Source: Abditibacterium sp. | GTDB taxonomy: Bacteria > Armatimonadota > Abditibacteriia > Abditibacteriales > Abditibacteriaceae | Direction of reading: 5' to 3' | DNA: 64,000 bases | Assembly (NCBI GenBank): GCA_965246885.1 | Contig: OZ251992.1 | Span: forward strand, 1,728,001-1,792,000 | Part shown: piece after piece, positions 1 to 64,000 of the stretch | Layout: every line of letters begins with the position of its first letter | How positions within the stretch are numbered: the stretch's first letter is position 1 | Made by a program: the position numbers and the translations under genes | The notes under the pieces: model-generated | Told to the model about the DNA's origin: nothing | The model's input: the letters and a program-made list of their open reading frames with translations, nothing else | Databases searched by the model: none

Positions 1-252
1 GCCGCCGAGCGAATCGAACGAGGCGGTCACGTTGATAGCGACCGGAGAAGCGCCGAGGTGTTGCCCCCAGTTGGCCAGCGCCGCCTCGAACGCCGCGCGC
101 CGCGCCGCGCCGACGGAAGGATCATAGAACCCTTGGCCGTTCGCGTTGGTATAAGTGACGGCGAAAGTTGCCGCGCGCGCTGGAGACAGCGCGAAAAGCA
201 AGACCAAAAAACCAAGCAGGCGCCCGGCAGTGCGGATGGCGTGTGTGGACAT
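1..252 (-). CDS. Secreted protein, 5' part only (runs off window); possibly zinc-metalloprotease-like
   Basis: Manual translation from ATG 252: MSTHAIRTAGRLLGFLVLLFALSPARAATFAVTYTNANGQGFYDPSVGAARRAAFEAALANWGQHLGASPVAINVTASF; signal peptide ending ARA; not in ORF track. Confidence 0.65.
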   Translation of the reverse strand, partial: MSTHAIRTAGRLLGFLVLLFALSPARAATFAVTYTNANGQGFYDPSVGAARRAAFEAALANWGQHLGASPVAINVTASFDSLGG

Positions 253-292
253 AAGGATGTGGGTATCGGATCTATGGCGAGCGCGGAGCGCG

Positions 293-616
293 TTAACGGG
301 AGTAGTGACGATGGCGCTTGTGGTGGCGCGCCTTGGCTTTGGCTTTGAGGGTGGGGGAAGAAGAGGGGTCAACGTCGGCCATGATGCCGTTGCGCGGGTC
401 GGGCGCGTGGCGGATGTTGGTCAAGCGGATGCCGTTGGGGGTGGTTCCGGCCTTGGAGGATGCCGTCGTGCGCGAGGTGGGAGCGGGAACGTGGCGCACG
501 AAGACACCGGGGAACTTCGAGGGCGTGAACCCCAGAGGGGCGGGGGCGTTTTGGGCGGAAGCCGCTTCCGCCAACATCAACAGCGCCGTAGAGACGGCGA
601 ACAAGGAAGATTTCAT
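293..616 (-). CDS. Small secreted hypothetical protein with basic His/Lys/Arg tail
   Basis: Signal peptide MKSSLFAVSTALLMLAEAASAQ; fits gap between neighbours. Confidence 0.6.
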   Translation of the reverse strand: MKSSLFAVSTALLMLAEAASAQNAPAPLGFTPSKFPGVFVRHVPAPTSRTTASSKAGTTPNGIRLTNIRHAPDPRNGIMADVDPSSSPTLKAKAKARHHKRHRHYSR

Positions 617-625
617 ACCAAAGCC

Positions 626-1786
626 TTATGGGTGCGGCGGCAGTTTGACACAATTTTCGCCGCTTGCAAACTCCGCCGCCATTCCGGGGATGGGACGCAA
701 ATAACCTTCAACCAGCACATCTTCGCCCATCACCCGCGTTTGAACCAGTGACAAACGCGGCGCTCCCGCCAAGTCGTCCGCGCTAAATCCGGCCAGCGCC
801 GACTTGCCCTCGCCCATCAGCATCGGTGCCGAGAACCACGCGACTTTGTCTACCACGTTTGCGCGCAAAGCACTGCCCGCGACGCGCGCGCCGCCCTCAA
901 TCAGCACCGACACAATGTCGCGGCGCGCAAGGTCTTCCAAAAACGGCACCCATTGCAAGAGGCCGTCCTCGCGCGCGACCGCGACCACCGTCGCGCCGCG
1001 CTCGCGTAGCGCCGCGACCCGCTCCGGCGGCGCCGCGTCGGAGACCGCGATCAGCACTGCGGGCGCGTCCGTCCACAAGCGCGCGTCGAGTGGCAAGCGC
1101 GCGCCGCCATCCAACACAACGCGAATGGGTTGCGTCGTCGGTTCGTCGCGGCGCACGGATAACTGCGGGTCGTCGGCCAGCACGGTTTCGATGCCCACGA
1201 CAACGGCATCGGCGTAGTGACGCAATTGGTGGGCGTAGGCGCGCGACTCCGGGCCGGTAATCCAGCGTGATTGGCCGCTTGGAAGCGCGATTTTGCCGTC
1301 CAGCGAGGTAGCGGATTTGAGGCACACGAACGGTGTGGCGCGCACGATGGAAAACAGGAACTCGTCCATCGCCCGCGCGCAGTCGGCGGCCAGCACGCCT
1401 TCGACGACTTCCACGCCCGCCGCGCGCAACTGCCGAAAGCCTTGGCCCGCGACAGCGGGATTGGGGTCGAGAACCCCTGCCACTACGCGCACTATGCCTG
1501 CTTCCAACAGGGCGAAGGTGCAGGGCGGGGTAGTGGCGTAGTGCGAGCAGGGTTCGAGCGTCACGTACGCCGTCGCGCCGCGCGCTCTGGCTCCGGCTTC
1601 GCGCAGAGCCATGACCTCGCCGTGCGGGTTGCCGTTGCCCTTTTGGGTATGCCCGCCGCCCACGACCGTCCCATCGTGGACAATGACGCATCCTACGCTG
1701 GGGCGGGGCGAAGTCCAGCCTTTGCCGCGCGCGCTCCATTGGAGGGCCTCGCGCATCCAATGCGCGTCGGCGTCACGCTGTTTCAT
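626..1786 (-). CDS. ribD: Bifunctional riboflavin biosynthesis deaminase/reductase
   Basis: HGE...TLEPCSH...PPC zinc deaminase motif; KSATSLDGKIA, SRWITG, EGG reductase motifs. Confidence 0.95.
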   Translation of the reverse strand: MKQRDADAHWMREALQWSARGKGWTSPRPSVGCVIVHDGTVVGGGHTQKGNGNPHGEVMALREAGARARGATAYVTLEPCSHYATTPPCTFALLEAGIVRVVAGVLDPNPAVAGQGFRQLRAAGVEVVEGVLAADCARAMDEFLFSIVRATPFVCLKSATSLDGKIALPSGQSRWITGPESRAYAHQLRHYADAVVVGIETVLADDPQLSVRRDEPTTQPIRVVLDGGARLPLDARLWTDAPAVLIAVSDAAPPERVAALRERGATVVAVAREDGLLQWVPFLEDLARRDIVSVLIEGGARVAGSALRANVVDKVAWFSAPMLMGEGKSALAGFSADDLAGAPRLSLVQTRVMGEDVLVEGYLRPIPGMAAEFASGENCVKLPPHP

Positions 1787-2210
1787 CGCTGCCTCCCTGT
1801 TCCGCTCGTTGTGCGCGCGCCAACTCCCGCTCCAAGGCGTCTTTCGACTGCCGCGCGCGCTTGGCGGCCTCGATGCGCCCGATTTGCACCGTCCAGAAGA
1901 TGTCCAACGACATCAAAGCAAAGGCGACCAGCATCAGCGCGAGGGCGCTGCCCGACACTTGCACGAACTGCTTGATATGCACCCGGTCGGCACTTGAACG
2001 GGGCCACAGATACACCGTCGAAATGAAGAAGCCCGCCAGCACGAGAAGCCACGTCACTCCGGACAGCAGTCGAAAGCGCAGGTGCTGGGCCGTCAGCGCC
2101 GACTCGCCGCGCGAAAAGCGCAGCCACTCCCACACGGCGATGCCGCCGATGGCGATAAAGAAGGTGCCGCACAGCGCGGCGAAAATCCAACGGACAACTA
2201 AAGTGGACAT
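1773..2210 (-). CDS. Hypothetical membrane protein (3 TM)
   Basis: Three hydrophobic segments; overlaps ribD start. Confidence 0.7.
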   Translation of the reverse strand: MSTLVVRWIFAALCGTFFIAIGGIAVWEWLRFSRGESALTAQHLRFRLLSGVTWLLVLAGFFISTVYLWPRSSADRVHIKQFVQVSGSALALMLVAFALMSLDIFWTVQIGRIEAAKRARQSKDALERELARAQRAEQGGSDETA

Positions 2211-2324
2211 AAGCGCAGTTCTTCCCGTTTCTTGAAGTTGATTTTAACGCGCCACCGCCTGCACCTCGGATTTGCCCCTTCCATCGGGTAAAATAAAAGC
2301 AGTTCTTTGTTTTCCAAACACCTC

Positions 2325-3212
2325 ATGTCCTCCCGCCCCTTCGCGCCGCGCCGCGCTGCGTTCACGCTTGTGGAAATCTTGGTCGTCGTCGGCATCATCC
2401 TCTTGCTGGCCGCTATCTTATTCCCAGTTTTTTCCAAAGTGCGCGAGACTGGGCGCCGAAGTGTGTGCAACTCCAACATGCACCAGTTGGGCTTGGCCTT
2501 CCAACAATACACGCAGGATTTCGGCGGGCGCTACCCCTACGCGGGCAACTACCAAGTCTGGGCCGGAACCGATGCCGCCTCCGTTCCCACTGCATGGAAG
2601 GGCGCGACGGCGCATTGGGTCACAGGCGGCGATGTGGGCGGCATCCCTAAGAACTACACCGATGCGGAGAAAGGTTTAGCGGACAGCACCAAACCCACCA
2701 CGCCCACTCCCGGCAAGGACGACTTCAAAACAGTTCCCGGACGGCAGGCGTATGTCGAAAAAGGCGCGCTTTTTCCCTATGCTAAGTCCGCTTCGGTTTA
2801 CGTTTGCCCCTCTGCCCCAGACGGGGACGTGCGCAAATTGTCTTATTCGATGAACTGCGCCATCGCGGGCATCTCCGGCGTTCGCATCCGCAACGCCAGC
2901 GAGGTCGTGCTTTTAGTGGACGAGGGCCGCTCTCTCAACGACGGGTATTTCTGGGCTAGCGACGCAGGCGGTGGCGTTTCGACCGACTCCCTCTTCGACG
3001 GGCACAACGGCTCCGGCAACCTCTTATTCGCCGACGGCCACGTGAAATCCGTGCTTTCTTCCGAACACCCGCTCGACTATTCCACCCAAGGAATCGCCAA
3101 CAAGATGCTGCTTTCCGGGGACATCCGCTTCCGCGACGCCGCCTTTGGCAAAAAGGGATCTAACATCGCTCCCTCCGGCACTCAAACAACTTGCGGCGAC
3201 TCACTTCCCTGA
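2325..3212 (+). CDS. Prepilin-type N-terminal cleavage/methylation protein (DUF1559, H-X9-DG)
   Basis: AFTLVEILVVVGII..FPVF, C.SNMHQLGLAFQQY.QD, HNGSGNLLFADGHVK. Confidence 0.9.
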   Translation: MSSRPFAPRRAAFTLVEILVVVGIILLLAAILFPVFSKVRETGRRSVCNSNMHQLGLAFQQYTQDFGGRYPYAGNYQVWAGTDAASVPTAWKGATAHWVTGGDVGGIPKNYTDAEKGLADSTKPTTPTPGKDDFKTVPGRQAYVEKGALFPYAKSASVYVCPSAPDGDVRKLSYSMNCAIAGISGVRIRNASEVVLLVDEGRSLNDGYFWASDAGGGVSTDSLFDGHNGSGNLLFADGHVKSVLSSEHPLDYSTQGIANKMLLSGDIRFRDAAFGKKGSNIAPSGTQTTCGDSLP

Positions 3213-3275
3213 GCAACTTGTCAGCGCGCTCGCTGTCTTACACTCCACGCCCTGCGGGGCGCGGAGTTTTTCATT

Positions 3276-4115
3276 ATGATTACACGCCGGGCCGCTTTTA
3301 CCCTTATAGAATTATTGACAGTTATTGCCATCATCGCCATATTGGCCTCGATGATCTTCCCCACCTTCGCTAAGGCCCGCGAAATGGCGCGCCGCGCCTC
3401 GTGCCAATCCAACATGAAGCAGTTGGGCTTGGGCTTCGCGCTCTACATCCAAGACTACGACTACCGCTACCCCTACGCGGGCAATTATCAGCACTGGGCG
3501 GATGGAGGTCATTGGGTCGCTGGCGTCAACAGCACTGCCGCCAATGGCTCGCCCGGTGCCCTCGCCAAGTTCACTTACCCTTACACCGCCACCGGCGCGA
3601 AGGCGTCCCCAGAAAAAGGAGCGCTGTATCCCTACGTCAAAAGCGCTCAGGTCTACGTTTGCCCCTCCAGCCGCGACGGGGAAAAGACCGGACTTTCCTA
3701 CGGCATGAACTGGAACTTGGGGGGTGCGTCGGAAGTTGCTATTCAACAAGGCTCCGAACTTATTCTGCTCGTGGACGAAGCCTACCCAACGGACGGCTTT
3801 TTCTGGGCGACTAATAAACCCGAGGCCAGCGACCAGTTACAACAAATCCACAACGGCGGCGGGAACCTGCTGATGTGCGATGGGCACGTCAAGTTCTACC
3901 CCTTTGCCCGCTTCCCGGCAGGCGACAACAGTGACTCCGATGCTTCAGTTGCCGCCGCATCCAAAGCCATTAAAATAAATCCGACCGTTTCGCCGCGCTT
4001 CATCGAGCCGGACATGGCCCAAGGCACCTTCGATCCCAGCGCCACGCCCGTGCCCACTGCCACTCCCGGCCCCACCGCCACCCCCGGCCCGACGCCCACT
4101 CCCACCGGCCCCTAA
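3276..4115 (+). CDS. Prepilin-type DUF1559/H-X9-DG protein, tandem paralog with PT-rich tail
   Basis: [40 protein letters not shown]; shares YPYAGNYQ and EKGAL.PY.KSA.VYVCPS with upstream gene. Confidence 0.9.
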
Positions 4116-4121
4116 TCCTAC

Positions 4122-4868
4122 GTGTCTACCCCCGTTTCTTTCCGCGAGCAGTTGTTCGACCGCTACAAGTTGCTCTTCGATTGGTTGCCCGAAGGTGCCG
4201 CGCCCGTGCTTGACGTCGGGTGCGGCAACGGCATTTATACGCAACACCTCGCGCGCAAAAGCGGTGCGGCGGTCGGCGTTGACCACAACCAAGCCAACCT
4301 CGCGTGGGCCAAACGGGAGTTTCCCGGTTGTGAGTTCGTCCTGTCCAACGGCGAGAATCTGCCCTTTGCTGACGCTTCCTTTGGCGCTGTAATGTTGACG
4401 GAAGTGCTCGAACACACGCGCGACGACCGCCAAGCCCTGCGCGAAATCGCCCGCGTCTTGCGCCCCGGCGGAACCTTGCTGCTTTCGACGCCCCATCGCG
4501 GACTTTTCGCGGGAATCGACCCCGACAACGCGCTCAACTCCTTCTTTGCGGGGGTCTCGAAACTGCGAATCCCCAAGCCGCGCGGCGGCAGGTTCTACGA
4601 CGGCTTTCGCTTCGACTGGCACCGCCACTACTCCGAGGCCGAACTGCGCGACTTGTTGGGCGATGGCTTCCGCGTCGAGCAAGTCGCTTTTGGCGGTCTG
4701 CTGCTTTACCCCCTGCTATACGGTGTCGAAAACATCTTGGACTCCTTCGGCGACACGCGCTCCTATTGGAAGGACTACCGCCTCCTGCGCCGCGCGCGCG
4801 GGCTGGACTTCAATCTGAGTTTCGGCGCGTGGAGCTACAACATCGCGCTGCGCTGTGTGCGGGTGTAA
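4122..4868 (+). CDS. Class I SAM-dependent methyltransferase
   Basis: VLDVGCGNG, LPFADASF, EVLEH, RVLRPGG. Confidence 0.85.
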   Translation: MSTPVSFREQLFDRYKLLFDWLPEGAAPVLDVGCGNGIYTQHLARKSGAAVGVDHNQANLAWAKREFPGCEFVLSNGENLPFADASFGAVMLTEVLEHTRDDRQALREIARVLRPGGTLLLSTPHRGLFAGIDPDNALNSFFAGVSKLRIPKPRGGRFYDGFRFDWHRHYSEAELRDLLGDGFRVEQVAFGGLLLYPLLYGVENILDSFGDTRSYWKDYRLLRRARGLDFNLSFGAWSYNIALRCVRV

Positions 4869-4871
4869 CCC

Positions 4872-6848
4872 TTACACCTTCGCGGCGACGACGACCGCAT
4901 CATCCGCGCGCACGATGACGTAGTTCCCGCGTTGGGCAATTTCGACTTTGGCGCCGGTCTTCCAGTCGGCTTTGCCGCTTGCGTTAGCCTTAGCGCCCGA
5001 CACTTTGGCGCCGCTCGCATCAAGCGCCACGCTCACTTTGCCGAGCGAAACCGTCGCGGTTTTGCCGCCACTCAGGTCGGGTAACGGGAAACGCAGCGTT
5101 TCGCCGCCCCAAAAGCGGCCCTTGTGTTCGAGGGTCGAGGCGCCATTGGTGGTTTGCGCAATCCAGAAGCCTTTGGGCGTGCTCCATCCGCCCATCGTTT
5201 CGGCTTGTTGCTCGACCTCGAAGATGGCGGGGACTTTGGCCCACGTCGGGCGGGCGCTTGGCCACTCGACCGAAAACGAGCGGGTGAGGGCGCCGCCCTG
5301 CGCCCAAATGCCCGCCCGCCCGTCTTTGCGGTCAGCGTTGAAAGCGTCTATCACCAGTTCCTCATCGCAGCGCGCGGCGAGATAACCGCGCTCATCACTA
5401 AGCGTCCACACGCGGTTCGAGCCGTCGAAGCGCGCGCCGTCAGCCGTTTGCGATAGAACCGTTGTCTTGCCTTTAAGCGTTTGCACGATCTGCACTTGCC
5501 CACGCGCCACGCCCGACTTCGAGCCGCCCACGCGCAGAAGGTAGGCGCCTTCTCCCGCTTTGTGGTTGAGAATTAGCCCTGCCGCGCCGCTTGCGGGAAT
5601 CGAAAGCTGAGCCGTCGCCGTGTAGCCGCTCCACCCTTGCTCGCCCATCACGGCAAAAGCGCCGCGCGGCCCGACGGGGCGGGCGACGCCGTTGCCGAAC
5701 GCGAACTGGCCCGCGACCGTCGTCCAACGGCCCGCAACCGGCGCGTGGAAGGGGTCGAAGAAATCGGGCAGGGAGCGCACCGACACGTCGTCGAATACCG
5801 CGCCGACGCCCTTCAAATCGTCGCCCGCAACGGGCAAGTTGGCGAGCAACCCGACCTGCCCGCGCGCGAACATCCCGGTATTGGCGCGCGCGACCTCGAC
5901 ATCATCCACAAACGCGCGTAGTGTCCCGCTCGCCGCAACGAGCTTGAGGCGCACCCACTCGCGCTGCTCAAAGCCGCCCGTGTTGGTGGCGCGCGCCAGA
6001 ACGCGAGATTTGCCGTCCACAACCGCGCGCAGTTCCGGCGCGCCTTTCTCGCTCCAAAACAGGCCGAGGTAGTTCTTCGCGTCTTGCACGTCGGTGAGCA
6101 GCGCGATTTCCGTTGCGCCTTGCGGCAAGGCCGACACACTCGCTTCGTAATCGCTCCAAAACGGGCGCCCCGCCACGCTCAAATTCTCGCCCGCCGCGAG
6201 GGGACGAAACGCGAACGGGTTCAGACTCTGCGCGACGAGCGCCTCGGAGTTTTCGGTCAATCCCGTCGTTTTCCACGCTCCCGTCAAGCCCGTCCAAATC
6301 GTTTCGGTGATGGCCGCGTCGCGGATTTTGACGCCCGCGCGCGGGTTGGCGAGCGCGTCTTTCAACGCCACATCCGACGCGACGCGCATGAAATCGTCGT
6401 CAAACGCGATGGTCTCGACCGGTTGCAAGCGCACGCCCGACAAGGCGCCGCGCGTGCCGATTTTGCCTTTGGTAAACGTTGCGTCTTCCGCTTCAAGCAG
6501 CGTCTGCCCCGCAAGAGTGAAGCGCCAACGCGGGCCGCGTCGTTGCGCCACCAAGGGCGCCGGAAGCGCGACTTTGGGAAGCGGCGCGCTCGCCACAAGG
6601 AAAGTTTTGCCGCCCGTCGTTTCGAGCAAATCGGCCTTCCCATTCCCCAAGCGCAACACATATCCGCCGCCCTGCGCGTCTTGGTCGAGCGCCAACTCCG
6701 ACCCGAACTTCTCGACTTTAGCCGAGACATCGAAGTCGGTATCTTCGGCTTCGTCATCCAAGAACTGCCACGCCGGAGCGGGTTTGGGCTGGGCAAGCGC
6801 GGGCGTCGCGGCGGCGAGTAGCAGGGGAAGCAAAAGGGCGCGTTTCAT
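4872..6848 (-). CDS. Large secreted beta-rich protein (lectin/DUF1080-like domains suspected)
   Basis: Start reassigned to MKRALLLPLLLAAATPALAQ (signal peptide); repeated W.DY.A / G.VGL / FDDV.V type segments. Confidence 0.7.
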   Translation of the reverse strand: MKRALLLPLLLAAATPALAQPKPAPAWQFLDDEAEDTDFDVSAKVEKFGSELALDQDAQGGGYVLRLGNGKADLLETTGGKTFLVASAPLPKVALPAPLVAQRRGPRWRFTLAGQTLLEAEDATFTKGKIGTRGALSGVRLQPVETIAFDDDFMRVASDVALKDALANPRAGVKIRDAAITETIWTGLTGAWKTTGLTENSEALVAQSLNPFAFRPLAAGENLSVAGRPFWSDYEASVSALPQGATEIALLTDVQDAKNYLGLFWSEKGAPELRAVVDGKSRVLARATNTGGFEQREWVRLKLVAASGTLRAFVDDVEVARANTGMFARGQVGLLANLPVAGDDLKGVGAVFDDVSVRSLPDFFDPFHAPVAGRWTTVAGQFAFGNGVARPVGPRGAFAVMGEQGWSGYTATAQLSIPASGAAGLILNHKAGEGAYLLRVGGSKSGVARGQVQIVQTLKGKTTVLSQTADGARFDGSNRVWTLSDERGYLAARCDEELVIDAFNADRKDGRAGIWAQGGALTRSFSVEWPSARPTWAKVPAIFEVEQQAETMGGWSTPKGFWIAQTTNGASTLEHKGRFWGGETLRFPLPDLSGGKTATVSLGKVSVALDASGAKVSGAKANASGKADWKTGAKVEIAQRGNYVIVRADDAVVVAAKV

Positions 6849-7029
6849 GGCTTCCTTTAGAAGTCCCGCGCGCGCGGCGGTTGCCCCGTCGCGGAAAAAT
6901 GCGTGGTGAGCGAATGGCAAACCTTGAACTTGTAAAGCGTCTTGATGTTCCTTTCTGCCTAACAAATGGCGCGCGCGGTTTTTGCACCGTCGCCACTCTT
7001 CTCGCAGGCTGATTCCGTTGTTAGCGCAT

Positions 7030-7205
7030 CGAAACAGGTGAACAGACGACCGAAACATGCCGCGAGGCGACCGTAGCAAGCCAATACATAATAGCAACAT
7101 GCGACGAGACGACCGTGACAGGCCGCGAGACGACCGAAACATGCGGATACATAATAGCAATATGCGAACAGACGACCGAAACAGGTGAATAGACGACCGA
7201 AACAG
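7030..7205. repeat. Degenerate 21-bp tandem array (~8 units)
   Basis: Units such as cgaaacaggtgaacagacgac, cgaaacatgccgcgaggcgac, cgtgacaggccgcgagacgac, cgaaacaggtgaatagacgac. Confidence 0.9.
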
Positions 7206-7296
7206 CGTAGTTCACGCTCAGAGTCCGCCCGCAAGGGCGTTTTTCCCCACAAACTGTGCCCGAACAAACCATCGTGAACGGGAAACTGCCGCAGTT

Positions 7297-7423
7297 GGCA
7301 GCGCCTCTCGCCCCTAACGCAAGCCCCTCCGTCGTTAATCGAAGACCTTCCGTTAACGCCGCAAGCCCTCGCGTCGCTTGTAGAAGCCCCTCTCGCCGTC
7401 CTCGCAACCCGTGCGCCCCATGC
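7297..7423. repeat. Degenerate 21-bp tandem array (~5-6 units)
   Basis: cgcaagcccc / cgaagacctt / cgcaagccct / agaagcccct / cgcaacccgt recur every 21 nt. Confidence 0.7.
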
Positions 7424-7517
7424 CTCACTTGTCCAAGCCTACAAGTTTGGAGTAAAATTACGCCCGCAGTCCGACGTTATGCCGCAGAAACCGACTGATT
7501 CGCGGCATAATACCATT

Positions 7518-8357
7518 GTTAGGCCCTTTCCCACTCTATGTCTGAAACACACACCTTTCAAATATACCGCTCACGTATAGAATATTTGGAGCAGCATTTA
7601 CAGTTGATTGACATCGCACTCACAAAGCTCGCACAGACCACAAAGCAACAACGGCACGCAGGGAAGACTATCCTGCAAGTACTCCAAATTACCGGAGATC
7701 GTCATCAGCGACTTAATCACCCCATATCGAATACACCGCGGCTTTGCAACTTCTCTCGGCGTCGCAACATCGAACTTGCATTCCAGTCTTTATATCATCA
7801 CTTCGCCGAGTATATGAGGGGTATTCTTCGCGAGTTATACGACCACGATCCCAAGATGATCGTCGGCAAGGCTCCCAACTGCTTACAGTTTCACGAGATT
7901 GTCGAACTGGCTACTTACGAGAAGGTTGTTGAGCGTATGATCGATGATGTCTTTCGACGTTTACAGAGCGAGCGGAGCGACCTGAAACTCCTCGATAAGG
8001 TTCTCCTTCATACTGGAGTTCATCTCACAGATGCAGCGAAATCCCAAGGTCTCGCCTACCTTGGGATTCGTCACCTAATCGTTCACAACCAGGGAAAAGC
8101 CGACCAGAAGTTCTCCCAAGACTATGGGGCTATCATTCCTACACTTGTTGGCCAACCTTTGCCGATGCAGTTTCGCACAGCGGCAGACGCAATTACAGCA
8201 GTCAACAACCTCATTACAGAGATCGACACACAACTTATTCAACGTGGGCTTGTAACCCCAAGGGGCTAACCATGCGCTGCACCGAACCCGGCCATCGCGT
8301 CGAGGTTGCTATCTAACGCCCTCGTGGGTCGGGTCGCTGAGGTTGTGTCGTCGTGGC
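7518..8357 (+). mobile_element. Integron-type gene cassette (GTTAGGC core, ORF, attC-like site)
   Basis: GTTAGGC at 7518-7524 just before ATG 7538; GGCTAAC overlapping the stop (8264-8270); imperfect hairpin ctgcaccgaacccggcc...ggtcgggtcgctgag with extra unpaired bases; lower GC. Confidence 0.7.
7538..8269 (+). CDS. Hypothetical protein with HEPN-like Rx4H motif
   Basis: 243-aa lower-GC ORF, predominantly helical composition, C-terminal RHLIVHNQG. Confidence 0.7.
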   Translation: MSETHTFQIYRSRIEYLEQHLQLIDIALTKLAQTTKQQRHAGKTILQVLQITGDRHQRLNHPISNTPRLCNFSRRRNIELAFQSLYHHFAEYMRGILRELYDHDPKMIVGKAPNCLQFHEIVELATYEKVVERMIDDVFRRLQSERSDLKLLDKVLLHTGVHLTDAAKSQGLAYLGIRHLIVHNQGKADQKFSQDYGAIIPTLVGQPLPMQFRTAADAITAVNNLITEIDTQLIQRGLVTPRG

Positions 8358-8368
8358 GGCTTGTTTTG

Positions 8369-8542
8369 TTACGTCAGTCTCGCTTCGGGTTCGGGGGCGC
8401 GGCCCTTCGCGCGCCGCAGCCATCCGAAACTCCATTCGCTTCGCCCCAGCAATCCTTGCGGGCGCAGGAGCATGACGACGATGAGGATGACTGAGTAGAT
8501 GACGTAGCGGAGCGCGCCTTTGGACGATTCCAGAAAGCCGCG
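8369..8542 (-). pseudogene. Duplicated 3' fragment of the branched-chain amino acid permease (livM)
   Basis: Translates RGFLESSKGALRYVIYSVILIVVMLLRPQGLLGRSEWSFGWLRRAKGRAPEPEARLT*, colinear with the livM C-terminus encoded at 9241-9414. Confidence 0.9.
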
Positions 8543-8586
8543 CGGAGGAATTGAGTGGATAGACTAATAGATAATCGAGGTTTCAA

Positions 8587-8820
8587 ATGGTTCAAACATC
8601 CGAAGCGGTATTTGATGGCAAGGTGCTTCACCCCGATGAGCCACTCGCCATTGAACCTAACACGCGCGTTCGGCTGGTGATTGAAACGGTGCCAGAAGCG
8701 GAAGCCCGGCCCGCTTCTTTTCTTCGCACCGCCCGCGCGCTCAACTTGGAAGGGCCAGAGGATTGGTCAACCAACTTGGACGCTTATTTATACGGGAAGG
8801 AAGAGCCGAGTGGAGGCTGA
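8587..8820 (+). CDS. Antitoxin, AF2212/DUF104-like
   Basis: EAVFDGKVLHPDEPL...RVRLVI motif; DWSTNLDAYLYG tail; overlaps PIN toxin start. Confidence 0.75.
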   Translation: MVQTSEAVFDGKVLHPDEPLAIEPNTRVRLVIETVPEAEARPASFLRTARALNLEGPEDWSTNLDAYLYGKEEPSGG

Positions 8821-9232
8821 GGTTTTCTTGGACACCGCTTATGCTCTTGCCCTGTCGTCTTCGCGCGACCATTTGCACGGCGTCGCGCTTCGCTTGGCAG
8901 ATGAGTTGGAAGAGGCCGGAACTCGCTTGGTAACGACGCGCGCTATCTTGATGGAGTTGGGCAACGCGCTGTCCAAACAACAGTTCCGCCCTGCTGCGGT
9001 GGCGTTGTTGCAATCGCTTGAAGCAGACCCCAATGTCGAGATCGTCCCGTTTTCTGAGGAGCTTTATGCCCAAGCGTTCAAGCTCTATCGGGAGCGGCCT
9101 GACAAAGAGTGGGGGCTGATTGACTGCGTGTCCTTTGTCGTTATGCAAGAGCGCGGCCTCATCGAAGCCCTAACCACCGATGAGCATTATGTGCAAGCGG
9201 GTTTCAGGGCGCTCATGCGTGGGGCAACGTGA
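8810..9232 (+). CDS. vapC: PIN-domain (VapC family) toxin
   Basis: GTG start; VFLDTAY, E in LMELGN, DKEWGLIDCVSF, ALTTDEHYVQAGF. Confidence 0.9.
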   Translation: MEAEVFLDTAYALALSSSRDHLHGVALRLADELEEAGTRLVTTRAILMELGNALSKQQFRPAAVALLQSLEADPNVEIVPFSEELYAQAFKLYRERPDKEWGLIDCVSFVVMQERGLIEALTTDEHYVQAGFRALMRGAT

Positions 9233-9240
9233 GCTATCCG

Positions 9241-10470
9241 TTATCTCAACCTCACTTCGCGTTCGTCTGCCGAACGCTTCGCGCGGCTCAGCCACCCCAA
9301 CCCCCACTCCCGTCGTCCGAGCAATCCTTGCGGGCGCAGGAGCATCACGACGATGAGGATGACCGAGTAAATGACGTAGCGGAGCGCGCCTTTGGACGAT
9401 TCCAGAAAGCCGCGAAAGTCGGGGAAGTCGAGGCGCGGGAAAAGGCGTTCGAGCGCGGGTTTGAGCGTCGGCGAGAAGTAAAAGGTGCAAAGTACGGCGA
9501 GCGTCAGGAGCGGGAGAAAAATGCCCTTGGCGCGCGCCGCGTTGCCCGCGCGTTCGGCTTTGAGGCGCGCGAAGTTCCAATACGTCGCTAAGGCCACGAG
9601 GCACAGCGACGTGTAAAAGGCGCCGGGGACGCTGCGGAGGATTTCTTGCAAGACGGTGAGGCCCGTCGCCGCGAGCGCCGCGCCGGTGATGGAACCCAAG
9701 CCACCCAACACGACCGACACCACGACTTCGACCGAGCGCAAAAAGGTGAAGTCGTTCGGGTTCGCGTATTGGATGAAGTGCGCTTGCAGCGCGCCCGCCA
9801 CGCCCGCCCACATCGCCGAAAACACGAAGGCAATCACCTTCACGCGCGTGGTGTTGATGCCCGCCGCTTCCGCCGCCACTTCGTCGTCGCGCACCGCGCG
9901 CATTTCGCGGCCCAAGGCAGAACTGGCGAGGTTGCGGATGCTCCAGATGCACGCGACGACGAGCGCGAACACCCAGCTAAACGTCGAAAACTTCGGGATG
10001 CCGATGAACCCCGACGCTTCGCCCACCGCCTTCCAGTTGCGAATGAGCGACACGATGATCTGGTTGAAACCGAGCGTCACGATGGCCAAGTAATCGCCGC
10101 GCAAGCGCAGCGACGGCATCCCGACGAGCAGCCCCGCCAACCCCGCCGCGCCCGCGCCAAGCGCGATGCCGAGCGCGAAATTAACGGGGTCGAGCAGTTG
10201 CCCGCCGATGAACTTCGTAAAATACGCCGACGCATACGCGCCCACCGCCATAAACCCCGCGTGGCCAAGCGAAAACTGCCCCGTGATGCCGTTAATCAGA
10301 TTGAGCGAGACAGCGAGAATGATGGCGATGCCCGCGTTAATGATGGTGTTTTGGTAATAGGGGTTGACGCCCGCGAAGAGGGTGTTCTGCACCGCCACAA
10401 GCAGCGCGACGGCGACGAGGAATAGGACGAGTTGGACGAAGGGCGCGCGGGGAGAAGCGGAGAGTTTCAT
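9241..10470 (-). CDS. livM: Branched-chain amino acid ABC transporter permease
   Basis: SLNLINGITGQFSLGHAGF, LRLRGDYLAIVTLGF, VVLGGLGSITG. Confidence 0.92.
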   Translation of the reverse strand: MKLSASPRAPFVQLVLFLVAVALLVAVQNTLFAGVNPYYQNTIINAGIAIILAVSLNLINGITGQFSLGHAGFMAVGAYASAYFTKFIGGQLLDPVNFALGIALGAGAAGLAGLLVGMPSLRLRGDYLAIVTLGFNQIIVSLIRNWKAVGEASGFIGIPKFSTFSWVFALVVACIWSIRNLASSALGREMRAVRDDEVAAEAAGINTTRVKVIAFVFSAMWAGVAGALQAHFIQYANPNDFTFLRSVEVVVSVVLGGLGSITGAALAATGLTVLQEILRSVPGAFYTSLCLVALATYWNFARLKAERAGNAARAKGIFLPLLTLAVLCTFYFSPTLKPALERLFPRLDFPDFRGFLESSKGALRYVIYSVILIVVMLLRPQGLLGRREWGLGWLSRAKRSADEREVRLR

Positions 10471-10476
10471 TGGGGG

Positions 10477-11391
10477 TCAAACTTTTTCCGCGACGTTGCG
10501 GCCCAAAATGCCCGCCGGTCGCACAATCAACACCACAATCAGAATCCCGAACGCGACCGCGTCCCGGAACTGGGACGCGCCCGCCGCGACGGTCGCGGTT
10601 TCGGCGAAGGCCATCAAAAGCCCACCCAAGACCGCGCCATAGATGTTGCCGATGCCGCCCAACACCGCTGCGACGAACGCGCGCAGCCCGACTTGCACGC
10701 CCATGAGCGGATCTATCGTCGGCTGATAAATCGAGTTCAACACCCCCGCCGCCGCCGCGAGCGCGCTACCAAGGGCGAAAGTAAACGCGATTATGCGATC
10801 GGTCGGGATGCCCATGAGTTGCGCCGCCGCGCGGTCGAGTGACACCGCCCGCATCGCCCGCCCGATTTTCGTCTTTTGAATCAGGAAGTTGAGCGCCACC
10901 ATCAAGGCAACCGCCGCCCCGACGATGAAGACCTGCACGAGGGAAAGCGAAAACGACGGCGTTTCGACCAAGTTGCGCCCCGAAATGAGCGCCGCGAACG
11001 GCTGCGGGTCGGGCGAGAACATCTGCGCGCCCGACTCCAAAAGCAGCGAGACGCCAATCGCCGTAATCAGCGCCGTCAAACGCGGCGCCGCGCGCAAGGG
11101 CCGATATGCGAGCCGCTCAATCAACATTCCCAACAGCGCCGAACCGAGCATCGCGCCGACAAAAACCAGCACCGTCATCCACCAAGGCACCGCTTTGTTC
11201 GACTGCGACAGCGCCAGCGCCCCCGTCCACTTCGACACGAACAGCCCCACGAACGCGCCGACCATATACACATCGCCATGCGCGAAGTTAATCAGCCGCA
11301 ACACGCCATAAACGAGCGTGTAGCCAAGGGCAATCAGCGCGTAAATGGAGCCTTGCGTCAGGGCGTTGGCGACTTGTTGGAGGAATTGCAT
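10477..11391 (-). CDS. livH: Branched-chain amino acid ABC transporter permease
   Basis: GSIYALIALGYTLVYGVLRLINFAHGD, AFVAAVLGGIGNI.GA. Confidence 0.95.
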   Translation of the reverse strand: MQFLQQVANALTQGSIYALIALGYTLVYGVLRLINFAHGDVYMVGAFVGLFVSKWTGALALSQSNKAVPWWMTVLVFVGAMLGSALLGMLIERLAYRPLRAAPRLTALITAIGVSLLLESGAQMFSPDPQPFAALISGRNLVETPSFSLSLVQVFIVGAAVALMVALNFLIQKTKIGRAMRAVSLDRAAAQLMGIPTDRIIAFTFALGSALAAAAGVLNSIYQPTIDPLMGVQVGLRAFVAAVLGGIGNIYGAVLGGLLMAFAETATVAAGASQFRDAVAFGILIVVLIVRPAGILGRNVAEKV

Positions 11392-11423
11392 TTATTTTTG
11401 GGCTTCTGCCCAGCTTGTCCAAT

Positions 11424-11543
11424 GCCCAGCGACTGAAGTCGCGGGCAACGCACAGCAAAGCCTCCCTGCGGAGGCTGGAGAATAAAAATGCAGTCGGCGC
11501 AGGCCGACTTTGCCGTGAGTTGCCGCGACTTCAGTCGCTGGGC
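11424..11543. repeat. REP-like palindromic intergenic element
   Basis: Terminal inverted repeats gcccagcgactgaagtcgcgg(g)caac / gttgccgcgacttcagtcgctgggc enclosing two small hairpins (agcctcc..ggaggct, agtcggc..gccgact). Confidence 0.85.
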
Positions 11544-11560
11544 AATCAAAGTGGCTCCTG

Positions 11561-12793
11561 CTACGGCTTCACGGTCGTCACATACTTCGCCTCGTTACCC
11601 TCGACCTCCAGCACGACGGCGGGTTTGATGGCGTTGCGGTCTTTGTCTATGGTGATGGTGCCCGTCACGCCCGCGTAGTTCTTGGTTTGCGCGAGGGCGT
11701 CGCGCACCTTCTGGCGGTCGAGGGCGCCCGCGCGCTTGATGGCGTCGGCGACGATATAGCCCGCATCATACGCGACGGCGCCGAGGGCGTCCGGCTCTTG
11801 GCCGTATTTCGTTTTGTAGTCGGCGACGAATTTCACGACGCGCGGGTCTTTCGACTGCGACGAATAATGGTTCGAGAAATAGCAACCCTGCAAAGCCTGC
11901 CCGCCGATTTGGAACAATTTCGGCGAATCCCAGCCGTCGCCGCCCAGAAGCGGTTGCTTGAGTCCCAAGCGGCGCGCTTGCACGGCGATGTTGCCCACTT
12001 CGGAATAGTAGCCCGGCACGTAAATCACGTCCGGGTTCTCGCCTTTTATCTTCGTGAGTTGCGATTGGAAGTCTTTGTCCCCCTCGGAATACGACTCGGT
12101 GGTTACAATTGTGCCGCCGTTCTTCGTCCAATCAGAGGTGAAGAACTCGGTTAACCCCTTGGAGTAGTCGTTCGCCACGTCGGTGAGGATGGCCGCCTTC
12201 TTGACGTGCAGCGTTTCGCGCGCGAACTTCGACATCACCGTCCCTTGGAAGGGGTCTATAAAGCAGGTGCGGAAGATGAAGTCGCCGACTTGGGTGACTT
12301 TGGGATTGGTCGAGGAGGCCGTCACCATCGGGACTTTGGCGGCTTGCGCGATGGGCGCCGCCGCTAAGGAGCGGGACGAAGCGACTTCACCCATCAGGAC
12401 GAGGACGTTGTTTTGGTTGATGAGCTTTTGCACGACGCCGGGGACTTGCTCGGTTTTGGAAGCGTCGTCTTCGGTGTGTAGTTCCAGCTTTTTGCCCAAC
12501 ACGCCGCCTTTGGCGTTGATTTCGGCGAACGCCATCTGGATGCCGTTGTCCGTAGACTTGCCAAAGGTCGCCGTGCCACCGGTTAAGGAGCCATAGTGCC
12601 CGATGGGAATGGTGTCGCCCGTTGGCGCGAGGGCAGAGGAAGTGGCAGCAGGAGCCGCAAGATTGGAGTCGCTGCCTTGGGTATTGGCGGGAGTTTCCGT
12701 TGCGGCGGGTTTGCAGCCGGACAGCGCGAGGGCGAGCGAAGAAAAAGCGGCGCCGCGCAGAAGGGCACGGCGAGATTGGAGGGCAAAGTTCAT
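11561..12793 (-). CDS. livK: Branched-chain amino acid ABC substrate-binding lipoprotein (Tat-type signal)
   Basis: SRRALL twin-arginine and LSGC lipobox; EINAKGGVLGKKLEL..EDD, FRTCFIDPFQG, GGDGWDS, GVTGTITID. Confidence 0.9.
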   Translation of the reverse strand: MNFALQSRRALLRGAAFSSLALALSGCKPAATETPANTQGSDSNLAAPAATSSALAPTGDTIPIGHYGSLTGGTATFGKSTDNGIQMAFAEINAKGGVLGKKLELHTEDDASKTEQVPGVVQKLINQNNVLVLMGEVASSRSLAAAPIAQAAKVPMVTASSTNPKVTQVGDFIFRTCFIDPFQGTVMSKFARETLHVKKAAILTDVANDYSKGLTEFFTSDWTKNGGTIVTTESYSEGDKDFQSQLTKIKGENPDVIYVPGYYSEVGNIAVQARRLGLKQPLLGGDGWDSPKLFQIGGQALQGCYFSNHYSSQSKDPRVVKFVADYKTKYGQEPDALGAVAYDAGYIVADAIKRAGALDRQKVRDALAQTKNYAGVTGTITIDKDRNAIKPAVVLEVEGNEAKYVTTVKP

Positions 12794-12877
12794 AGAAGTG
12801 GATGGATTCGGGCAGTCCCGAAAAAGATGTTCCCCAGATTTTAACAAAGCGGGCGTTTCGGGCTTATTACCGGGCAC

Positions 12878-13456
12878 TTACACTCTCTCCGCGCGCAGAG
12901 CGCGCGTGAGGGTCGCCCAGCGCACCAACTCCCCCGCCATGTGATGCAACCCCTGCGCGACCTTGGCATCAGACAGCGCGCCGTCGGCGCCAAAGGCCGA
13001 ATAGGAACGGGCGATGGAAACTTGCTCGTTGATGCAAATACAGTGCAAGGTGCGCGCGACACCGCGTAGGTGCGCAAGCGACTGCGTGGCGCCGATGGCC
13101 CCGCCTGCCACTCCCAACAGGGCAACGGCCCGCCCCGCGTAGTCATCGTTCGACCCCAAATCGAGAGCGTTCTTGAGGACGCCCGAAAAGGAGCCGTGAT
13201 ATTCGGGCGTCGCCCAAATCATCCCGTCACCCCGCCGCACCAGTTCGTTCAATCGCGCGACATCGGGCCACTCGTCCGGCGCGAAGCCACTCGCGGCAAA
13301 GGGCAAGCGCCAAGACCGTAAATCGAGCAGTTCCGTTTGTGCGCCGCGTTCGCGCGCAACTTCAAGCGCCAACTCGCACGCGCGCCGCGTCGCGGAATCC
13401 TCTCCAAGCGACCCGCACAGGGCGAGGATGAGGGGCGGAGTTTGTTCGGTGGACAT
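12878..13456 (-). CDS. NADPH-dependent FMN reductase
   Basis: ILALCGSL, ATPEYHGSFSGVLKNALD. Confidence 0.9.
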   Translation of the reverse strand: MSTEQTPPLILALCGSLGEDSATRRACELALEVARERGAQTELLDLRSWRLPFAASGFAPDEWPDVARLNELVRRGDGMIWATPEYHGSFSGVLKNALDLGSNDDYAGRAVALLGVAGGAIGATQSLAHLRGVARTLHCICINEQVSIARSYSAFGADGALSDAKVAQGLHHMAGELVRWATLTRALRAERV

Positions 13457-13478
13457 GGTGGGGAAGTTTGAGGGCGAT

Positions 13479-14276
13479 TCACCCCACTCCGCCCAGTTCC
13501 CCACGCAACTGCTCCAACAGCCGCTCCATTTTATAGGCGGGGAAGGGGGCGCCGCCCGCGTCGGTGACGAAGAAGACGTCGTCCACTTCGCGGTCGAAAG
13601 TGTTGATTTGCGCGTGCGCAATGCTGATGTTCATCCTCGCAAGGGCGCTCGTGATGCGCGAGAGAGCGCCACTGGAATGAAGGGCGCGGAGTTTGATGAG
13701 GGTGTAGTCGCCCGCACCCGTCGCGCTCAGGTCGGAAACGAGCAACGGCGCGCTTGCGGCTTTTTGGCGGGAACGGGGGGCGCGGGCGAGCAGGTCGGCG
13801 GCGTCTTGGCGTTGGTTGAGCACGTCGGTGAGGGTTTGCGAAAGCGTCTTTTGCGATTTGGCGCCCAGCGCGCGTCCGCGTCCAAGCAGGGTTTCGGACA
13901 AAAGGAGCGTGTCGAGGATAACCGTGCCGCCCTCGCCATAGGGGTTGTCGAGCGAGTGAATCCACGCCGTTTGCACGCCGATGCCCTGCGCGACCAAGGT
14001 GCCCGCGACGCGCGCGAGAAGGCCCGGTTGTTCTTCGTCGCGCGCGCACAACACCAACTCCGAAAAGGAAGCGCCCGGTGCGCGATAAAACTGCGCAATC
14101 ACGCCCGATGGGGCCGATGGCAACGCTTGCAAAATCGCCATGTGGCGGCGCATGCGCGACAGGGGCGCGTTGACGAAATAAAAGTCGGGCAGGTAGCGGC
14201 GCAGGTAAGTCGTCACCGTTTCGTCGGGCGCGGGCGAGCCGGGAACCAGCCCGACCTCGGCGTCATGCATAGGCAT
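13479..14276 (-). CDS. ACT-domain protein resembling the GlnD C-terminal region
   Basis: Two ACT-like repeats (D..PGLLARVAGTL...I.V.TAWI; GALSRIT.AL...NISIAHAQINT...VDDVFFVTD); no nucleotidyltransferase or HD domain. Confidence 0.7.
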   Translation of the reverse strand: MPMHDAEVGLVPGSPAPDETVTTYLRRYLPDFYFVNAPLSRMRRHMAILQALPSAPSGVIAQFYRAPGASFSELVLCARDEEQPGLLARVAGTLVAQGIGVQTAWIHSLDNPYGEGGTVILDTLLLSETLLGRGRALGAKSQKTLSQTLTDVLNQRQDAADLLARAPRSRQKAASAPLLVSDLSATGAGDYTLIKLRALHSSGALSRITSALARMNISIAHAQINTFDREVDDVFFVTDAGGAPFPAYKMERLLEQLRGELGGVG

Positions 14277-14378
14277 TACGGTTAGGTGTAGCGCATCGGC
14301 GCGAAAAGCAGATTAAGCCCGCGTCACAAGCATATTTCCGCCCGCCCCCTTTTGGGGGGAGCAGTGGCAAGAATAACG

Positions 14379-14520
14379 GACGTCGGCGGCGCGCTGATAG
14401 ACGTGTGGCGGCCATTCCCAGACGTCTGTCGTCCAGTCCCAGACGTGTGGCGGCGAATCCCACAGGGCGGTGAAAGTAAGCCAGACGCGTGTCACTGGGC
14501 GACAGACGTCTGGGATTCGC
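14379..14520. repeat. Degenerate 21-bp tandem array (~7 units)
   Basis: gacgtcggcggcgcgctgata, gacgtgtggcggccattccca, gacgtctgtcgtccagtccca, gacgtgtggcggcgaatccca and further units. Confidence 0.85.
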
Positions 14521-14586
14521 TGATTTCTTTCGCGCAATAGGGGGCGGGCGGAAACGTGAAGCGTCCAGAAGGCGGAGTTGCTTTCG

Positions 14587-15228
14587 ATGCAGACCACACC
14601 TTCACCATCGGAATGGGCGTCACTTCTGGCGCCGTTTGCGCACAACGCGCCGTTTCTTCCCGTGCTCTTGTTAGGCATCGGCTTGGCGGCATCGAGCGGA
14701 CTGCGCGCCTTCTTGCCGCTTTTCGCGCTCGCACTGGCGTTTCACTTTGGCTTCGCGCCCGCCGCGACGGGGCACTTTGCGTGGCTCGGCTCGCCCGTTG
14801 CGCTGGGCGCGTTGGGAATAGCGGCCCTGTTGGAAGTGGCGGGCGACAAAATCCCTGCCGTAGACCATGCCCTTGACTCCGTTGGAACGATTGTGCGCCC
14901 CGCGATGGGCGCGCTCGCGGCAGGCGCAGTGCTCAACACGCACGACCCCGCAACCGGCGCGCTACTGGGCCTTATCGTCGGCGCCCCGATTGCCTTTGGC
15001 ATGCACGGCGCCAAAGCCACTACTCGCGGCGCATCGAGTGTCACCACGCTTGGTTTGGCCAACCCGGTTGTTTCGGTCTTGGAAGATGTCGCGGCGCTAC
15101 TGACCGTCGCCGCCGCGTTCTTCATCCCGATTCTGGTGCCGCTTCTGCTGTTGATAGCGGCGCTGGTCGGCTGGAAACTGTTCCGCGCGGCGAAGGTGCG
15201 GCTGGGCAAACGGGCCGTTGCGGGATAA
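14587..15228 (+). CDS. DUF4126-family membrane protein
   Basis: GLAASSGLRAFLPL, E..GDKIPAVDHALD, NPVVSVLED. Confidence 0.85.
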   Translation: MQTTPSPSEWASLLAPFAHNAPFLPVLLLGIGLAASSGLRAFLPLFALALAFHFGFAPAATGHFAWLGSPVALGALGIAALLEVAGDKIPAVDHALDSVGTIVRPAMGALAAGAVLNTHDPATGALLGLIVGAPIAFGMHGAKATTRGASSVTTLGLANPVVSVLEDVAALLTVAAAFFIPILVPLLLLIAALVGWKLFRAAKVRLGKRAVAG

Positions 15229-15229
15229 T

Positions 15230-15331
15230 TTATAGCCACCGATGAACACGGATACACACGGATGGAATACAAATGCTTCTTGTCCTTCCCGCATTCCATC
15301 CGTGTGTATCCGTGTTCATCGGTGGCTATAA
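15230..15331. repeat. Palindromic element (39-bp perfect inverted repeat) ending in the argH -10 box
   Basis: 15230-15268 is the exact reverse complement of 15293-15331; TATAAT at 15327-15332. Confidence 0.9.
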
Positions 15332-15338
15332 TCAACTC

Positions 15339-16736
15339 GTGTCCGATTCCCCCGTTAAGCCGCTTTGGAGCGGTCGTTTCGAGAGTGCGCCCGATGCGGC
15401 GATGCTGCGCTTCTCGTCGTCGCTACCTGTTGACTGCCGCTTGTGGCGCGAGGATATTCGCGGTTCCCTCGCGCACGTCGAGATGCTGAGCGCACAAGGC
15501 ATCATTCCCCCTGATGACGCGGCGCTAATTGCCGAGGGCTTGCGCGCATTGGAAGGCGCCCTTGAGAGCGGCGAGTTAGGCTTTGCCGGGGCCGATGACG
15601 AGGATATTCACTCGTGGGTCGAACGCGAACTGACGACGCGCATCGGGCCGGTCGCGGGCAAGCTGCATACGGCGCGCTCGCGCAACGATCAAATCGCCCT
15701 CGATGTCCGGCTCTACCTCAAAGAGGCATTGCGTGCGGCGCGCGGCGAAATCCGCGCCTTGCAAGGCACCCTCGTCGAGCGGGCCGAGGAGCATTTCGGG
15801 GCGATTTTGCCCGGTTACACGCACTTGCAACGCGCTCAGCCGGTGCTGTTGTCGCATCACTTGCTCGCGTATTTCTGGATGTTGGAGCGGGATTACGAGC
15901 GGCTGGGCGAGTGCTGGGTGCGGGCGGACGTGTTGCCCCTTGGCGCGGCGGCGCTCGCGGGCACGACGTTCCCGATTGACCGGCAGATGGTCGCGCGCGC
16001 GCTGGGATTTGCTCAGGTGTCGCGCAACTCGCTGGATACTGTCGCCGACCGCGACCACTTGCTCGAATCAGTCTCGGCGCTGTCGCTGTGCGCGTTGCAT
16101 TTGTCGCGCTTGGGCGAGGAGATGGTGCTGTGGAGCGCGCCGGAGTTCGGTTTCGTGCGGCTCGACGACCGCTTTTCGACGGGTTCGAGCATTATGCCGC
16201 AAAAGCGCAACCCCGACTCGATGGAGTTGGTGCGCGGTAAAGCGGCAAGGGTCTTTGGCGACTTAGCGTCCTTGTGGACGCTGGTCAAGAGTCTACCGCT
16301 CACTTACAACCGTGACTTGCAAGAAGACAAGGAGCCGCTTTTCGATGCCTTTGACACGGTGATTGCCAGCCTTCAGATAGCGCGCGGGGCGCTTGCGGGC
16401 GCCGTGTTCAACACCGAGCGGATGCGCGCGGTCGCGGGCGGGGGCTTTGCAACGGCGACGGATGTCGCCGATTACCTCGTGCGGCGCGGCGTTCCGTTCC
16501 GCGAAGCGCACGAGATAACGGGCGCGGCGGTGCGGTCGTGTGAGGCGTCCGGGCGGGAATTGTGGGACTTGACGCTCCACGAGTGGCAGGCGCTCGACGG
16601 ACGCTTTGACGCGGGCGTTTTGGAAGCGGTGCAGGTGGCGGGCAGTGTGGCGGGGCGCACGAGCGAGGGCGGAACCTCTCCGGTTCGAGTGCGCGAGCAG
16701 TTGGACGCGGCGCGGGCGTTGCTGGGAGGGGAGTAA
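15339..16736 (+). CDS. argH: Argininosuccinate lyase
   Basis: LWSGRF, EDIH, KLHTARSRNDQ, PGYTHLQRAQP, GSSIMPQKRNPD, YNRDLQEDKE. Confidence 0.97.
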   Translation: MSDSPVKPLWSGRFESAPDAAMLRFSSSLPVDCRLWREDIRGSLAHVEMLSAQGIIPPDDAALIAEGLRALEGALESGELGFAGADDEDIHSWVERELTTRIGPVAGKLHTARSRNDQIALDVRLYLKEALRAARGEIRALQGTLVERAEEHFGAILPGYTHLQRAQPVLLSHHLLAYFWMLERDYERLGECWVRADVLPLGAAALAGTTFPIDRQMVARALGFAQVSRNSLDTVADRDHLLESVSALSLCALHLSRLGEEMVLWSAPEFGFVRLDDRFSTGSSIMPQKRNPDSMELVRGKAARVFGDLASLWTLVKSLPLTYNRDLQEDKEPLFDAFDTVIASLQIARGALAGAVFNTERMRAVAGGGFATATDVADYLVRRGVPFREAHEITGAAVRSCEASGRELWDLTLHEWQALDGRFDAGVLEAVQVAGSVAGRTSEGGTSPVRVREQLDAARALLGGE

Positions 16737-16754
16737 GGGAAACCCCTTGAAACC

Positions 16755-17858
16755 ATGAGCAACATTCCCCGGACGTTGGCGTTGGCGGCGTGGGGCGACC
16801 CGATGGCGACCTCGACGTGGTCGGGCACGCCCGCGAATCTGGCGGTGGTATGGCGCGCGCAGGGCATCGAACTTGTGGGCCTCAACTGCCGTCCCGAACG
16901 AGCGGCGCTTCTCGCGGCGCACGCGCTCGATAAGGCGCGGGGCATGGACTTGGGTTTCACGCGGCGGCGCTTGGGACGGGCGGCGTGTGTGCGATTGTGC
17001 GCGAGCTTGCCCGCCAGTTGCGCGGGCGTGTTGCACATGAGTAGCGTGACGGTGCCGCCCGCCGATGCGACGCCGGGAGTGCGCCATTTTCTGCTGTGCG
17101 ACTCGATGAACGATTACTGGGCACGCTACGGCGTGGAGTCCAAGGCCCAGTCGCCGCGCCAACGGGCCGCCGCCGAAGTTGCCGAACGCGAAGCGGTCGC
17201 GTCGCTTTCGCTGGGGTTTCCGATCTCGGAGCACGCCGCACAATCGCTCCGTCAGCACTACGGCATGGACAGCGCGAAAATCACCGTCGTGGGCACCGGA
17301 CGCGGGGGGATTCGTCCGCTAAGCGGCGCGAAGTCGCGCCGCTCCAAGCAAGTGCTGATGGTCGCCAAACAACGCTTTGAGGACAAGGGCGGCCCGCTCC
17401 TGATAGAGGCCATCCGCCTCGCGCGAGCAAGCGACCCCGAAATTAGCCTGACCCTTGTGTCGCCGACGGAATTCGAGCACTTCGCGCGCGGCATCGAGGG
17501 GGTGCAGGTGACGGGCACGCTGCCTTGGGACGAACTGCAACGCTTGTTTGACGAAGCGCCGCTTTACGCCATGCCCGCGCCGTGCGAGCCTTGGGGGTTA
17601 GTCTATGCCGAGGCGCTCGCCACCCGCACGCCGATTCTGGGCCTCAACCGCGCGGCGCTTCCTGAACTGACGGGTGGGGGGCGCTACGGGTTTTTGGTGG
17701 AGGACGAGACGCCCGACGCCGTCGCGCGCGCCTTGGTGGGTGCTCTTGGCGACCCGGAGCGGTTGGCGCGCATGGGCGAGGAAGGGCAGGCGTTTTGTCT
17801 GGAGCATTTCTCGTGGGAGCGGACGGCGGAACTGATTAACGACGCGATTTGGGGTTAG
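16755..17858 (+). CDS. Glycosyltransferase family 4
   Basis: KGGPLLIEA, EPWGLVYAEALA..TP. Confidence 0.85.
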   Translation: MSNIPRTLALAAWGDPMATSTWSGTPANLAVVWRAQGIELVGLNCRPERAALLAAHALDKARGMDLGFTRRRLGRAACVRLCASLPASCAGVLHMSSVTVPPADATPGVRHFLLCDSMNDYWARYGVESKAQSPRQRAAAEVAEREAVASLSLGFPISEHAAQSLRQHYGMDSAKITVVGTGRGGIRPLSGAKSRRSKQVLMVAKQRFEDKGGPLLIEAIRLARASDPEISLTLVSPTEFEHFARGIEGVQVTGTLPWDELQRLFDEAPLYAMPAPCEPWGLVYAEALATRTPILGLNRAALPELTGGGRYGFLVEDETPDAVARALVGALGDPERLARMGEEGQAFCLEHFSWERTAELINDAIWG

Positions 17859-17900
17859 AGCGGGCCGGAGGAGGAGAATTTGCGGCAAACTCGCGCGCTC

Positions 17901-18902
17901 ATGCCCAATAAAGCCATCATCGTCACGACGATAAATGCCCCCAACGATGCCATCCGCGACATCGCCCACGAAGCGCCCGACTGGGACTTTTTGGTGATTG
18001 GCGACACCAAGACCCCCTCGCCTTGGGAGTTTCCCGGCGTGCGCTATTATGATGTGCCCGCGCAAGAAGCGCTGGACTTTCGCCTCGCTAAATTGTGCCC
18101 AACCCGCCACTACGCGCGCAAAAACCTCGGCTACTTGCTGGCCATCCAAGGCGCAGCGCCGTGTATCGCCGAGACCGATGACGACAACCTGCCGTATCCG
18201 GGTTGGCTTCAGAACCCCACGAAGACCATTGCGGCGCGTCCGGTGAAAAAGGCGGGATGGGAGAATGTGTATGCCCATTTTTCGCGCGAGCGGATTTGGC
18301 CGCGAGGGTTTCCCCTTGAATTTATCAACGAAAGTCTGCGCGCCGCGTCCCTTTTGGGCGTCGAAGCGCCGGTTGGATGTGCCATTCAGCAGTTCTTGGC
18401 CAATGACAATCCCGACGTAGACGCGGTGTTTCGGCTCACGACCGACCGTGAGATTAAGTTCACGCCTAACCGCGTCGTGTTGGAAAAAGGCACGTTTTGT
18501 CCGTTCAACTCGCAGAACACGCTGTGGTGGCCCGAAGCGTATCCGCTCCTGTATTTGCCTGCGTTCGTATCGTTTCGCATGACCGACATTTGGCGCGCGT
18601 TTGTGGCCCAGGTTTGTTTGTACGCTATGGGTGGTAAGCTGGCGTTCTGCGAAGCGACGATGTACCAGATACGCAATGAGCACTCGCTTATTCGCGATTT
18701 CGCGGACGAGGTGCCCGGTTATTTGCACAACGCGCGCATTATGGAGATTCTTACCGCGCTCCCGCTATCGAGCGCGCCGTCACAATGCGGGGACAACTTG
18801 TGGGCGTGCTACCGTGCGCTCGTCGCGGCGGCCATCGTGCCGGAAGAAGAGATGCCTCTCGTCGAGGCGTGGCTGACGGATGTGCGCGCGCTGGAAGGTT
18901 AG
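17901..18902 (+). CDS. STELLO/DUF288-like glycosyltransferase-related protein
   Basis: IIVTTIN.P, VIGDTKTP, YARKNLGYLLAI, DDDN, WPRGFPL, PDVDAVFRL, SFRMTDIWR. Confidence 0.85.
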   Translation: MPNKAIIVTTINAPNDAIRDIAHEAPDWDFLVIGDTKTPSPWEFPGVRYYDVPAQEALDFRLAKLCPTRHYARKNLGYLLAIQGAAPCIAETDDDNLPYPGWLQNPTKTIAARPVKKAGWENVYAHFSRERIWPRGFPLEFINESLRAASLLGVEAPVGCAIQQFLANDNPDVDAVFRLTTDREIKFTPNRVVLEKGTFCPFNSQNTLWWPEAYPLLYLPAFVSFRMTDIWRAFVAQVCLYAMGGKLAFCEATMYQIRNEHSLIRDFADEVPGYLHNARIMEILTALPLSSAPSQCGDNLWACYRALVAAAIVPEEEMPLVEAWLTDVRALEG

Positions 18903-19090
18903 CGGCCAACTCAGCATACGTTGGCGCGTTATTAGCATAGATTCCCAATTGCAGCAACTTATCCTAATAACAGAGCGAAGCGCCTAACGCAGTGCGCCAG
19001 AAATCTTGGCCATGAGCAGGTCAGTTTCTGGCGCGGGCAGTAGGGCTTGCGATGAGTTGCGTGTTGTTTTTCGGTGCAAGGGGAATCACT

Positions 19091-19885
19091 ATGACTTCGC
19101 AAGACCTTCGTGCAGATATTGCCCGCCTTGAAGCGGTGCGGCGCCAAACCCAGATTTGGCGCGCCGGGATCAGTGTGGCCCTGTTGGTCACTACTGTCGG
19201 CTCTTTAGCTATGATCCGTAATTCGGTTTACGGACTATTCCAACCCGGTGACATACAAAATCAGTTCACGACCAAACTGTCCAGCAACTTGCAAAAAGAC
19301 GTGGTGCCGCAGGTGCAAGCCCTCGCCACCCAAACGCTCACGCAGATGCGGCCCGAAGTCGAGACGGCGTTTAACGGCCTCAACAAGCGCACGCCCGAAC
19401 TCTCGCAAGCCGCCTCGACGCAATTCGACACCTTGCAAAAGAACGTGCAGGAGAAAGGGCAAGCCGCCATCGAGAAGACCTTTGGAGACATGCTGGCCAA
19501 AAAGGAAGTTGACCTCAAAAAGCAGTTCCCCGACGCCAGCGACGAGAAACTCAAGGCCATCGCCAAGAACGTTTCCGACGAGGCCGCTGAGCGCATCGTG
19601 TCCTCGCGCGACACCCTCTTTTCCAAGCACCTCGCCGCGCTCAACAGCAGCATGGGCCACCTCTCCGACATCCAAGAAAGCGAGAAAGTGCCCGCCGACG
19701 AGCAAGTCGCCGACTGGGACTTGGTGTCCGCCGTTCTCGATATGGCCCACCACGACGCCAACAACCTCGGCGCCCCCAGCCTGACCACCTCGGCCGGCGG
19801 CGCCACGACATCGGCTTCCGCTTCTACTTCGACCACCAAACCGGCTCCGGCCAAGGACAAATCCAATGAATCCACAGGGTATTAA
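19091..19885 (+). CDS. Hypothetical membrane-anchored helical protein
   Basis: One N-terminal TM, long amphipathic helical region, host-like codon usage. Confidence 0.75.
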   Translation: MTSQDLRADIARLEAVRRQTQIWRAGISVALLVTTVGSLAMIRNSVYGLFQPGDIQNQFTTKLSSNLQKDVVPQVQALATQTLTQMRPEVETAFNGLNKRTPELSQAASTQFDTLQKNVQEKGQAAIEKTFGDMLAKKEVDLKKQFPDASDEKLKAIAKNVSDEAAERIVSSRDTLFSKHLAALNSSMGHLSDIQESEKVPADEQVADWDLVSAVLDMAHHDANNLGAPSLTTSAGGATTSASASTSTTKPAPAKDKSNESTGY

Positions 19886-20723
19886 TCCATCGAATGAGCC
19901 GACCGAAGGCGGCAAAATCGTGTCGGCGTCCGGCCCTTCCGAAGTTGTCACCACACGCACAGGGGATCCCATCGTTGCGACGACGGGCACGACCACGGCC
20001 GAAACCGAAGACTACGCGGCGCGCTATATTCACTCCGAACTGGCCTCGGCGCGCCGCTCGCTGCGCATGACGCAAATCGGCGGCACTCTGCTGGCGCTGG
20101 GCACGTTGCTTTACTTGGGCTACATCACCAAGACGGTGCAAGACGAGACGCAACCGGATAGGGCAGCGCAAACCGCGTCTGGCCTTATTGGTGCTCGTGT
20201 GACGGAGCAAGCCGAAACGGTAGCCGCCCAAGCCAAGCAGCAGGTGCCCAAGCTCATTTCCGGCCTGCCCGATTATGCGCTCAAGCAGATGCCGGGCTAC
20301 CGCGAGCAACTGGAAACCCAGATTGATTCCGACGTCAACACCAATCTGGAAGCGGCGAGCAAGCAGATGGACGGGCACTTCGACGACTTCATCGGCGCCA
20401 ACAAAGAGCAGATCGCTTCCCTGCTCAAAGACGGCAACGACAAACAGGCCACCCATCAACTCGCCATTGCGCTGCAAGGGGAGTTCGAGAAGTTCCTCAA
20501 AGAAACGCCCACCAGCAGCACCAGCCCAGAGACAGCAAAGCAGAAAATAGACCAGACACTTGTCGCGCTTCAGCAAGTGAACACGCAACTGTCGCGCTTG
20601 GCCGCCAATAAAGGGCTGTCGCCCGAAGAACAAAAGATGCGCCGCGCCATCGCCATCTTGAGCAAGAACATCCACCAAGGCGTGGCCGACAGTGGAATTA
20701 AAGTCGCGCAGAACCCGATGTAA
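19866..20723 (+). CDS. Hypothetical membrane-anchored helical protein
   Basis: Overlaps upstream gene; single TM then helical domain; followed by terminator. Confidence 0.75.
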   Translation: MNPQGINPSNEPTEGGKIVSASGPSEVVTTRTGDPIVATTGTTTAETEDYAARYIHSELASARRSLRMTQIGGTLLALGTLLYLGYITKTVQDETQPDRAAQTASGLIGARVTEQAETVAAQAKQQVPKLISGLPDYALKQMPGYREQLETQIDSDVNTNLEAASKQMDGHFDDFIGANKEQIASLLKDGNDKQATHQLAIALQGEFEKFLKETPTSSTSPETAKQKIDQTLVALQQVNTQLSRLAANKGLSPEEQKMRRAIAILSKNIHQGVADSGIKVAQNPM

Positions 20724-20738
20724 GAAGAAACGCGCACT

Positions 20739-20770
20739 AAAAGGGCGGCCACAAACGTGGCTGCCCTTTT
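20739..20770. terminator. Bidirectional intrinsic terminator
   Basis: aaaagggcggccac-aaac-gtggctgccctttt between convergent genes. Confidence 0.85.
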
Positions 20771-20788
20771 GGTTTGTTTACCGTCGTC

Positions 20789-21451
20789 TTAGCGCGCTTT
20801 GTCGCGCTCGGTGGCGAGGATAGCGCCCGCGATGAGGAGACCTACTCCGCACGTCAGTTGAGCAATGGACGCGATGGACAAGCCCGATTGGGCTTTCTGT
20901 GTGTCGGCGGGTGTGCCTTCGGTTCCCTCGGTGGCGGAGTTGACGGGCTGATGGTCGTCAACGGCATACTCGCCCAAGGCGAGTGAGGCGATGGAGGTGA
21001 TTCCCGCGCCAACGATGAAAAAATCCTTCGCCAAACCCGCGATTTTGTAGGTGTCGCTTTGGTTGCGCGGCGGGCGCGAGCGCATGGCGACGTGCGCGAT
21101 GAAGGCGAGGAGCAATCCGGCGGCGCCGTATGGCTGAAAGCGCGCCCACGCCTCGTCCACCATTTTGCCGCGCTCTTCGGGGTCGTCGAGAACTTCGACG
21201 GACGGGTTGAGCGACAAGATGCCGAAAACGGAGCCGCCAAACCACACGGCGGTGCCCAAGTCGCCGATGATGCGCGTTAGGGCGCCGACTTTCTTTTCGG
21301 GCTTGAGATAGGGCAGGGCGTCGGCGAGGGCGCCCGCTTTGGAAGCCGCCGCTTTAAGGGCGTTCTTCTTGGCTTTGGTCAGGGATTTTTCGGCGTCGGA
21401 GCGGGCCGATTCGATGTGCGCGGCGCCTGCCGCGAGGGTGTCTTTGAACAT
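20789..21451 (-). CDS. Hypothetical membrane protein
   Basis: Four hydrophobic segments; DLG.AVWFGGS.FG motif. Confidence 0.75.
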   Translation of the reverse strand: MFKDTLAAGAAHIESARSDAEKSLTKAKKNALKAAASKAGALADALPYLKPEKKVGALTRIIGDLGTAVWFGGSVFGILSLNPSVEVLDDPEERGKMVDEAWARFQPYGAAGLLLAFIAHVAMRSRPPRNQSDTYKIAGLAKDFFIVGAGITSIASLALGEYAVDDHQPVNSATEGTEGTPADTQKAQSGLSIASIAQLTCGVGLLIAGAILATERDKAR

Positions 21452-21601
21452 AACGAGGTTTCCCGTGAAGGAGCGCGCAGTTTACGAGCCAAAAAAGTGC
21501 CGCGTCGCCTCGCGCGCAAAGAGGAGCAGGCAAGCTCTTGCCAAAAACAGCGCGGCCCGCCGAGAAATTCGGCGGGCCGCGTGGGTATTGAAAAATAAGA
21601 C

Positions 21602-22417
21602 TTAGCCTGTCCACCAGTTGCTGGGGTGTTGCGACGGGTAGGAAACGTGCCCCTCTTTGCCAACGACCTCGTAAAAGATGGTGGCTTTGTCCCACGCGTT
21701 TTGCTGAGCGAGCACCGAGTAATCGCCCGATGTCAGTGGCTGGCCGCGTCTCTTGGTCATATATTTATTGAACGTTTGCCCCGCATCCGCATCGGCGAAC
21801 ACGAAGATTTGCATATTTGACCACTTGCCGTTGCCCGACAACTGTTGGCGCGCGGTTTCGGCGAGGTTGAACGCTTCTTGCGGGCTGCCGACGGGTTGCG
21901 ACGGCGCGATGCCAAAGGTCGCCGTCTTAAAGCGCGGGCTGGGTAAGCCGAGCATCGCGTAAGAAGGTGGAGGTGGCGCCCCGCCGCCACTTCCGCCCGG
22001 AGACGCGTTACTGCCCCCCGGTGGTGGCGGAGGGGGCGGCCCGACAGTGGTTGTCCCACCCCCACCTGTAAAGCCGCTTGGCCCGGGGTTGACAGTGACT
22101 TTGGGAGGCGTCGTCACGGCCCCCGGCTCGGCGGCACTGCTGCCGCCCAACATGCCCGACATGAACAGCGCCGCAACCGCACCGACCGCGAGGACACCGC
22201 CGACCACGAACACTTTCGGGTCGGTCTTCTTTTTCTCCTCGTCATCTTTGGCGCCCGGCGCACCCGCTTTGCCGCCCACCGCTTTGGGGGCGACGCCGGT
22301 GCGCGGCGCCGTTGCTCCTGCGCTCGCTCCGGCAGTGAGCGGCGTATAGCACGCCCAGCACATCACGGCTTCCGCCGGATTATCTTCTCCGCATTTTGGA
22401 CATTTTTTATTGGCCAC
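21602..22417 (-). CDS. Zinc-ribbon membrane protein with Pro/Gly linker
   Basis: CPKCG..N...AVMCWAC; TM; GTG start after GGAGGGAG. Confidence 0.75.
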   Translation of the reverse strand: MANKKCPKCGEDNPAEAVMCWACYTPLTAGASAGATAPRTGVAPKAVGGKAGAPGAKDDEEKKKTDPKVFVVGGVLAVGAVAALFMSGMLGGSSAAEPGAVTTPPKVTVNPGPSGFTGGGGTTTVGPPPPPPPGGSNASPGGSGGGAPPPPSYAMLGLPSPRFKTATFGIAPSQPVGSPQEAFNLAETARQQLSGNGKWSNMQIFVFADADAGQTFNKYMTKRRGQPLTSGDYSVLAQQNAWDKATIFYEVVGKEGHVSYPSQHPSNWWTG

Positions 22418-22549
22418 AACTCCCTCCCGTATAGAATCAAGAAAAGTAACAGAGCCGCGCCCGAAGGCGCGAAAGCTCAACCTTGTATTTTAACCTATCT
22501 CGCGCTTCTTCACTGCCCAGAGAAATCTCAGCCCACTTCCTTCCCCTTG

Positions 22550-23992
22550 CTAACGCACATCATCGGCGCCGACGCGGTGCAGTTTCATTAAATTCGTCGA
22601 ACCCGACTGGGTAATCGGCGCTCCCAGAATCACCACGATCTTGTCGTCCGCCTGCGCCAATCCGGACGCGACCAGTTCGGCATCGGCCTGCGCGATTTGC
22701 GCGTCGGTCGAGCCGCACGGTCTCACCCGCAACGCCCGCACACCCCATGCCAAGTTCAACTGACGCTCGGCGAACTCATAGGGCGTAAAGGCGATGATGG
22801 GCACCGGCGGGCGGAACTTCGCCAGCTTGCGCGCCGTCGAGCCGCGTTCGGTGAAGCACGCGATCGCCTTTACCTTCAAATGTCCCGCCGCGTATGCCGC
22901 CGCTTGGCAAATCGCCGAAGCGAAATCCTCGTCGTCGTAATGATACAAATGCGGGCCGCCCAAGCCATCCTCTGTCGCGCCCTCGACTTTGGCCACGATG
23001 CGCGCCATCGTCGCCACCGCTTCGACGGGATGCGCGCCGCTCGCGGTTTCACCCGAAAGCATCACAGCATCGGTACCATCAAGCACGGCATTAGCCACAT
23101 CGCTCGCTTCGGCGCGCGTCGGGCGCGGGTTGGTCGTCATGCTTTCGAGCATCTGCGTGGCGGTAATGACGATCTTCCCCAACTCGTTGGCGCGCTTGAT
23201 GATGTGCTTTTGCAAAAGCGGCACGTCCTCGGTCGCCATCTCCACGCCCAAGTCGCCGCGCGCCACCATCACGCCGTCTGAGGCGGCGATGATCTCGTCC
23301 AGATTGTCCATCGCTTCCGGCTTTTCCAGCTTGGAGATGATCTTGATGTCGCTCATTGAGCCGCGCACGACGCGGCGTAGCTCCTCCACGTCTTCGACGC
23401 GCCGCACGAACGACAGCGCGATGTAGTCGAGGTGGTTGTTGATGGCCCATTGCGCATCGGCGTGGTCTTTATCGCTCATGGCGGGCGCCGACACGTTCAC
23501 GCCCGGCAGGTTGATGCCCTTGTTGGTCTTGAGAACCCCGCCGTCCACCACGACGCACCGCACATCGGTGTCGCTCACCGATTCGACGCGTAGCGACAGG
23601 TTGCCGTCATCGAGCAGAATCATGTTCCCCGGCTGACAGTCGTGGGGCAGGGCGGCGTATGTAGTGGAAACCTCGTGCGCGTCGCCCGCGACGGGGCGGG
23701 TCGTGAGGGTGAAAGGGCGCCCCGCGACGAGTTCGACTTGCCCCGCCGCCAAAGCGCCGGTGCGAATTTTGGGGCCTTGCAGGTCTTGCAAGATAGCGAG
23801 CGGAATGCCCTCTTCGCCCGCGACTTGCCGGATGGCGGCGATATGGGGCGCGTGCATCATCGAGCCGCCGTGCGAAAAGTTGAAGCGCGCCACGTCCATG
23901 CCCGCAAGGAGAAGCGAGCGCATGACTTCGGGATGATTGGACGCGGGGCCGATGGTAGCGATGATTTTGGCCCGCCGTTGAAAGTGCAGCAT
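22550..23992 (-). CDS. pyk: Pyruvate kinase
   Basis: KIIATIGPAS, RFNFSHG, DLQGPKIR, MVARGDLGVE, ATQMLESM..NPRPTRAE. Confidence 0.97.
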   Translation of the reverse strand: MLHFQRRAKIIATIGPASNHPEVMRSLLLAGMDVARFNFSHGGSMMHAPHIAAIRQVAGEEGIPLAILQDLQGPKIRTGALAAGQVELVAGRPFTLTTRPVAGDAHEVSTTYAALPHDCQPGNMILLDDGNLSLRVESVSDTDVRCVVVDGGVLKTNKGINLPGVNVSAPAMSDKDHADAQWAINNHLDYIALSFVRRVEDVEELRRVVRGSMSDIKIISKLEKPEAMDNLDEIIAASDGVMVARGDLGVEMATEDVPLLQKHIIKRANELGKIVITATQMLESMTTNPRPTRAEASDVANAVLDGTDAVMLSGETASGAHPVEAVATMARIVAKVEGATEDGLGGPHLYHYDDEDFASAICQAAAYAAGHLKVKAIACFTERGSTARKLAKFRPPVPIIAFTPYEFAERQLNLAWGVRALRVRPCGSTDAQIAQADAELVASGLAQADDKIVVILGAPITQSGSTNLMKLHRVGADDVR

Positions 23993-23996
23993 AGAG

Positions 23997-24032
23997 AAAA
24001 AGGCGGACTTCCAAGAAGTCCGCCTTTATTTT
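23997..24032. terminator. Intrinsic terminator-like hairpin directly upstream of pyk
   Basis: aaaaaggcggacttc-caa-gaagtccgccttt with T tracts on both strands. Confidence 0.7.
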
Positions 24033-24091
24033 GACCCACCCGCTTTACGAGTGCATGAAGCGCGCGTTTCGTTTGGCGGCGCTTTTCGCTT

Positions 24092-25054
24092 TCACCTCCC
24101 GGCGATTTGCTCGTTCAGCTTGCTGTTGGAGAGAGAGAAGTTGATGGTGTAGTCACTCGTGGCGAAGTAGTTCCGCGATCCGGGGTTAGTCGCGTACGAG
24201 CCAAGCACTTGGCGGATCCCCTCGTATTTGCGCCGCCCGCCCTTGGGTTTGAAGTAGCCGTCCACCATTTGCAGATACGGCGAAACTTCGACGCGGTTCG
24301 CCAAACGGTCGGGTACGCTCACTTTGTTAGGGTCATTGACGAACGCTTTGGCGGCCCCTTCGAGTTGGAGATTGAGGCGCGAGTAGCGATATACGGCCAA
24401 GGGTGCCCCCGGCCCATCAAGGCTACCGCTCATCAGCGCGAACAGCGCGCGCGGATCCATCTTGCCAATCTTGTCGCGCAGTTGGGCGAACGAGTAATTC
24501 TTCCCCGCGACGGTTTGGGTCTTGGCAGTATCGAAGTCGCGCGGTGTGCCCGAACCGGGAAGTGGGTAGAGGTCGGTGATGGCCTTGATGCGCAGCCCGT
24601 TGTAAGCGTTAATCCAGAACGTCAGTTCCGCGCTCGTGTCGGGAACCGTGCCCTTGGTGAGGTCTTGCGGGTCTTTGGGCGAAGTAAAGATCGGGAATTG
24701 CCCCATGTCGGCGATGGCAACGGCGCGCGCGAAAGTGGCGAGGTCGTTGTCGTCCTTGGCCTTGAGGTAATAGAACTCGCCTTTGCCCGACACGAAGCGG
24801 TGTAGGGCGGAGTCGAGCAACTCATACGGAAACGCCACGCCCGTGCCCATCGCGCGCAGTTCGTCGTCAGAATAGTCGGCGGCTTTCTTGGTCGCTACGG
24901 TCGCCGTCGGCGCGACGCCGCTCGGCCCGCCAGCATTGGTGGCGTCGGGGTTGAGCGGCGTGGGCGGCGGGAGCGGGATGTTGACGGTGTCGCCGAACGC
25001 GGCGGACGCGGCCAAGCAGAGGGCAGTGGGCAGCAAGAATCTCAGGTGTTTCAT
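24092..25054 (-). CDS. Secreted DUF547-domain protein
   Basis: Signal peptide; FWINAYN, DPR..FAL, QLE.AAKAFVND motifs. Confidence 0.8.
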   Translation of the reverse strand: MKHLRFLLPTALCLAASAAFGDTVNIPLPPPTPLNPDATNAGGPSGVAPTATVATKKAADYSDDELRAMGTGVAFPYELLDSALHRFVSGKGEFYYLKAKDDNDLATFARAVAIADMGQFPIFTSPKDPQDLTKGTVPDTSAELTFWINAYNGLRIKAITDLYPLPGSGTPRDFDTAKTQTVAGKNYSFAQLRDKIGKMDPRALFALMSGSLDGPGAPLAVYRYSRLNLQLEGAAKAFVNDPNKVSVPDRLANRVEVSPYLQMVDGYFKPKGGRRKYEGIRQVLGSYATNPGSRNYFATSDYTINFSLSNSKLNEQIAGR

Positions 25055-25131
25055 AAAATGCGTCTTTAGTTGACAACAAGCGCGCCCCCACGACGCGGCA
25101 ACGCGGCAAGAAGTTCAAAGGCGAGCGCCCC

Positions 25132-25773
25132 TTAGCGCGGGGCTTTCATCTCTTCGATGGCCGCCATCAGCTTCGCGCCCATCGCCTCGAACAGTTCGCG
25201 CCCGCCTTTGGAAGCATACTCGGCGGAAAAGTCGAGCGGCTTTCCAAAGGTAATGCGCGCCCGCACAAAGCGAAAGCCGGGACGACGCGGTGAGAACGCC
25301 CGCTCCGTGCCACGAATCAAGACCGGCACGACCGGACACTTCGCCGCGTGCGCGATCATCATCAGTCCCGGCTCCGCCCGCCCCAATTCCCCCGTGCGCG
25401 TCCGTGTGCCTTCGGGGAACACGAGGAGCGGCTCCTCGTTGTCCAGCACCCGCCGCGCCGTCTTGAACGCCGCCCTATCCGCCGCGCCGCGCCGCACCGG
25501 AAACGATCCCATCTGCTCGATGCCCCAGCCCACTATCCCCGAAAACAGTTCCGCCTTCGCCATGATGAACGGCCACCGTCCGCAAGAAACTCCCACCAAA
25601 GGCGGGTCAAGCAGCGACTGATGATTCGGCGCCAAAATCACCGCGCCCTGCTTGGGAATGTTCTCGCGCCCGCTTACCCGCCACCCGCCAACAGACAAAT
25701 ACGCCTTGAAGAGTGCGCTCATAAACGGAAACACCCACGTATGCCGGGGGCCAACCTCGCGCTTCTGGCTCAT
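25132..25773 (-). CDS. plsC: 1-acyl-sn-glycerol-3-phosphate acyltransferase
   Basis: NHQSLLD, MAKAELF, FPEGTRT. Confidence 0.9.
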   Translation of the reverse strand: MSQKREVGPRHTWVFPFMSALFKAYLSVGGWRVSGRENIPKQGAVILAPNHQSLLDPPLVGVSCGRWPFIMAKAELFSGIVGWGIEQMGSFPVRRGAADRAAFKTARRVLDNEEPLLVFPEGTRTRTGELGRAEPGLMMIAHAAKCPVVPVLIRGTERAFSPRRPGFRFVRARITFGKPLDFSAEYASKGGRELFEAMGAKLMAAIEEMKAPR

Positions 25774-26453
25774 GGCGTCATCCGCTCCCTCGCCAAGGCG
25801 ACTATGTGCGCGACGACTTCCTCGCTGGTGAGGTCGTCGCTCAGGACGTGAACGGCGTCTTCGGCGGGTTTAAGGGGAGCGGTGTCGCGCCCCGCGTCGC
25901 GGGCGTCGCGTTCGCGGACATCGGAAAGGGCGCGCGCGGGGTCGAACTGCTCGCCGCGAGCGCGCCACTGTTCGATGCGGCGCTGGGCGCGCGCTTCGTC
26001 GGTGGCAGTGAGAAATACCTTCAGGTCGGCGTCGGGAAACACAACGGTTTGGATGTCGCGCCCTTCCAAGACGGCGCCGCCGCACTCTTCTTTGGCGCGC
26101 TCGCCCATCTCGCGCTGGCGGGCCGTCACGCGCTCGCGCAGGGCGGGCAGGGCGGCAATTTTCGAGGCCAACTCGCCCACTTCGGGCGCGACGATTTCCT
26201 CCGACACGTCGCGCTCGCCGACGAACAGCCGCGTACCGCCCGCCCCAAAACGCATCGGAAGCGCCGCCCCCAATTCGGCAATGGCCGTTTCGTCCCCGCC
26301 ATGCCCGATTTCCAACCCCCGCGCCCGCGCTTCCAAGGCAACGGCGCGATACATGGCGCCGGTGTTGATGTAAGCCAGCCCCAACTCCAGCGCCACCCGC
26401 CGCGCAACGGTGGACTTCCCGGCCCCGGCAGGCCCGTCAATGGCGATAATCAT
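25770..26453 (-). CDS. cmk: Cytidylate kinase
   Basis: IAIDGPAGAGKST, TGAMYRA, EGRDI.TVVFPDA, RDARD..R..APL. Confidence 0.95.
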   Translation of the reverse strand: MIIAIDGPAGAGKSTVARRVALELGLAYINTGAMYRAVALEARARGLEIGHGGDETAIAELGAALPMRFGAGGTRLFVGERDVSEEIVAPEVGELASKIAALPALRERVTARQREMGERAKEECGGAVLEGRDIQTVVFPDADLKVFLTATDEARAQRRIEQWRARGEQFDPARALSDVRERDARDAGRDTAPLKPAEDAVHVLSDDLTSEEVVAHIVALARERMTP

Positions 26454-26499
26454 CTGACGCGCGAGTTTAAAGGAGGCGCGCGGAACGGAAACTAACACC

Positions 26500-27216
26500 A
26501 TGCCTGACCTGCCGCCTTTGCCGGAGCCAGCCGAAGAACGAGCAAGGAACCTTTCCAGAAGAGTGGCAGGGTTGTGCATCGTCGGCGGACTACTCTTGGC
26601 TTGCATCTGCCTTTACTCGCCGGGCGTTACTCATGGAGGTGTCTGGGCGTTGGCTTTCTTCATCCTTGCCGGGATGCTCACTGCCGTTCTGCCCGGTTGG
26701 GTTTGCCGCCGTGTGGGAGTGTCTTTGGAAAGAAGCGAAGACACGCCGTTTGACTTGAGCGCCTATGCAGGCGGTGCTGATGTGGGCGAGGCCGAACTGC
26801 GCCGCTGTGTCGGGCGCGAACACCTATACCGCGTCGCTGTCTTCGGCGTCATGCTTCTCCTCGTGCCGTTGATAGCGAACCCCAAGCCGTTTTGGTCGGC
26901 GCAACTGTTCGTCCCGTTAGGGCTGGCGGCGTTGGGGCTACTGCAATCACTCTGGGGATGGCATCGGGCGGTCAAGACAAGTCTCGTTGCCCGCGCGGAC
27001 GCGCACGGGTTGCGAAGTGGCTGGAGGAACAGAGTCGCGTGGTCGCAGGTGGCTCGCGCCGCGCGCGTTCAGCAGTTCGGAGTGTTTGGCGGAAGGTGGG
27101 GCGAGTGGCTTGTGTTTCGTGATGCGGACGGCGCGGCGCTGGCGGAGATACCGCTTGGGGTTTTTGCGCCTGAGCAGGAGGAGCGGTTTCTGGGAGTCGT
27201 TGCCCGCTACTTCTAG
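26500..27216 (+). CDS. Hypothetical membrane protein
   Basis: Four hydrophobic segments plus a C-terminal soluble region; fills gap. Confidence 0.6.
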   Translation: MPDLPPLPEPAEERARNLSRRVAGLCIVGGLLLACICLYSPGVTHGGVWALAFFILAGMLTAVLPGWVCRRVGVSLERSEDTPFDLSAYAGGADVGEAELRRCVGREHLYRVAVFGVMLLLVPLIANPKPFWSAQLFVPLGLAALGLLQSLWGWHRAVKTSLVARADAHGLRSGWRNRVAWSQVARAARVQQFGVFGGRWGEWLVFRDADGAALAEIPLGVFAPEQEERFLGVVARYF

Positions 27217-27257
27217 TCGCCTTGGCATTGACGCCAAATTTGCCACACTGCGCCCCC

Positions 27258-28292
27258 ATGACTTCCACTCACAAGACCCGCGTGCTTCAAGTTGGCTGCG
27301 GCGGCATTACCGGGGCTTGGTTTACGCCCGCGACGAAGATGGACGACCTCGAATACGTCGGGTTGTGCGACTTGTTTCCCGACGCGGCGGCCAAGCGGCG
27401 CGATGAGTTCGGGCTGGCTGCCGATACGCCCATCTTCTCCGACTTGGCGACGGCGCTCAAAGAAACGCGGCCCGACTGCGTGTTCGATTGCACCATCCCC
27501 GCCGCGCATACGGCGACGGCTTTGCTCGCGTTTGAGGCGGGCGCGCACGTCTTAAGCGAGAAGCCGATGAGCGACACCCTCGCCAACGCGCGGCGGGCCT
27601 TAGATGCGTCCGTGCAGAACGGGCGCATCTACGCCGTCACGCAGAACTACCGCTACGGGGCGGGGCCGCGCCGCTTGCGGGCCTTTCTGGATTCCGGCGC
27701 GCTCGGCGACATTACCACCATCAACGCCGATATGTATCTGGGCGCGCACTTCGGCGGCTTCCGCGACGAGATGAAGCACGTCCTGCTCCTCGATATGGCC
27801 ATCCACACCTTCGACATGGCCCGCTACATCGGCGGCGCGAATCCGGTGTCGGTCTTTTGCCGCGAGTGGAATCCCAAGGGTAGTTGGTATGCGCATGACG
27901 CCTCCGCGAGTGCCATCTTCGAGATGAGCGAGGGCGTCGTGTTCAACTTCCGGGGCAGTTGGTGCGCGACGGGGTTGCCCAGTGGCTTCCAGTCGGGCTG
28001 GCGCATCATCGGCACGCGCGGCACGCTCGTCTGGGACGGGCATCAAGGCTTTTCGTGCGAAGTCGAAGACGGGAACGAAGGCTTCTTCCACCCCGTCAAA
28101 AGCCTCGAAGTCCCCGGCGGCGACTTCGGCTTCAAAGCGCAAGGGCACGGCGGCGTCATCCGCGAGTTCCTCGACGCCGCGCAAGGCGGGGCCGCGCCCG
28201 AAACAAGCGCGGGCGACAACATTCATTCCTTCGCAATGGTGTTGGCGGCGATCGAATCGTCGGAGGGGCGGCGCGTGGTGGAGATGGCTTGA
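27258..28292 (+). CDS. Gfo/Idh/MocA oxidoreductase
   Basis: VGCGGI, HVLSEKPM, QNYRY, LLDMAIHTFD. Confidence 0.9.
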   Translation: MTSTHKTRVLQVGCGGITGAWFTPATKMDDLEYVGLCDLFPDAAAKRRDEFGLAADTPIFSDLATALKETRPDCVFDCTIPAAHTATALLAFEAGAHVLSEKPMSDTLANARRALDASVQNGRIYAVTQNYRYGAGPRRLRAFLDSGALGDITTINADMYLGAHFGGFRDEMKHVLLLDMAIHTFDMARYIGGANPVSVFCREWNPKGSWYAHDASASAIFEMSEGVVFNFRGSWCATGLPSGFQSGWRIIGTRGTLVWDGHQGFSCEVEDGNEGFFHPVKSLEVPGGDFGFKAQGHGGVIREFLDAAQGGAAPETSAGDNIHSFAMVLAAIESSEGRRVVEMA

Positions 28293-28298
28293 AAACAG

Positions 28299-28330
28299 AA
28301 AAACGCGGCGCCCGAAGGCGCCGCGTTTTT
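28299..28330. terminator. Bidirectional intrinsic terminator
   Basis: aaaaacgcggcgcc-cgaa-ggcgccgcgttttt. Confidence 0.9.
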
Positions 28331-28342
28331 GAGTTGGGCAAT

Positions 28343-28645
28343 TTACATCTTGCCTGCGGGTTTCATCGCGCTCTTCTTGATGAAGTGGCCCTTGGCGTCA
28401 CGGGGGTGCGCGGCGCTGTTGAATGGCTTCTTGCCGCCGGTCATTTTGCCGCCCATCATTTTCTTCATTTTCTTGGCTTTCTTTTTGGCCATCTTGTGGC
28501 TGCCCATTTTGCCACCCATCATTTTGCCACCGGACATTTTGGAGCCGGACATGGCGGGCTTGGGGGCCATTTTCGGTTGGGCTTGAGCGATGACGCCCAA
28601 GGGAGCGAGGGCGACCAAGAGGGCCGCGACGAGATTTTTGTTCAT
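28343..28645 (-). CDS. Small secreted Met/Lys/Gly-rich pentapeptide-repeat protein
   Basis: Signal peptide; MSGSK/MSGGK/MMGGK repeats; C-terminal HPRDAKGHF. Confidence 0.8.
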   Translation of the reverse strand: MNKNLVAALLVALAPLGVIAQAQPKMAPKPAMSGSKMSGGKMMGGKMGSHKMAKKKAKKMKKMMGGKMTGGKKPFNSAAHPRDAKGHFIKKSAMKPAGKM

Positions 28646-28802
28646 GATGTTCGTGGGCGCGTTTTCGCCCAGCGATAGAAATCTTAACGAGAAATCATTT
28701 GTTATGGAATGGGAATCCGTCCAGAAGCCCCCCTTTTTGGCTAAATCTGAAGAAATTTCCAGTTTTTAACCTTGGGAATGGGCAATTAGACCCAAATTCT
28801 CC

Positions 28803-28980
28803 GAAGAATGAAGCGCGCCGCCGGAGGAGCGAGCCGCGCCATTGGAAGAATCAGGCGCGCCGTCCGAAGAATCAGGCGCGTCGCTGGAAGACTTAGCCCG
28901 GTGACTGGAAGAATTAGGCGAGTCGCTGGAAGAATTAACCCGGTGAGCGGATGGCGCGGGTGGGCAGACGGAAGAATCTC
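28803..28980. repeat. Degenerate 21-bp tandem array (~8 units)
   Basis: gaagaatcaggcgcgccgtcc, gaagaatcaggcgcgtcgctg, gaagacttagcccggtgactg, gaagaattaggcgagtcgctg, gaagaattaacccggtgagcg. Confidence 0.9.
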
Positions 28981-28997
28981 CTCTTCACGCTCGCGAT

Positions 28998-29026
28998 TTG
29001 ACGAAGTGGGCGCGGGCGTTTACAAT
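28998..29026 (+). promoter_or_regulatory. sigma70-type promoter of the guaB-like operon
   Basis: TTGACG-17 nt-TACAAT. Confidence 0.75.
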
Positions 29027-29107
29027 CTTTGGAAAGCGTTTCGGGCGTGTTTCGCCCCGAATCCTCCCCCCGACCCGACAAACAGGCAGCGACGGAGAAC
29101 ACACATT

Positions 29108-30259
29108 ATGGTAATTGGCGGCAAACGAGAGGCGCGGCGCGCTTATGGATTGGACGAACTGGCCTTAGCGCCCGGAATAGTCAACATTGACCCCGACGAC
29201 ATCGAAATCGGCCTCAAAATCGGCTCGCTCGATTTTGGCATCCCCTTTTTGGCGAGCGCGATGGACGGCGCGGTGGACGTGCGCGTGGCCATTGAGATGT
29301 CCCGCTTGGGAGGGCTGGCGGTTCTCAACGGCGAGGGTTTGCAAACGCGCTACGAGAACCCGGCTGAACCCATCGAAGCGATCATCACCGAGCCGGTGGA
29401 AACGGTCGTGCCGCTCATTCAACGCCTATACCGCGAGCCGGTGAAGCCCGAACTCATCGCGCGCCGGGTCGAGGAGATAAAAGCCGGGGGCGGACGGGCG
29501 GTGCTTGCGTTCACGCCCTTTGGTGCCCGTAGCGCGCACATCGCGGTTGAAGCGGGCGCCGATGCGGTGGTGATTGCTACGACCGTGACGACGACCGAGT
29601 TCCGCTCGAGCAAGGGCACTTCCATTGATCTGGCGCGCTTTTGCAAAGAGTGCCGCGTCCCGGTCATCATCGGCAACGCCGTGACATATGCGGGTGTGAC
29701 GGATCTGCTTGAAGCGGGGGCGGCGTGTATTTTAGTGGGTGTTGGGCCGGGAGCGGCGTGCACGACGCGGCGCGTGTTGGGTTTGGGCGTGCCGCAAGCC
29801 ACAGCCGTTGCCGATAGCGCCCATGCCCGCGACGATTATTTCGAGCGCACGGGGCGCTACGTCCCCATCATCGCCGACGGCGGCCTGCGCACGGGGGGGG
29901 ATGTGTGCAAAGCCATCGCGTGCGGCGCCGACGGCGTGATGATGGGCCAGCCCATCGCCTCTTCGCACGAAGCCCCCGGCAAAGGCCACCACTGGGGCAT
30001 GGCCACCAGTTCGGCCAGCCTGCCGCGCGGCACCCGCGTGCGCGTCGCGCACCAAGCCAGCTTAGAGCAAATCCTTTTCGGCCCCGCCACCAAAGACGAC
30101 GGCACCCTCAACTTCGTCGGCGCCCTCAAACTGGGCATGGGCACCGCCGGAGCCGCCACCATCCGGGAGATGCAGGGAGTGGAAATCCTCATCGCGCCCA
30201 CCCTCGCAACGGAAGGCAAGCGCGACCAATTCGCGCAGAAAGTGGGGCAGGGTTCGTAA
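29108..30259 (+). CDS. guaB: IMP dehydrogenase-related protein (GuaB3 type)
   Basis: RRAYGLDE.ALAPG, ASAMD, VGVGPGAACTTR.VLG.GVPQATA, IIADGG, HWGMA. Confidence 0.88.
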   Translation: MVIGGKREARRAYGLDELALAPGIVNIDPDDIEIGLKIGSLDFGIPFLASAMDGAVDVRVAIEMSRLGGLAVLNGEGLQTRYENPAEPIEAIITEPVETVVPLIQRLYREPVKPELIARRVEEIKAGGGRAVLAFTPFGARSAHIAVEAGADAVVIATTVTTTEFRSSKGTSIDLARFCKECRVPVIIGNAVTYAGVTDLLEAGAACILVGVGPGAACTTRRVLGLGVPQATAVADSAHARDDYFERTGRYVPIIADGGLRTGGDVCKAIACGADGVMMGQPIASSHEAPGKGHHWGMATSSASLPRGTRVRVAHQASLEQILFGPATKDDGTLNFVGALKLGMGTAGAATIREMQGVEILIAPTLATEGKRDQFAQKVGQGS

Positions 30260-30279
30260 GACTGGACAGTGGGAACCCT

Positions 30280-31194
30280 ATGGCCATTCCTGACTTCCAG
30301 ACAATCATGCGGCCACTCCTTCAATCCCTCAACGATTTGCAGGAGCGCCCTTCCTCGTGGCTCTACTCGGCTATTTCTGACGAGTTCAGGTTGTCACAGC
30401 AAGAACGAGAAGAGCTTCTGCCAAGCAAACGGCAGAAAGTCCTTCATAACCGCGTGGCATGGGCGTTGTTTCACATGAAAAGCGCCGGCCTAATTGAATC
30501 GCCCAAGCGGGGTGTGCATAAGCTCACTTCTCGTGGGCAGCAGATTCTCAAGAAATACCCCACCAAAGTGGATTTACGGATTCTGGCGCAGTTCCCCGAA
30601 TACATTGCGATGCGCGGGAAGGAAAAAATAGGTAATGAAGCGAGCCTTGACCCATCGGTTTCGCCCGCGCCAATCGTGACACCGGACGAAGCTATTGCCT
30701 CCGCATACGGAGAATTGCGCGCCTCGTTAGCGCAGGAACTTCTGGAGAAGATTAAGCAGTCGTCGCCAGAGTTTTTCGAGAGGCTTGTCGTAGATGTCTT
30801 GCTGGCGATGGGGTACGGTGGCTCGCAAACTGACGCGGGGGAAGCGTTGGGCAGAAGTGGCGATGGCGGCATAGACGGCGTGATTCGGGAAGACAAACTC
30901 GGCTTAGACGTGATATACATCCAAGCCAAGCGTTGGGAGAACGTCGTGGGACGTCCCGTTGTTCAGGGCTTCGTCGGAGCCATTCACGGCGCCAGAGCGT
31001 CGAAAGGCGTCATTATCACCACCTCCGACTTTTCGAGTGAGGCGCGGGAATACGTCAAAACCATCTCAGCGCGCATCGTTCTGGTTGACGGGCAAACTCT
31101 CGCCGGACTGATGATAGATCATAACGTCGCGGTGAGCCGCGTTTCAAACTACGAAATCAAGAAGGTAGACAATGACTACTTCTCGGAATTGTAA
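30280..31194 (+). CDS. mrr: Mrr-family type IV restriction endonuclease
   Basis: MAIPDFQTIMRPLL N-terminal domain; FFERLVVDVL.AMGYG, DGGIDG, YIQAKRW. Confidence 0.93.
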   Translation: MAIPDFQTIMRPLLQSLNDLQERPSSWLYSAISDEFRLSQQEREELLPSKRQKVLHNRVAWALFHMKSAGLIESPKRGVHKLTSRGQQILKKYPTKVDLRILAQFPEYIAMRGKEKIGNEASLDPSVSPAPIVTPDEAIASAYGELRASLAQELLEKIKQSSPEFFERLVVDVLLAMGYGGSQTDAGEALGRSGDGGIDGVIREDKLGLDVIYIQAKRWENVVGRPVVQGFVGAIHGARASKGVIITTSDFSSEAREYVKTISARIVLVDGQTLAGLMIDHNVAVSRVSNYEIKKVDNDYFSEL

Positions 31195-31209
31195 ACCCAC
31201 TTCCACTTA

Positions 31210-32757
31210 ATGCAATCCATTTCCAACGAAACCATTCTCGTCCTCGATTTCGGCGCGCAATACGCGCAGCTAATCGCGCGCAAGGTGCGCGCGTGCCATG
31301 TCTACTGCGAGATACTGCCCTTCGACGCGCCGTTGGAGCAGATACTCGCGCACAATCCCAAGGGCGTGATTTTTTCGGGCGGGCCGTCGTCGGTGTATGA
31401 GATCGAAGCGCCCCAGTGCGCCGAGGGGCTGTTCCACTGCGGCGTGCCGATTCTGGGGATATGCTACGGGCATCAGGTCATGGCGCATATGCTGGGCGGC
31501 AAGGTGACGCCTGCCGACAAGCGCGAATTTGGCAAGACGGAGTTGGTTGTGCAAGAGGGTGCGCCGCTTTACGATGGGCTGAACCGCAAACTGCTGTGTT
31601 GGATGTCGCACGGCGACTTGGTGTTGGAGCCGCCGCCGGGGTTTGTGTCCACGAGTAAGACAGTCTCCACGCCCGTCGCTTCGATGGCCAACGTCGAAAA
31701 GCGGCTTTACGGCGTGCAGTTCCACCCCGAAGTGACGCACACGCCTTGGGGGTTGGAGATTATCCGCAACTTCGTGACCGGGCCGTGCGGCTGCTCCGGG
31801 ACGTGGACGATGGAGAATTTCATCGAGACCGAGTCGGCGCGCATCCGGGAGATTGTCGGGGATAAACGGGTGCTGTGCGCGCTGTCGGGCGGGGTGGATT
31901 CGGCGGTGGCGGCAGTGTTGTTGCATCATGCCATCGGCGAGCAACTGACGTGCTTGTTCGTCAATCACGGCTTTTTGCGCTTGCACGAGGCCGAGCAGGT
32001 CGTCGAAGCGTTCACTTCGCGCTACGAGAACATCCGCTTGCACTATGTGGACGCTTCGCCGCGCTTCCAAGAGCTGCTGCGCGGCGTCACCGACCCCGAA
32101 GAGAAGCGCATCAAAATCGGCAACGAGTTCGTCGCCACCTTCGAGCGCGAGATGGGCTTGCTGGGCCACCACCACTTTCTCGCGCAGGGAACGCTCTACC
32201 CAGATGTGATCGAGTCCGGCTCTGGCAAAGCCGCTAAAATCAAGACGCACCACAACGTCGGCGGCCTGCCGCCCGACATGGAGTTCAAACTTATCGAGCC
32301 GTTCCGCACCCTGTTCAAAGACGAAGTGCGCGCGCTCGGCGAGGAGTTGGGATTGCCTTCGGACATGGTGTGGCGCCAACCGTTTCCGGGGCCGGGACTG
32401 GCGATTCGCATCATCGGCGAAGTGACACCGGAGCGGCTCGACGTGCTGCGCCAAGCGGACGCCATCCTGATTGACGAGGTGAAAAAGGCCGGGTTATACC
32501 GCATTATCTGGCAATGCTTTGTGGCGCTACTCCCGACGGTGAACTCCGTCGGCGTGATGGGCGACGGGCGCACCTACGCCCATCCGGTCGTGGTGCGCGC
32601 CGTGACAAGCGAGGACGGCATGACGAGCGATTGGGCACGAATCCCGTATGAAGTGCTGGAGAAAATCTCCAACCGCATCGTCAACGAAGTCCCCGGCGTC
32701 AACCGCGTCGTCTACGACGTCACCAGCAAACCCCCGGCGACCATTGAGTGGGAGTGA
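31210..32757 (+). CDS. guaA: GMP synthase (glutamine-hydrolysing)
   Basis: [50 protein letters not shown]. Confidence 0.98.
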
Positions 32758-32787
32758 TGCTTTATAAGTACCATTTACATCATCAAA

Positions 32788-33297
32788 GTGAAGGCGACTG
32801 ACTTGCAAGTGGTTTCTCGACAAACGCTTCTTCTGGAAGCTGTCTTAGAGGCTTGGAGCGAAGGAGACATCTTTCCTCTGATCCACGAAGACTTGAAGCC
32901 ACGAGGTTACGAACTGGAATCGGTGTTAGAAGTCCGAGACTGGTATCACCTTCGGGATGTCTCACAAGACGACTGGAACAGATACGCGGCGGCAGTGGCT
33001 TATATATTGAGTCCCTCCAAGGAATTTATCTTCTGGTTCGACGAGGAAGAAGAAAAGGAGCTAACCATGCCACACATACACGAAGACGACGTCATCATCG
33101 CATTTCGCCAAACGGTGGAAGAAGAACTACAGCGCGCGCAACAGGGCCAGCACGAGCCGCCCGCCTACATAAACGGCGCCTCGACCGAAGAGAACTTGGA
33201 GCGACTTTCGCGCGCGCACGCCAAACTGCAAGCCGAAGTCGCCCTGCTTCGCACCGTCATCCTGAAACTCTTGTCCCAGCCCGTAGACACGCAATAA
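32788..33297 (+). CDS. Hypothetical acidic protein
   Basis: 169-aa ORF filling the guaA-hpt gap; 5' half lower GC. Confidence 0.6.
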   Translation: MKATDLQVVSRQTLLLEAVLEAWSEGDIFPLIHEDLKPRGYELESVLEVRDWYHLRDVSQDDWNRYAAAVAYILSPSKEFIFWFDEEEEKELTMPHIHEDDVIIAFRQTVEEELQRAQQGQHEPPAYINGASTEENLERLSRAHAKLQAEVALLRTVILKLLSQPVDTQ

Positions 33298-33380
33298 CGC
33301 GGAAAGCGGAAGCCGGAACGCGGAAAAGAACGGCCCCGCGCTGCTTTTTCCGCGTTCCGACTTCCCACTTCCGATTTCCA
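33297..33380. repeat. Inverted pair of short heptamer tandem repeats (STRR-like hairpin)
   Basis: acgcgga aagcgga agccgga acgcgga ... ttttccg cgttccg acttccc acttccg. Confidence 0.7.
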
Positions 33381-33383
33381 ACG

Positions 33384-33977
33384 ATGCTTTCTCAACCATT
33401 TCGCCCACATTCCTTGGGCGCGGACATTTATGCGTCCGAGGCCGATGTCGAATCGGTATTACTTTCTGCGCAGCAAATTCAGGCACGCGTCGCCGAACTG
33501 GGCGCGCAGATTTCGCGCGACTACGAAGGGCGCGAGCCGGTGTTCGTGTCGGTCTTGGTCGGCGCGGTAATGTTCACCGCCGACTTGCTACGCCACGTCT
33601 CCGTCCCTTGCTCGCTCGACTTTATGGCCATTTCGAGCTATGGCAAGGAATCCCGTTCGTCGGGCGTGGTGCGCGTGATGAAGGACTTGGACGAAAGCGT
33701 CGAATCCAAGCACGTCATCATCGTCGAGGACATCATTGACACAGGGCTTACCCTCAATTATCTGCTCGACAACATCCGCAATCGCGGCGTCGCGTCCGTC
33801 AAAGTCGCCGCTTTGCTGGACAAGCCCAGCCGTCGCCTGACCGACGTGAGCGTGGATTACGTTGGTTTCGAGGTGCCCGATGAGTTCGTGATTGGCTATG
33901 GCCTCGACTTCGCGCAGCGTTACCGCAACTTCCCTTATGTGGGGGTACTTCGGCCCGAAGTGTATGGCGGCAAATAA
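33384..33977 (+). CDS. hpt: Hypoxanthine phosphoribosyltransferase
   Basis: LDFMAISSYG, VIIVEDIIDTGLTL, LLDKPSRR, FVIGYGLD. Confidence 0.95.
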   Translation: MLSQPFRPHSLGADIYASEADVESVLLSAQQIQARVAELGAQISRDYEGREPVFVSVLVGAVMFTADLLRHVSVPCSLDFMAISSYGKESRSSGVVRVMKDLDESVESKHVIIVEDIIDTGLTLNYLLDNIRNRGVASVKVAALLDKPSRRLTDVSVDYVGFEVPDEFVIGYGLDFAQRYRNFPYVGVLRPEVYGGK

Positions 33978-34199
33978 GAGTGCGCGGTAAATTGAAACCG
34001 CGCACGCGCCTCGTGCGTTTAATGGGTGTTTCGTTGCGCGCCCCCTTCGGCGCGACGTTTGCGCCCAGACACCCCGCTTTGTTGATCGTTCCAACAAACC
34101 ACTCCTCGTTTAGTTCTTTTGCCCCACCGCATTTCTGGCGCGAGGCATCCCATCTTTTAACCCAATAAGCGCCCCTCTTACGGGCGTTTTGGAGACCGC

Positions 34200-36263
34200 A
34201 TGACATCCGATCAAGTCCAATTGGACACTACCGCCGCGCCCGACGCGGCCCCGTCCCAACCTAAACCCGTTCGCCGCCGCACGACCAAGAAAGTCGAAGC
34301 CGCCGAACAGCCCACCCTTCCCGAAACTACCCCGGAAGAAGCGCCCGCAAAGCCCAAGCGCACCCGCGTCGCCAAAGCCAAAACCCCCGACGCCGCGCCC
34401 GAAACCTCCGCGCCCGCCGAAATGCCTGTTGCCGTCGTTGCCGCGCCCGCTCAGGCCGCAGAGGAAGCCCCCGCCGCGCGCCCTTCGATTCCCGCGCGCT
34501 TTCCCTCCCGTTTCAAGCGCGTTGAAGAACCCGCCGCCATCGGCGACGCGCCCGCCGCCCTCCCACAGGGCGCCACCGCCATCGGCGAGCAGACCGCCGT
34601 CGTTTCTGCGCCGCCGACAGACTCCCCGATGACCTCGGCCTACCCCCCACTTCCCCCGGCAGACGTCTCTGAGCCGACGAGAGACGTCTCTCAAGGGTTC
34701 ACCGAGGCCGCTCCCCAAGAGAACGGCACTCCGAACGGGGAGTTCAACGGCCCTAACGGTGAGTTTTCCGAAGGCGGCGGACGGATGCGCTACCGCGAGC
34801 GCCGCGAGTTCCGCCGCCAGCAACGCATGCAACAACGCCAAGACCGCTTAGGGCCAAACGGCGAGCCGCTTCCTCCCTTGCCGCCTAACGGCTTCGTGCC
34901 TAACCCCAGCAATGGCCAAGGCGCGCCGCAAAACTTCAACCGCGACCGAGAGCGCGGGCAGCAGAACGGTTTCCAGCCGCGACGCCGCGAGTATGACTTC
35001 TTCACTCTCAAAGCGATGGGCGACGAGGACTTAGAAAACGCGGCCCGCGAGTACGGCCTCGAACCCGACGATTCGCGCGGGCGCGACGCGCTCTTGATGG
35101 CCCTCATGGACGCCCAAGCGCGCGCCCAAAACTCCGTCCTCAAGACCGGTATTCTCGACGCCCACGATCACAATAAAGCGTTCCTGCGCTGCGAGGGCTA
35201 CACGCCGTCCGAAGCCGACGTGTATGTCAGCCAAACGCAGATCAAGCGCTTTAATCTTAAGTCAGGCGATTTAGTCTTTGGCACGGCCCGCGCGCCCAAG
35301 GAGAACGAGCGCTTCTTCGGCCTGCTCCGCGTCGAGTCCATCAACGGCCTGTCGCCCGACGAACTGCGCTCGCGCAAAGATTTTGAGAAGCTCACGCCCA
35401 TCTTTCCGACGGAGCGCTATAATCTCGAAACCGAGCAGGGCAACATTACCGCGCGCATCATTGACCTGATCTCGCCCGTTGGCAAAGGGCAACGCGGCCT
35501 GATCGTCGCTCCGCCCAAAGCGGGCAAAACGACGCTGATTAAGTCCGTCGCCAACTCCATCGCCGTCAACAACCCCGAAGCCGAACTGTTCGTTCTGCTG
35601 ATTGACGAGCGCCCCGAAGAAGTCACCGACATCTCGCGCAGTGTGCGCGGCACCGTTGTCGCTTCCACGTTTGATGAGATGCCGGATAACCACATGCGCG
35701 TCGCGGACATCGTGATGGAGCGCGCCAAGCGCTTGGTCGAAATGAAGCGCGATGTGGTAATTCTCATGGACTCCATCACCCGCCTGTCGCGCGCGTCCAA
35801 CCTTGTGGTGACGCCATCGGGCCGTACGCTTAGTGGCGGTCTCGACCCCGCCGCGATGTATCGCCCCAAACGGATGTTCGGCGCCGCGCGCAACATCGAA
35901 GAGGGCGGGAGTCTTACCATTCTCGCAACTGCCCTTGTGGACACGGGAAGCCGCATGGACGAGATGATTTTCGAGGAATTCAAGGGCACGGGCAACATGG
36001 ATTTGGTGCTCGACCGCGACCTCTTTAACCAGCGCATCTTCCCGGCCATAGACATCAACAAGTCCGGCACCCGCCGCGACGACCTGTTGCTTTCCAAGGA
36101 CGAACTCGCCGCCACTTTCCACCTGCGCCAAACCCTCGCGCGTCTGGACAACGATCAAGCCGTCAAACTGCTTATTGACCGCCTGAAAAACACCAAGTCC
36201 AACGCCAACTTCATGGAAGTCGTCGCCAAATCCGCGCGCCAAGCGGAAATTAAGGGAGCTTGA
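34200..36263 (+). CDS. rho: Transcription termination factor Rho with long N-terminal disordered extension
   Basis: DVYVSQTQIKRF.L..GD, GKGQRGLIVAPPKAGKT, LLIDERPEEVTD, DSITRL, FEEFKGTGNM. Confidence 0.97.
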   Translation: MTSDQVQLDTTAAPDAAPSQPKPVRRRTTKKVEAAEQPTLPETTPEEAPAKPKRTRVAKAKTPDAAPETSAPAEMPVAVVAAPAQAAEEAPAARPSIPARFPSRFKRVEEPAAIGDAPAALPQGATAIGEQTAVVSAPPTDSPMTSAYPPLPPADVSEPTRDVSQGFTEAAPQENGTPNGEFNGPNGEFSEGGGRMRYRERREFRRQQRMQQRQDRLGPNGEPLPPLPPNGFVPNPSNGQGAPQNFNRDRERGQQNGFQPRRREYDFFTLKAMGDEDLENAAREYGLEPDDSRGRDALLMALMDAQARAQNSVLKTGILDAHDHNKAFLRCEGYTPSEADVYVSQTQIKRFNLKSGDLVFGTARAPKENERFFGLLRVESINGLSPDELRSRKDFEKLTPIFPTERYNLETEQGNITARIIDLISPVGKGQRGLIVAPPKAGKTTLIKSVANSIAVNNPEAELFVLLIDERPEEVTDISRSVRGTVVASTFDEMPDNHMRVADIVMERAKRLVEMKRDVVILMDSITRLSRASNLVVTPSGRTLSGGLDPAAMYRPKRMFGAARNIEEGGSLTILATALVDTGSRMDEMIFEEFKGTGNMDLVLDRDLFNQRIFPAIDINKSGTRRDDLLLSKDELAATFHLRQTLARLDNDQAVKLLIDRLKNTKSNANFMEVVAKSARQAEIKGA

Positions 36264-36271
36264 GGTGGCGC

Positions 36272-36904
36272 TTAACTCGCGCCAGAAAAGAAGCTGAGCA
36301 GGTCGTGCAGTCGCCCAATCTCGGTGGCAGTTTCGGCGGCGGGCGCGGCGAAGAAGTCGGCTTCGACGCGCGCCAAAACGGGCGGTTGATGGAGCCAGTC
36401 GCGCGCTTCGTCAGGGATTCGGTCGGGGTTGTGGAGCGGCAGGGCTTCGGCTAAGAGTGTAGAGGAAAGGGAAGAAACGAACCATGCTTCGAGGAATGGG
36501 AGCCATGAAAGTCTGATGTGCTTAGCCGTTGAGAGAATTTCGGAGAGACTGTAGCCGTCGGCTTGTTCCAGCGAGCAACGCCACAGCAAAGCGAAACACG
36601 CCGTCACCGCGTCTTGCTCCTCAGCGGGCCACTCGCGCCAAGCGTGCGAGGCGAGCGTTCCCACTGGCCACAAGTCGCAAGATTCGCCGCGTTCAAGCGC
36701 GCGCCATGTTAACTCAAAGAAGGGCGGCAACAGTTTTTTGAAGCTCTCGTCGCCGTCTTGATAGACGACGGTGTCGGGCATCTCCTCCCATAGCTGAGGC
36801 ATCGTCCAGTTCTGCGCTTGCCAATGGTGGCTGTGGAGGATGACGAAGACGCGGTAGCAGTCGGTGATTTCGGCGGGCAGGGATGCGAGGAAGTCGGGTT
36901 TCAT
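36272..36904 (-). CDS. Hypothetical protein
   Basis: 210-aa Trp-rich ORF filling the rho-recA gap. Confidence 0.6.
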   Translation of the reverse strand: MKPDFLASLPAEITDCYRVFVILHSHHWQAQNWTMPQLWEEMPDTVVYQDGDESFKKLLPPFFELTWRALERGESCDLWPVGTLASHAWREWPAEEQDAVTACFALLWRCSLEQADGYSLSEILSTAKHIRLSWLPFLEAWFVSSLSSTLLAEALPLHNPDRIPDEARDWLHQPPVLARVEADFFAAPAAETATEIGRLHDLLSFFSGAS

Positions 36905-37055
36905 GGGCGCGGAAAGAAAGAGTGTGCCTAAAATCCTCCGCTCGCCCCCTTGCTTGTTCAGTGAAAACCGGATAAAATTTCGGGGTCATTGATTCGAGTG
37001 AAGACAACGGGGAGTTGGATTTGCCCTGTTCACCGAAGCACACACCGAGAAACAC

Positions 37056-38159
37056 ATGGCTAAATCAACTGAATCGAACAAGATGGCGCCCGTCCTGACG
37101 AGCGGCGTCGCGGACAAGCAGAAGTCGCTCAACGAAGCGATGGCGCGCATGGAAAAGACGTTTGGCAAAGGCTCGATCATGCGTTTGGGCGAAAAGTCGC
37201 ACATGAAGGTCGCCACGACGCCGACCGGGTCGCTGTCGCTTGACCTCGCGCTCGGTGGCGGTTTGCCCAAAGGCCGCTTAATCGAGATCTTCGGCGCCGA
37301 GGGCGGCGGCAAGACGACGCTGACGCTGCATTGCATCGCCGAAGCGCAAAAAAAGGGCGGTATTTGCGCGTTTATTGACGCGGAACACTCGCTCGACCCC
37401 TCGTACGCCGCCAAGGTCGGCGTGGACATAGACAATCTGCTCATTTCGCAGCCCGACAACGGCGAGCAAGCCCTCGAAATGGCCGACACGCTCATCCGGT
37501 CGGGCGCCATTGACTTGGTCGTCATTGACTCGGTCGCCGCGCTCGTTCCCCGCGCCGAAGTCGAGGGCGAAATGGGCGACCAAACCGTCGGTTTGATGGC
37601 GCGCATGATGAGCCAAGGTTGCCGCAAGCTCGCGTCTACGGCGGGCAAAACCGGCACGACGATTATCTTCATCAACCAAATCCGCGAGAAAGTCGGCGTC
37701 ATCTACGGTTCGCCCGAAACGACCCCCGGCGGACGCGCGCTTAAGTTCTTCGCGTCGGTGCGCCTGCGCGTGTCGCGCGGCGAAGCCATCAAGAACGGCA
37801 CGGAGCAGATTGGCAACCGCACCAAAGTCTCGATTCCCAAGAACAAAATCGCCCCGCCGTTCCGCGAAGCCGAGTTCGACCTTGTGTATGGCAAGGGCAT
37901 CAACAAATACGGCGACATCCTCGATCTGGGCGTGAAATACAACCTCATCGCCAAGACCGGCGCATGGTTCACCCTCGGCGAAGAACGCTTCCAAGGCCGC
38001 GACCAAACCCGCGCCTACCTCGAAGAGAACCCCGAAGTCGCCGAGGAACTCGAAGAACAAATCCGCACCAAGATGGGCTTAAACGGCGCCGTCGAAGAAG
38101 TAGACCCCGTCAACCCCAACGCTGAAGTCCCCGAAGACGACGACTCGGACGACGAATAA
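37056..38159 (+). CDS. recA: Recombinase A
   Basis: [47 protein letters not shown]. Confidence 0.98.
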
Positions 38160-38164
38160 ATCCC

Positions 38165-38194
38165 AAAGCCCCCAGTTCTCGCTGGAGGCTTTTT
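38165..38194 (+). terminator. recA intrinsic terminator
   Basis: aaagcccccag..ctggaggcttttt hairpin plus T run. Confidence 0.75.
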
Positions 38195-38228
38195 GGTTCT
38201 CGCAAAGACGCGGAAGCGCAAAGAGCGG

Positions 38229-38573
38229 CTACTCCAACGACTCGCCCGCGCCGAGCGCCAACTCGAAGTAAGCCACATCCCCGTTTTCGAGCGAGTAGCT
38301 TTGGTCGGGCGTGCGGGCAAATTCGTGAACCCAAACGGTGCAACGCTCGCGCTCCGCACCGAACTTCTCGATGTCTTTCTTGCACTCGGAAACACGCTGG
38401 TCGGATTGAGCGATGCTCATGTCCATCATCATGCTTGCCATAAGTTCGCGCGCTTCGCGTTCTTTGGCTGAGTAGTAATTCAAGCGTCCACGAGCAGCTT
38501 CAAGCAACTGCGCTCCCGTGTAGTTGAACTCCCAGTTGTCGCGGTTGGTGTTACGGTATTCGATGTGAGCCAT
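38229..38573 (-). CDS. Hypothetical protein
   Basis: 114-aa ORF with AAAGGA RBS, downstream of the isomerase gene. Confidence 0.65.
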   Translation of the reverse strand: MAHIEYRNTNRDNWEFNYTGAQLLEAARGRLNYYSAKEREARELMASMMMDMSIAQSDQRVSECKKDIEKFGAERERCTVWVHEFARTPDQSYSLENGDVAYFELALGAGESLE

Positions 38574-38585
38574 TGATGTGTCCTT

Positions 38586-39326
38586 TTATATCCTCCCCAT
38601 CCCCCGCAGGTTCTCCAGCGAAATACGAATCGAGTCGAAGGGGTCGCCGGGGCATTGGTCTTGTTCGACGACGTAGACGGGAACTTTGGCGGCTTCGGCG
38701 GCGGCGAAGATGGCGGGCCAGTCGAGGGTGCCGTTGCCGATTTCGGCGAAGTCGCCGTTTTCGCGGCGGTCTTTGATGTGGAGCGGCCCCAACCGCGCGG
38801 CGTAGCGAGTGATGTATTCAACGGGGTCGGCGCCGCCTTTGGCGATCCAGTAGGTGTCGAGTTCGGCGCCCAAGTCGGCTTCCGGCGCGTTTTCATACAG
38901 GACATCAAGGCCGTATTTGCCGTCGAAGGACTCGAACTCGAAGTCGTGGTTGTGATACAGCAGGCGCAACTCTTGGGCGCGCAAGCGAGCGCCGAGGTCG
39001 GACAGCATGGCGGCGGTTTTCGTCCACGCGCCCAGATCGCCGCGATATTCGGGGTCAATCCAGCCCAGCACCACGAGGCCGTTGCCGACTTTCTTGGAGA
39101 AGTTGACGACGCCGTCGAAGTCGTTTTGGAGGTCGCTGAGCATGACGAACACGGCGGTGATTTCCAAGCCCAAGTCGGCGCACTTCTGGAGGGAAGCGTC
39201 CGACGCGCCGTAGCCAATCTCGACGCCCTCGTAGCCGATGGCAGAGATTTTTTCGAGGGTGCCCAGTTCGTCTTGCGCGTATTGGTCGCGCACGGTGTAA
39301 AGCTGCAAAGAGATGAGTGGTCGCAT
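38586..39326 (-). CDS. Sugar phosphate isomerase/epimerase (xylose isomerase-like TIM barrel)
   Basis: LQLYTVRD, YHNHDFEF, ELDTYW, LHIKD, VEQD. Confidence 0.9.
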   Translation of the reverse strand: MRPLISLQLYTVRDQYAQDELGTLEKISAIGYEGVEIGYGASDASLQKCADLGLEITAVFVMLSDLQNDFDGVVNFSKKVGNGLVVLGWIDPEYRGDLGAWTKTAAMLSDLGARLRAQELRLLYHNHDFEFESFDGKYGLDVLYENAPEADLGAELDTYWIAKGGADPVEYITRYAARLGPLHIKDRRENGDFAEIGNGTLDWPAIFAAAEAAKVPVYVVEQDQCPGDPFDSIRISLENLRGMGRI

Positions 39327-39329
39327 GGT

Positions 39330-40532
39330 TCAGGTGTGGTATTCGGCGTTGATGCGGACGTAGTCGTAGGAGAAGTCGCACGTCCACGCCGTCCATTTGG
39401 CGGCGCCTTCGCCGAGTTGCAGGCGGATGAAGACGTCGGTGCCTGCCAGTTGGCTTGCGGCGAAAGTGTGGTCGAAGGCGACGGGTTCGCCGAGGTGGAA
39501 GAGTTCGACTTCGCCGAGCGAAAAGGATAACCGAGCGGCGTCAAAGGCGACGCCCGCTTTGCCTGCTGCCATTGCGATGCGGCCCCAGTTCGGGTCGCGC
39601 CCGAAGATGGCGCACTTCACGAGCGGTGAATTGGCGATGGAAAGGGCGATCTGCCGCGCGTCGGCTTCTGTCGGTGCCCCCGCGACTTCGATGTGAATCA
39701 GCCGCGTTGCGCCCTCGCCGTCGCGGGCGATTTTTTTGGCTAACTCCACGCAAACGGCATCGAGCAAGGTGGCGAACTGCGCCTCGTTGTCGTCGGTGAT
39801 TGCGACGCCCGAAGCGCCCGACGCGAGCAGAATCGCGGTGTCGTTGGTGGACATATCGCCGTCCACCGTCACCGAGTTGAACGAGCGTGCGACCGCCGCT
39901 TCGAGGAGCCGTTGCAAACGCGGTGTTTCGATGCGCGCGTCGGTCGTCAAAAAAGCGAGCAGGGTGGCATGAAGCGAGAGCGGCGCCATGTTCGGCCCGA
40001 TCATCCCGACGCCTTTGCATTGCCCGCCTACTGTCACCTCTGCGCCGCCAATTTTAAGCGTGGCGGCGGCGAATTTCGGCACCAAGTCCGTCGTCATAAA
40101 AGCGCGCGCCGCGTCTTCGTCGCTCGCGTCCAACGTCATCGCGCCAAGTGCCGCCTCGATTTTGCCCATCGGCAGGGCGTGCCCGATAATGCCCGTTGAG
40201 CAAACCAAAACCTCGCGCGCATCCAAGCCCAACTTCGCGCCCGCCAACTCGCACATCCGTAGCGCGTTCTTCACTCCCGCCTCGCCAGTGCAGCAGTTCG
40301 CGTTGCCCGCGTTGACGACAACCGCCCGCGCCCCGCCGAGCGCCAAGTTCTCGGCGGACACAAGCACCGGCGCCGCCTTGACCTGCGAAGTCGTGAACAC
40401 GGCGGCGGCAGTCGCGCCCGCGTCCGCGACGAGCAGAGCGACATCCAATCCCTCCGTCTTAATGCCCGCCCGCGCCGCCCCGACGCGAAAACCCTTGGGA
40501 GCGGTAACGCCGCGCCCTTCTAAGAATTGCAT
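39330..40532 (-). CDS. argJ: Ornithine acetyltransferase / N-acetylglutamate synthase
   Basis: NAGNANCCTG, STGIIG, MTTD, KG.GMI.PNM, ATLL, VDGDMSTND, DGEGAT, YVRINAEYHT. Confidence 0.96.
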   Translation of the reverse strand: MQFLEGRGVTAPKGFRVGAARAGIKTEGLDVALLVADAGATAAAVFTTSQVKAAPVLVSAENLALGGARAVVVNAGNANCCTGEAGVKNALRMCELAGAKLGLDAREVLVCSTGIIGHALPMGKIEAALGAMTLDASDEDAARAFMTTDLVPKFAAATLKIGGAEVTVGGQCKGVGMIGPNMAPLSLHATLLAFLTTDARIETPRLQRLLEAAVARSFNSVTVDGDMSTNDTAILLASGASGVAITDDNEAQFATLLDAVCVELAKKIARDGEGATRLIHIEVAGAPTEADARQIALSIANSPLVKCAIFGRDPNWGRIAMAAGKAGVAFDAARLSFSLGEVELFHLGEPVAFDHTFAASQLAGTDVFIRLQLGEGAAKWTAWTCDFSYDYVRINAEYHT

Positions 40533-40539
40533 GGGAAGA

Positions 40540-40619
40540 TTATAGGCCACAGATGAACACGGATGGACACGATAAGAACCCAAAAAACATCGGTGTCCTC
40601 CGTGTGCATCTGTGGCTAA
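40540..40619. repeat. Palindromic element related to 15230-15331, ending in the argJ -10 box
   Basis: ttataggccacagatgaacacggatggacac...gtgtcctccgtgtgcatctgtggctaa; minus-strand TATAAT at 40544-40539. Confidence 0.85.
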
Positions 40620-41569
40620 GACAACTGCTCCGCCCAATACTTCGTCGTCGCGCCTTTGACGATGGCGAAGATGGCGGTTTGGGCGGCGATGTCAGCGGGG
40701 TGGATTTTGGAAAGATCGGGGATAACCTCGAACAAGCGCCCGACGAAAGAGAAGTGGTTGGCGCCGGGGATGACGCGCGTTTCGATGAGGTCGGGCGGCG
40801 CGCACGCGACTTCGCGCAGTTTGGCGCGGTAGTCTTCGCCCCAGACGGTCTTGTCGCGCTCGCCGGTGACAAGGAGCATCGGGGTTTCGAGGCCGCGCCA
40901 CACTCCCTTGGGTTGCGCGAGGACGCCGCCTTCGCTCGACAGATTCACGATGGCTTTGACCCGCTCGTCGCGGGCGCCGAACGATTCGCCGCGCGCCCGG
41001 AACTTGACGCCGCCCAGCAAACACGCGACGTGCCCGCCGAACGAGTAGCCGCCGACGCCGATGCGCGCCGGGTCGAGGCGCCCGTCGAAATCGCCGACTT
41101 CATCCAACAGCCCGCTCATGTCCACGCAGCGCGCGCGCCAAGGGCGCGGCTCGCACAGCGCGAGTCCCCACACGTCCCACGTCGTGCGCTGTTGGGCGGG
41201 AACGACGTGACCCGCCGCCTCGAAGTGCCGCGAAAAAGCGTCGGCGTGCTTGGGCTGCAACACGACGAAGCCATGCGATGCCCAATGCCGCGCGAGCAAG
41301 AAGTAGCCCGTCCCGTCGTCGCCGCCGCCACCCGAAAACAACACGGCAGGGCGCCCGCGAAGCGGCTCGCCGCCCTCATCAAGGGGGAAGGTCGCACGGA
41401 AATGCGGGTGGTTCTCCTCGCCGTAAGCGTAAGTCCCCACGTCCGCGAAGGGGCGCAGGTCGGCGGGCACGTCTTGAAGCGGCGCCTCGAAGCGGTTCAT
41501 CTCGCGCGAAAAGCGCGCCAAGTTCCAAAGGATGCGAACGGTCTGCGACCATTCATACGGGCCTAACAT
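40616..41569 (-). CDS. Alpha/beta hydrolase
   Basis: HWASHGFVV, RIGVGGYSFGG nucleophile elbow, VTGERD, GANHFSF. Confidence 0.85.
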   Translation of the reverse strand: MLGPYEWSQTVRILWNLARFSREMNRFEAPLQDVPADLRPFADVGTYAYGEENHPHFRATFPLDEGGEPLRGRPAVLFSGGGGDDGTGYFLLARHWASHGFVVLQPKHADAFSRHFEAAGHVVPAQQRTTWDVWGLALCEPRPWRARCVDMSGLLDEVGDFDGRLDPARIGVGGYSFGGHVACLLGGVKFRARGESFGARDERVKAIVNLSSEGGVLAQPKGVWRGLETPMLLVTGERDKTVWGEDYRAKLREVACAPPDLIETRVIPGANHFSFVGRLFEVIPDLSKIHPADIAAQTAIFAIVKGATTKYWAEQLS

Positions 41570-41617
41570 GAGCGGGAAAGTGTAGGGGCTGGGCTTCCCT
41601 TTAAACTGCCGCGCCAG

Positions 41618-44116
41618 ATGCAGAAAATCCCCTTGCCCGCCGCTTGGACAGTCCGAGCCGTTTCCAACCCCGAAGAAGTCCCCGCCGAAATCGCCAACCG
41701 TGCCATCCCCGCCACCGTTCCCGGCTGCGTCCATCTCGACTTATTGCGCGAGAACCTCATCCCCGACCCGTATCTCGACCGCAACGAGGCGCTCGTCGCG
41801 TGGATTGGGCGCACCGATTGGGAATACACCACGACGTTTAGCGTTCCCGCCGAAGCGTTGGAAGAGGAGCGCGTGGATTTGGTGTGCGAGGGGTTGGACA
41901 CCGTTGCCACGATCTACGTGAACGGCGTCGAAGTCGGGCGGAGCGAGAATATGCACGTCGAAAGCCGCTTCGAGGCCAAGGCTGCGCTTCGTGCGGGCGA
42001 CAACGAACTCCGCATCGTCTTCGCGTCGCCGATTCATTACGCGCGCCAAATGCGCGACCGCTTGGGCGATTTGCCGCACGCCAACTCCTATCCCGACTGC
42101 GAGCCGTTCCATTTCATCCGCAAAAACGCGAGCAACTTCGGCTGGGATTGGGGGCCAGCCCTCACGACAAGCGGCATTTGGAAAGCCATTCGCCTCGAAG
42201 CGTGGAGCGTCGCGCGCATCAAGTCCGTGCGCCCCTTGGTGCGCGTGGCGAATGAGAAAGTGGCAGTAGTGGATGTGGAAGTGGAGTTTGAAAGGACGGA
42301 TAGAGGCATGACAAACATTAGCCTTCTCCTGCGCGACGATAAAACTTTTTATGTGGAATACGAGAAGGATGCCTTCCACAACGGCGACCTTTTGATAGTT
42401 CCTGTTTTAATCCAAAATCCCTCCCTTTGGAACCCGCGCGGCTATGGAGAGGCGAAACGCTATGTGTTGGATGTGCATATCTACGGCATATTAGAAGAAG
42501 CCGCTTTGGAGTTCGATTTCTCGCGTGCATTAATCGGACTCCGCGAGGTTGAGTTGGACACTTCCCCCGACGACATTGGGGCGAAGTGGGACATCAAAGT
42601 GAACGGGCAGAAGATATGGTGTAAGGGCGCGAACTGGATTCCCGATGATGTGTTTTTGACGCGGGCGAGTGAGCCGGAGCGGTTGCGCGCGCGGTTGGAG
42701 CAAGCGTGCGCGATGGGGATGAACATGATTCGCGTGTGGGGCGGCGGCATCTACGAAACCGACGAGTTCTATGGGTTGTGCGACGAGTTGGGATTGCTGG
42801 TGTGGCAGGACTTCCCCTTCGCGTGCGCGGCCTATTCCGAAGAATCGCCGCTGCGCGAGTTGGTCGTCGAAGAAGCGCGGCAGAACGTCGCGCGGCTCGC
42901 CAAGCACCCGTCGCTCGTGTTGTGGAACGGCTGCAACGAGAACTTGTGGGGCTGGTTCGATTGGAAGTGGCAGGAGGAAGTCGGGGCGCGAACGTGGGGC
43001 GCCGGGTATTACTTCGACATCCTGCCCGCCATTGTCGCGGAGCTTGACCCGACGCGGCCTTATTATCCGGGCAGCCCGTTTTCGGGTACGATGGACATCC
43101 ACCCCAACGCCGACGCTTTCGGCCCCAAGCATATGTGGGACACATGGAACGAGGTCAGCCACACCCACTTCCGCCGCTACTCGCCGCGCTTCGCATCGGA
43201 GTTCGGCCACCAAGCGCCGCCGACGTTCGCCACCCTCGCCCGCGCCATTCCTGAGGGCGAGCGCGACCCGTTCTCCGCCGCGATGCTCGCGCACCAAAAG
43301 GCGGGCGACGGCAACGCCAAGCTGCACGCGCGTTTATCCGAGTGGTTCGACATCCCGTCCGATTTCGACGACTGGCTGTTCCTCACGCAACTCGTCCAAG
43401 CCCGCGCCATGACCACCGCCGTCGAGTGGTTCCGCACGCGCGCCAGTTGCTCCGGCGCGCTGTTTTGGCAACTCAACGACTGCTGGCCCGTGACTTCATG
43501 GGCCGCCATAGACGGCGACGGACGCCCCAAGCCCCTCTTCTACGCCGCCAAACAGTTCTTCCGCGAGCGGCTTTTGACCATCCAACCGGACGGCGAACAT
43601 CTCGCGCTGTGGGCGCATAATGATGGGGAGTGGCCTTGGTTTTTGAACATCAACGTTTACTCTCACAATATGGACGACGGCATTGAGGACTACGTGGGGT
43701 TCTCTGAGATTTGCCCCGCCCGCACGCTTCTAAAACTGGGAGTGCTTAAGGGTTGGACGAAGCGCGAAGACGTAGCTTACATCCGCGCGGCGGACTTCGA
43801 CCGCGCCATTCAAAAAACGATAAACACCGCCTTTTGGTTCTTCGACGCCGACAAGAACCTTGCCTACCCCGAACCGAAGTTCGAGGCGACGCTCGACGGA
43901 AACACGCTGACAATAGAGGCGCAAACGCTCCTCCGCGACTTGTATCTGAACGCCGACCGCATCGGCGGGACGGTGCGCGAGAACCTCGTAACGCTGCTTC
44001 CGGGCGAAACGTGGTCGGTGGACATCAAGGGCGTGGCGCCGGAGGCGCTTGACCTCGCGGCGCTCACGTCGCGGCCTATTTTGAACTGCGCGAACTGGTT
44101 CGGGAAGGGGGTTTAA
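41618..44116 (+). CDS. Glycoside hydrolase family 2, beta-mannosidase-like
   Basis: ATVPGCVH.DL, GLDTVA, FGWDWGP, KGANWIP, RVWGGGIYE, WQDF.FAC, WNGCNE, SEFG, WQLNDCWP. Confidence 0.93.
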   Translation: MQKIPLPAAWTVRAVSNPEEVPAEIANRAIPATVPGCVHLDLLRENLIPDPYLDRNEALVAWIGRTDWEYTTTFSVPAEALEEERVDLVCEGLDTVATIYVNGVEVGRSENMHVESRFEAKAALRAGDNELRIVFASPIHYARQMRDRLGDLPHANSYPDCEPFHFIRKNASNFGWDWGPALTTSGIWKAIRLEAWSVARIKSVRPLVRVANEKVAVVDVEVEFERTDRGMTNISLLLRDDKTFYVEYEKDAFHNGDLLIVPVLIQNPSLWNPRGYGEAKRYVLDVHIYGILEEAALEFDFSRALIGLREVELDTSPDDIGAKWDIKVNGQKIWCKGANWIPDDVFLTRASEPERLRARLEQACAMGMNMIRVWGGGIYETDEFYGLCDELGLLVWQDFPFACAAYSEESPLRELVVEEARQNVARLAKHPSLVLWNGCNENLWGWFDWKWQEEVGARTWGAGYYFDILPAIVAELDPTRPYYPGSPFSGTMDIHPNADAFGPKHMWDTWNEVSHTHFRRYSPRFASEFGHQAPPTFATLARAIPEGERDPFSAAMLAHQKAGDGNAKLHARLSEWFDIPSDFDDWLFLTQLVQARAMTTAVEWFRTRASCSGALFWQLNDCWPVTSWAAIDGDGRPKPLFYAAKQFFRERLLTIQPDGEHLALWAHNDGEWPWFLNINVYSHNMDDGIEDYVGFSEICPARTLLKLGVLKGWTKREDVAYIRAADFDRAIQKTINTAFWFFDADKNLAYPEPKFEATLDGNTLTIEAQTLLRDLYLNADRIGGTVRENLVTLLPGETWSVDIKGVAPEALDLAALTSRPILNCANWFGKGV

Positions 44117-44125
44117 ACTCTGGTC

Positions 44126-44692
44126 ATGGCAACATTAACCGCGCTCGATCCGCTTGTCGAGGAACTGATGGAAGTTGAGGGTAAGGCGGAGATAGTGGAT
44201 GGGGAGATCAAACACCTTATGGCAACTGGAGGAAAACCCGGCCTCGCGGCCAAGCGCATTCTCTTGGCGCTCGCGTTCTACGAAGAGACGAGCGATGGCA
44301 TCGCCTTTGGCGACAACGTCGGCTTTTTGTGCGACTTGCCCAACCGTAAGTCTTTCTCACCGGATGCCGCCTTTTACGTGGGGCCGGAGCCGGAAATGGG
44401 CTTTCTTCCCGAACCCCCCGTCTTCGCCGTCGAAGTGCGGTCGGAGAACGACTACGGCCCTAAAGCCGAAGAGGAGATGGCCGCCAAGCGCGCGGACTAC
44501 TTCGCGGCGGGCACGCTCGTCGTGTGGGACGTGGATTTGGACAGGGATACAAAAGTCGTCGCCAAATATGTCGCGTCCGACCCAGACAAACCGCAGTTCT
44601 TCGGCAGGGCGGACGAAGCGGACGCCGAGCCTGCGGTTCCCGGTTGGAAGATGAAGGTTGCGGCCTTGTTTGCCCCGGTTCGGGCGCAATAA
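44126..44692 (+). CDS. Uma2-family endonuclease-like protein
   Basis: EIVDGEI, SPDAAF, P.FAVEVRS, KRADYFAAGT.VVWDVD. Confidence 0.88.
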   Translation: MATLTALDPLVEELMEVEGKAEIVDGEIKHLMATGGKPGLAAKRILLALAFYEETSDGIAFGDNVGFLCDLPNRKSFSPDAAFYVGPEPEMGFLPEPPVFAVEVRSENDYGPKAEEEMAAKRADYFAAGTLVVWDVDLDRDTKVVAKYVASDPDKPQFFGRADEADAEPAVPGWKMKVAALFAPVRAQ

Positions 44693-44721
44693 ATAAAATT
44701 GCGGGAAGAAACTCATGTAGT

Positions 44722-44736
44722 TGGCACCCGGCTTGC
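44722..44736 (+). promoter_or_regulatory. sigma54 (-24/-12) promoter
   Basis: TGGCACCCGGCTTGC = TGGCAC-N5-TTGC. Confidence 0.75.
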
Positions 44737-44811
44737 CTAAGAGACGGGACAGACGCGGCGCAGTTACCTTGCGCGCGGCGCCAAATTCTGGAGAACACAC
44801 ACAAACACATC

Positions 44812-45999
44812 ATGAGCGACATTCGTAACGACGAGAACGTGCAACACGGCATTGACGACAATGCACATGGCGATGCCGCCAAAGGCTTGGAACTGGGCGG
44901 TTTGGGCGGCGGCGCCGTTGGCGCCATTGCCGGATCGGTGCTTGGCCCGGTCGGAACCTTGGTAGGCGCCTTAATCGGCGGCTCGGTCGGCGCTGTCGCA
45001 TCCGGCGCGGCTGTTGCCGCCGTTGACAGTGTGGACAACGACAACACCGTTTCCGGCGTTGGCACCGGCGCCACACTCAAGGACGGCGAACACGTCGGCA
45101 CCACTTCAACTGGCTACGGCACCACGCCCAACGTTCACGCTGGCACCCCGTCCGGCGATTATGAGCGCGGCACCTATGTCGGCGGTTCGGATGTTTCCGG
45201 CACCGTTGGCGCGGGCGGTCACAACGTCGTCACCGGCGATGAAGCGCACACCGGCGCTGGCAAAGCGGGCTTGGCCGAAGGCGCCCTCGCTGGCGGCGTG
45301 TTAGGCGCGGCTTTGGGCGGCCCCGTTGGAGCCGTCGTCGGCGGCACGCTTGGCTCTTTGGCGGGTGGCGTTGCGGGTGACGCGACCGAAGCTACCGGCA
45401 CCGGAGTGGGCACCAGCACTTACGACACCACAACGGGTGGCTATGGCACCGGCGCAGGCATTCAAACTGGCACCACGCCCGACGTGCACGCTACCGACGA
45501 GCGCTACACCCAACTCACAAGCGGTGACTACGCCACACGCCCCTATGGCACTTACGAGGGCCGCAGCATTTCGCGCACCGATTACAACTCCTTGCCCGAA
45601 AACGACCGCATGAAGGTGCAGTTGGTCGAAGAGGAGCTTCACGTTGACAAAGAAGTGCGTCAAATCGGCGAAGTGCAAATCGGCAAGCGCATCGTGACCG
45701 AGCAGGTCAACGTCCCGGTCACTTTGGAGCGCGAGGAAGTCATCATCCACCGCCGCGACGTGTCCGGCGGCGCGGCTGGCACCATCGGCGCCGACCAAAC
45801 CATCGTTGTGCCCATCTCTGAAGAGTTCGCCCAAGTCACCAAAACCGCGCACGTCACCGGCGAGGTCGAAATCGAAAAGCGCATGACGAGCGAGCAAAAG
45901 ACCGTGTCCGACACCGTGCGCCGCGAGGAACTCGACCTCAACGAAGGCACGACGGGCCGCGTCACCGTCGAAGACGACACCCGTAACCGCAACATGTAA
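44812..45999 (+). CDS. YsnF/AvaK (DUF2382) domain protein with glycine-zipper repeats
   Basis: Two glycine zippers; C-terminal EEELHVDKE...GEV.I.KRIVTE...VPV...REEV...DTVRREEL. Confidence 0.85.
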   Translation: MSDIRNDENVQHGIDDNAHGDAAKGLELGGLGGGAVGAIAGSVLGPVGTLVGALIGGSVGAVASGAAVAAVDSVDNDNTVSGVGTGATLKDGEHVGTTSTGYGTTPNVHAGTPSGDYERGTYVGGSDVSGTVGAGGHNVVTGDEAHTGAGKAGLAEGALAGGVLGAALGGPVGAVVGGTLGSLAGGVAGDATEATGTGVGTSTYDTTTGGYGTGAGIQTGTTPDVHATDERYTQLTSGDYATRPYGTYEGRSISRTDYNSLPENDRMKVQLVEEELHVDKEVRQIGEVQIGKRIVTEQVNVPVTLEREEVIIHRRDVSGGAAGTIGADQTIVVPISEEFAQVTKTAHVTGEVEIEKRMTSEQKTVSDTVRREELDLNEGTTGRVTVEDDTRNRNM

Positions 46000-46014
46000 A
46001 TGTTGTTTGCAAAC

Positions 46015-46047
46015 AAAAACCGCCCGATACACATCGGGCGGTTTTTT
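46015..46047 (+). terminator. Intrinsic terminator
   Basis: aaaaaccgcccgat-acac-atcgggcggtttttt. Confidence 0.9.
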
Positions 46048-46064
46048 GTCTGACTCCACCCGGA

Positions 46065-46079
46065 TGGCACCCCTCTTGC
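46065..46079 (+). promoter_or_regulatory. sigma54 (-24/-12) promoter
   Basis: TGGCACCCCTCTTGC. Confidence 0.75.
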
Positions 46080-46149
46080 CCCTTTACGAGTCAGATGCAG
46101 CGCAGTTGTCTTTCGCGCCGCTTCAAACAAAGGAGAACACACAAACATC

Positions 46150-46446
46150 ATGGACAACATCAACGACGACGGCGTGCAACACGGCATTGACGATAACCCC
46201 AACGACGACGCCAAAAAGGGCCTCGAATTGGGCGGCTTGGGCGGCGGCGCGGTCGGCGCCATTGCGGGGTCGGCACTTGGCCCGCTCGGAACAATTGTTG
46301 GCGGCTTGATCGGCGGCTCGGTTGGCTCCGTCGCGTCGGGCGCGGCAGTGGACGCCGTTGACCAAGTGGACAACGACGACACCATCTCCGGCGTCGGCGA
46401 CGGTGTGACCCCCGATGATGACGGTGTGGCAAACCGCACCTTCTAA
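46150..46446 (+). CDS. Small glycine-zipper protein, paralog of the N-terminus of 44812-45999
   Basis: Shares VQHGIDDN..DA.KGLELGGLGGGAVGAIAGS.LGP.GT...VDND.T.SGVG; AAGGAG RBS. Confidence 0.85.
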   Translation: MDNINDDGVQHGIDDNPNDDAKKGLELGGLGGGAVGAIAGSALGPLGTIVGGLIGGSVGSVASGAAVDAVDQVDNDDTISGVGDGVTPDDDGVANRTF

Positions 46447-46530
46447 GAATTGTCCACCTCCGAAGCCGCTCGGCATCCGTCGGGCGGCTTTCTTGTTTTA
46501 GCCGGACGGCGAAGAGTCACCGCCTCCCGC

Positions 46531-46655
46531 CATTGGACGACAGACGTCTGTCGTGCAATGGCGGGAGGAAGTCTTCCAATTCGGGGAGGCGGCGACGCGA
46601 TGGCGGGAGCAATTCTTCCAATTCGGGGATGAATTCTTCGCGTGGCGGACGTCCG
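46531..46655. repeat. Degenerate 21-bp tandem array (42-bp higher-order unit)
   Basis: gcaatggcgggaggaagtctt ccaattcggggaggcggcgac gcgatggcgggagcaattctt ccaattcggggatgaattctt; cagacgtctgtcgt shared with the 14.4-kb array. Confidence 0.8.
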
Positions 46656-46722
46656 CCGTGCCGCAAGGGAAGGCGGTGAGCGGAAAATTTCCGTCTGATA
46701 GCGTCGCCGTTCATCCCAAACT

Positions 46723-47790
46723 ATGGACTCTTTCGACTCGCTGTACGGCTGTTTACTGGGCGGCGCCCTCGGCGATGCGTTGGGGTTGCCGTTCGAGCGA
46801 CTTACCCCTGCCAAGCGCACACGGCTGTGGGGCGATTTCCCCGGTGGGCTGGAAATGTGCTTTCTGCCGCGTCGGGGTATGGTGTCGGACGACACTGAGC
46901 ACGCGCTTTTTACGGCGCGAGCCTTACTCGAATCGCGCGGCACCTCCGAGCGCTTCGCGCGCGTCTTAGCTTCGGAGCTGCGCGCGTGGATGCTCACGCT
47001 TCCCCCCGGCATCGGGTGGGCTACGCTCCGCGCGGGCGTCAAAGCGCTGTTGTTCCTGCCCGCTTCCCGCACCGGCGTCGTGTCGGCGGGCAACGGCCCC
47101 GCCATGCGCGCGGCGATCTTGGGCGCCTTTTTCGGCGACGCGACGGCGCAGCTAAAGGAGTTCTGCCGCGTATCCACCCGCCTCACCCACACTGATCCCA
47201 AAGCCGAATGGGGCGCATTCGCCGTTGCCCTCGCCGCCTCGCATGCCACCAAAGGGCAGGCCGATGGGCGCCGCTTTGTGCGCGATTTGGGCGAATGGAG
47301 CGACGACTCCGAGGCCGCGCGCGAGATGATTGCCCTCGCCAAACGCGCCGTTAACTCCGCCGCTCGCGGCCAAAGCGCCGCCGACTTTTGCGCTGACATG
47401 GGCCTCAAACACGGCGTGAGCGGTTACATTTTCCACACTGTTCCCGTCGTGTTGCAATGCTGGCTTCGCCATGCCGCCGACTTCCGCGCGGGCATCGAGG
47501 AGATAATTAGGTGTGGCGGCGATACCGATTCCACCGCCGCCATCCTCGGTGGCATCCTTGGCGCGGGCGTTGGCGGCGCCCAGTTGCCCGCCGACTGGAC
47601 GAGCGAACTGCGCGACTTTCCCAACTCGCGCGGCTATATCGAGCGCGTCGCCAAGGAACTTGCGCTCGCCGGGGATGAAGGCGTCACCGTCGTCACGCCG
47701 CGCGCCCTGTTCGGCATGCCGCTTCTGCGCAACGCCTTCTTTGTGTCGGTGGTAATCGCTCACGCCCTACGGCGCTTAGTCCCGTTTTAA
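46723..47790 (+). CDS. ADP-ribosylglycohydrolase family protein
   Basis: GCLLGGALGDALG, SDDTE, GNGPAMR, TH.DP, GGDTDS. Confidence 0.92.
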   Translation: MDSFDSLYGCLLGGALGDALGLPFERLTPAKRTRLWGDFPGGLEMCFLPRRGMVSDDTEHALFTARALLESRGTSERFARVLASELRAWMLTLPPGIGWATLRAGVKALLFLPASRTGVVSAGNGPAMRAAILGAFFGDATAQLKEFCRVSTRLTHTDPKAEWGAFAVALAASHATKGQADGRRFVRDLGEWSDDSEAAREMIALAKRAVNSAARGQSAADFCADMGLKHGVSGYIFHTVPVVLQCWLRHAADFRAGIEEIIRCGGDTDSTAAILGGILGAGVGGAQLPADWTSELRDFPNSRGYIERVAKELALAGDEGVTVVTPRALFGMPLLRNAFFVSVVIAHALRRLVPF

Positions 47791-48267
47791 GCGAGTAGAC
47801 TTGAAAGCGTGCGAAGTGCGGGCAACAACCGCGTCCATCAAAGGGCGCTTGCCTTTAGGGAACTGCCAGAGGATAGAAGCGAAGCCGTCGCCTTGCGGGA
47901 CAGTTTTCTCGTAGAAGATCTCCCCGCCGGTAAAGCCCGACAGGACGTAAAACTGCGGTGTGTAGCGGGTGTATGTGACGCGAGCGTGGTCTTTGGCCCA
48001 CTCGCGGCGCGCGGCATCCATTTGTGCGCGCAATGTCCGGTTGAAGGCGTTGTTTTCGCCCCACGCGGACAATTTGAATTTGCCGTCGTCCGACTTCCAC
48101 ACCCGCCCGTCGCCGTTGTCGGCTTCGGGAAGCGGCGTCACCAAAGAAGTGGGGTAGAGGACGCGATAGCCAAAGCGGGCGTTCTCGTAGGTCGCGTAAC
48201 TCTCGCTTGCCAGCACGCCGCTTCCCGCGAAGAGGGCGACGGTTCCCAGCCAAACAGTCGGTTTCAT
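47776..48267 (-). CDS. Secreted hypothetical protein
   Basis: Signal peptide; Y.NARFGY...YP, DNGDG motifs. Confidence 0.75.
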   Translation of the reverse strand: MKPTVWLGTVALFAGSGVLASESYATYENARFGYRVLYPTSLVTPLPEADNGDGRVWKSDDGKFKLSAWGENNAFNRTLRAQMDAARREWAKDHARVTYTRYTPQFYVLSGFTGGEIFYEKTVPQGDGFASILWQFPKGKRPLMDAVVARTSHAFKSTRLKRD

Positions 48268-48310
48268 CGCGTCAGTTACAGTTCAATCTGTGGGCCAACA
48301 GCACCCCTCC

Positions 48311-49210
48311 ATGCCCAAAGCTGTTAAACCTTTATGCCTGACTAAAAGCAAAGATTGGCCGGTAGCGTTGGCGCTCTTCGTTGCGGTGGTATCTTGGGGC
48401 GCGGCGTGGGTTTCGATTCGGGTGGCGGTGCGCGATTTTTCGCCGGGACAACTGGCGTTGGGGCGTTATTTGGTCGCGTCGGCGGTGCTGTTGCCGCTTC
48501 TGCTGCGCAACCGCCCGTGCTTTGCACGGGACGACTGGGCGGCGATTGCGGTTTCAGGCATCTGTGGATTTTCGGGGTATAACCTGCTCTTGAACGCGGG
48601 GGAACAGACGATTTCGGCGGGCGCGGCGGCGCTGATTGGTTCGACGATTCCGGTGTTCGTGACGCTTGGCGCGGCACTGTTTTTCGGTGAACCGCTTTCC
48701 AAGCGGGCGCTGTGGGCGACGGGGATTTCGCTTGCAGGCATCGCGCTGTTGGCGCTGGGAGGCAAAGGGGGCGTGCGACTTTCGCCGGGCGCCCTACTGG
48801 TGTTGGGCGCAGCGTTGGGCGCGGCAGCGTATCAACTCATTCAGATACGCTTGCGCCCCCGCTACGGAGCGCTCGATTTGACGGCGGCTTCGATGCTGTG
48901 CGGAACAGTTGCGCTGGTGCCGTTTGGGGGCGGGTTGGTCGGCGCACTTCATCGGGCGCCGCTCGCCGCGACGGGGCATTTGGTGTTTTTGGGCGTGTTC
49001 CCCGGCGCGCTGGGCTACGTGCTGTGGAGCTTTGTATTGTCCAGACTGAGCGTGGCACGGGTGATGAGTTTTTTATTTTTGGTGGCGCCGTGCGCGGTGC
49101 TTTTGGGTTGGCTGGCGCTGGGAGAACTGCCAAGCGCGCCGCAACTGGCGGGCGGCGCTCTTGCCCTTGCAGGCGTAATATGGTGCCAGACCGAACGGAG
49201 TTCTTCATGA
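48311..49210 (+). CDS. DMT/EamA family transporter
   Basis: About 10 TM; SWG..WV.IR, LGE.P motifs. Confidence 0.88.
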   Translation: MPKAVKPLCLTKSKDWPVALALFVAVVSWGAAWVSIRVAVRDFSPGQLALGRYLVASAVLLPLLLRNRPCFARDDWAAIAVSGICGFSGYNLLLNAGEQTISAGAAALIGSTIPVFVTLGAALFFGEPLSKRALWATGISLAGIALLALGGKGGVRLSPGALLVLGAALGAAAYQLIQIRLRPRYGALDLTAASMLCGTVALVPFGGGLVGALHRAPLAATGHLVFLGVFPGALGYVLWSFVLSRLSVARVMSFLFLVAPCAVLLGWLALGELPSAPQLAGGALALAGVIWCQTERSSS

Positions 49211-49965
49211 CGAAACGCAACGACTGGAACGCGCAACTTTACAACGACAAGCATGCCTTCGTATGGCAAATGGGGGCGGGCGTCGTCGAACTTCTCGCGC
49301 CGCGCGAGGGCGAGCGCGTCCTCGATTTGGGCTGTGGCACGGGCGAACTGACCGCTCAGATAGCGGCATGCGGTGCTGATGTCGTCGGCTTGGACGCTTC
49401 GCCTGCGATGCTCCGCCAAGCCCGCGCGCGGTTCCCATCTATGGAGTGGCACGAGGGCGACGCGCGCGATTTTGACCTCGGCACCGACTTCGACGCCGTG
49501 TTTTCCAACGCGACGCTGCACTGGGTCTTCGATCACGGCGCCGTTGCGCGCAGGGTGTTCCGCGCCCTCAAACCGGGTGGGCGCTTTGTCGGGGAGTTCG
49601 GCGGGCGTGGCAACGTCGCGCGCTTGGAGTCGAGCCTTGTGCGCGCTGCCCGCGAGTTGGAGTTGCCACCTTACCAGCCGAGCAACACCTTTCCCACATT
49701 GCGCGAGTGGGCAGCCAGCCTCGAAAGCGGCCAATTGGAGCCGCAGTTTTTACAACTTTTTCCGCGCCCCACGCCTCTGGAAGGCGAGGATGGACTCAAG
49801 AACTGGTGGCGTCAATTCCGCGCGGCTTACTTGGACGCGCTTCCGCGCCGCGACCGCGATGCCGTGTTAGGGCGTGCCCACGACATCGCCGCGCCCTTCT
49901 TGCAAAGTGAGCGCGGCTTTTTTGCCGACTACGTGCGCTTGCGCTTCGTGGCCTTGAAGCGGTAG
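49207..49965 (+). CDS. SAM-dependent methyltransferase (Tam-like)
   Basis: VLDLGCGTG, FDAVFSNATLHW, DYVRLR. Confidence 0.88.
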   Translation: MTKRNDWNAQLYNDKHAFVWQMGAGVVELLAPREGERVLDLGCGTGELTAQIAACGADVVGLDASPAMLRQARARFPSMEWHEGDARDFDLGTDFDAVFSNATLHWVFDHGAVARRVFRALKPGGRFVGEFGGRGNVARLESSLVRAARELELPPYQPSNTFPTLREWAASLESGQLEPQFLQLFPRPTPLEGEDGLKNWWRQFRAAYLDALPRRDRDAVLGRAHDIAAPFLQSERGFFADYVRLRFVALKR

Positions 49966-49990
49966 GGCGGCGCCTCACACTAAAGGGTCA

Positions 49991-50923
49991 ATGGAAAAGC
50001 ATGGCATGGGCGCGCGGGAGTTGGTGCTGGAGCGCGGTCGGGTGCGCGAAGCGGCCAAGGTGTTCGCCGTCGAAACGCCGGTTCTGCGCGTTCACACCTT
50101 CCATTCCAGTTCCTTGTCGGCGCTCGTGGCGTCGCTTCCGGCGCTGGTGGCGCTCCGTGAGAGTTTCCCCGGCGCGCGCTTGTCGTGCTTTGCGCGCGCG
50201 GAACACGCGGCGCTTTTGCAGCACTTCCGGGCGATAGACGAAGCGACGGCGCGGCCATCGGGTGGGGTTCCGCGCCAAGCGGCGCTGATGGCGCGCTTGC
50301 ACGCGGGCGAGCCGGACTTGGCCATTTCGTTTTCGCAGGGCGCCAACGCGATGCTGCTCTTGTGGTCAACGCGCGCGCCGCGCCGGGCGGGGTTCGTGCC
50401 CTCGCACTTCGAGGCGTTTCTCACGCACCGCGTCCGCAAGCGCGGCCTCTTGTCCGCCCAGTCGGGGCTGGAGTTGGTCGAATCCGTCGGCGCTTTTCCG
50501 CGCGGAGGGCGGGCACGCGATTTCTTGGACGTGCCGCACGAGCGCTTTGAGGCGCTTCGCGCCCGCCTGCCGTTTCCGTTCGAGTCGTTCGTCTTGTTGC
50601 CTTTTGATGCGCCGCGCCGCTCGACGAATGAGCGCGCCGCGTGGGGCCGCGCCGTGTCGGAAATGCGCGCGTCGTGGCCCGTCGTCGTCGCGGGCGGACG
50701 GGCGGGGGAGTGGAAGGGCGCGCTGTCCGAAGACGCGCCTCATCCGTTGCATCACGCGGATGCGCCGGACGCCCTCGAACTGCTCGCGCTTATCCGCGCG
50801 GCCCGCGCCGTCGTCGGCCCCCCCAACGGCGCGACTGATTTAGCGCGATTGGACGGCAAAACGACCATCCGCGCCACGCCAGACATTGCCTATAAGGAGG
50901 CGCTGCTCGCGCTGGGCTTGTAA
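49991..50923 (+). CDS. Divergent glycosyltransferase family 9 (heptosyltransferase-like)
   Basis: LPALVALRESFPGA.L, DLAISF, LLALIRAARAVVG; adjacent to kdsB. Confidence 0.65.
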   Translation: MEKHGMGARELVLERGRVREAAKVFAVETPVLRVHTFHSSSLSALVASLPALVALRESFPGARLSCFARAEHAALLQHFRAIDEATARPSGGVPRQAALMARLHAGEPDLAISFSQGANAMLLLWSTRAPRRAGFVPSHFEAFLTHRVRKRGLLSAQSGLELVESVGAFPRGGRARDFLDVPHERFEALRARLPFPFESFVLLPFDAPRRSTNERAAWGRAVSEMRASWPVVVAGGRAGEWKGALSEDAPHPLHHADAPDALELLALIRAARAVVGPPNGATDLARLDGKTTIRATPDIAYKEALLALGL

Positions 50924-50931
50924 CTAATGCT

Positions 50932-51705
50932 ATGACCGACGCCCACATCCTCATCCCCGCGCGCTATGCTTCGACGCGCTTCCCCGGCAAGCCGCTCGCC
51001 GACCTCGGCGGCCAAACCGTCCTCGCCCGCGTCGTGCGTGCCGCCCTCCGTAGCCGCGCCGCGTGGCCCGTTTATGTGGCGACCGACGACGCGCGCATCG
51101 CCGCCGAAGTCGCGGCGCACTTCTCGCCCGACGCAGCCCGCACCGTGATGACTTCGCCCGACTGCCACACCGGAACCGACCGCTTGGCCGAAGCGGTTCG
51201 CGCGCTTGCATTGCCGCGCGCCGGGCGGCAAATCATCGTCAACGTCCAAGGCGACGAGCCGTTTCTCGACCCGCGCCATGTGGACGTGCTGCTTGACTTG
51301 ATGGGCGCGCAACCCGACCTGCGCATGGCCACCCTCGCCACGCCGCTTTCCGACGCGGCGCAGTTCCACGACTCCAACGTCGTCAAAGTCGTAGTGTCGG
51401 GGCACCGCGCCTTGTATTTCTCGCGCGCGCCCATCCCCCACGACCGCGATGGAAGCGCACGCGCCCTTCCGCTTCGCCACTTGGGAATCTATGCTTACGA
51501 GGCGAATTGGCTCTTGGAAATGGCGGCGCTCCCGCCCTCGGCGCTCGAAGAAGTCGAACGCTTGGAGCAACTGCGCGCCCTCGAAGCGGGCATCGCCATC
51601 GGCGTGGCCGTCGTTGGGGATGTCGTGCCGATTGCCATAGACACGCCGGAAGACTTGGCGCGGGCGCAGGCGTTCTTGGCAGGCGCCGCGTCGTCGGAGG
51701 TTTAA
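50932..51705 (+). CDS. kdsB: 3-deoxy-manno-octulosonate cytidylyltransferase
   Basis: IPARYASTRFPGKPL, VATDD, GTDR, VNVQGDEP, ALYFSRAPIP, HLGIYAY, LEQLRALE. Confidence 0.96.
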   Translation: MTDAHILIPARYASTRFPGKPLADLGGQTVLARVVRAALRSRAAWPVYVATDDARIAAEVAAHFSPDAARTVMTSPDCHTGTDRLAEAVRALALPRAGRQIIVNVQGDEPFLDPRHVDVLLDLMGAQPDLRMATLATPLSDAAQFHDSNVVKVVVSGHRALYFSRAPIPHDRDGSARALPLRHLGIYAYEANWLLEMAALPPSALEEVERLEQLRALEAGIAIGVAVVGDVVPIAIDTPEDLARAQAFLAGAASSEV

Positions 51706-51716
51706 ACTTGTCTCCT

Positions 51717-52946
51717 ATGCAACACCACAAGCACTCCCTTCCCAACGGCCTTGCCATCGTTGGCGAACACAACCCCGACGCGCGCTCTTTGGCGATGGGC
51801 TTCTTCGTCCAAACCGGCGCGCGCGACGAAAGCGACGAAGTGTCGGGCGTTTCCCACTTCCTCGAACACATGATGTTCAAAGGTACTGCCCAACGCTCCG
51901 CCGAAGAAGTCAACCGCCACTTCGACGAAATGGGCGCCCGCTACAACGCCTTCACGAGCGAGGAAGAGACGGTCTACTACGGCGCCGTCTTGCCCGAATT
52001 TCAGGACAAACTGCTCGACCTGCTCGCCGACATGATGCGCCCCGCTCTACGCGACTCCGACTTCGACATGGAGAAGAACGTCATTTTGGAGGAGATTGCC
52101 ATGTATCAAGACCGCCCGACGTTTCGCGTCTTCGACTTGGGCCGCGAGTCGTATTTCTCCGGGCACGCGCTGGGCAACTCCGTGTTGGGGTCGGCGCAGT
52201 CCATCGCCGCCTTGGAGCGCGACCAGATGCAGGAGTATTTCGGGCGCCGCTACGCCGCCAATAACCTGACTCTTGTGATGGTCGGCAACTACAACTGGGA
52301 GGAAGCCGTCGCCGGGGCGGAGCGGTTGTGCGGGAGTTGGAACACCGCCGAGTCTCCCCGCGAGCACGCCGCTTTCGCCGCGCAACCCAAGGTCGTCGTG
52401 GATAAAACCGACAAGTTCAACCGCGCCCACATCGCCCTCTTCGCGCCCGGATTCGCCGCGCAAGACCCGCAACGCATGGCCGCTTCGGTCGCGTGCGAGG
52501 TCATCGGCGCGGGGCAAGGCTCGCGCTTGTACTGGGCGCTTGTCCACAACGGCCTCGCGGAAGCGGCGCAGTTGGGCCACGACGCCAACGACGGCGAAGG
52601 CGCCTTTTACGGCTATTTGCTCGTTGACCCCGCGCGCGCGCAAGAAGCCCTCAACGCTTTCCGCGCCACCCTCAACACGGCCTGCGCCGACGGTTTGTCG
52701 GTCGAAGAAGTCGAGCGCGCCAAGCGCCGCTTCGCTTCTTCCATGACGCTTTCCGCCGAAACGCCAATGGGACGCCTGCGCCCCGTCGGAATGGACTGGA
52801 TGCTGCGCCGCCAACAGCGCGCGCCCGAAGACGCCCTGCGCGAACTGCTCGCCGTCACCCCCGAAGAAGTCAACGCCATCCTCCATACCATGCCCTTCGA
52901 GTTGGCAACCGTCGCCGCTTTGGGGCCGGTGGCGGAGTTGGTTTAA
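51717..52946 (+). CDS. M16 family zinc peptidase
   Basis: HFLEHMMFKGT (HxxEH), NAFTS.E.T. Confidence 0.92.
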   Translation: MQHHKHSLPNGLAIVGEHNPDARSLAMGFFVQTGARDESDEVSGVSHFLEHMMFKGTAQRSAEEVNRHFDEMGARYNAFTSEEETVYYGAVLPEFQDKLLDLLADMMRPALRDSDFDMEKNVILEEIAMYQDRPTFRVFDLGRESYFSGHALGNSVLGSAQSIAALERDQMQEYFGRRYAANNLTLVMVGNYNWEEAVAGAERLCGSWNTAESPREHAAFAAQPKVVVDKTDKFNRAHIALFAPGFAAQDPQRMAASVACEVIGAGQGSRLYWALVHNGLAEAAQLGHDANDGEGAFYGYLLVDPARAQEALNAFRATLNTACADGLSVEEVERAKRRFASSMTLSAETPMGRLRPVGMDWMLRRQQRAPEDALRELLAVTPEEVNAILHTMPFELATVAALGPVAELV

Positions 52947-52966
52947 GCAGAGAAAACGAGGAAATC

Positions 52967-53194
52967 ATGTCCATCACCATCGAAAACCCGACCGCCGAAA
53001 CGATTCTCGCCGCGCTGCGCGATGTCCCCGCCGGAGAAGTCGAGCGTTTGCGCACCCTTCTCAATGCCCGCTCCATCATGGACGACCCGACTTACAGCAG
53101 CAGTTGGAGCGAGGAGGACTTCCGCGACCTCGACCGCTACACCGCGCGCCTGATAGACGAACGCTTCGGCCCGGAGGAAGCCAACTATGATTGA
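52967..53194 (+). CDS. Small acidic protein, probable antitoxin
   Basis: GAGG RBS; 75 aa; YSSSWSEED..D motif; overlaps a downstream toxin-like remnant. Confidence 0.6.
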   Translation: MSITIENPTAETILAALRDVPAGEVERLRTLLNARSIMDDPTYSSSWSEEDFRDLDRYTARLIDERFGPEEANYD

Positions 53195-53300
53195 ACAGGA
53201 TGAAGCGACCATCATCGGGCGTCTCTCCGATGCCGATTGGGGCGAGGTGCAGGAGCGGCTCAGGCGCGCGTTGGCCATTTGGCCTGCGCCCGTTGTCTAA
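53187..53300 (+). pseudogene. Remnant resembling a PemK/MazF toxin C-terminus
   Basis: MIEQDEATIIGRLSDADWGEVQERLRRALAIWPAPVV*; 37 aa, start overlaps end of upstream gene. Confidence 0.5.
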
Positions 53301-54196
53301 ATCCCCCGCCCCCAGTTCCAGCCGATATCGAGCAACAGGGCGGCGTTCCAGCCCATGAAGAACAGGCTCGCGGCCCACGCCGGATACGGCTTGTCGCGCC
53401 ACAGAAAGATAGCATCAACCGCAAAGCCGAGCGCGCCCAGCAACAAAAGCGGCGGCAAATACGGCTTGGAATGGAGCGACAACGCGAGCGCGCTTTCCGC
53501 CAACATCAGCGCGACGATAATCCCCTTGGTTGGCAGGGCGCCCAGCGCGACGGCGGTGGTGGTGCGGTGGGCGCGCGCGTCCGGGGCGATGTCGAGTATC
53601 TGCCCGAATCCGTGCGAGTGCATGGCGAACAACGCGCCGAAAACATACAACTGCCAAGGTGATACCGCGCCGCGTCCCCAGTCGGCGAGCACGAACACGA
53701 GCAAGTAGCCGATCTGCGACGCCATATCCAACAAGGGCCGGTCTTTGGTGCGGAGCGGCGGGAAGTTGTAGATGGCCGTTGCGCCCAACACCGCCGCGAA
53801 CCATACGACGGCTTTCGGGCCAAGCAGCGCCCAAAACGCCAGCAGAAACGGCACTTGCACGAGCGTGATAATCCAAGGCAAGCGCCGAATCTGCGCCGCC
53901 GTCGGCCTTGCACCGAAGAGGAACGAGTCTTTGCGCGGATTCAGCGCGTCGGTCGCGGTGTCGGTCAGGTCGTTGGCGGCGTAGATGGCCATGCCGAGCG
54001 GAAACCCGACATACAGCAGCCCCAACCACAACGCGCCGTCGAAGCGTGCCCGTCCTTCGCCCAACGGCAGCAAAAAGAACCACACCGACGTGAGCCAAAA
54101 GCCGGGCCGCGCGGCTTTGACCCAAAACAAAAGCTCGCGCCCGACGTGCAGCAGGGACAATGGGCGCGCAGTTCGGGCGAGGGGGTGGGCTTTCAT
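53297..54196 (-). CDS. UbiA-family prenyltransferase
   Basis: ARP.FW, NDLTD...D..NPRK, Y..PPLR.K.RP.LD, I.DI.PD. Confidence 0.85.
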   Translation of the reverse strand: MKAHPLARTARPLSLLHVGRELLFWVKAARPGFWLTSVWFFLLPLGEGRARFDGALWLGLLYVGFPLGMAIYAANDLTDTATDALNPRKDSFLFGARPTAAQIRRLPWIITLVQVPFLLAFWALLGPKAVVWFAAVLGATAIYNFPPLRTKDRPLLDMASQIGYLLVFVLADWGRGAVSPWQLYVFGALFAMHSHGFGQILDIAPDARAHRTTTAVALGALPTKGIIVALMLAESALALSLHSKPYLPPLLLLGALGFAVDAIFLWRDKPYPAWAASLFFMGWNAALLLDIGWNWGRGI

Positions 54197-54272
54197 CGCT
54201 CTCTCCTCCAGATGCCACGCGGTTTACCCTTTCCGCGCGCCGAAAGAAAGCGGCTTTTGGACATCGCTGTGC

Positions 54273-55067
54273 CTACGCCCCGACGCGCCGCTCGCGGACT
54301 TGGAACTCGTGGATGGCGCGGCGCAGTTCTTTCGGCGCGAACTCTGGCCACAGCGTGTTGGTAATCCAAAGCTCCGCGTAGGCAATTTGCCAAGGCAGGA
54401 AGTTGGAAATGCGCATTTCGCCGCCGGTGCGAATCATCAGGTCGGGTTCGGGCAAATCGCCGGTGTAAAGCGCGCGCGAAATCGCTTCCTCGGTCACTTC
54501 CTCGATGCGCAGCAACCCCTCTTGCACGCGCGCGATAAGGTTCTTGAAAGCGTCCGCGATTTCCGCGCGCCCGCCGTAGTTGAGCGCGAGGTTGAGCACC
54601 AATCCGGTGTTGTGGAGGGTCGTCGTCGTGCACTCGTCCAGTTGGCGCAACAGGTATTCCGGCAATCCTTCCCTGCGCCCGATGTGGCGAATCTGCACGT
54701 TGTTGCGTTGCATGCGCGGCAGTTGGTCTTTGAGTTGGTGGGTGATCAGCCGCATCAAACCGGAGACTTCGGCGTGCGAGCGCTTCCAGTTTTCGGTCGA
54801 GAAGGTGTAAAGCGTCAAGGCGCGCAAGCGCAAATCCACGCACTCTTGGATGATGTTTTGGGTGGTGTTGGCGCCGATGGTGTGGCCGCGAATCGCCAGC
54901 CAGCCCTGCTGCTTCGCCCAGCGCCGGTTGCCGTCCATAATGATGGCGATGTGCTGCGGCAGATGCGCTAAATCGAGTTCGGGGTCGCCTTCGCCGTGAG
55001 GATCGGCGTGGCCGTTGGGGTGAGCAAAGGAGTCGGTTTTCACGGCAGTAGGGGAACGCAAGAACAT
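54273..55067 (-). CDS. uppS: Undecaprenyl diphosphate synthase
   Basis: HIAIIMDGNRRWA, FSTENWKRS, NYGGR.EI, PDLMIRTGGEMRISNFL.WQ. Confidence 0.96.
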   Translation of the reverse strand: MFLRSPTAVKTDSFAHPNGHADPHGEGDPELDLAHLPQHIAIIMDGNRRWAKQQGWLAIRGHTIGANTTQNIIQECVDLRLRALTLYTFSTENWKRSHAEVSGLMRLITHQLKDQLPRMQRNNVQIRHIGRREGLPEYLLRQLDECTTTTLHNTGLVLNLALNYGGRAEIADAFKNLIARVQEGLLRIEEVTEEAISRALYTGDLPEPDLMIRTGGEMRISNFLPWQIAYAELWITNTLWPEFAPKELRRAIHEFQVRERRVGA

Positions 55068-55087
55068 CAGAAGCAACGACCCCCAGT

Positions 55088-55330
55088 TTAGCCGGACGCG
55101 CGCGGCTTTTCCGCCCTCGCCTCGCCCACCAATTCGTTGCCCACCAATAACTCGACTTTTCCCGCCCCCACTTCGCGCGCGCGCAAGACGCGCTCGCCGC
55201 CCCAATGCGGCGTGTAGCCGCGCGGAAAGAACGGCGGCGCGCTGGAAACGACGCGCGCGGAAATCCCCTGCGCGCGCAACTCTTCCAGCGCGGTTTCAAC
55301 GGGAAGCGCAAGTAACGAGGCGAAGTTCAT
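55088..55330 (-). CDS. Small hypothetical protein between frr and uppS
   Basis: 80-aa ORF exactly filling the gap, co-oriented. Confidence 0.65.
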   Translation of the reverse strand: MNFASLLALPVETALEELRAQGISARVVSSAPPFFPRGYTPHWGGERVLRAREVGAGKVELLVGNELVGEARAEKPRASG

Positions 55331-55345
55331 GGCGCGAGCGCAGCC

Positions 55346-55903
55346 CTACACCTCCATGATCTCGGCTTCTTTGGCTTTGCCGATTTTCTCGACTTCGGCG
55401 ATCATCTTGTCGGTCGTCTTTTGCACGTCGGCCTTAAAGCGCGCGAGGTCGTCCTTGGAAATCTCGCCGTCTTTTTCCATCCGTTCCAAATCTTTGTTGG
55501 CGTCTTGGCGGATGTTGCGGACGGCGATTTTGTGCGCTTCGACCTTTTTGCTCGCTTGCTTGACCATGTCCTTGCGGCGCTCCGTCGTGAGCAGGGGAAC
55601 CGATACGCGCACCGATTTACCGTCGGCCACAGCCGTGACGCCCAAGTCCGTTTTGGAAATGGCGTTGGCGATGGCGCCGACGACGCCCGCATCGTAGGGC
55701 GTAATGAGCAACAAGCGCGCGTCGGGCACGGTGATTTGGCCCATTGTCTTGAGCGGCGTCGGGGTGCCGTAATACTCGACCATCACTTTGTCGAGCAGGG
55801 CAGGCGTCGCGCGTCCGGTGCGCAGGGTGGACAAGTCGGAGTGAAGGTCTTCTACCGCGCGCTGCATGCGCGCTTGGGCTTCGGAGGCAATGGTTTGTGG
55901 CAT
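55346..55903 (-). CDS. frr: Ribosome recycling factor
   Basis: LRTGRA.P.LLD.V.VEYYG, P.LT.ERRK, VRNIRQD. Confidence 0.96.
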   Translation of the reverse strand: MPQTIASEAQARMQRAVEDLHSDLSTLRTGRATPALLDKVMVEYYGTPTPLKTMGQITVPDARLLLITPYDAGVVGAIANAISKTDLGVTAVADGKSVRVSVPLLTTERRKDMVKQASKKVEAHKIAVRNIRQDANKDLERMEKDGEISKDDLARFKADVQKTTDKMIAEVEKIGKAKEAEIMEV

Positions 55904-56038
55904 GGGAACTCGCTTCGAGAGCTTAAAAGGTTAACAAAGCCTCTCCACCGCGACACACTCAGAGTGCGGGGAAGCCTTCGTGGGCGAATTGGCTAATACT
56001 ACAAAGCATGCGAGTCCGTTGGCGCCGATAGACAAGCT

Positions 56039-57079
56039 ATGAAGATTTTCATTGCAACCGTGAGAGACGAAAGCTGGAGCCGCGAGATGATCGAGCGTTT
56101 TCACTCGCTGGCGGCGCGTGACCGTTTTGGGGTTCATGCCCTCGTTCCCGACGCCGAAAGTGCCGACATCATTTTATTCGTGGACTTACATCAATTCCAC
56201 TTGGATTGGCAGTTGAAGCAGCTACGCCGCCACCCGCTCGTCCAGCGCTTTGGCACCAAAATCATGGTCTACGACGAGCGCGACCGGCCTTTCTGCATTT
56301 TTCCCGGTCTCTACGTGAGCATGCCTAAGACCTACTTCGATGTTTCGCGGCAAAGGGCGTGCTCGTATTCCTACCTCAAGAACGAGTTGGTGCAACCCGT
56401 CGCTTCCGAGCCTGACCTCCTCTTTTCTTTTCAGGGCGCCAGCACGCACTCCTCGCGACGCACGATTTTCACTTTGTCCCACCCCCGCGCCGTCATCGAA
56501 AACACGAGTGCTGTCAACTTCTTTGAGGGGCCGGAGATGGCGGCCAACGAAGAATACCAGACCCGCGTCAGGCTGCAAAAGGAGCGCTACAAAGAAATCG
56601 TGGCGCGCTCGAAATTCGTGCTGTGCCCGCGCGGTTGGGGCGTGTCGTCGTTTCGTTTGTTTGAAACCCTCGCCGCCGGGCGGGTGCCGGTCATCGTTTC
56701 CGACGAGTGGGTCGCGCCGCGCGGCCCGGATTGGGACGCATGCTCGGTTCGCATCCAAGAAAGCGATGTCCTGAACTTGGCCCGCATCCTCGAAGCGCGC
56801 GAAGCGCAGTGGCCCGTCATGGCGCAAAACGCGGCGGACACTTTCCGCGCTTGGTTCGCCGCCGATGTTTTGTTTCATCGCATGATGGACGACTGCCAAG
56901 ACCTGCTTCAGCACGCTCCATTGGGGCCGCGCAGCTTGTCGGTCATCGGCGGCGGCTACCGGGCGAGCGGTTGGCTCAGTTGTTTCGAGGAGCGCACGCG
57001 GGGGCAACTCAGCGCACGGCGCCATGAACTCAAAGAAAAGCTCAAGCGGCGCTCAAGCGGCTCGGCGCAGGCCAACTGA
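56039..57079 (+). CDS. Exostosin-family (GT47-like) protein
   Basis: LFSFQG, SKFVLCPRG.G.SSFRLFE.LAAG.VPVIVSD. Confidence 0.85.
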   Translation: MKIFIATVRDESWSREMIERFHSLAARDRFGVHALVPDAESADIILFVDLHQFHLDWQLKQLRRHPLVQRFGTKIMVYDERDRPFCIFPGLYVSMPKTYFDVSRQRACSYSYLKNELVQPVASEPDLLFSFQGASTHSSRRTIFTLSHPRAVIENTSAVNFFEGPEMAANEEYQTRVRLQKERYKEIVARSKFVLCPRGWGVSSFRLFETLAAGRVPVIVSDEWVAPRGPDWDACSVRIQESDVLNLARILEAREAQWPVMAQNAADTFRAWFAADVLFHRMMDDCQDLLQHAPLGPRSLSVIGGGYRASGWLSCFEERTRGQLSARRHELKEKLKRRSSGSAQAN

Positions 57080-57122
57080 AAACGGCGCCGGAAGCGGGGC
57101 GGGTTCCTAAACTGGCGCCCCG

Positions 57123-58301
57123 ATGAGAATCGCTTTGTTTGCCAGCGCCTTTCACCCCAGTTTGGGCGGCGTCGAAGAGTTGGTGCGCCAACTCGCGCAC
57201 GCGTTGAAGCGGGGCGGACACGACGCTTTCGTCGTTACCGAACGCTGGCCGCGCATCCTTCCTGCTTTTGAAGAATACGAAGGGTTGCACCTCTACCGTT
57301 TTCCTTTTCGCACCCTCGCGGGCGGCTCTCCCCTCAACGTCGCGCGCTCTGCCGCGTCTTTGGCGCTGACTGGCGCGTCCATTCGCCGCGAAGTCGCCGC
57401 CACTCTTGCCAAAGAGCGCGCCGATGTGGTGCATGTTCAATGCGTCAGTAACAATGCCCGCTACGCGCAAGGCGCCGCCAAAACTTTGGGGTTGCCTTTG
57501 GTTGTCACCCTGCAAGGCGAACTGACAATGGACGCCACGCAGCTTTACCAAAGGAGCGAAGCCGCGCGCCAACTGATGCGAAACGCCCTGCGCGGCGCCG
57601 ATTTTATCACCGGTTGTTCGGGCCAAACCGTCCGCGAAGCCGAAGAGTTTCTGGGCGAGCCGTTTGGCAGTCGCGGGCAAGTCGTGTTCAACGGCATCCG
57701 TTTGTCCGACTTCGAGGGCGTCGCGCCGTATCCGCACCCGCGCCCGTATATCCTCGGCATCGGGCGTCATGTCCCGCAAAAAGGCTTCGATGTTCTGCTC
57801 CGCGCCTTCGCGCGTTTGGTCGGGGAAGGCGATGCCACGACCGATTTGCTGCTGGCGGGCGACGGCGCCAATCACGAAGAACTCAAAGCCCTCAGCGCCT
57901 CGTTGGGATTGGATGGTCGCGCGCATTTCGTCGGGCGCGTTGACCGCGCTAAGGCGGTTTCCCTCTTCAATGGCAGCGCGTTTTTCGTGCTCCCGTCGCG
58001 CCATGAGCCGATGGGCATCGTGAACTTGGAAGCGATGGCGGCGGGCAAAGCCGTCGTCGCCAGTCGCGTGGGCGGCGTCCCGGAACTCGTGACCGACGGG
58101 CAAAACGGCTTGCTGGTCGAACCCGACAACGTCGCGGCGCTCCATTTGGCCTTGCAAACCCTCGTGCGCAACCCAACCGAAGCCGCGCGTTTGGGAGCCA
58201 ACGGCGCGCAAAGCGTGCGCGCCTTCGATTGGGACGCCATCGCCGCCCAATATCTCGACGTGTACAACCGCGCCAAGGCGACGCACACCGCGCGCCGTTA
58301 G
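57123..58301 (+). CDS. Glycosyltransferase family 4
   Basis: GGVE, GR..PQKGFD.L, EPMGIVNLEAMAAG. Confidence 0.92.
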   Translation: MRIALFASAFHPSLGGVEELVRQLAHALKRGGHDAFVVTERWPRILPAFEEYEGLHLYRFPFRTLAGGSPLNVARSAASLALTGASIRREVAATLAKERADVVHVQCVSNNARYAQGAAKTLGLPLVVTLQGELTMDATQLYQRSEAARQLMRNALRGADFITGCSGQTVREAEEFLGEPFGSRGQVVFNGIRLSDFEGVAPYPHPRPYILGIGRHVPQKGFDVLLRAFARLVGEGDATTDLLLAGDGANHEELKALSASLGLDGRAHFVGRVDRAKAVSLFNGSAFFVLPSRHEPMGIVNLEAMAAGKAVVASRVGGVPELVTDGQNGLLVEPDNVAALHLALQTLVRNPTEAARLGANGAQSVRAFDWDAIAAQYLDVYNRAKATHTARR

Positions 58302-58320
58302 CCGGTGGGAGCGCATCCCG

Positions 58321-58460
58321 CGACGGCCAAGCGTTGTCGCGTGACGGCCAAGCGTTGTCGCGTGACGGCGGAGCGTTGTCGCGTGACGGCGGAGCGTTGT
58401 CGCGTGACGGCGGAGCGTTGTCGCGTGACGGCGGAGCGTTGTCGCGTGACGGCGGAGTTG
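58321..58460. repeat. Near-perfect 21-bp tandem array (6 units plus partial)
   Basis: (c/t)gacggccaagcgttgtcgcg x2, tgacggcggagcgttgtcgcg x4. Confidence 0.95.
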
Positions 58461-58480
58461 TAGGGCTGGCCTTTCGCTGT

Positions 58481-58753
58481 GTTGAGCACGCGTCTCGCAT
58501 AATTCAGCGTGCTTCTCCCCCTATTTAGCTGGCCTTTCGTGCGATACAGCATGGCCTTCACGGTGTTCGGAGCGGCGGCGGAAGCTCTCATCGCGTCGGC
58601 GGGGGTCTGTAGCGCGTCGGCGGCCCTTTGTTTCTTGCCCCTCGCATCATTTAGCACGCCCCTCGCATCGTTTAGCATGACTTTCGCCCTGCTTAGCTTG
58701 CCCCTCGCGCAATTTAGCATGACTTCCGGGGTGCTTAGCTTGACGGTGGAGGT
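58481..58753. repeat. Degenerate 21-bp tandem array (~13 units)
   Basis: atttagcacgcccctcgcatc, gtttagcatgactttcgccct, gcttagcttgcccctcgcgca, atttagcatgacttccggggt and others. Confidence 0.8.
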
Positions 58754-59001
58754 TTGTTGCTCGACGGTGGGGGTACGGATCGAAGAAACAAGGGGCCACA
58801 GGCAAGCTACAAGGGGCGACAGACGTAGTGAAAAAGGCAACAGACGCCCTTTTTGTCTCCACAAGCGCCTTTCTTGCCCTCAGTTACGAAAATAGAATTG
58901 ATTCGGCGCGAGCGCAACTGTTATTAGTCGCGCACAATATCCCCGCTGTCGCCAAAAACGGGCGGGCGGGGCCGCGCAACGTCGCGCGCGTTTCGTTTAA
59001 A

Positions 59002-59208
59002 ATGCTCCCCGTGCCCACACGAAGCTCCGCGCCTGAACTGCAACCCTTGAAAGCCTCGCTCCAATTGGGGAGCGTCGGGCGAGTTGCCGCGACGGGCGCC
59101 GTGAGTGTGCCGATGGCCCGCCCCATCTTCGCCGCGTCCTACCCCAATGAATTGGCAACCGCAATCGAAACTTCGTCGGGCGTGCCGCGTGCTCGGAGGG
59201 GGAACTGA
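59002..59208 (+). CDS. Possible small protein coupled to the redoxin gene
   Basis: 68 aa; TGATG stop/start overlap with the next gene. Confidence 0.35.
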   Translation: MLPVPTRSSAPELQPLKASLQLGSVGRVAATGAVSVPMARPIFAASYPNELATAIETSSGVPRARRGN

Positions 59209-59702
59209 TGCTGCGCAACGGCACCGCGCCGCCCGCTTTTCTGCTCCCTGATTCGGATGGGCGCCCGCGTTCGCTGGATGAACTGCGCGCCGAAAAGCCG
59301 CTCGTCGTGCTCTTTTTTCGCGGCGCCTTTTGCGCAACGGCGCGCCGCGATCTGCTGGCGTGGGGCGACCTCTATGAACGCATCGGCTGGCTCGGCGCGG
59401 GCTTGGTTGGGGTGAGTGTGGACGCGCCCGATGAACTGGCGCGCTTGCGAAACACTCTGCAACTGCCCTTTGACTTGCTCAGCGACAGCGACTTCAGCAT
59501 TTCGCGTGCGTGGGGCATCTACGAATCGGATGAAACCGACGCAGGCCCGCAACCGCACGGCGAACCGGGCACCTTCGTCCTCGACCGCAAAGGGAACTTG
59601 GCTTATTCGCAACCCCAAAGCGGCCCCAAAGGAGCCGCCAGCGCCAATGAAATCCTGCTCATGCTCCAGTTGATGAACCGGCAGGACGGCTTTTATTGGT
59701 AA
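59208..59702 (+). CDS. AhpC/TSA (peroxiredoxin-like) redoxin
   Basis: P.FLLPD.DG, FFRGAFCATA, VGVSVD, F.LLSD, PGTFVLD. Confidence 0.82.
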   Translation: MLRNGTAPPAFLLPDSDGRPRSLDELRAEKPLVVLFFRGAFCATARRDLLAWGDLYERIGWLGAGLVGVSVDAPDELARLRNTLQLPFDLLSDSDFSISRAWGIYESDETDAGPQPHGEPGTFVLDRKGNLAYSQPQSGPKGAASANEILLMLQLMNRQDGFYW

Positions 59703-59713
59703 AGCCCCGGCAC

Positions 59714-60151
59714 TTACAGCGCGGGGGCAACCTCAATCAGTTCGCCGACGACAAGTGGGGCGCGTTTTTGTTCGAGGGCGTCGCGGCGGTCAATGGCGGC
59801 GACTTCGCGGACTGTCTTTCCTTCGCGGCGCAAAATCGCAGCAAGCGAAGCGACGCAATCTTGCATCGCCGCCGTGCCGCCACTCAGGTTGACGACGTTC
59901 CGCTCTTCGCCCGACGCCGCCAAAAAACGGGCGAGCAAGCGCCCTTCGGCAAAGCCCGCAAGGGGATCGCCCAAGACGTGCGTCTCGAACTCGAAGTTGG
60001 AGTGAAAAAAGCGCGCGGCGTCTAAGGCCGTGCCCAAAGCGGCGATGGCTTCGACCGAGGTGACGACCACCACGCGGTCGGGGCGCGTTAGCAAAATGGC
60101 GGAATACAGCGTGCCGTAGTTAAGTCCCAACGGGGAAAACAAGACTTTCAT
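59714..60151 (-). CDS. Stand-alone CARF-like Rossmann-fold protein
   Basis: N-terminal VLFSPLG...G.L.SA..PDRVVVVTS and VVNLSGGTAAM resemble CARF motifs I and II; 145 aa, no effector domain. Confidence 0.65.
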   Translation of the reverse strand: MKVLFSPLGLNYGTLYSAILLTRPDRVVVVTSVEAIAALGTALDAARFFHSNFEFETHVLGDPLAGFAEGRLLARFLAASGEERNVVNLSGGTAAMQDCVASLAAILRREGKTVREVAAIDRRDALEQKRAPLVVGELIEVAPAL

Positions 60152-60172
60152 CGGAAAAGTTCGGAAAGTGGA

Positions 60173-60201
60173 TTGACAGGCGCTGCGGTGTTGCTTATAA
60201 T
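60173..60201 (+). promoter_or_regulatory. Perfect consensus sigma70 promoter upstream of the rtcB leader
   Basis: TTGACA (60173-60178)-17 nt-TATAAT (60196-60201). Confidence 0.9.
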
Positions 60202-60239
60202 AGTTCCCCGTCCGCGAAGACCTTCGCAGGAGACCCATC

Positions 60240-60338
60240 ATGTCCGCGCCGCGCCCATTTCTCGCCCACAACCGCCTTCCGCAACCCGGAATAGGTCGGT
60301 CGGCGCGCGCGCTCATCCTTCGGGGCACCCGCTTGTAG
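60240..60338 (+). CDS. Putative leader peptide (32 aa) of the rtcB attenuator
   Basis: AGGAGA RBS 6 nt before ATG; MSAPRPFLAHNRLPQPGIGRSARALILRGTRL*; stop 20 nt before terminator. Confidence 0.6.
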   Translation: MSAPRPFLAHNRLPQPGIGRSARALILRGTRL

Positions 60339-60358
60339 GCGAAAGAATCCACTTTCCC

Positions 60359-60394
60359 GGCGCGAAGGCTTTGGCTTTCGCGCCTTTTTATTTT
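60359..60394 (+). terminator. Intrinsic terminator within the rtcB 5' leader
   Basis: ggcgcgaaggc-tttg-gctttcgcgcc followed by tttttatttt. Confidence 0.85.
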
Positions 60395-60478
60395 CCCCAT
60401 CCCGGCCCCGTCGCGTGCGCCCTCTCACAAGAAGCGCCAGCTTCGGGGCAATCGGGACAAAGGTGTGAGAAGCAACCC

Positions 60479-61906
60479 ATGATTACTGGAAAGACATTGA
60501 AGCAACGCGGCTGGAAAGAGGGCCGCACCGTAGGACTCGCCAAAGCCGCCGCCGAAGCACTGAGCGCGCGCGGACTGGACGAGTCGCAAATTCTAAACAA
60601 GCTGGACGAAGTGTTGGCCGCGCCCGCCGCTTATCTAAGCGACGCGACGTTCAACGCGCTCGCCGACGAACTGTTGCGCCGCGAGCGCAACGACAAATCG
60701 AAATTCGACGACGCCCTGCGCGAAACTCCCGTCCCGTTCCCCATTTGGGGCGAGGCCCAAATTGACGCGGGCGCCATCGAGCAGATGCGCAACGCCGCCC
60801 ATCTTCCCATCGCAGTCGCGGGCGCCCTAATGCCCGACGCCCACATCGGCTACGGCCTCCCCATCGGCGGCGTCCTCGCCACGCGCGGCACCGTCATCCC
60901 CTACGCCGTCGGGGTCGACATTGCCTGTCGGATGAAATTATCAATCTATGAATGTTCGCCGATTATCCTTGGTCAGCAGAAGGGGAAGTTTGAGAACGCT
61001 TTGCGCGACCAAACGAAGTTTGGGGCGGGCAAGGCGTGGCACGGGGCGGAACGGCGCGAGCATCCGGTGTTGGACGATCCCGATTGGAACGCTTTCGGTT
61101 TGCTTCGCAAATTGCGCTACAAGGCCGAGGAGCAGTTGGGGACTTCGGGGAGCGGCAACCACTTTGTCGAGTGGGGCGAACTGGAGTTGAAAGAAGCGAG
61201 CGCGGAGTTGGGGTTGGACGCGGGCAAATACCTCGCGCTCCTCTCGCACTCCGGGTCGCGCGGCGTCGGGTTCCAGATCGCCAAGGTGTACTCGAACCAC
61301 GCCAACTCTTTGCATCCCCAACTGGCGGACAAGGTGCGCCACCTCGCGTGGCTGGATATGGACTCCGAAGCAGGGCAGGAATACTGGATCGGAATGGAGT
61401 TGGCCGGTCGTTTCGCCGAAGCCAACCACGCCGTTATCCACCGCGAAGTCGCTAAAGCGGCGGGCCTCAAGGAGATTGCATCCGTCGAAAACCACCACAA
61501 CTTCGCGTGGCGCGAAACGCTATCTGATGGCGGGGAAGAGGTCATCGTTCATCGCAAAGGCGCGACTCCGGCGGGCGCGGGCGTGTTGGGCGTCATCCCC
61601 GGTTCGATGGCCGACGCGGGCTACGTCGTGCGCGGCAAAGGTCTGGCGTCGAGCCTGCAATCCGCTTCGCACGGCGCGGGCCGCAAGTTGGGACGCAAAG
61701 CCGCCATTGGCTCCATCACCAAATCGCAGCGCGACCGGTATGTATCCGAGCGCGGCGTCAAAGTCTTGGGCGGCGGCTTGGACGAAGCGCCGCAAGCCTA
61801 CAAGGACATCGAAGAAGTCATCGCCGCCCAGCGCGACTTAGTGGATGTGTTGGCCAAGTTCTCGCCCAAGATTGTGATGATGGCGGACGAAGCGGGGGAT
61901 GTTTGA
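60479..61906 (+). CDS. rtcB: RNA ligase RtcB
   Basis: MPDAHIGYGLPIGGV, VGVDIACRM, QLGTSGSGNHFVE, HSGSRG, NHHNFAW, VHRKGATPA, IPGSM, SASHGAGR, DEAP.AYKDI. Confidence 0.96.
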   Translation: MITGKTLKQRGWKEGRTVGLAKAAAEALSARGLDESQILNKLDEVLAAPAAYLSDATFNALADELLRRERNDKSKFDDALRETPVPFPIWGEAQIDAGAIEQMRNAAHLPIAVAGALMPDAHIGYGLPIGGVLATRGTVIPYAVGVDIACRMKLSIYECSPIILGQQKGKFENALRDQTKFGAGKAWHGAERREHPVLDDPDWNAFGLLRKLRYKAEEQLGTSGSGNHFVEWGELELKEASAELGLDAGKYLALLSHSGSRGVGFQIAKVYSNHANSLHPQLADKVRHLAWLDMDSEAGQEYWIGMELAGRFAEANHAVIHREVAKAAGLKEIASVENHHNFAWRETLSDGGEEVIVHRKGATPAGAGVLGVIPGSMADAGYVVRGKGLASSLQSASHGAGRKLGRKAAIGSITKSQRDRYVSERGVKVLGGGLDEAPQAYKDIEEVIAAQRDLVDVLAKFSPKIVMMADEAGDV

Positions 61907-61950
61907 GCAAAACGCAGAAGACCAACCGGGGCCTTCTGCGTTTTGCTTTT
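61907..61950 (+). terminator. Terminator after rtcB
   Basis: gcaaaacgcagaag...cttctgcgttttgc followed by tttt. Confidence 0.75.
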
Positions 61951-61963
61951 CGAGGAGAACATA

Positions 61964-62413
61964 ATGGAAGAAGAACTCAAGATAATCCCGACGACATACA
62001 AAGCCAAACTGCCGCGCGCGTTATCTTACTCTTGCGGCGCGAAAACGCTTTCCGTAGCATGGCAGGGCGTGCCACAGTTCGACTCTTTCGATCTTCAGTT
62101 TCGTTGCGACGTGCCATTAGAACTTCGGGGTTTTAGTGGACATCGGGACATCCTCTCCGTTTATCTCAGCAAGTGGCACTTCACCCAATCTTCGCGCTTT
62201 TGGGAGGAAAGAGAGGACGGAAAGCTCATGTGGAACATTAACGTCCGTGCTTGTCGGTGTGAAGACGCTCATGAAGTGCGCCAGTGGTTGCGCGACAAAG
62301 GTTTGGGGATGGCGCGTTCGTGGCTTGAACACGATGCTCATCTCAAACGGCAGAGTTCTTGGCTCGCCACATTTGATGAAGATTCGCGCGAGTTCGCCGT
62401 TCGGCATGGCTAA
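61964..62413 (+). CDS. Hypothetical protein (lower GC)
   Basis: GAGGAG RBS; 149-aa ORF. Confidence 0.65.
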   Translation: MEEELKIIPTTYKAKLPRALSYSCGAKTLSVAWQGVPQFDSFDLQFRCDVPLELRGFSGHRDILSVYLSKWHFTQSSRFWEEREDGKLMWNINVRACRCEDAHEVRQWLRDKGLGMARSWLEHDAHLKRQSSWLATFDEDSREFAVRHG

Positions 62414-62416
62414 CGC

Positions 62417-63055
62417 CTACTTCTTCTCGTTGCGCATCTTGTAAATGGTGCGGACGAGGGTTTCAGCGTCGGGGGCGGCTTCGAGGGCGAGGGCGTCGTG
62501 GACTAACTTCTCGGCTTCGGCGGGTTTGTAGCCCATCAAGCGCAGCAGTTGGATGGCGTCGCCCGCAACATCGTTGTGCATGGCTAAACCGGCGGCTTTG
62601 GCTTGGGCGTCCAAGCCGGAGTCGTTCATCAGAGCGAACTTTTGCAGCTTGCCTTGCAGGGTGGCGACCAAGTCGCGCGCTTTTTGCTTGCCCACGCCGG
62701 GGAGACTTTGCAAGAGCGAGTAGTTGGCGCCTTCAATGGCGGCGGCGAGCGTCGAAACGGGACGGGCGAAGGTCTGCAAGCCGCTTTTTGGCCCCATGCG
62801 CGGCACGAGGAGGAGCTTCTCAAAGAACTCGCGCTGGATGGAGTTTTGGAAGCCGAGCAAAATGGGGGTAGCGCGGTTCTGCTCGGTTTGAAGGTAGTAG
62901 ATGGTGTCGAGGGAGATTTTCTCGCCGAGGGGAGTGGCTTCGAGCGCTTTTTCAACGATGAGGGGAACGGCGATTTCGTAGGTCAGGCCGCCGGTTTCGA
63001 CAAGGAGGGCGCCGTCAACGTGACCGGCGAACGTGCCGGAGATTTTGGAGATCAT
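62417..63055 (-). CDS. ruvA: Holliday junction branch migration protein RuvA
   Basis: MISKISG, GLTYEI, L.GF....REFFEKLL.V...GPK, LPGVGKQKA, A...L..MGY. Confidence 0.9.
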   Translation of the reverse strand: MISKISGTFAGHVDGALLVETGGLTYEIAVPLIVEKALEATPLGEKISLDTIYYLQTEQNRATPILLGFQNSIQREFFEKLLLVPRMGPKSGLQTFARPVSTLAAAIEGANYSLLQSLPGVGKQKARDLVATLQGKLQKFALMNDSGLDAQAKAAGLAMHNDVAGDAIQLLRLMGYKPAEAEKLVHDALALEAAPDAETLVRTIYKMRNEKK

Positions 63056-63067
63056 GTAACTGTTAGT

Positions 63068-63769
63068 TTAAGTGGCCGCTTTGCGTGCCAGAAACGCCGT
63101 TGCGATGCCGAAAGTGTGCTGGAAGGAGCGCACATCGGCGAAGTTTTCTTCTTGTAAGAGGCGCGCGAACTCGCGGCGGCTATAGAAGCCGCCGACGGAT
63201 TGGGGCAGGTAGTTGTAGGCGCTTGCGTGGTGGGAGATGACGCGGCCAACAGGGGCGAGTAGGGTGTTGAACATCCCGAAAAAGCGGGCCAAGGCGGGCG
63301 AAGTCGGGCGCATGAACTCCAACACGAGCAGTCGCCCGCCCGGTCGCAGGACGCGGTTGATCTCTTGGATGCCGCGCCGCGTGTCCTCGAAGTTGCGCAC
63401 GCCAAAGGCGACCGAGACGGCATCAAACTCCCCATCGGCGAAGGGGAGCTCGAGCGCGTCGGCTTCTATATAAGGATGCAAATCGTCTTTGGCACGCGCG
63501 ATGTCGAGCATGCGCGGCGAAAAGTCGGCGCCGGTGATGGCAGCGTCGGGCGCTTGACGGGCGAGTTCGCGCGTCAGTTCGCCGGAGCCGCAACATAAAT
63601 CCAGAACGCGCTCACCGCGCCGCACGCACAGCCGCTTGGCCGCGCGGCGGCGCCAGATGGCGTCCTGATTTCCCGACAAAAGGCCGTTAAGCAGGTCATA
63701 AGTCGGCGCAATGTCGTCGAACATGGCGCGAACGGCGGCGCTCGATTTGTCGGGTTGGGGCAAGTTCAT
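63068..63769 (-). CDS. ubiE: UbiE/MenG-type quinone biosynthesis methyltransferase
   Basis: MFDDIAPTYDLLN.LLS, VLDLCCGSG, AFGVRN, RVLRPGG, AYNYLPQSV. Confidence 0.9.
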   Translation of the reverse strand: MNLPQPDKSSAAVRAMFDDIAPTYDLLNGLLSGNQDAIWRRRAAKRLCVRRGERVLDLCCGSGELTRELARQAPDAAITGADFSPRMLDIARAKDDLHPYIEADALELPFADGEFDAVSVAFGVRNFEDTRRGIQEINRVLRPGGRLLVLEFMRPTSPALARFFGMFNTLLAPVGRVISHHASAYNYLPQSVGGFYSRREFARLLQEENFADVRSFQHTFGIATAFLARKAAT

Positions 63770-63835
63770 CGTGCGGATGAAGACGCCCGCCCGAAAGCAA
63801 GGGAAACGGGTTTTAGCGAAACACAGATGCCGGGG

Positions 63836-64000
63836 TTAGAAGTCCCCGCCACCCGAATCGAAGCCGCCACCGTCATCGAAGCTGCTGCCGGAATCGAAGG
63901 CGCTACCTGAATCGAAGCCGCCGCCCGCATCAGCCGGATCGCCGTACGGGTCGGCGGAGGAATCGAGGCCGAGGCTGCCTTGGCCGGGGTCGTAACCGGC
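63836..64000 (-). CDS. 3' end of a gene with Gly/Asp/Ser low-complexity tail (partial)
   Basis: Minus frame reads ...DPYGDPADAGGGFDSGSAFDSGSSFDDGGGFDSGGGDF*. Confidence 0.6.
   Translation of the reverse strand, partial: AGYDPGQGSLGLDSSADPYGDPADAGGGFDSGSAFDSGSSFDDGGGFDSGGGDF

Follow-up and report, generated by a model that had tools for sequence, protein, structure and literature searches.

The rtcB locus of Abditibacterium sp. raises the question of how an RNA ligase gene is switched on in a lineage in which no RtcR was found (0 of 27 Abditibacteriaceae genomes). We analyzed the window, which is the whole stretch of 64,000 nucleotides of DNA around this locus, together with the upstream regions of related rtcB genes. 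The promoter, the 32-codon uORF and the terminator found ahead of rtcB probably constitute a ribosome-coupled transcription attenuator, with rtcB being read only when translation of the uORF fails. The elements of the locus are shown in Table 1.

Table 1. Coordinates of the features of the rtcB locus, counted from the first nucleotide of the window.
Feature	Position	Strand	Details
Stand-alone CARF-fold gene	59714-60151	-	145 aa; PADLOC CARF2, E 7e-34; head-to-head with rtcB
Sigma70-type promoter	60173-60201	+	TTGACA-17-TATAAT; -35 box 60173-60178, -10 box 60196-60201; 12/12 match
5' hairpin H1	60211-60231	+	outer pairs overlap part of the uORF Shine-Dalgarno site; contains CCTTCGC (60221-60227)
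uORF Shine-Dalgarno (SD) site	60228-60233	+	AGGAGA; sequence match
uORF	60240-60338	+	32 codons, from ATG (60240) to TAG (60338)
Segment 0	60246-60254	+	predicted (MFE) to pair with segment 1 on the ribosome-free leader
Segment 1	60305-60313	+	GC repeat with in-frame Arg-Ala codons; 5' strand of the UUCG hairpin with segment 2
Segment 2	60317-60329	+	candidate antiterminator
Intrinsic terminator	60359-60394	+	11-bp stem 60359-60384 (8 G-C pairs), -19.7 kcal/mol, then U tract TTTTTATTTT
rtcB	60479-61906	+	475 aa, RNA ligase; Pfam RtcB, E 1.6e-81

The RtcB encoded in the window harbors the metal- and GMP-binding motifs PDAH, DIAC, GSGNH, HSGSRG and SHGAGR, which align with solved RtcB structures and which we take to be RtcB motifs with a catalytic role. 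With the model of PrfH-linked RtcBs (TIGR03073) it scored 136.7, below the cut-off of 271.8, and no prfH over the cut-off was found in its own genome. The nearest relatives of both RtcB and the neighbouring gene belong to Abditibacterium/Abditibacteriaceae, and this RtcB was found in all 27 family genomes searched. Intein-like insertions starting at the Cys of VDIAC (RtcB residue 150) were observed in five of the 27 family RtcBs (L112, L116, L118, L133 and L135), and rtcB of locus L025 (G023) is split over two frames near residue 235, by a frameshift or an assembly error, with its leader intact. In the window, an ORF of 149 aa without Pfam or NCBIfam match lies directly after rtcB (61964-62413, + strand), and a short intergenic tandem repeat was noted at 58380-58470 (RDNAPPS/RDGQALS in translation).

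The promoter, SD site, 32-codon uORF and 11-bp terminator that the original prediction had placed ahead of rtcB were all confirmed in the sequence, and no -24/-12 box was seen in 60100-60480, as it had also claimed; sigma54 is encoded in the genome. The promoter is the only promoter-like site between 58000 and 64000, and transcription upstream of rtcB probably starts near 60208. The leader folds with z = -2.7, one of 200 shuffles being equally good. By a loose definition, six terminator-like sites were found for 9.7 expected, which alone is not above chance. Among the 171 strong terminators of the genome, nine have an SD-led ORF of 20-55 codons that ends 12-50 nt upstream, and promoter, SD-led ORF and terminator occur together at a single one, that of the rtcB leader; no further copies of this layout were found in the genome. 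Rfam covariance models (riboswitch, T-box and leader families) gave zero matches at gathering score in the window and only sub-threshold chance matches on eight loci.

The layout is kept throughout the family. A strong terminator was observed upstream of rtcB in 26 of the 27 family loci, and the full layout, with terminator and SD-led uORF of 30-45 codons, in 25 of the 27 genomes, which is the conservation of the upstream region that had been proposed as a check; of the two remaining loci, one lies at a contig end and keeps the terminator, and the other (L137) has no leader at all. All 25 family leaders carry an SD-like site before the uORF, 24 have a promoter match (9-12 of 12 positions), and in 22 the uORF stops 18-30 nt before the stem. 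A separate rtcB promoter downstream of the terminator had been named as a refuting observation; no sigma70-type promoter was found between terminator and rtcB in any of the 25 leaders, and the gap between the two is as short as 19 nt. Three loci (L120, L123 and L125) repeat the terminator 5' arm after the U tract. This extra copy is complementary to the 3' arm over 11-12 bp, the changes matching from locus to locus, and it could stabilise a read-through fold.

Outside the family, a strong upstream terminator was found in six of 78 more distant RtcB loci, and an SD-led uORF in one of them, a Ktedonobacterales locus with the full layout. Three of the other five, from an unclassified bacterium (L045), Anaerolineae (L042) and Chthoniobacterales (L079), have ORFs of 21-27 codons without a clear SD site and with the stop 24-31 nt before the terminator, and are probably further members or parallels. 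In Ktedonobacterales, 62 of 81 genomes were matched in the rtcB search, and 26 of the best 30 loci carry the terminator and a uORF (27-54 codons); the uORF assignment of L152 is uncertain, and this leader was omitted from the ribosome-footprint scan and from the dN/dS and frame analysis. A metagenome scan added seven loci, four of which were put through the leader analysis. The Ktedonobacterales terminator is almost identical in sequence to that of the other genera in the window's family, and in the aligned Ktedonobacterales leaders it is 96.5% paired and covarying, with none of 500 shuffles as good. A covariance model built from the Ktedonobacterales leaders alone recovered most other family genera with E values from 4e-8 to 0.06, the same-genus leaders with 0.1-0.8 or not at all, and the window leader with 0.81; run genome-wide, it misses the window leader. 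Natural constitutive or leaky variants might be represented by L153, which has lost the terminator, and L165, whose terminator is weak-tailed, both with intact uORFs. A different RtcB, from another family in the phylum, has a 300-nt leader that combines a promoter with an ORF of five codons and two U tracts resembling those of terminators (L029:1075-1400).

In an RtcB tree built on the 150 N-terminal residues, the Chloroflexota group is supported (100/97) and sits in a weakly supported group with Abditibacteriaceae (83/78), and the Anaerolineae RtcBs, mostly without leader, nest inside. Gene and leader may have been transferred jointly between phyla, the leader appearing to have travelled with rtcB and to have been lost where rtcB entered other operons.

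The uORF peptide is evolving near neutrality, with a pooled dN/dS of 0.79 over 12 close pairs and mixed stop codons, and no conserved run of tandem control codons was found in the uORFs of either phylum. Arg, Pro, His and Cys are over-represented in it, but not Ala (0.8x). GCGC is invariant in all 13 same-genus leaders, and the GCGC/Ala motif, located by pattern, is in frame in 12 of the 13 at varying distances to start and stop; the frame of the motif is fixed in 12 of 13 and 18 of 21 leaders, with an in-frame Ala (often Arg-Ala) in both phyla. As the peptides vary freely while frame and motif stay, these data would fit selection on translation itself and on its end point. Since the peptide uses many codon types and varies, the sensor is likely a general one, not specific to an amino acid or a drug.

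The proposed attenuator would work as follows. The promoter would fire constitutively. While the terminator forms, the antiterminator would be hidden beneath a ribosome translating the 3' half of the uORF, so that most transcripts would end near 60390. When no ribosome loads, or when it stalls early (on cut or uncharged tRNA, damaged rRNA or antibiotics), the antiterminator segment would be exposed and would base-pair with the 5' arm ahead of the synthesis of the 3' arm, and the polymerase would continue into rtcB.

The pairing that this scheme needs was detected in the Ktedonobacterales leaders. Their antiterminator lies inside the uORF, is 9-17 bp long, begins about 40-56 nt before the uORF end, and forms a helix with the last part of the spacer plus the terminator 5' arm. 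Of 28 Ktedonobacterales-type leaders (L145 removed as a duplicate of L150), 16 have a duplex between uORF and arm that is better than dinucleotide shuffles (p<=0.05). In 21 aligned leaders, an alignment that excludes seven leaders judged by eye to have no motif, pairing in the helix reaches 82.7% and 15 changes are two-sided; four of 500 shuffles did as well. In a model of 27 of these leaders with the ribosome footprint masked, freeing the arm costs 12-13 kcal/mol without a ribosome or with one 21-27 codons before the stop, and the cost drops to 7-8 kcal/mol with a ribosome 6-15 codons before the stop. Once the ribosome has reached the stop, the arm is captured again in this equilibrium model (11 kcal/mol), and the attenuator scheme has to account for this re-capture by steric exclusion or timing.

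The covariation of terminator and antiterminator that had been proposed as a check was thus found in the Ktedonobacterales relatives, but in the window's own family the signal is at the level of motifs only. None of the 25 family leaders has a uORF-to-arm duplex better than dinucleotide shuffles at p<=0.05, and the combined p values, which overstate the evidence as the genomes are related and not independent, are 0.16 with the spacer and 0.55 with the arm alone. A leader's own arm type pairs best in only six of the 25, and the ribosome-footprint scan is flat (means 8.3-9.8 kcal/mol in the family, 7.7-11.8 kcal/mol in the window). The family terminators amount to 20-29 kcal/mol versus 5-15 kcal/mol for the competing pairing, and therefore the choice to terminate must be kinetic. 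At the motif level, the pentamer that complements the loop-proximal part of the arm follows the arm type: CCTTC occurs in the uORF of 9 of 11 leaders with a GAAGG arm versus 0 of 14 others, and CACCC/ACACC within the last 65 nt in 6 of 8 versus 1 of 17 leaders, both motifs having been chosen after inspection of the data and in related genomes. The post-stop spacer was rejected as an antiterminator, as its pairing with the arm falls below that of its shuffled versions (combined p 0.99). Around the uORF stop, hairpins exceed the expectation from mononucleotide shuffles (combined p 1.5e-6, the leaders being non-independent).

As for the segments to be assigned in the window, the best duplex of its leader has p 0.49, and the two antiterminators named in the original prediction fared poorly, their complementarity to the arm being not above chance. 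The first, GCCTTCCGC at 60274-60282 inside the uORF, is present as stated, but it occurs in the window's own leader only and is not conserved. The second, CCTTCGC, is the 3' strand of the conserved hairpin H1, though it is the predicted partner of the arm in the ribosome-free nascent fold of the window. Four helices are kept in the eight closest leaders, namely H1 over the SD site, 0:1, the UUCG hairpin 1:2, and 2:3, most of their pairs being invariant and hence uninformative. H1 is predicted in eight of eight close relatives with varying loop length, and its core is 97.5% paired yet invariant, so it shows no covariation. The 0:1 helix is 96.9% paired with one two-sided change in eight sequences, which is not above shuffles, and the closing pair of the UUCG hairpin covaries (A-U/U-A/C-G/U-G). 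Segment 1 could alternatively pair with the base of the terminator. Segment 2 can pair through CCTTC, which is invariant in all eight closest leaders, with 60364-60368, and through 60325-60329 with 60359-60363, with one mismatch in the window. Segment 2 is the best antiterminator candidate in the window's lineage, though without significance by energy, with 60305-60313, 60221-60227 and 60242-60251 as alternatives, and this assignment is the least certain part of our reading. Overall, the core of the earlier claim, a uORF-terminator attenuator that does not depend on RtcR and sigma54, is supported by the layout kept in two phyla, by the covarying antiterminator of the Ktedonobacterales relatives and by the lack of RtcR matches and of downstream sigma70-type promoters in the family, but its named antiterminators are poorly supported.

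Three other readings of the leader were weighed against a general translation sensor. An unlikely one is that the leader senses a stall at or near the stop or at an Arg-x(2-4)-Ala stretch, caused by defective termination or recycling or by context-specific drugs, with segment 1 as the antiterminator and the UUCG hairpin as the anti-antiterminator. The in-frame Ala at one motif in both phyla, the covarying closing pair of the UUCG hairpin and the enriched stop-codon hairpins would agree with it, and so would the model of the five closest leaders, where capture of the arm is strongest with the ribosome 3-12 codons before the stop and falls to its minimum, or close to it, once the stop is reached. 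However, a fixed frame follows from a stop kept in place and needs no selection on the peptide. In Ktedonobacterales the antiterminator would be covered by a ribosome at this Ala, which would promote termination, and the below-shuffle pairing of post-stop spacer and arm and the mixed stop codons also speak against this reading.

The second reading concerns the divergent CARF gene, the less expected part of the locus, which lies 21 bp from the -35 box of the rtcB promoter; judging from this layout, its own promoter must share sequence with the promoter or the leader of rtcB. The protein is predicted by AlphaFold with pLDDT 93 and matches Cam1, Csm6 and ring nucleases in Foldseek, and its 160 close homologues have 79-254 residues. 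The gene was found in 20 of the 27 family genomes, in 13 of them head-to-head with rtcB, in three on the same contig 3-10 kb off, and in four on other contigs. Strong Cas10 matches were obtained in two of the 27 genomes and in none of the window's own, so the presence of the CARF gene does not follow that of type III CRISPR. Protein-assisted antitermination, in which termination is the default of the leader and a factor acting in trans opens it, would agree with this linkage, with the absence of RtcR from the family genomes, and with the fact that the RNA antiterminator is weak in the family and strong in Ktedonobacterales, whose rtcB loci show no such CARF gene within 1.5-kb flanks. As a parallel, the CARF domain of RtcR senses cyclic-phosphate ends and its gene is divergent from rtcBA, according to the accessible part of PMC12606134. 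On the other hand, all seven genomes without a CARF match, some of them incomplete, have the full leader, the protein is a CARF domain alone without an RNA- or DNA-binding domain and its nearest folds are cOA sensors and ring nucleases, and the leader has no conserved protein site, so that we regard protein-assisted antitermination as still less likely than a stall near the stop. A combined scheme, in which RtcR has been replaced in Abditibacteriaceae by a uORF attenuator reading ribosome progress together with a head-to-head stand-alone CARF protein, unlinked to type III CRISPR, that reads cyclic-phosphate RNA ends and helps to open a leader whose antiterminator is unusually weak, or gates RtcB, is a speculation to which we would give a small chance. 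If true, RNA repair would here be controlled through a CARF protein with no transcription factor involved.

Least probable is that there is no switch, the leader encoding a small protein or small RNA that ends at a terminator of its own and rtcB being served by fixed leak-through. The terminator does win at equilibrium, by some 9-10 kcal/mol for the window leader, and the family has no significant antiterminator. Against this reading stand a peptide without conservation, a cassette that accompanies rtcB in two phyla, the covarying antiterminators of up to 17 bp in homologous leaders, and the negative Rfam result.

The preferred reading, a translation-coupled attenuator, has known counterparts. 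The leader ORF of PA5471.1 is shorter than the uORFs of window-type leaders, which have 27-54 codons. In P. aeruginosa, full translation of PA5471.1 leads to the 3:4 terminator before armZ, while stalling, an amber codon at position 3 or loss of the tRNA CCA-adding enzyme leads to read-through, as described in the available part of PMC13041342. ArmZ (PA5471, upstream of PA5470) is described as RtcB-like, with its mechanism as proposed, in the sections accessible of PMC12057347 and PMC3884212. By layout, and as far as these partial texts go, PA5471.1/armZ and the window leader are alike in having a promoter (constitutive in P. aeruginosa and probably so in the window), a leader ORF and a terminator before an RtcB-family gene. 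Unlike armZ, the window rtcB belongs to another clade and retains the active-site motifs, it has no prfH over the cut-off in its genome, and it has no known anti-repressor role. An orthologue of the armZ leader was rejected on the TIGR03073 score and the prfH result given above.

In Actinomycetota, efficient translation of the whiB7/wblC uORF leads to the terminator and poor translation to the antiterminator (accessible parts of PMC10274678 and PMC7157823), and the whiB7 leader senses tRNA, synthetase and ribosome defects broadly (PMC10274678, in part). Like the window-type leaders, it has a long uORF of variable length and sequence, according to the same portion of PMC10274678. However, as far as these sources are accessible, the whiB7 uORF is Ala-enriched and its target is a transcription factor with positive feedback, whereas the window leader precedes an RNA ligase gene. 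An attenuator of the trp/his/leu type was rejected, as there is no conserved codon run and the target is an RNA ligase and not a biosynthesis gene.

In E. coli, rtcBA is under RtcR/sigma54 control, which is also described for close relatives (PMC12606134, accessible text). Going by that text, the two loci share the kind of target gene, presumably the same stress, and a CARF-bearing gene head-to-head with rtcB. Unlike the E. coli system, the window's genome has no RtcR and its rtcB leader no -24/-12 box, and its CARF protein lacks an AAA+ or HTH part; with no RtcR gene and no -24/-12 promoter, an RtcR/sigma54 rtc locus was rejected. No description of a uORF attenuator for this rtcB clade was found in the literature covered, which comprised main texts with thin coverage of subscription literature, and rtcB is not mentioned in the main text of PMC7157823 or in PMC13159725. 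The principle of attenuation is already known from PA5471.1/armZ and whiB7, and the gain is one of breadth and not of a new mechanism. The leader family provides a concrete RtcR-independent answer for one RtcB clade, and its Ktedonobacterales versions, with antiterminators of 9-17 bp, offer clean test cases.
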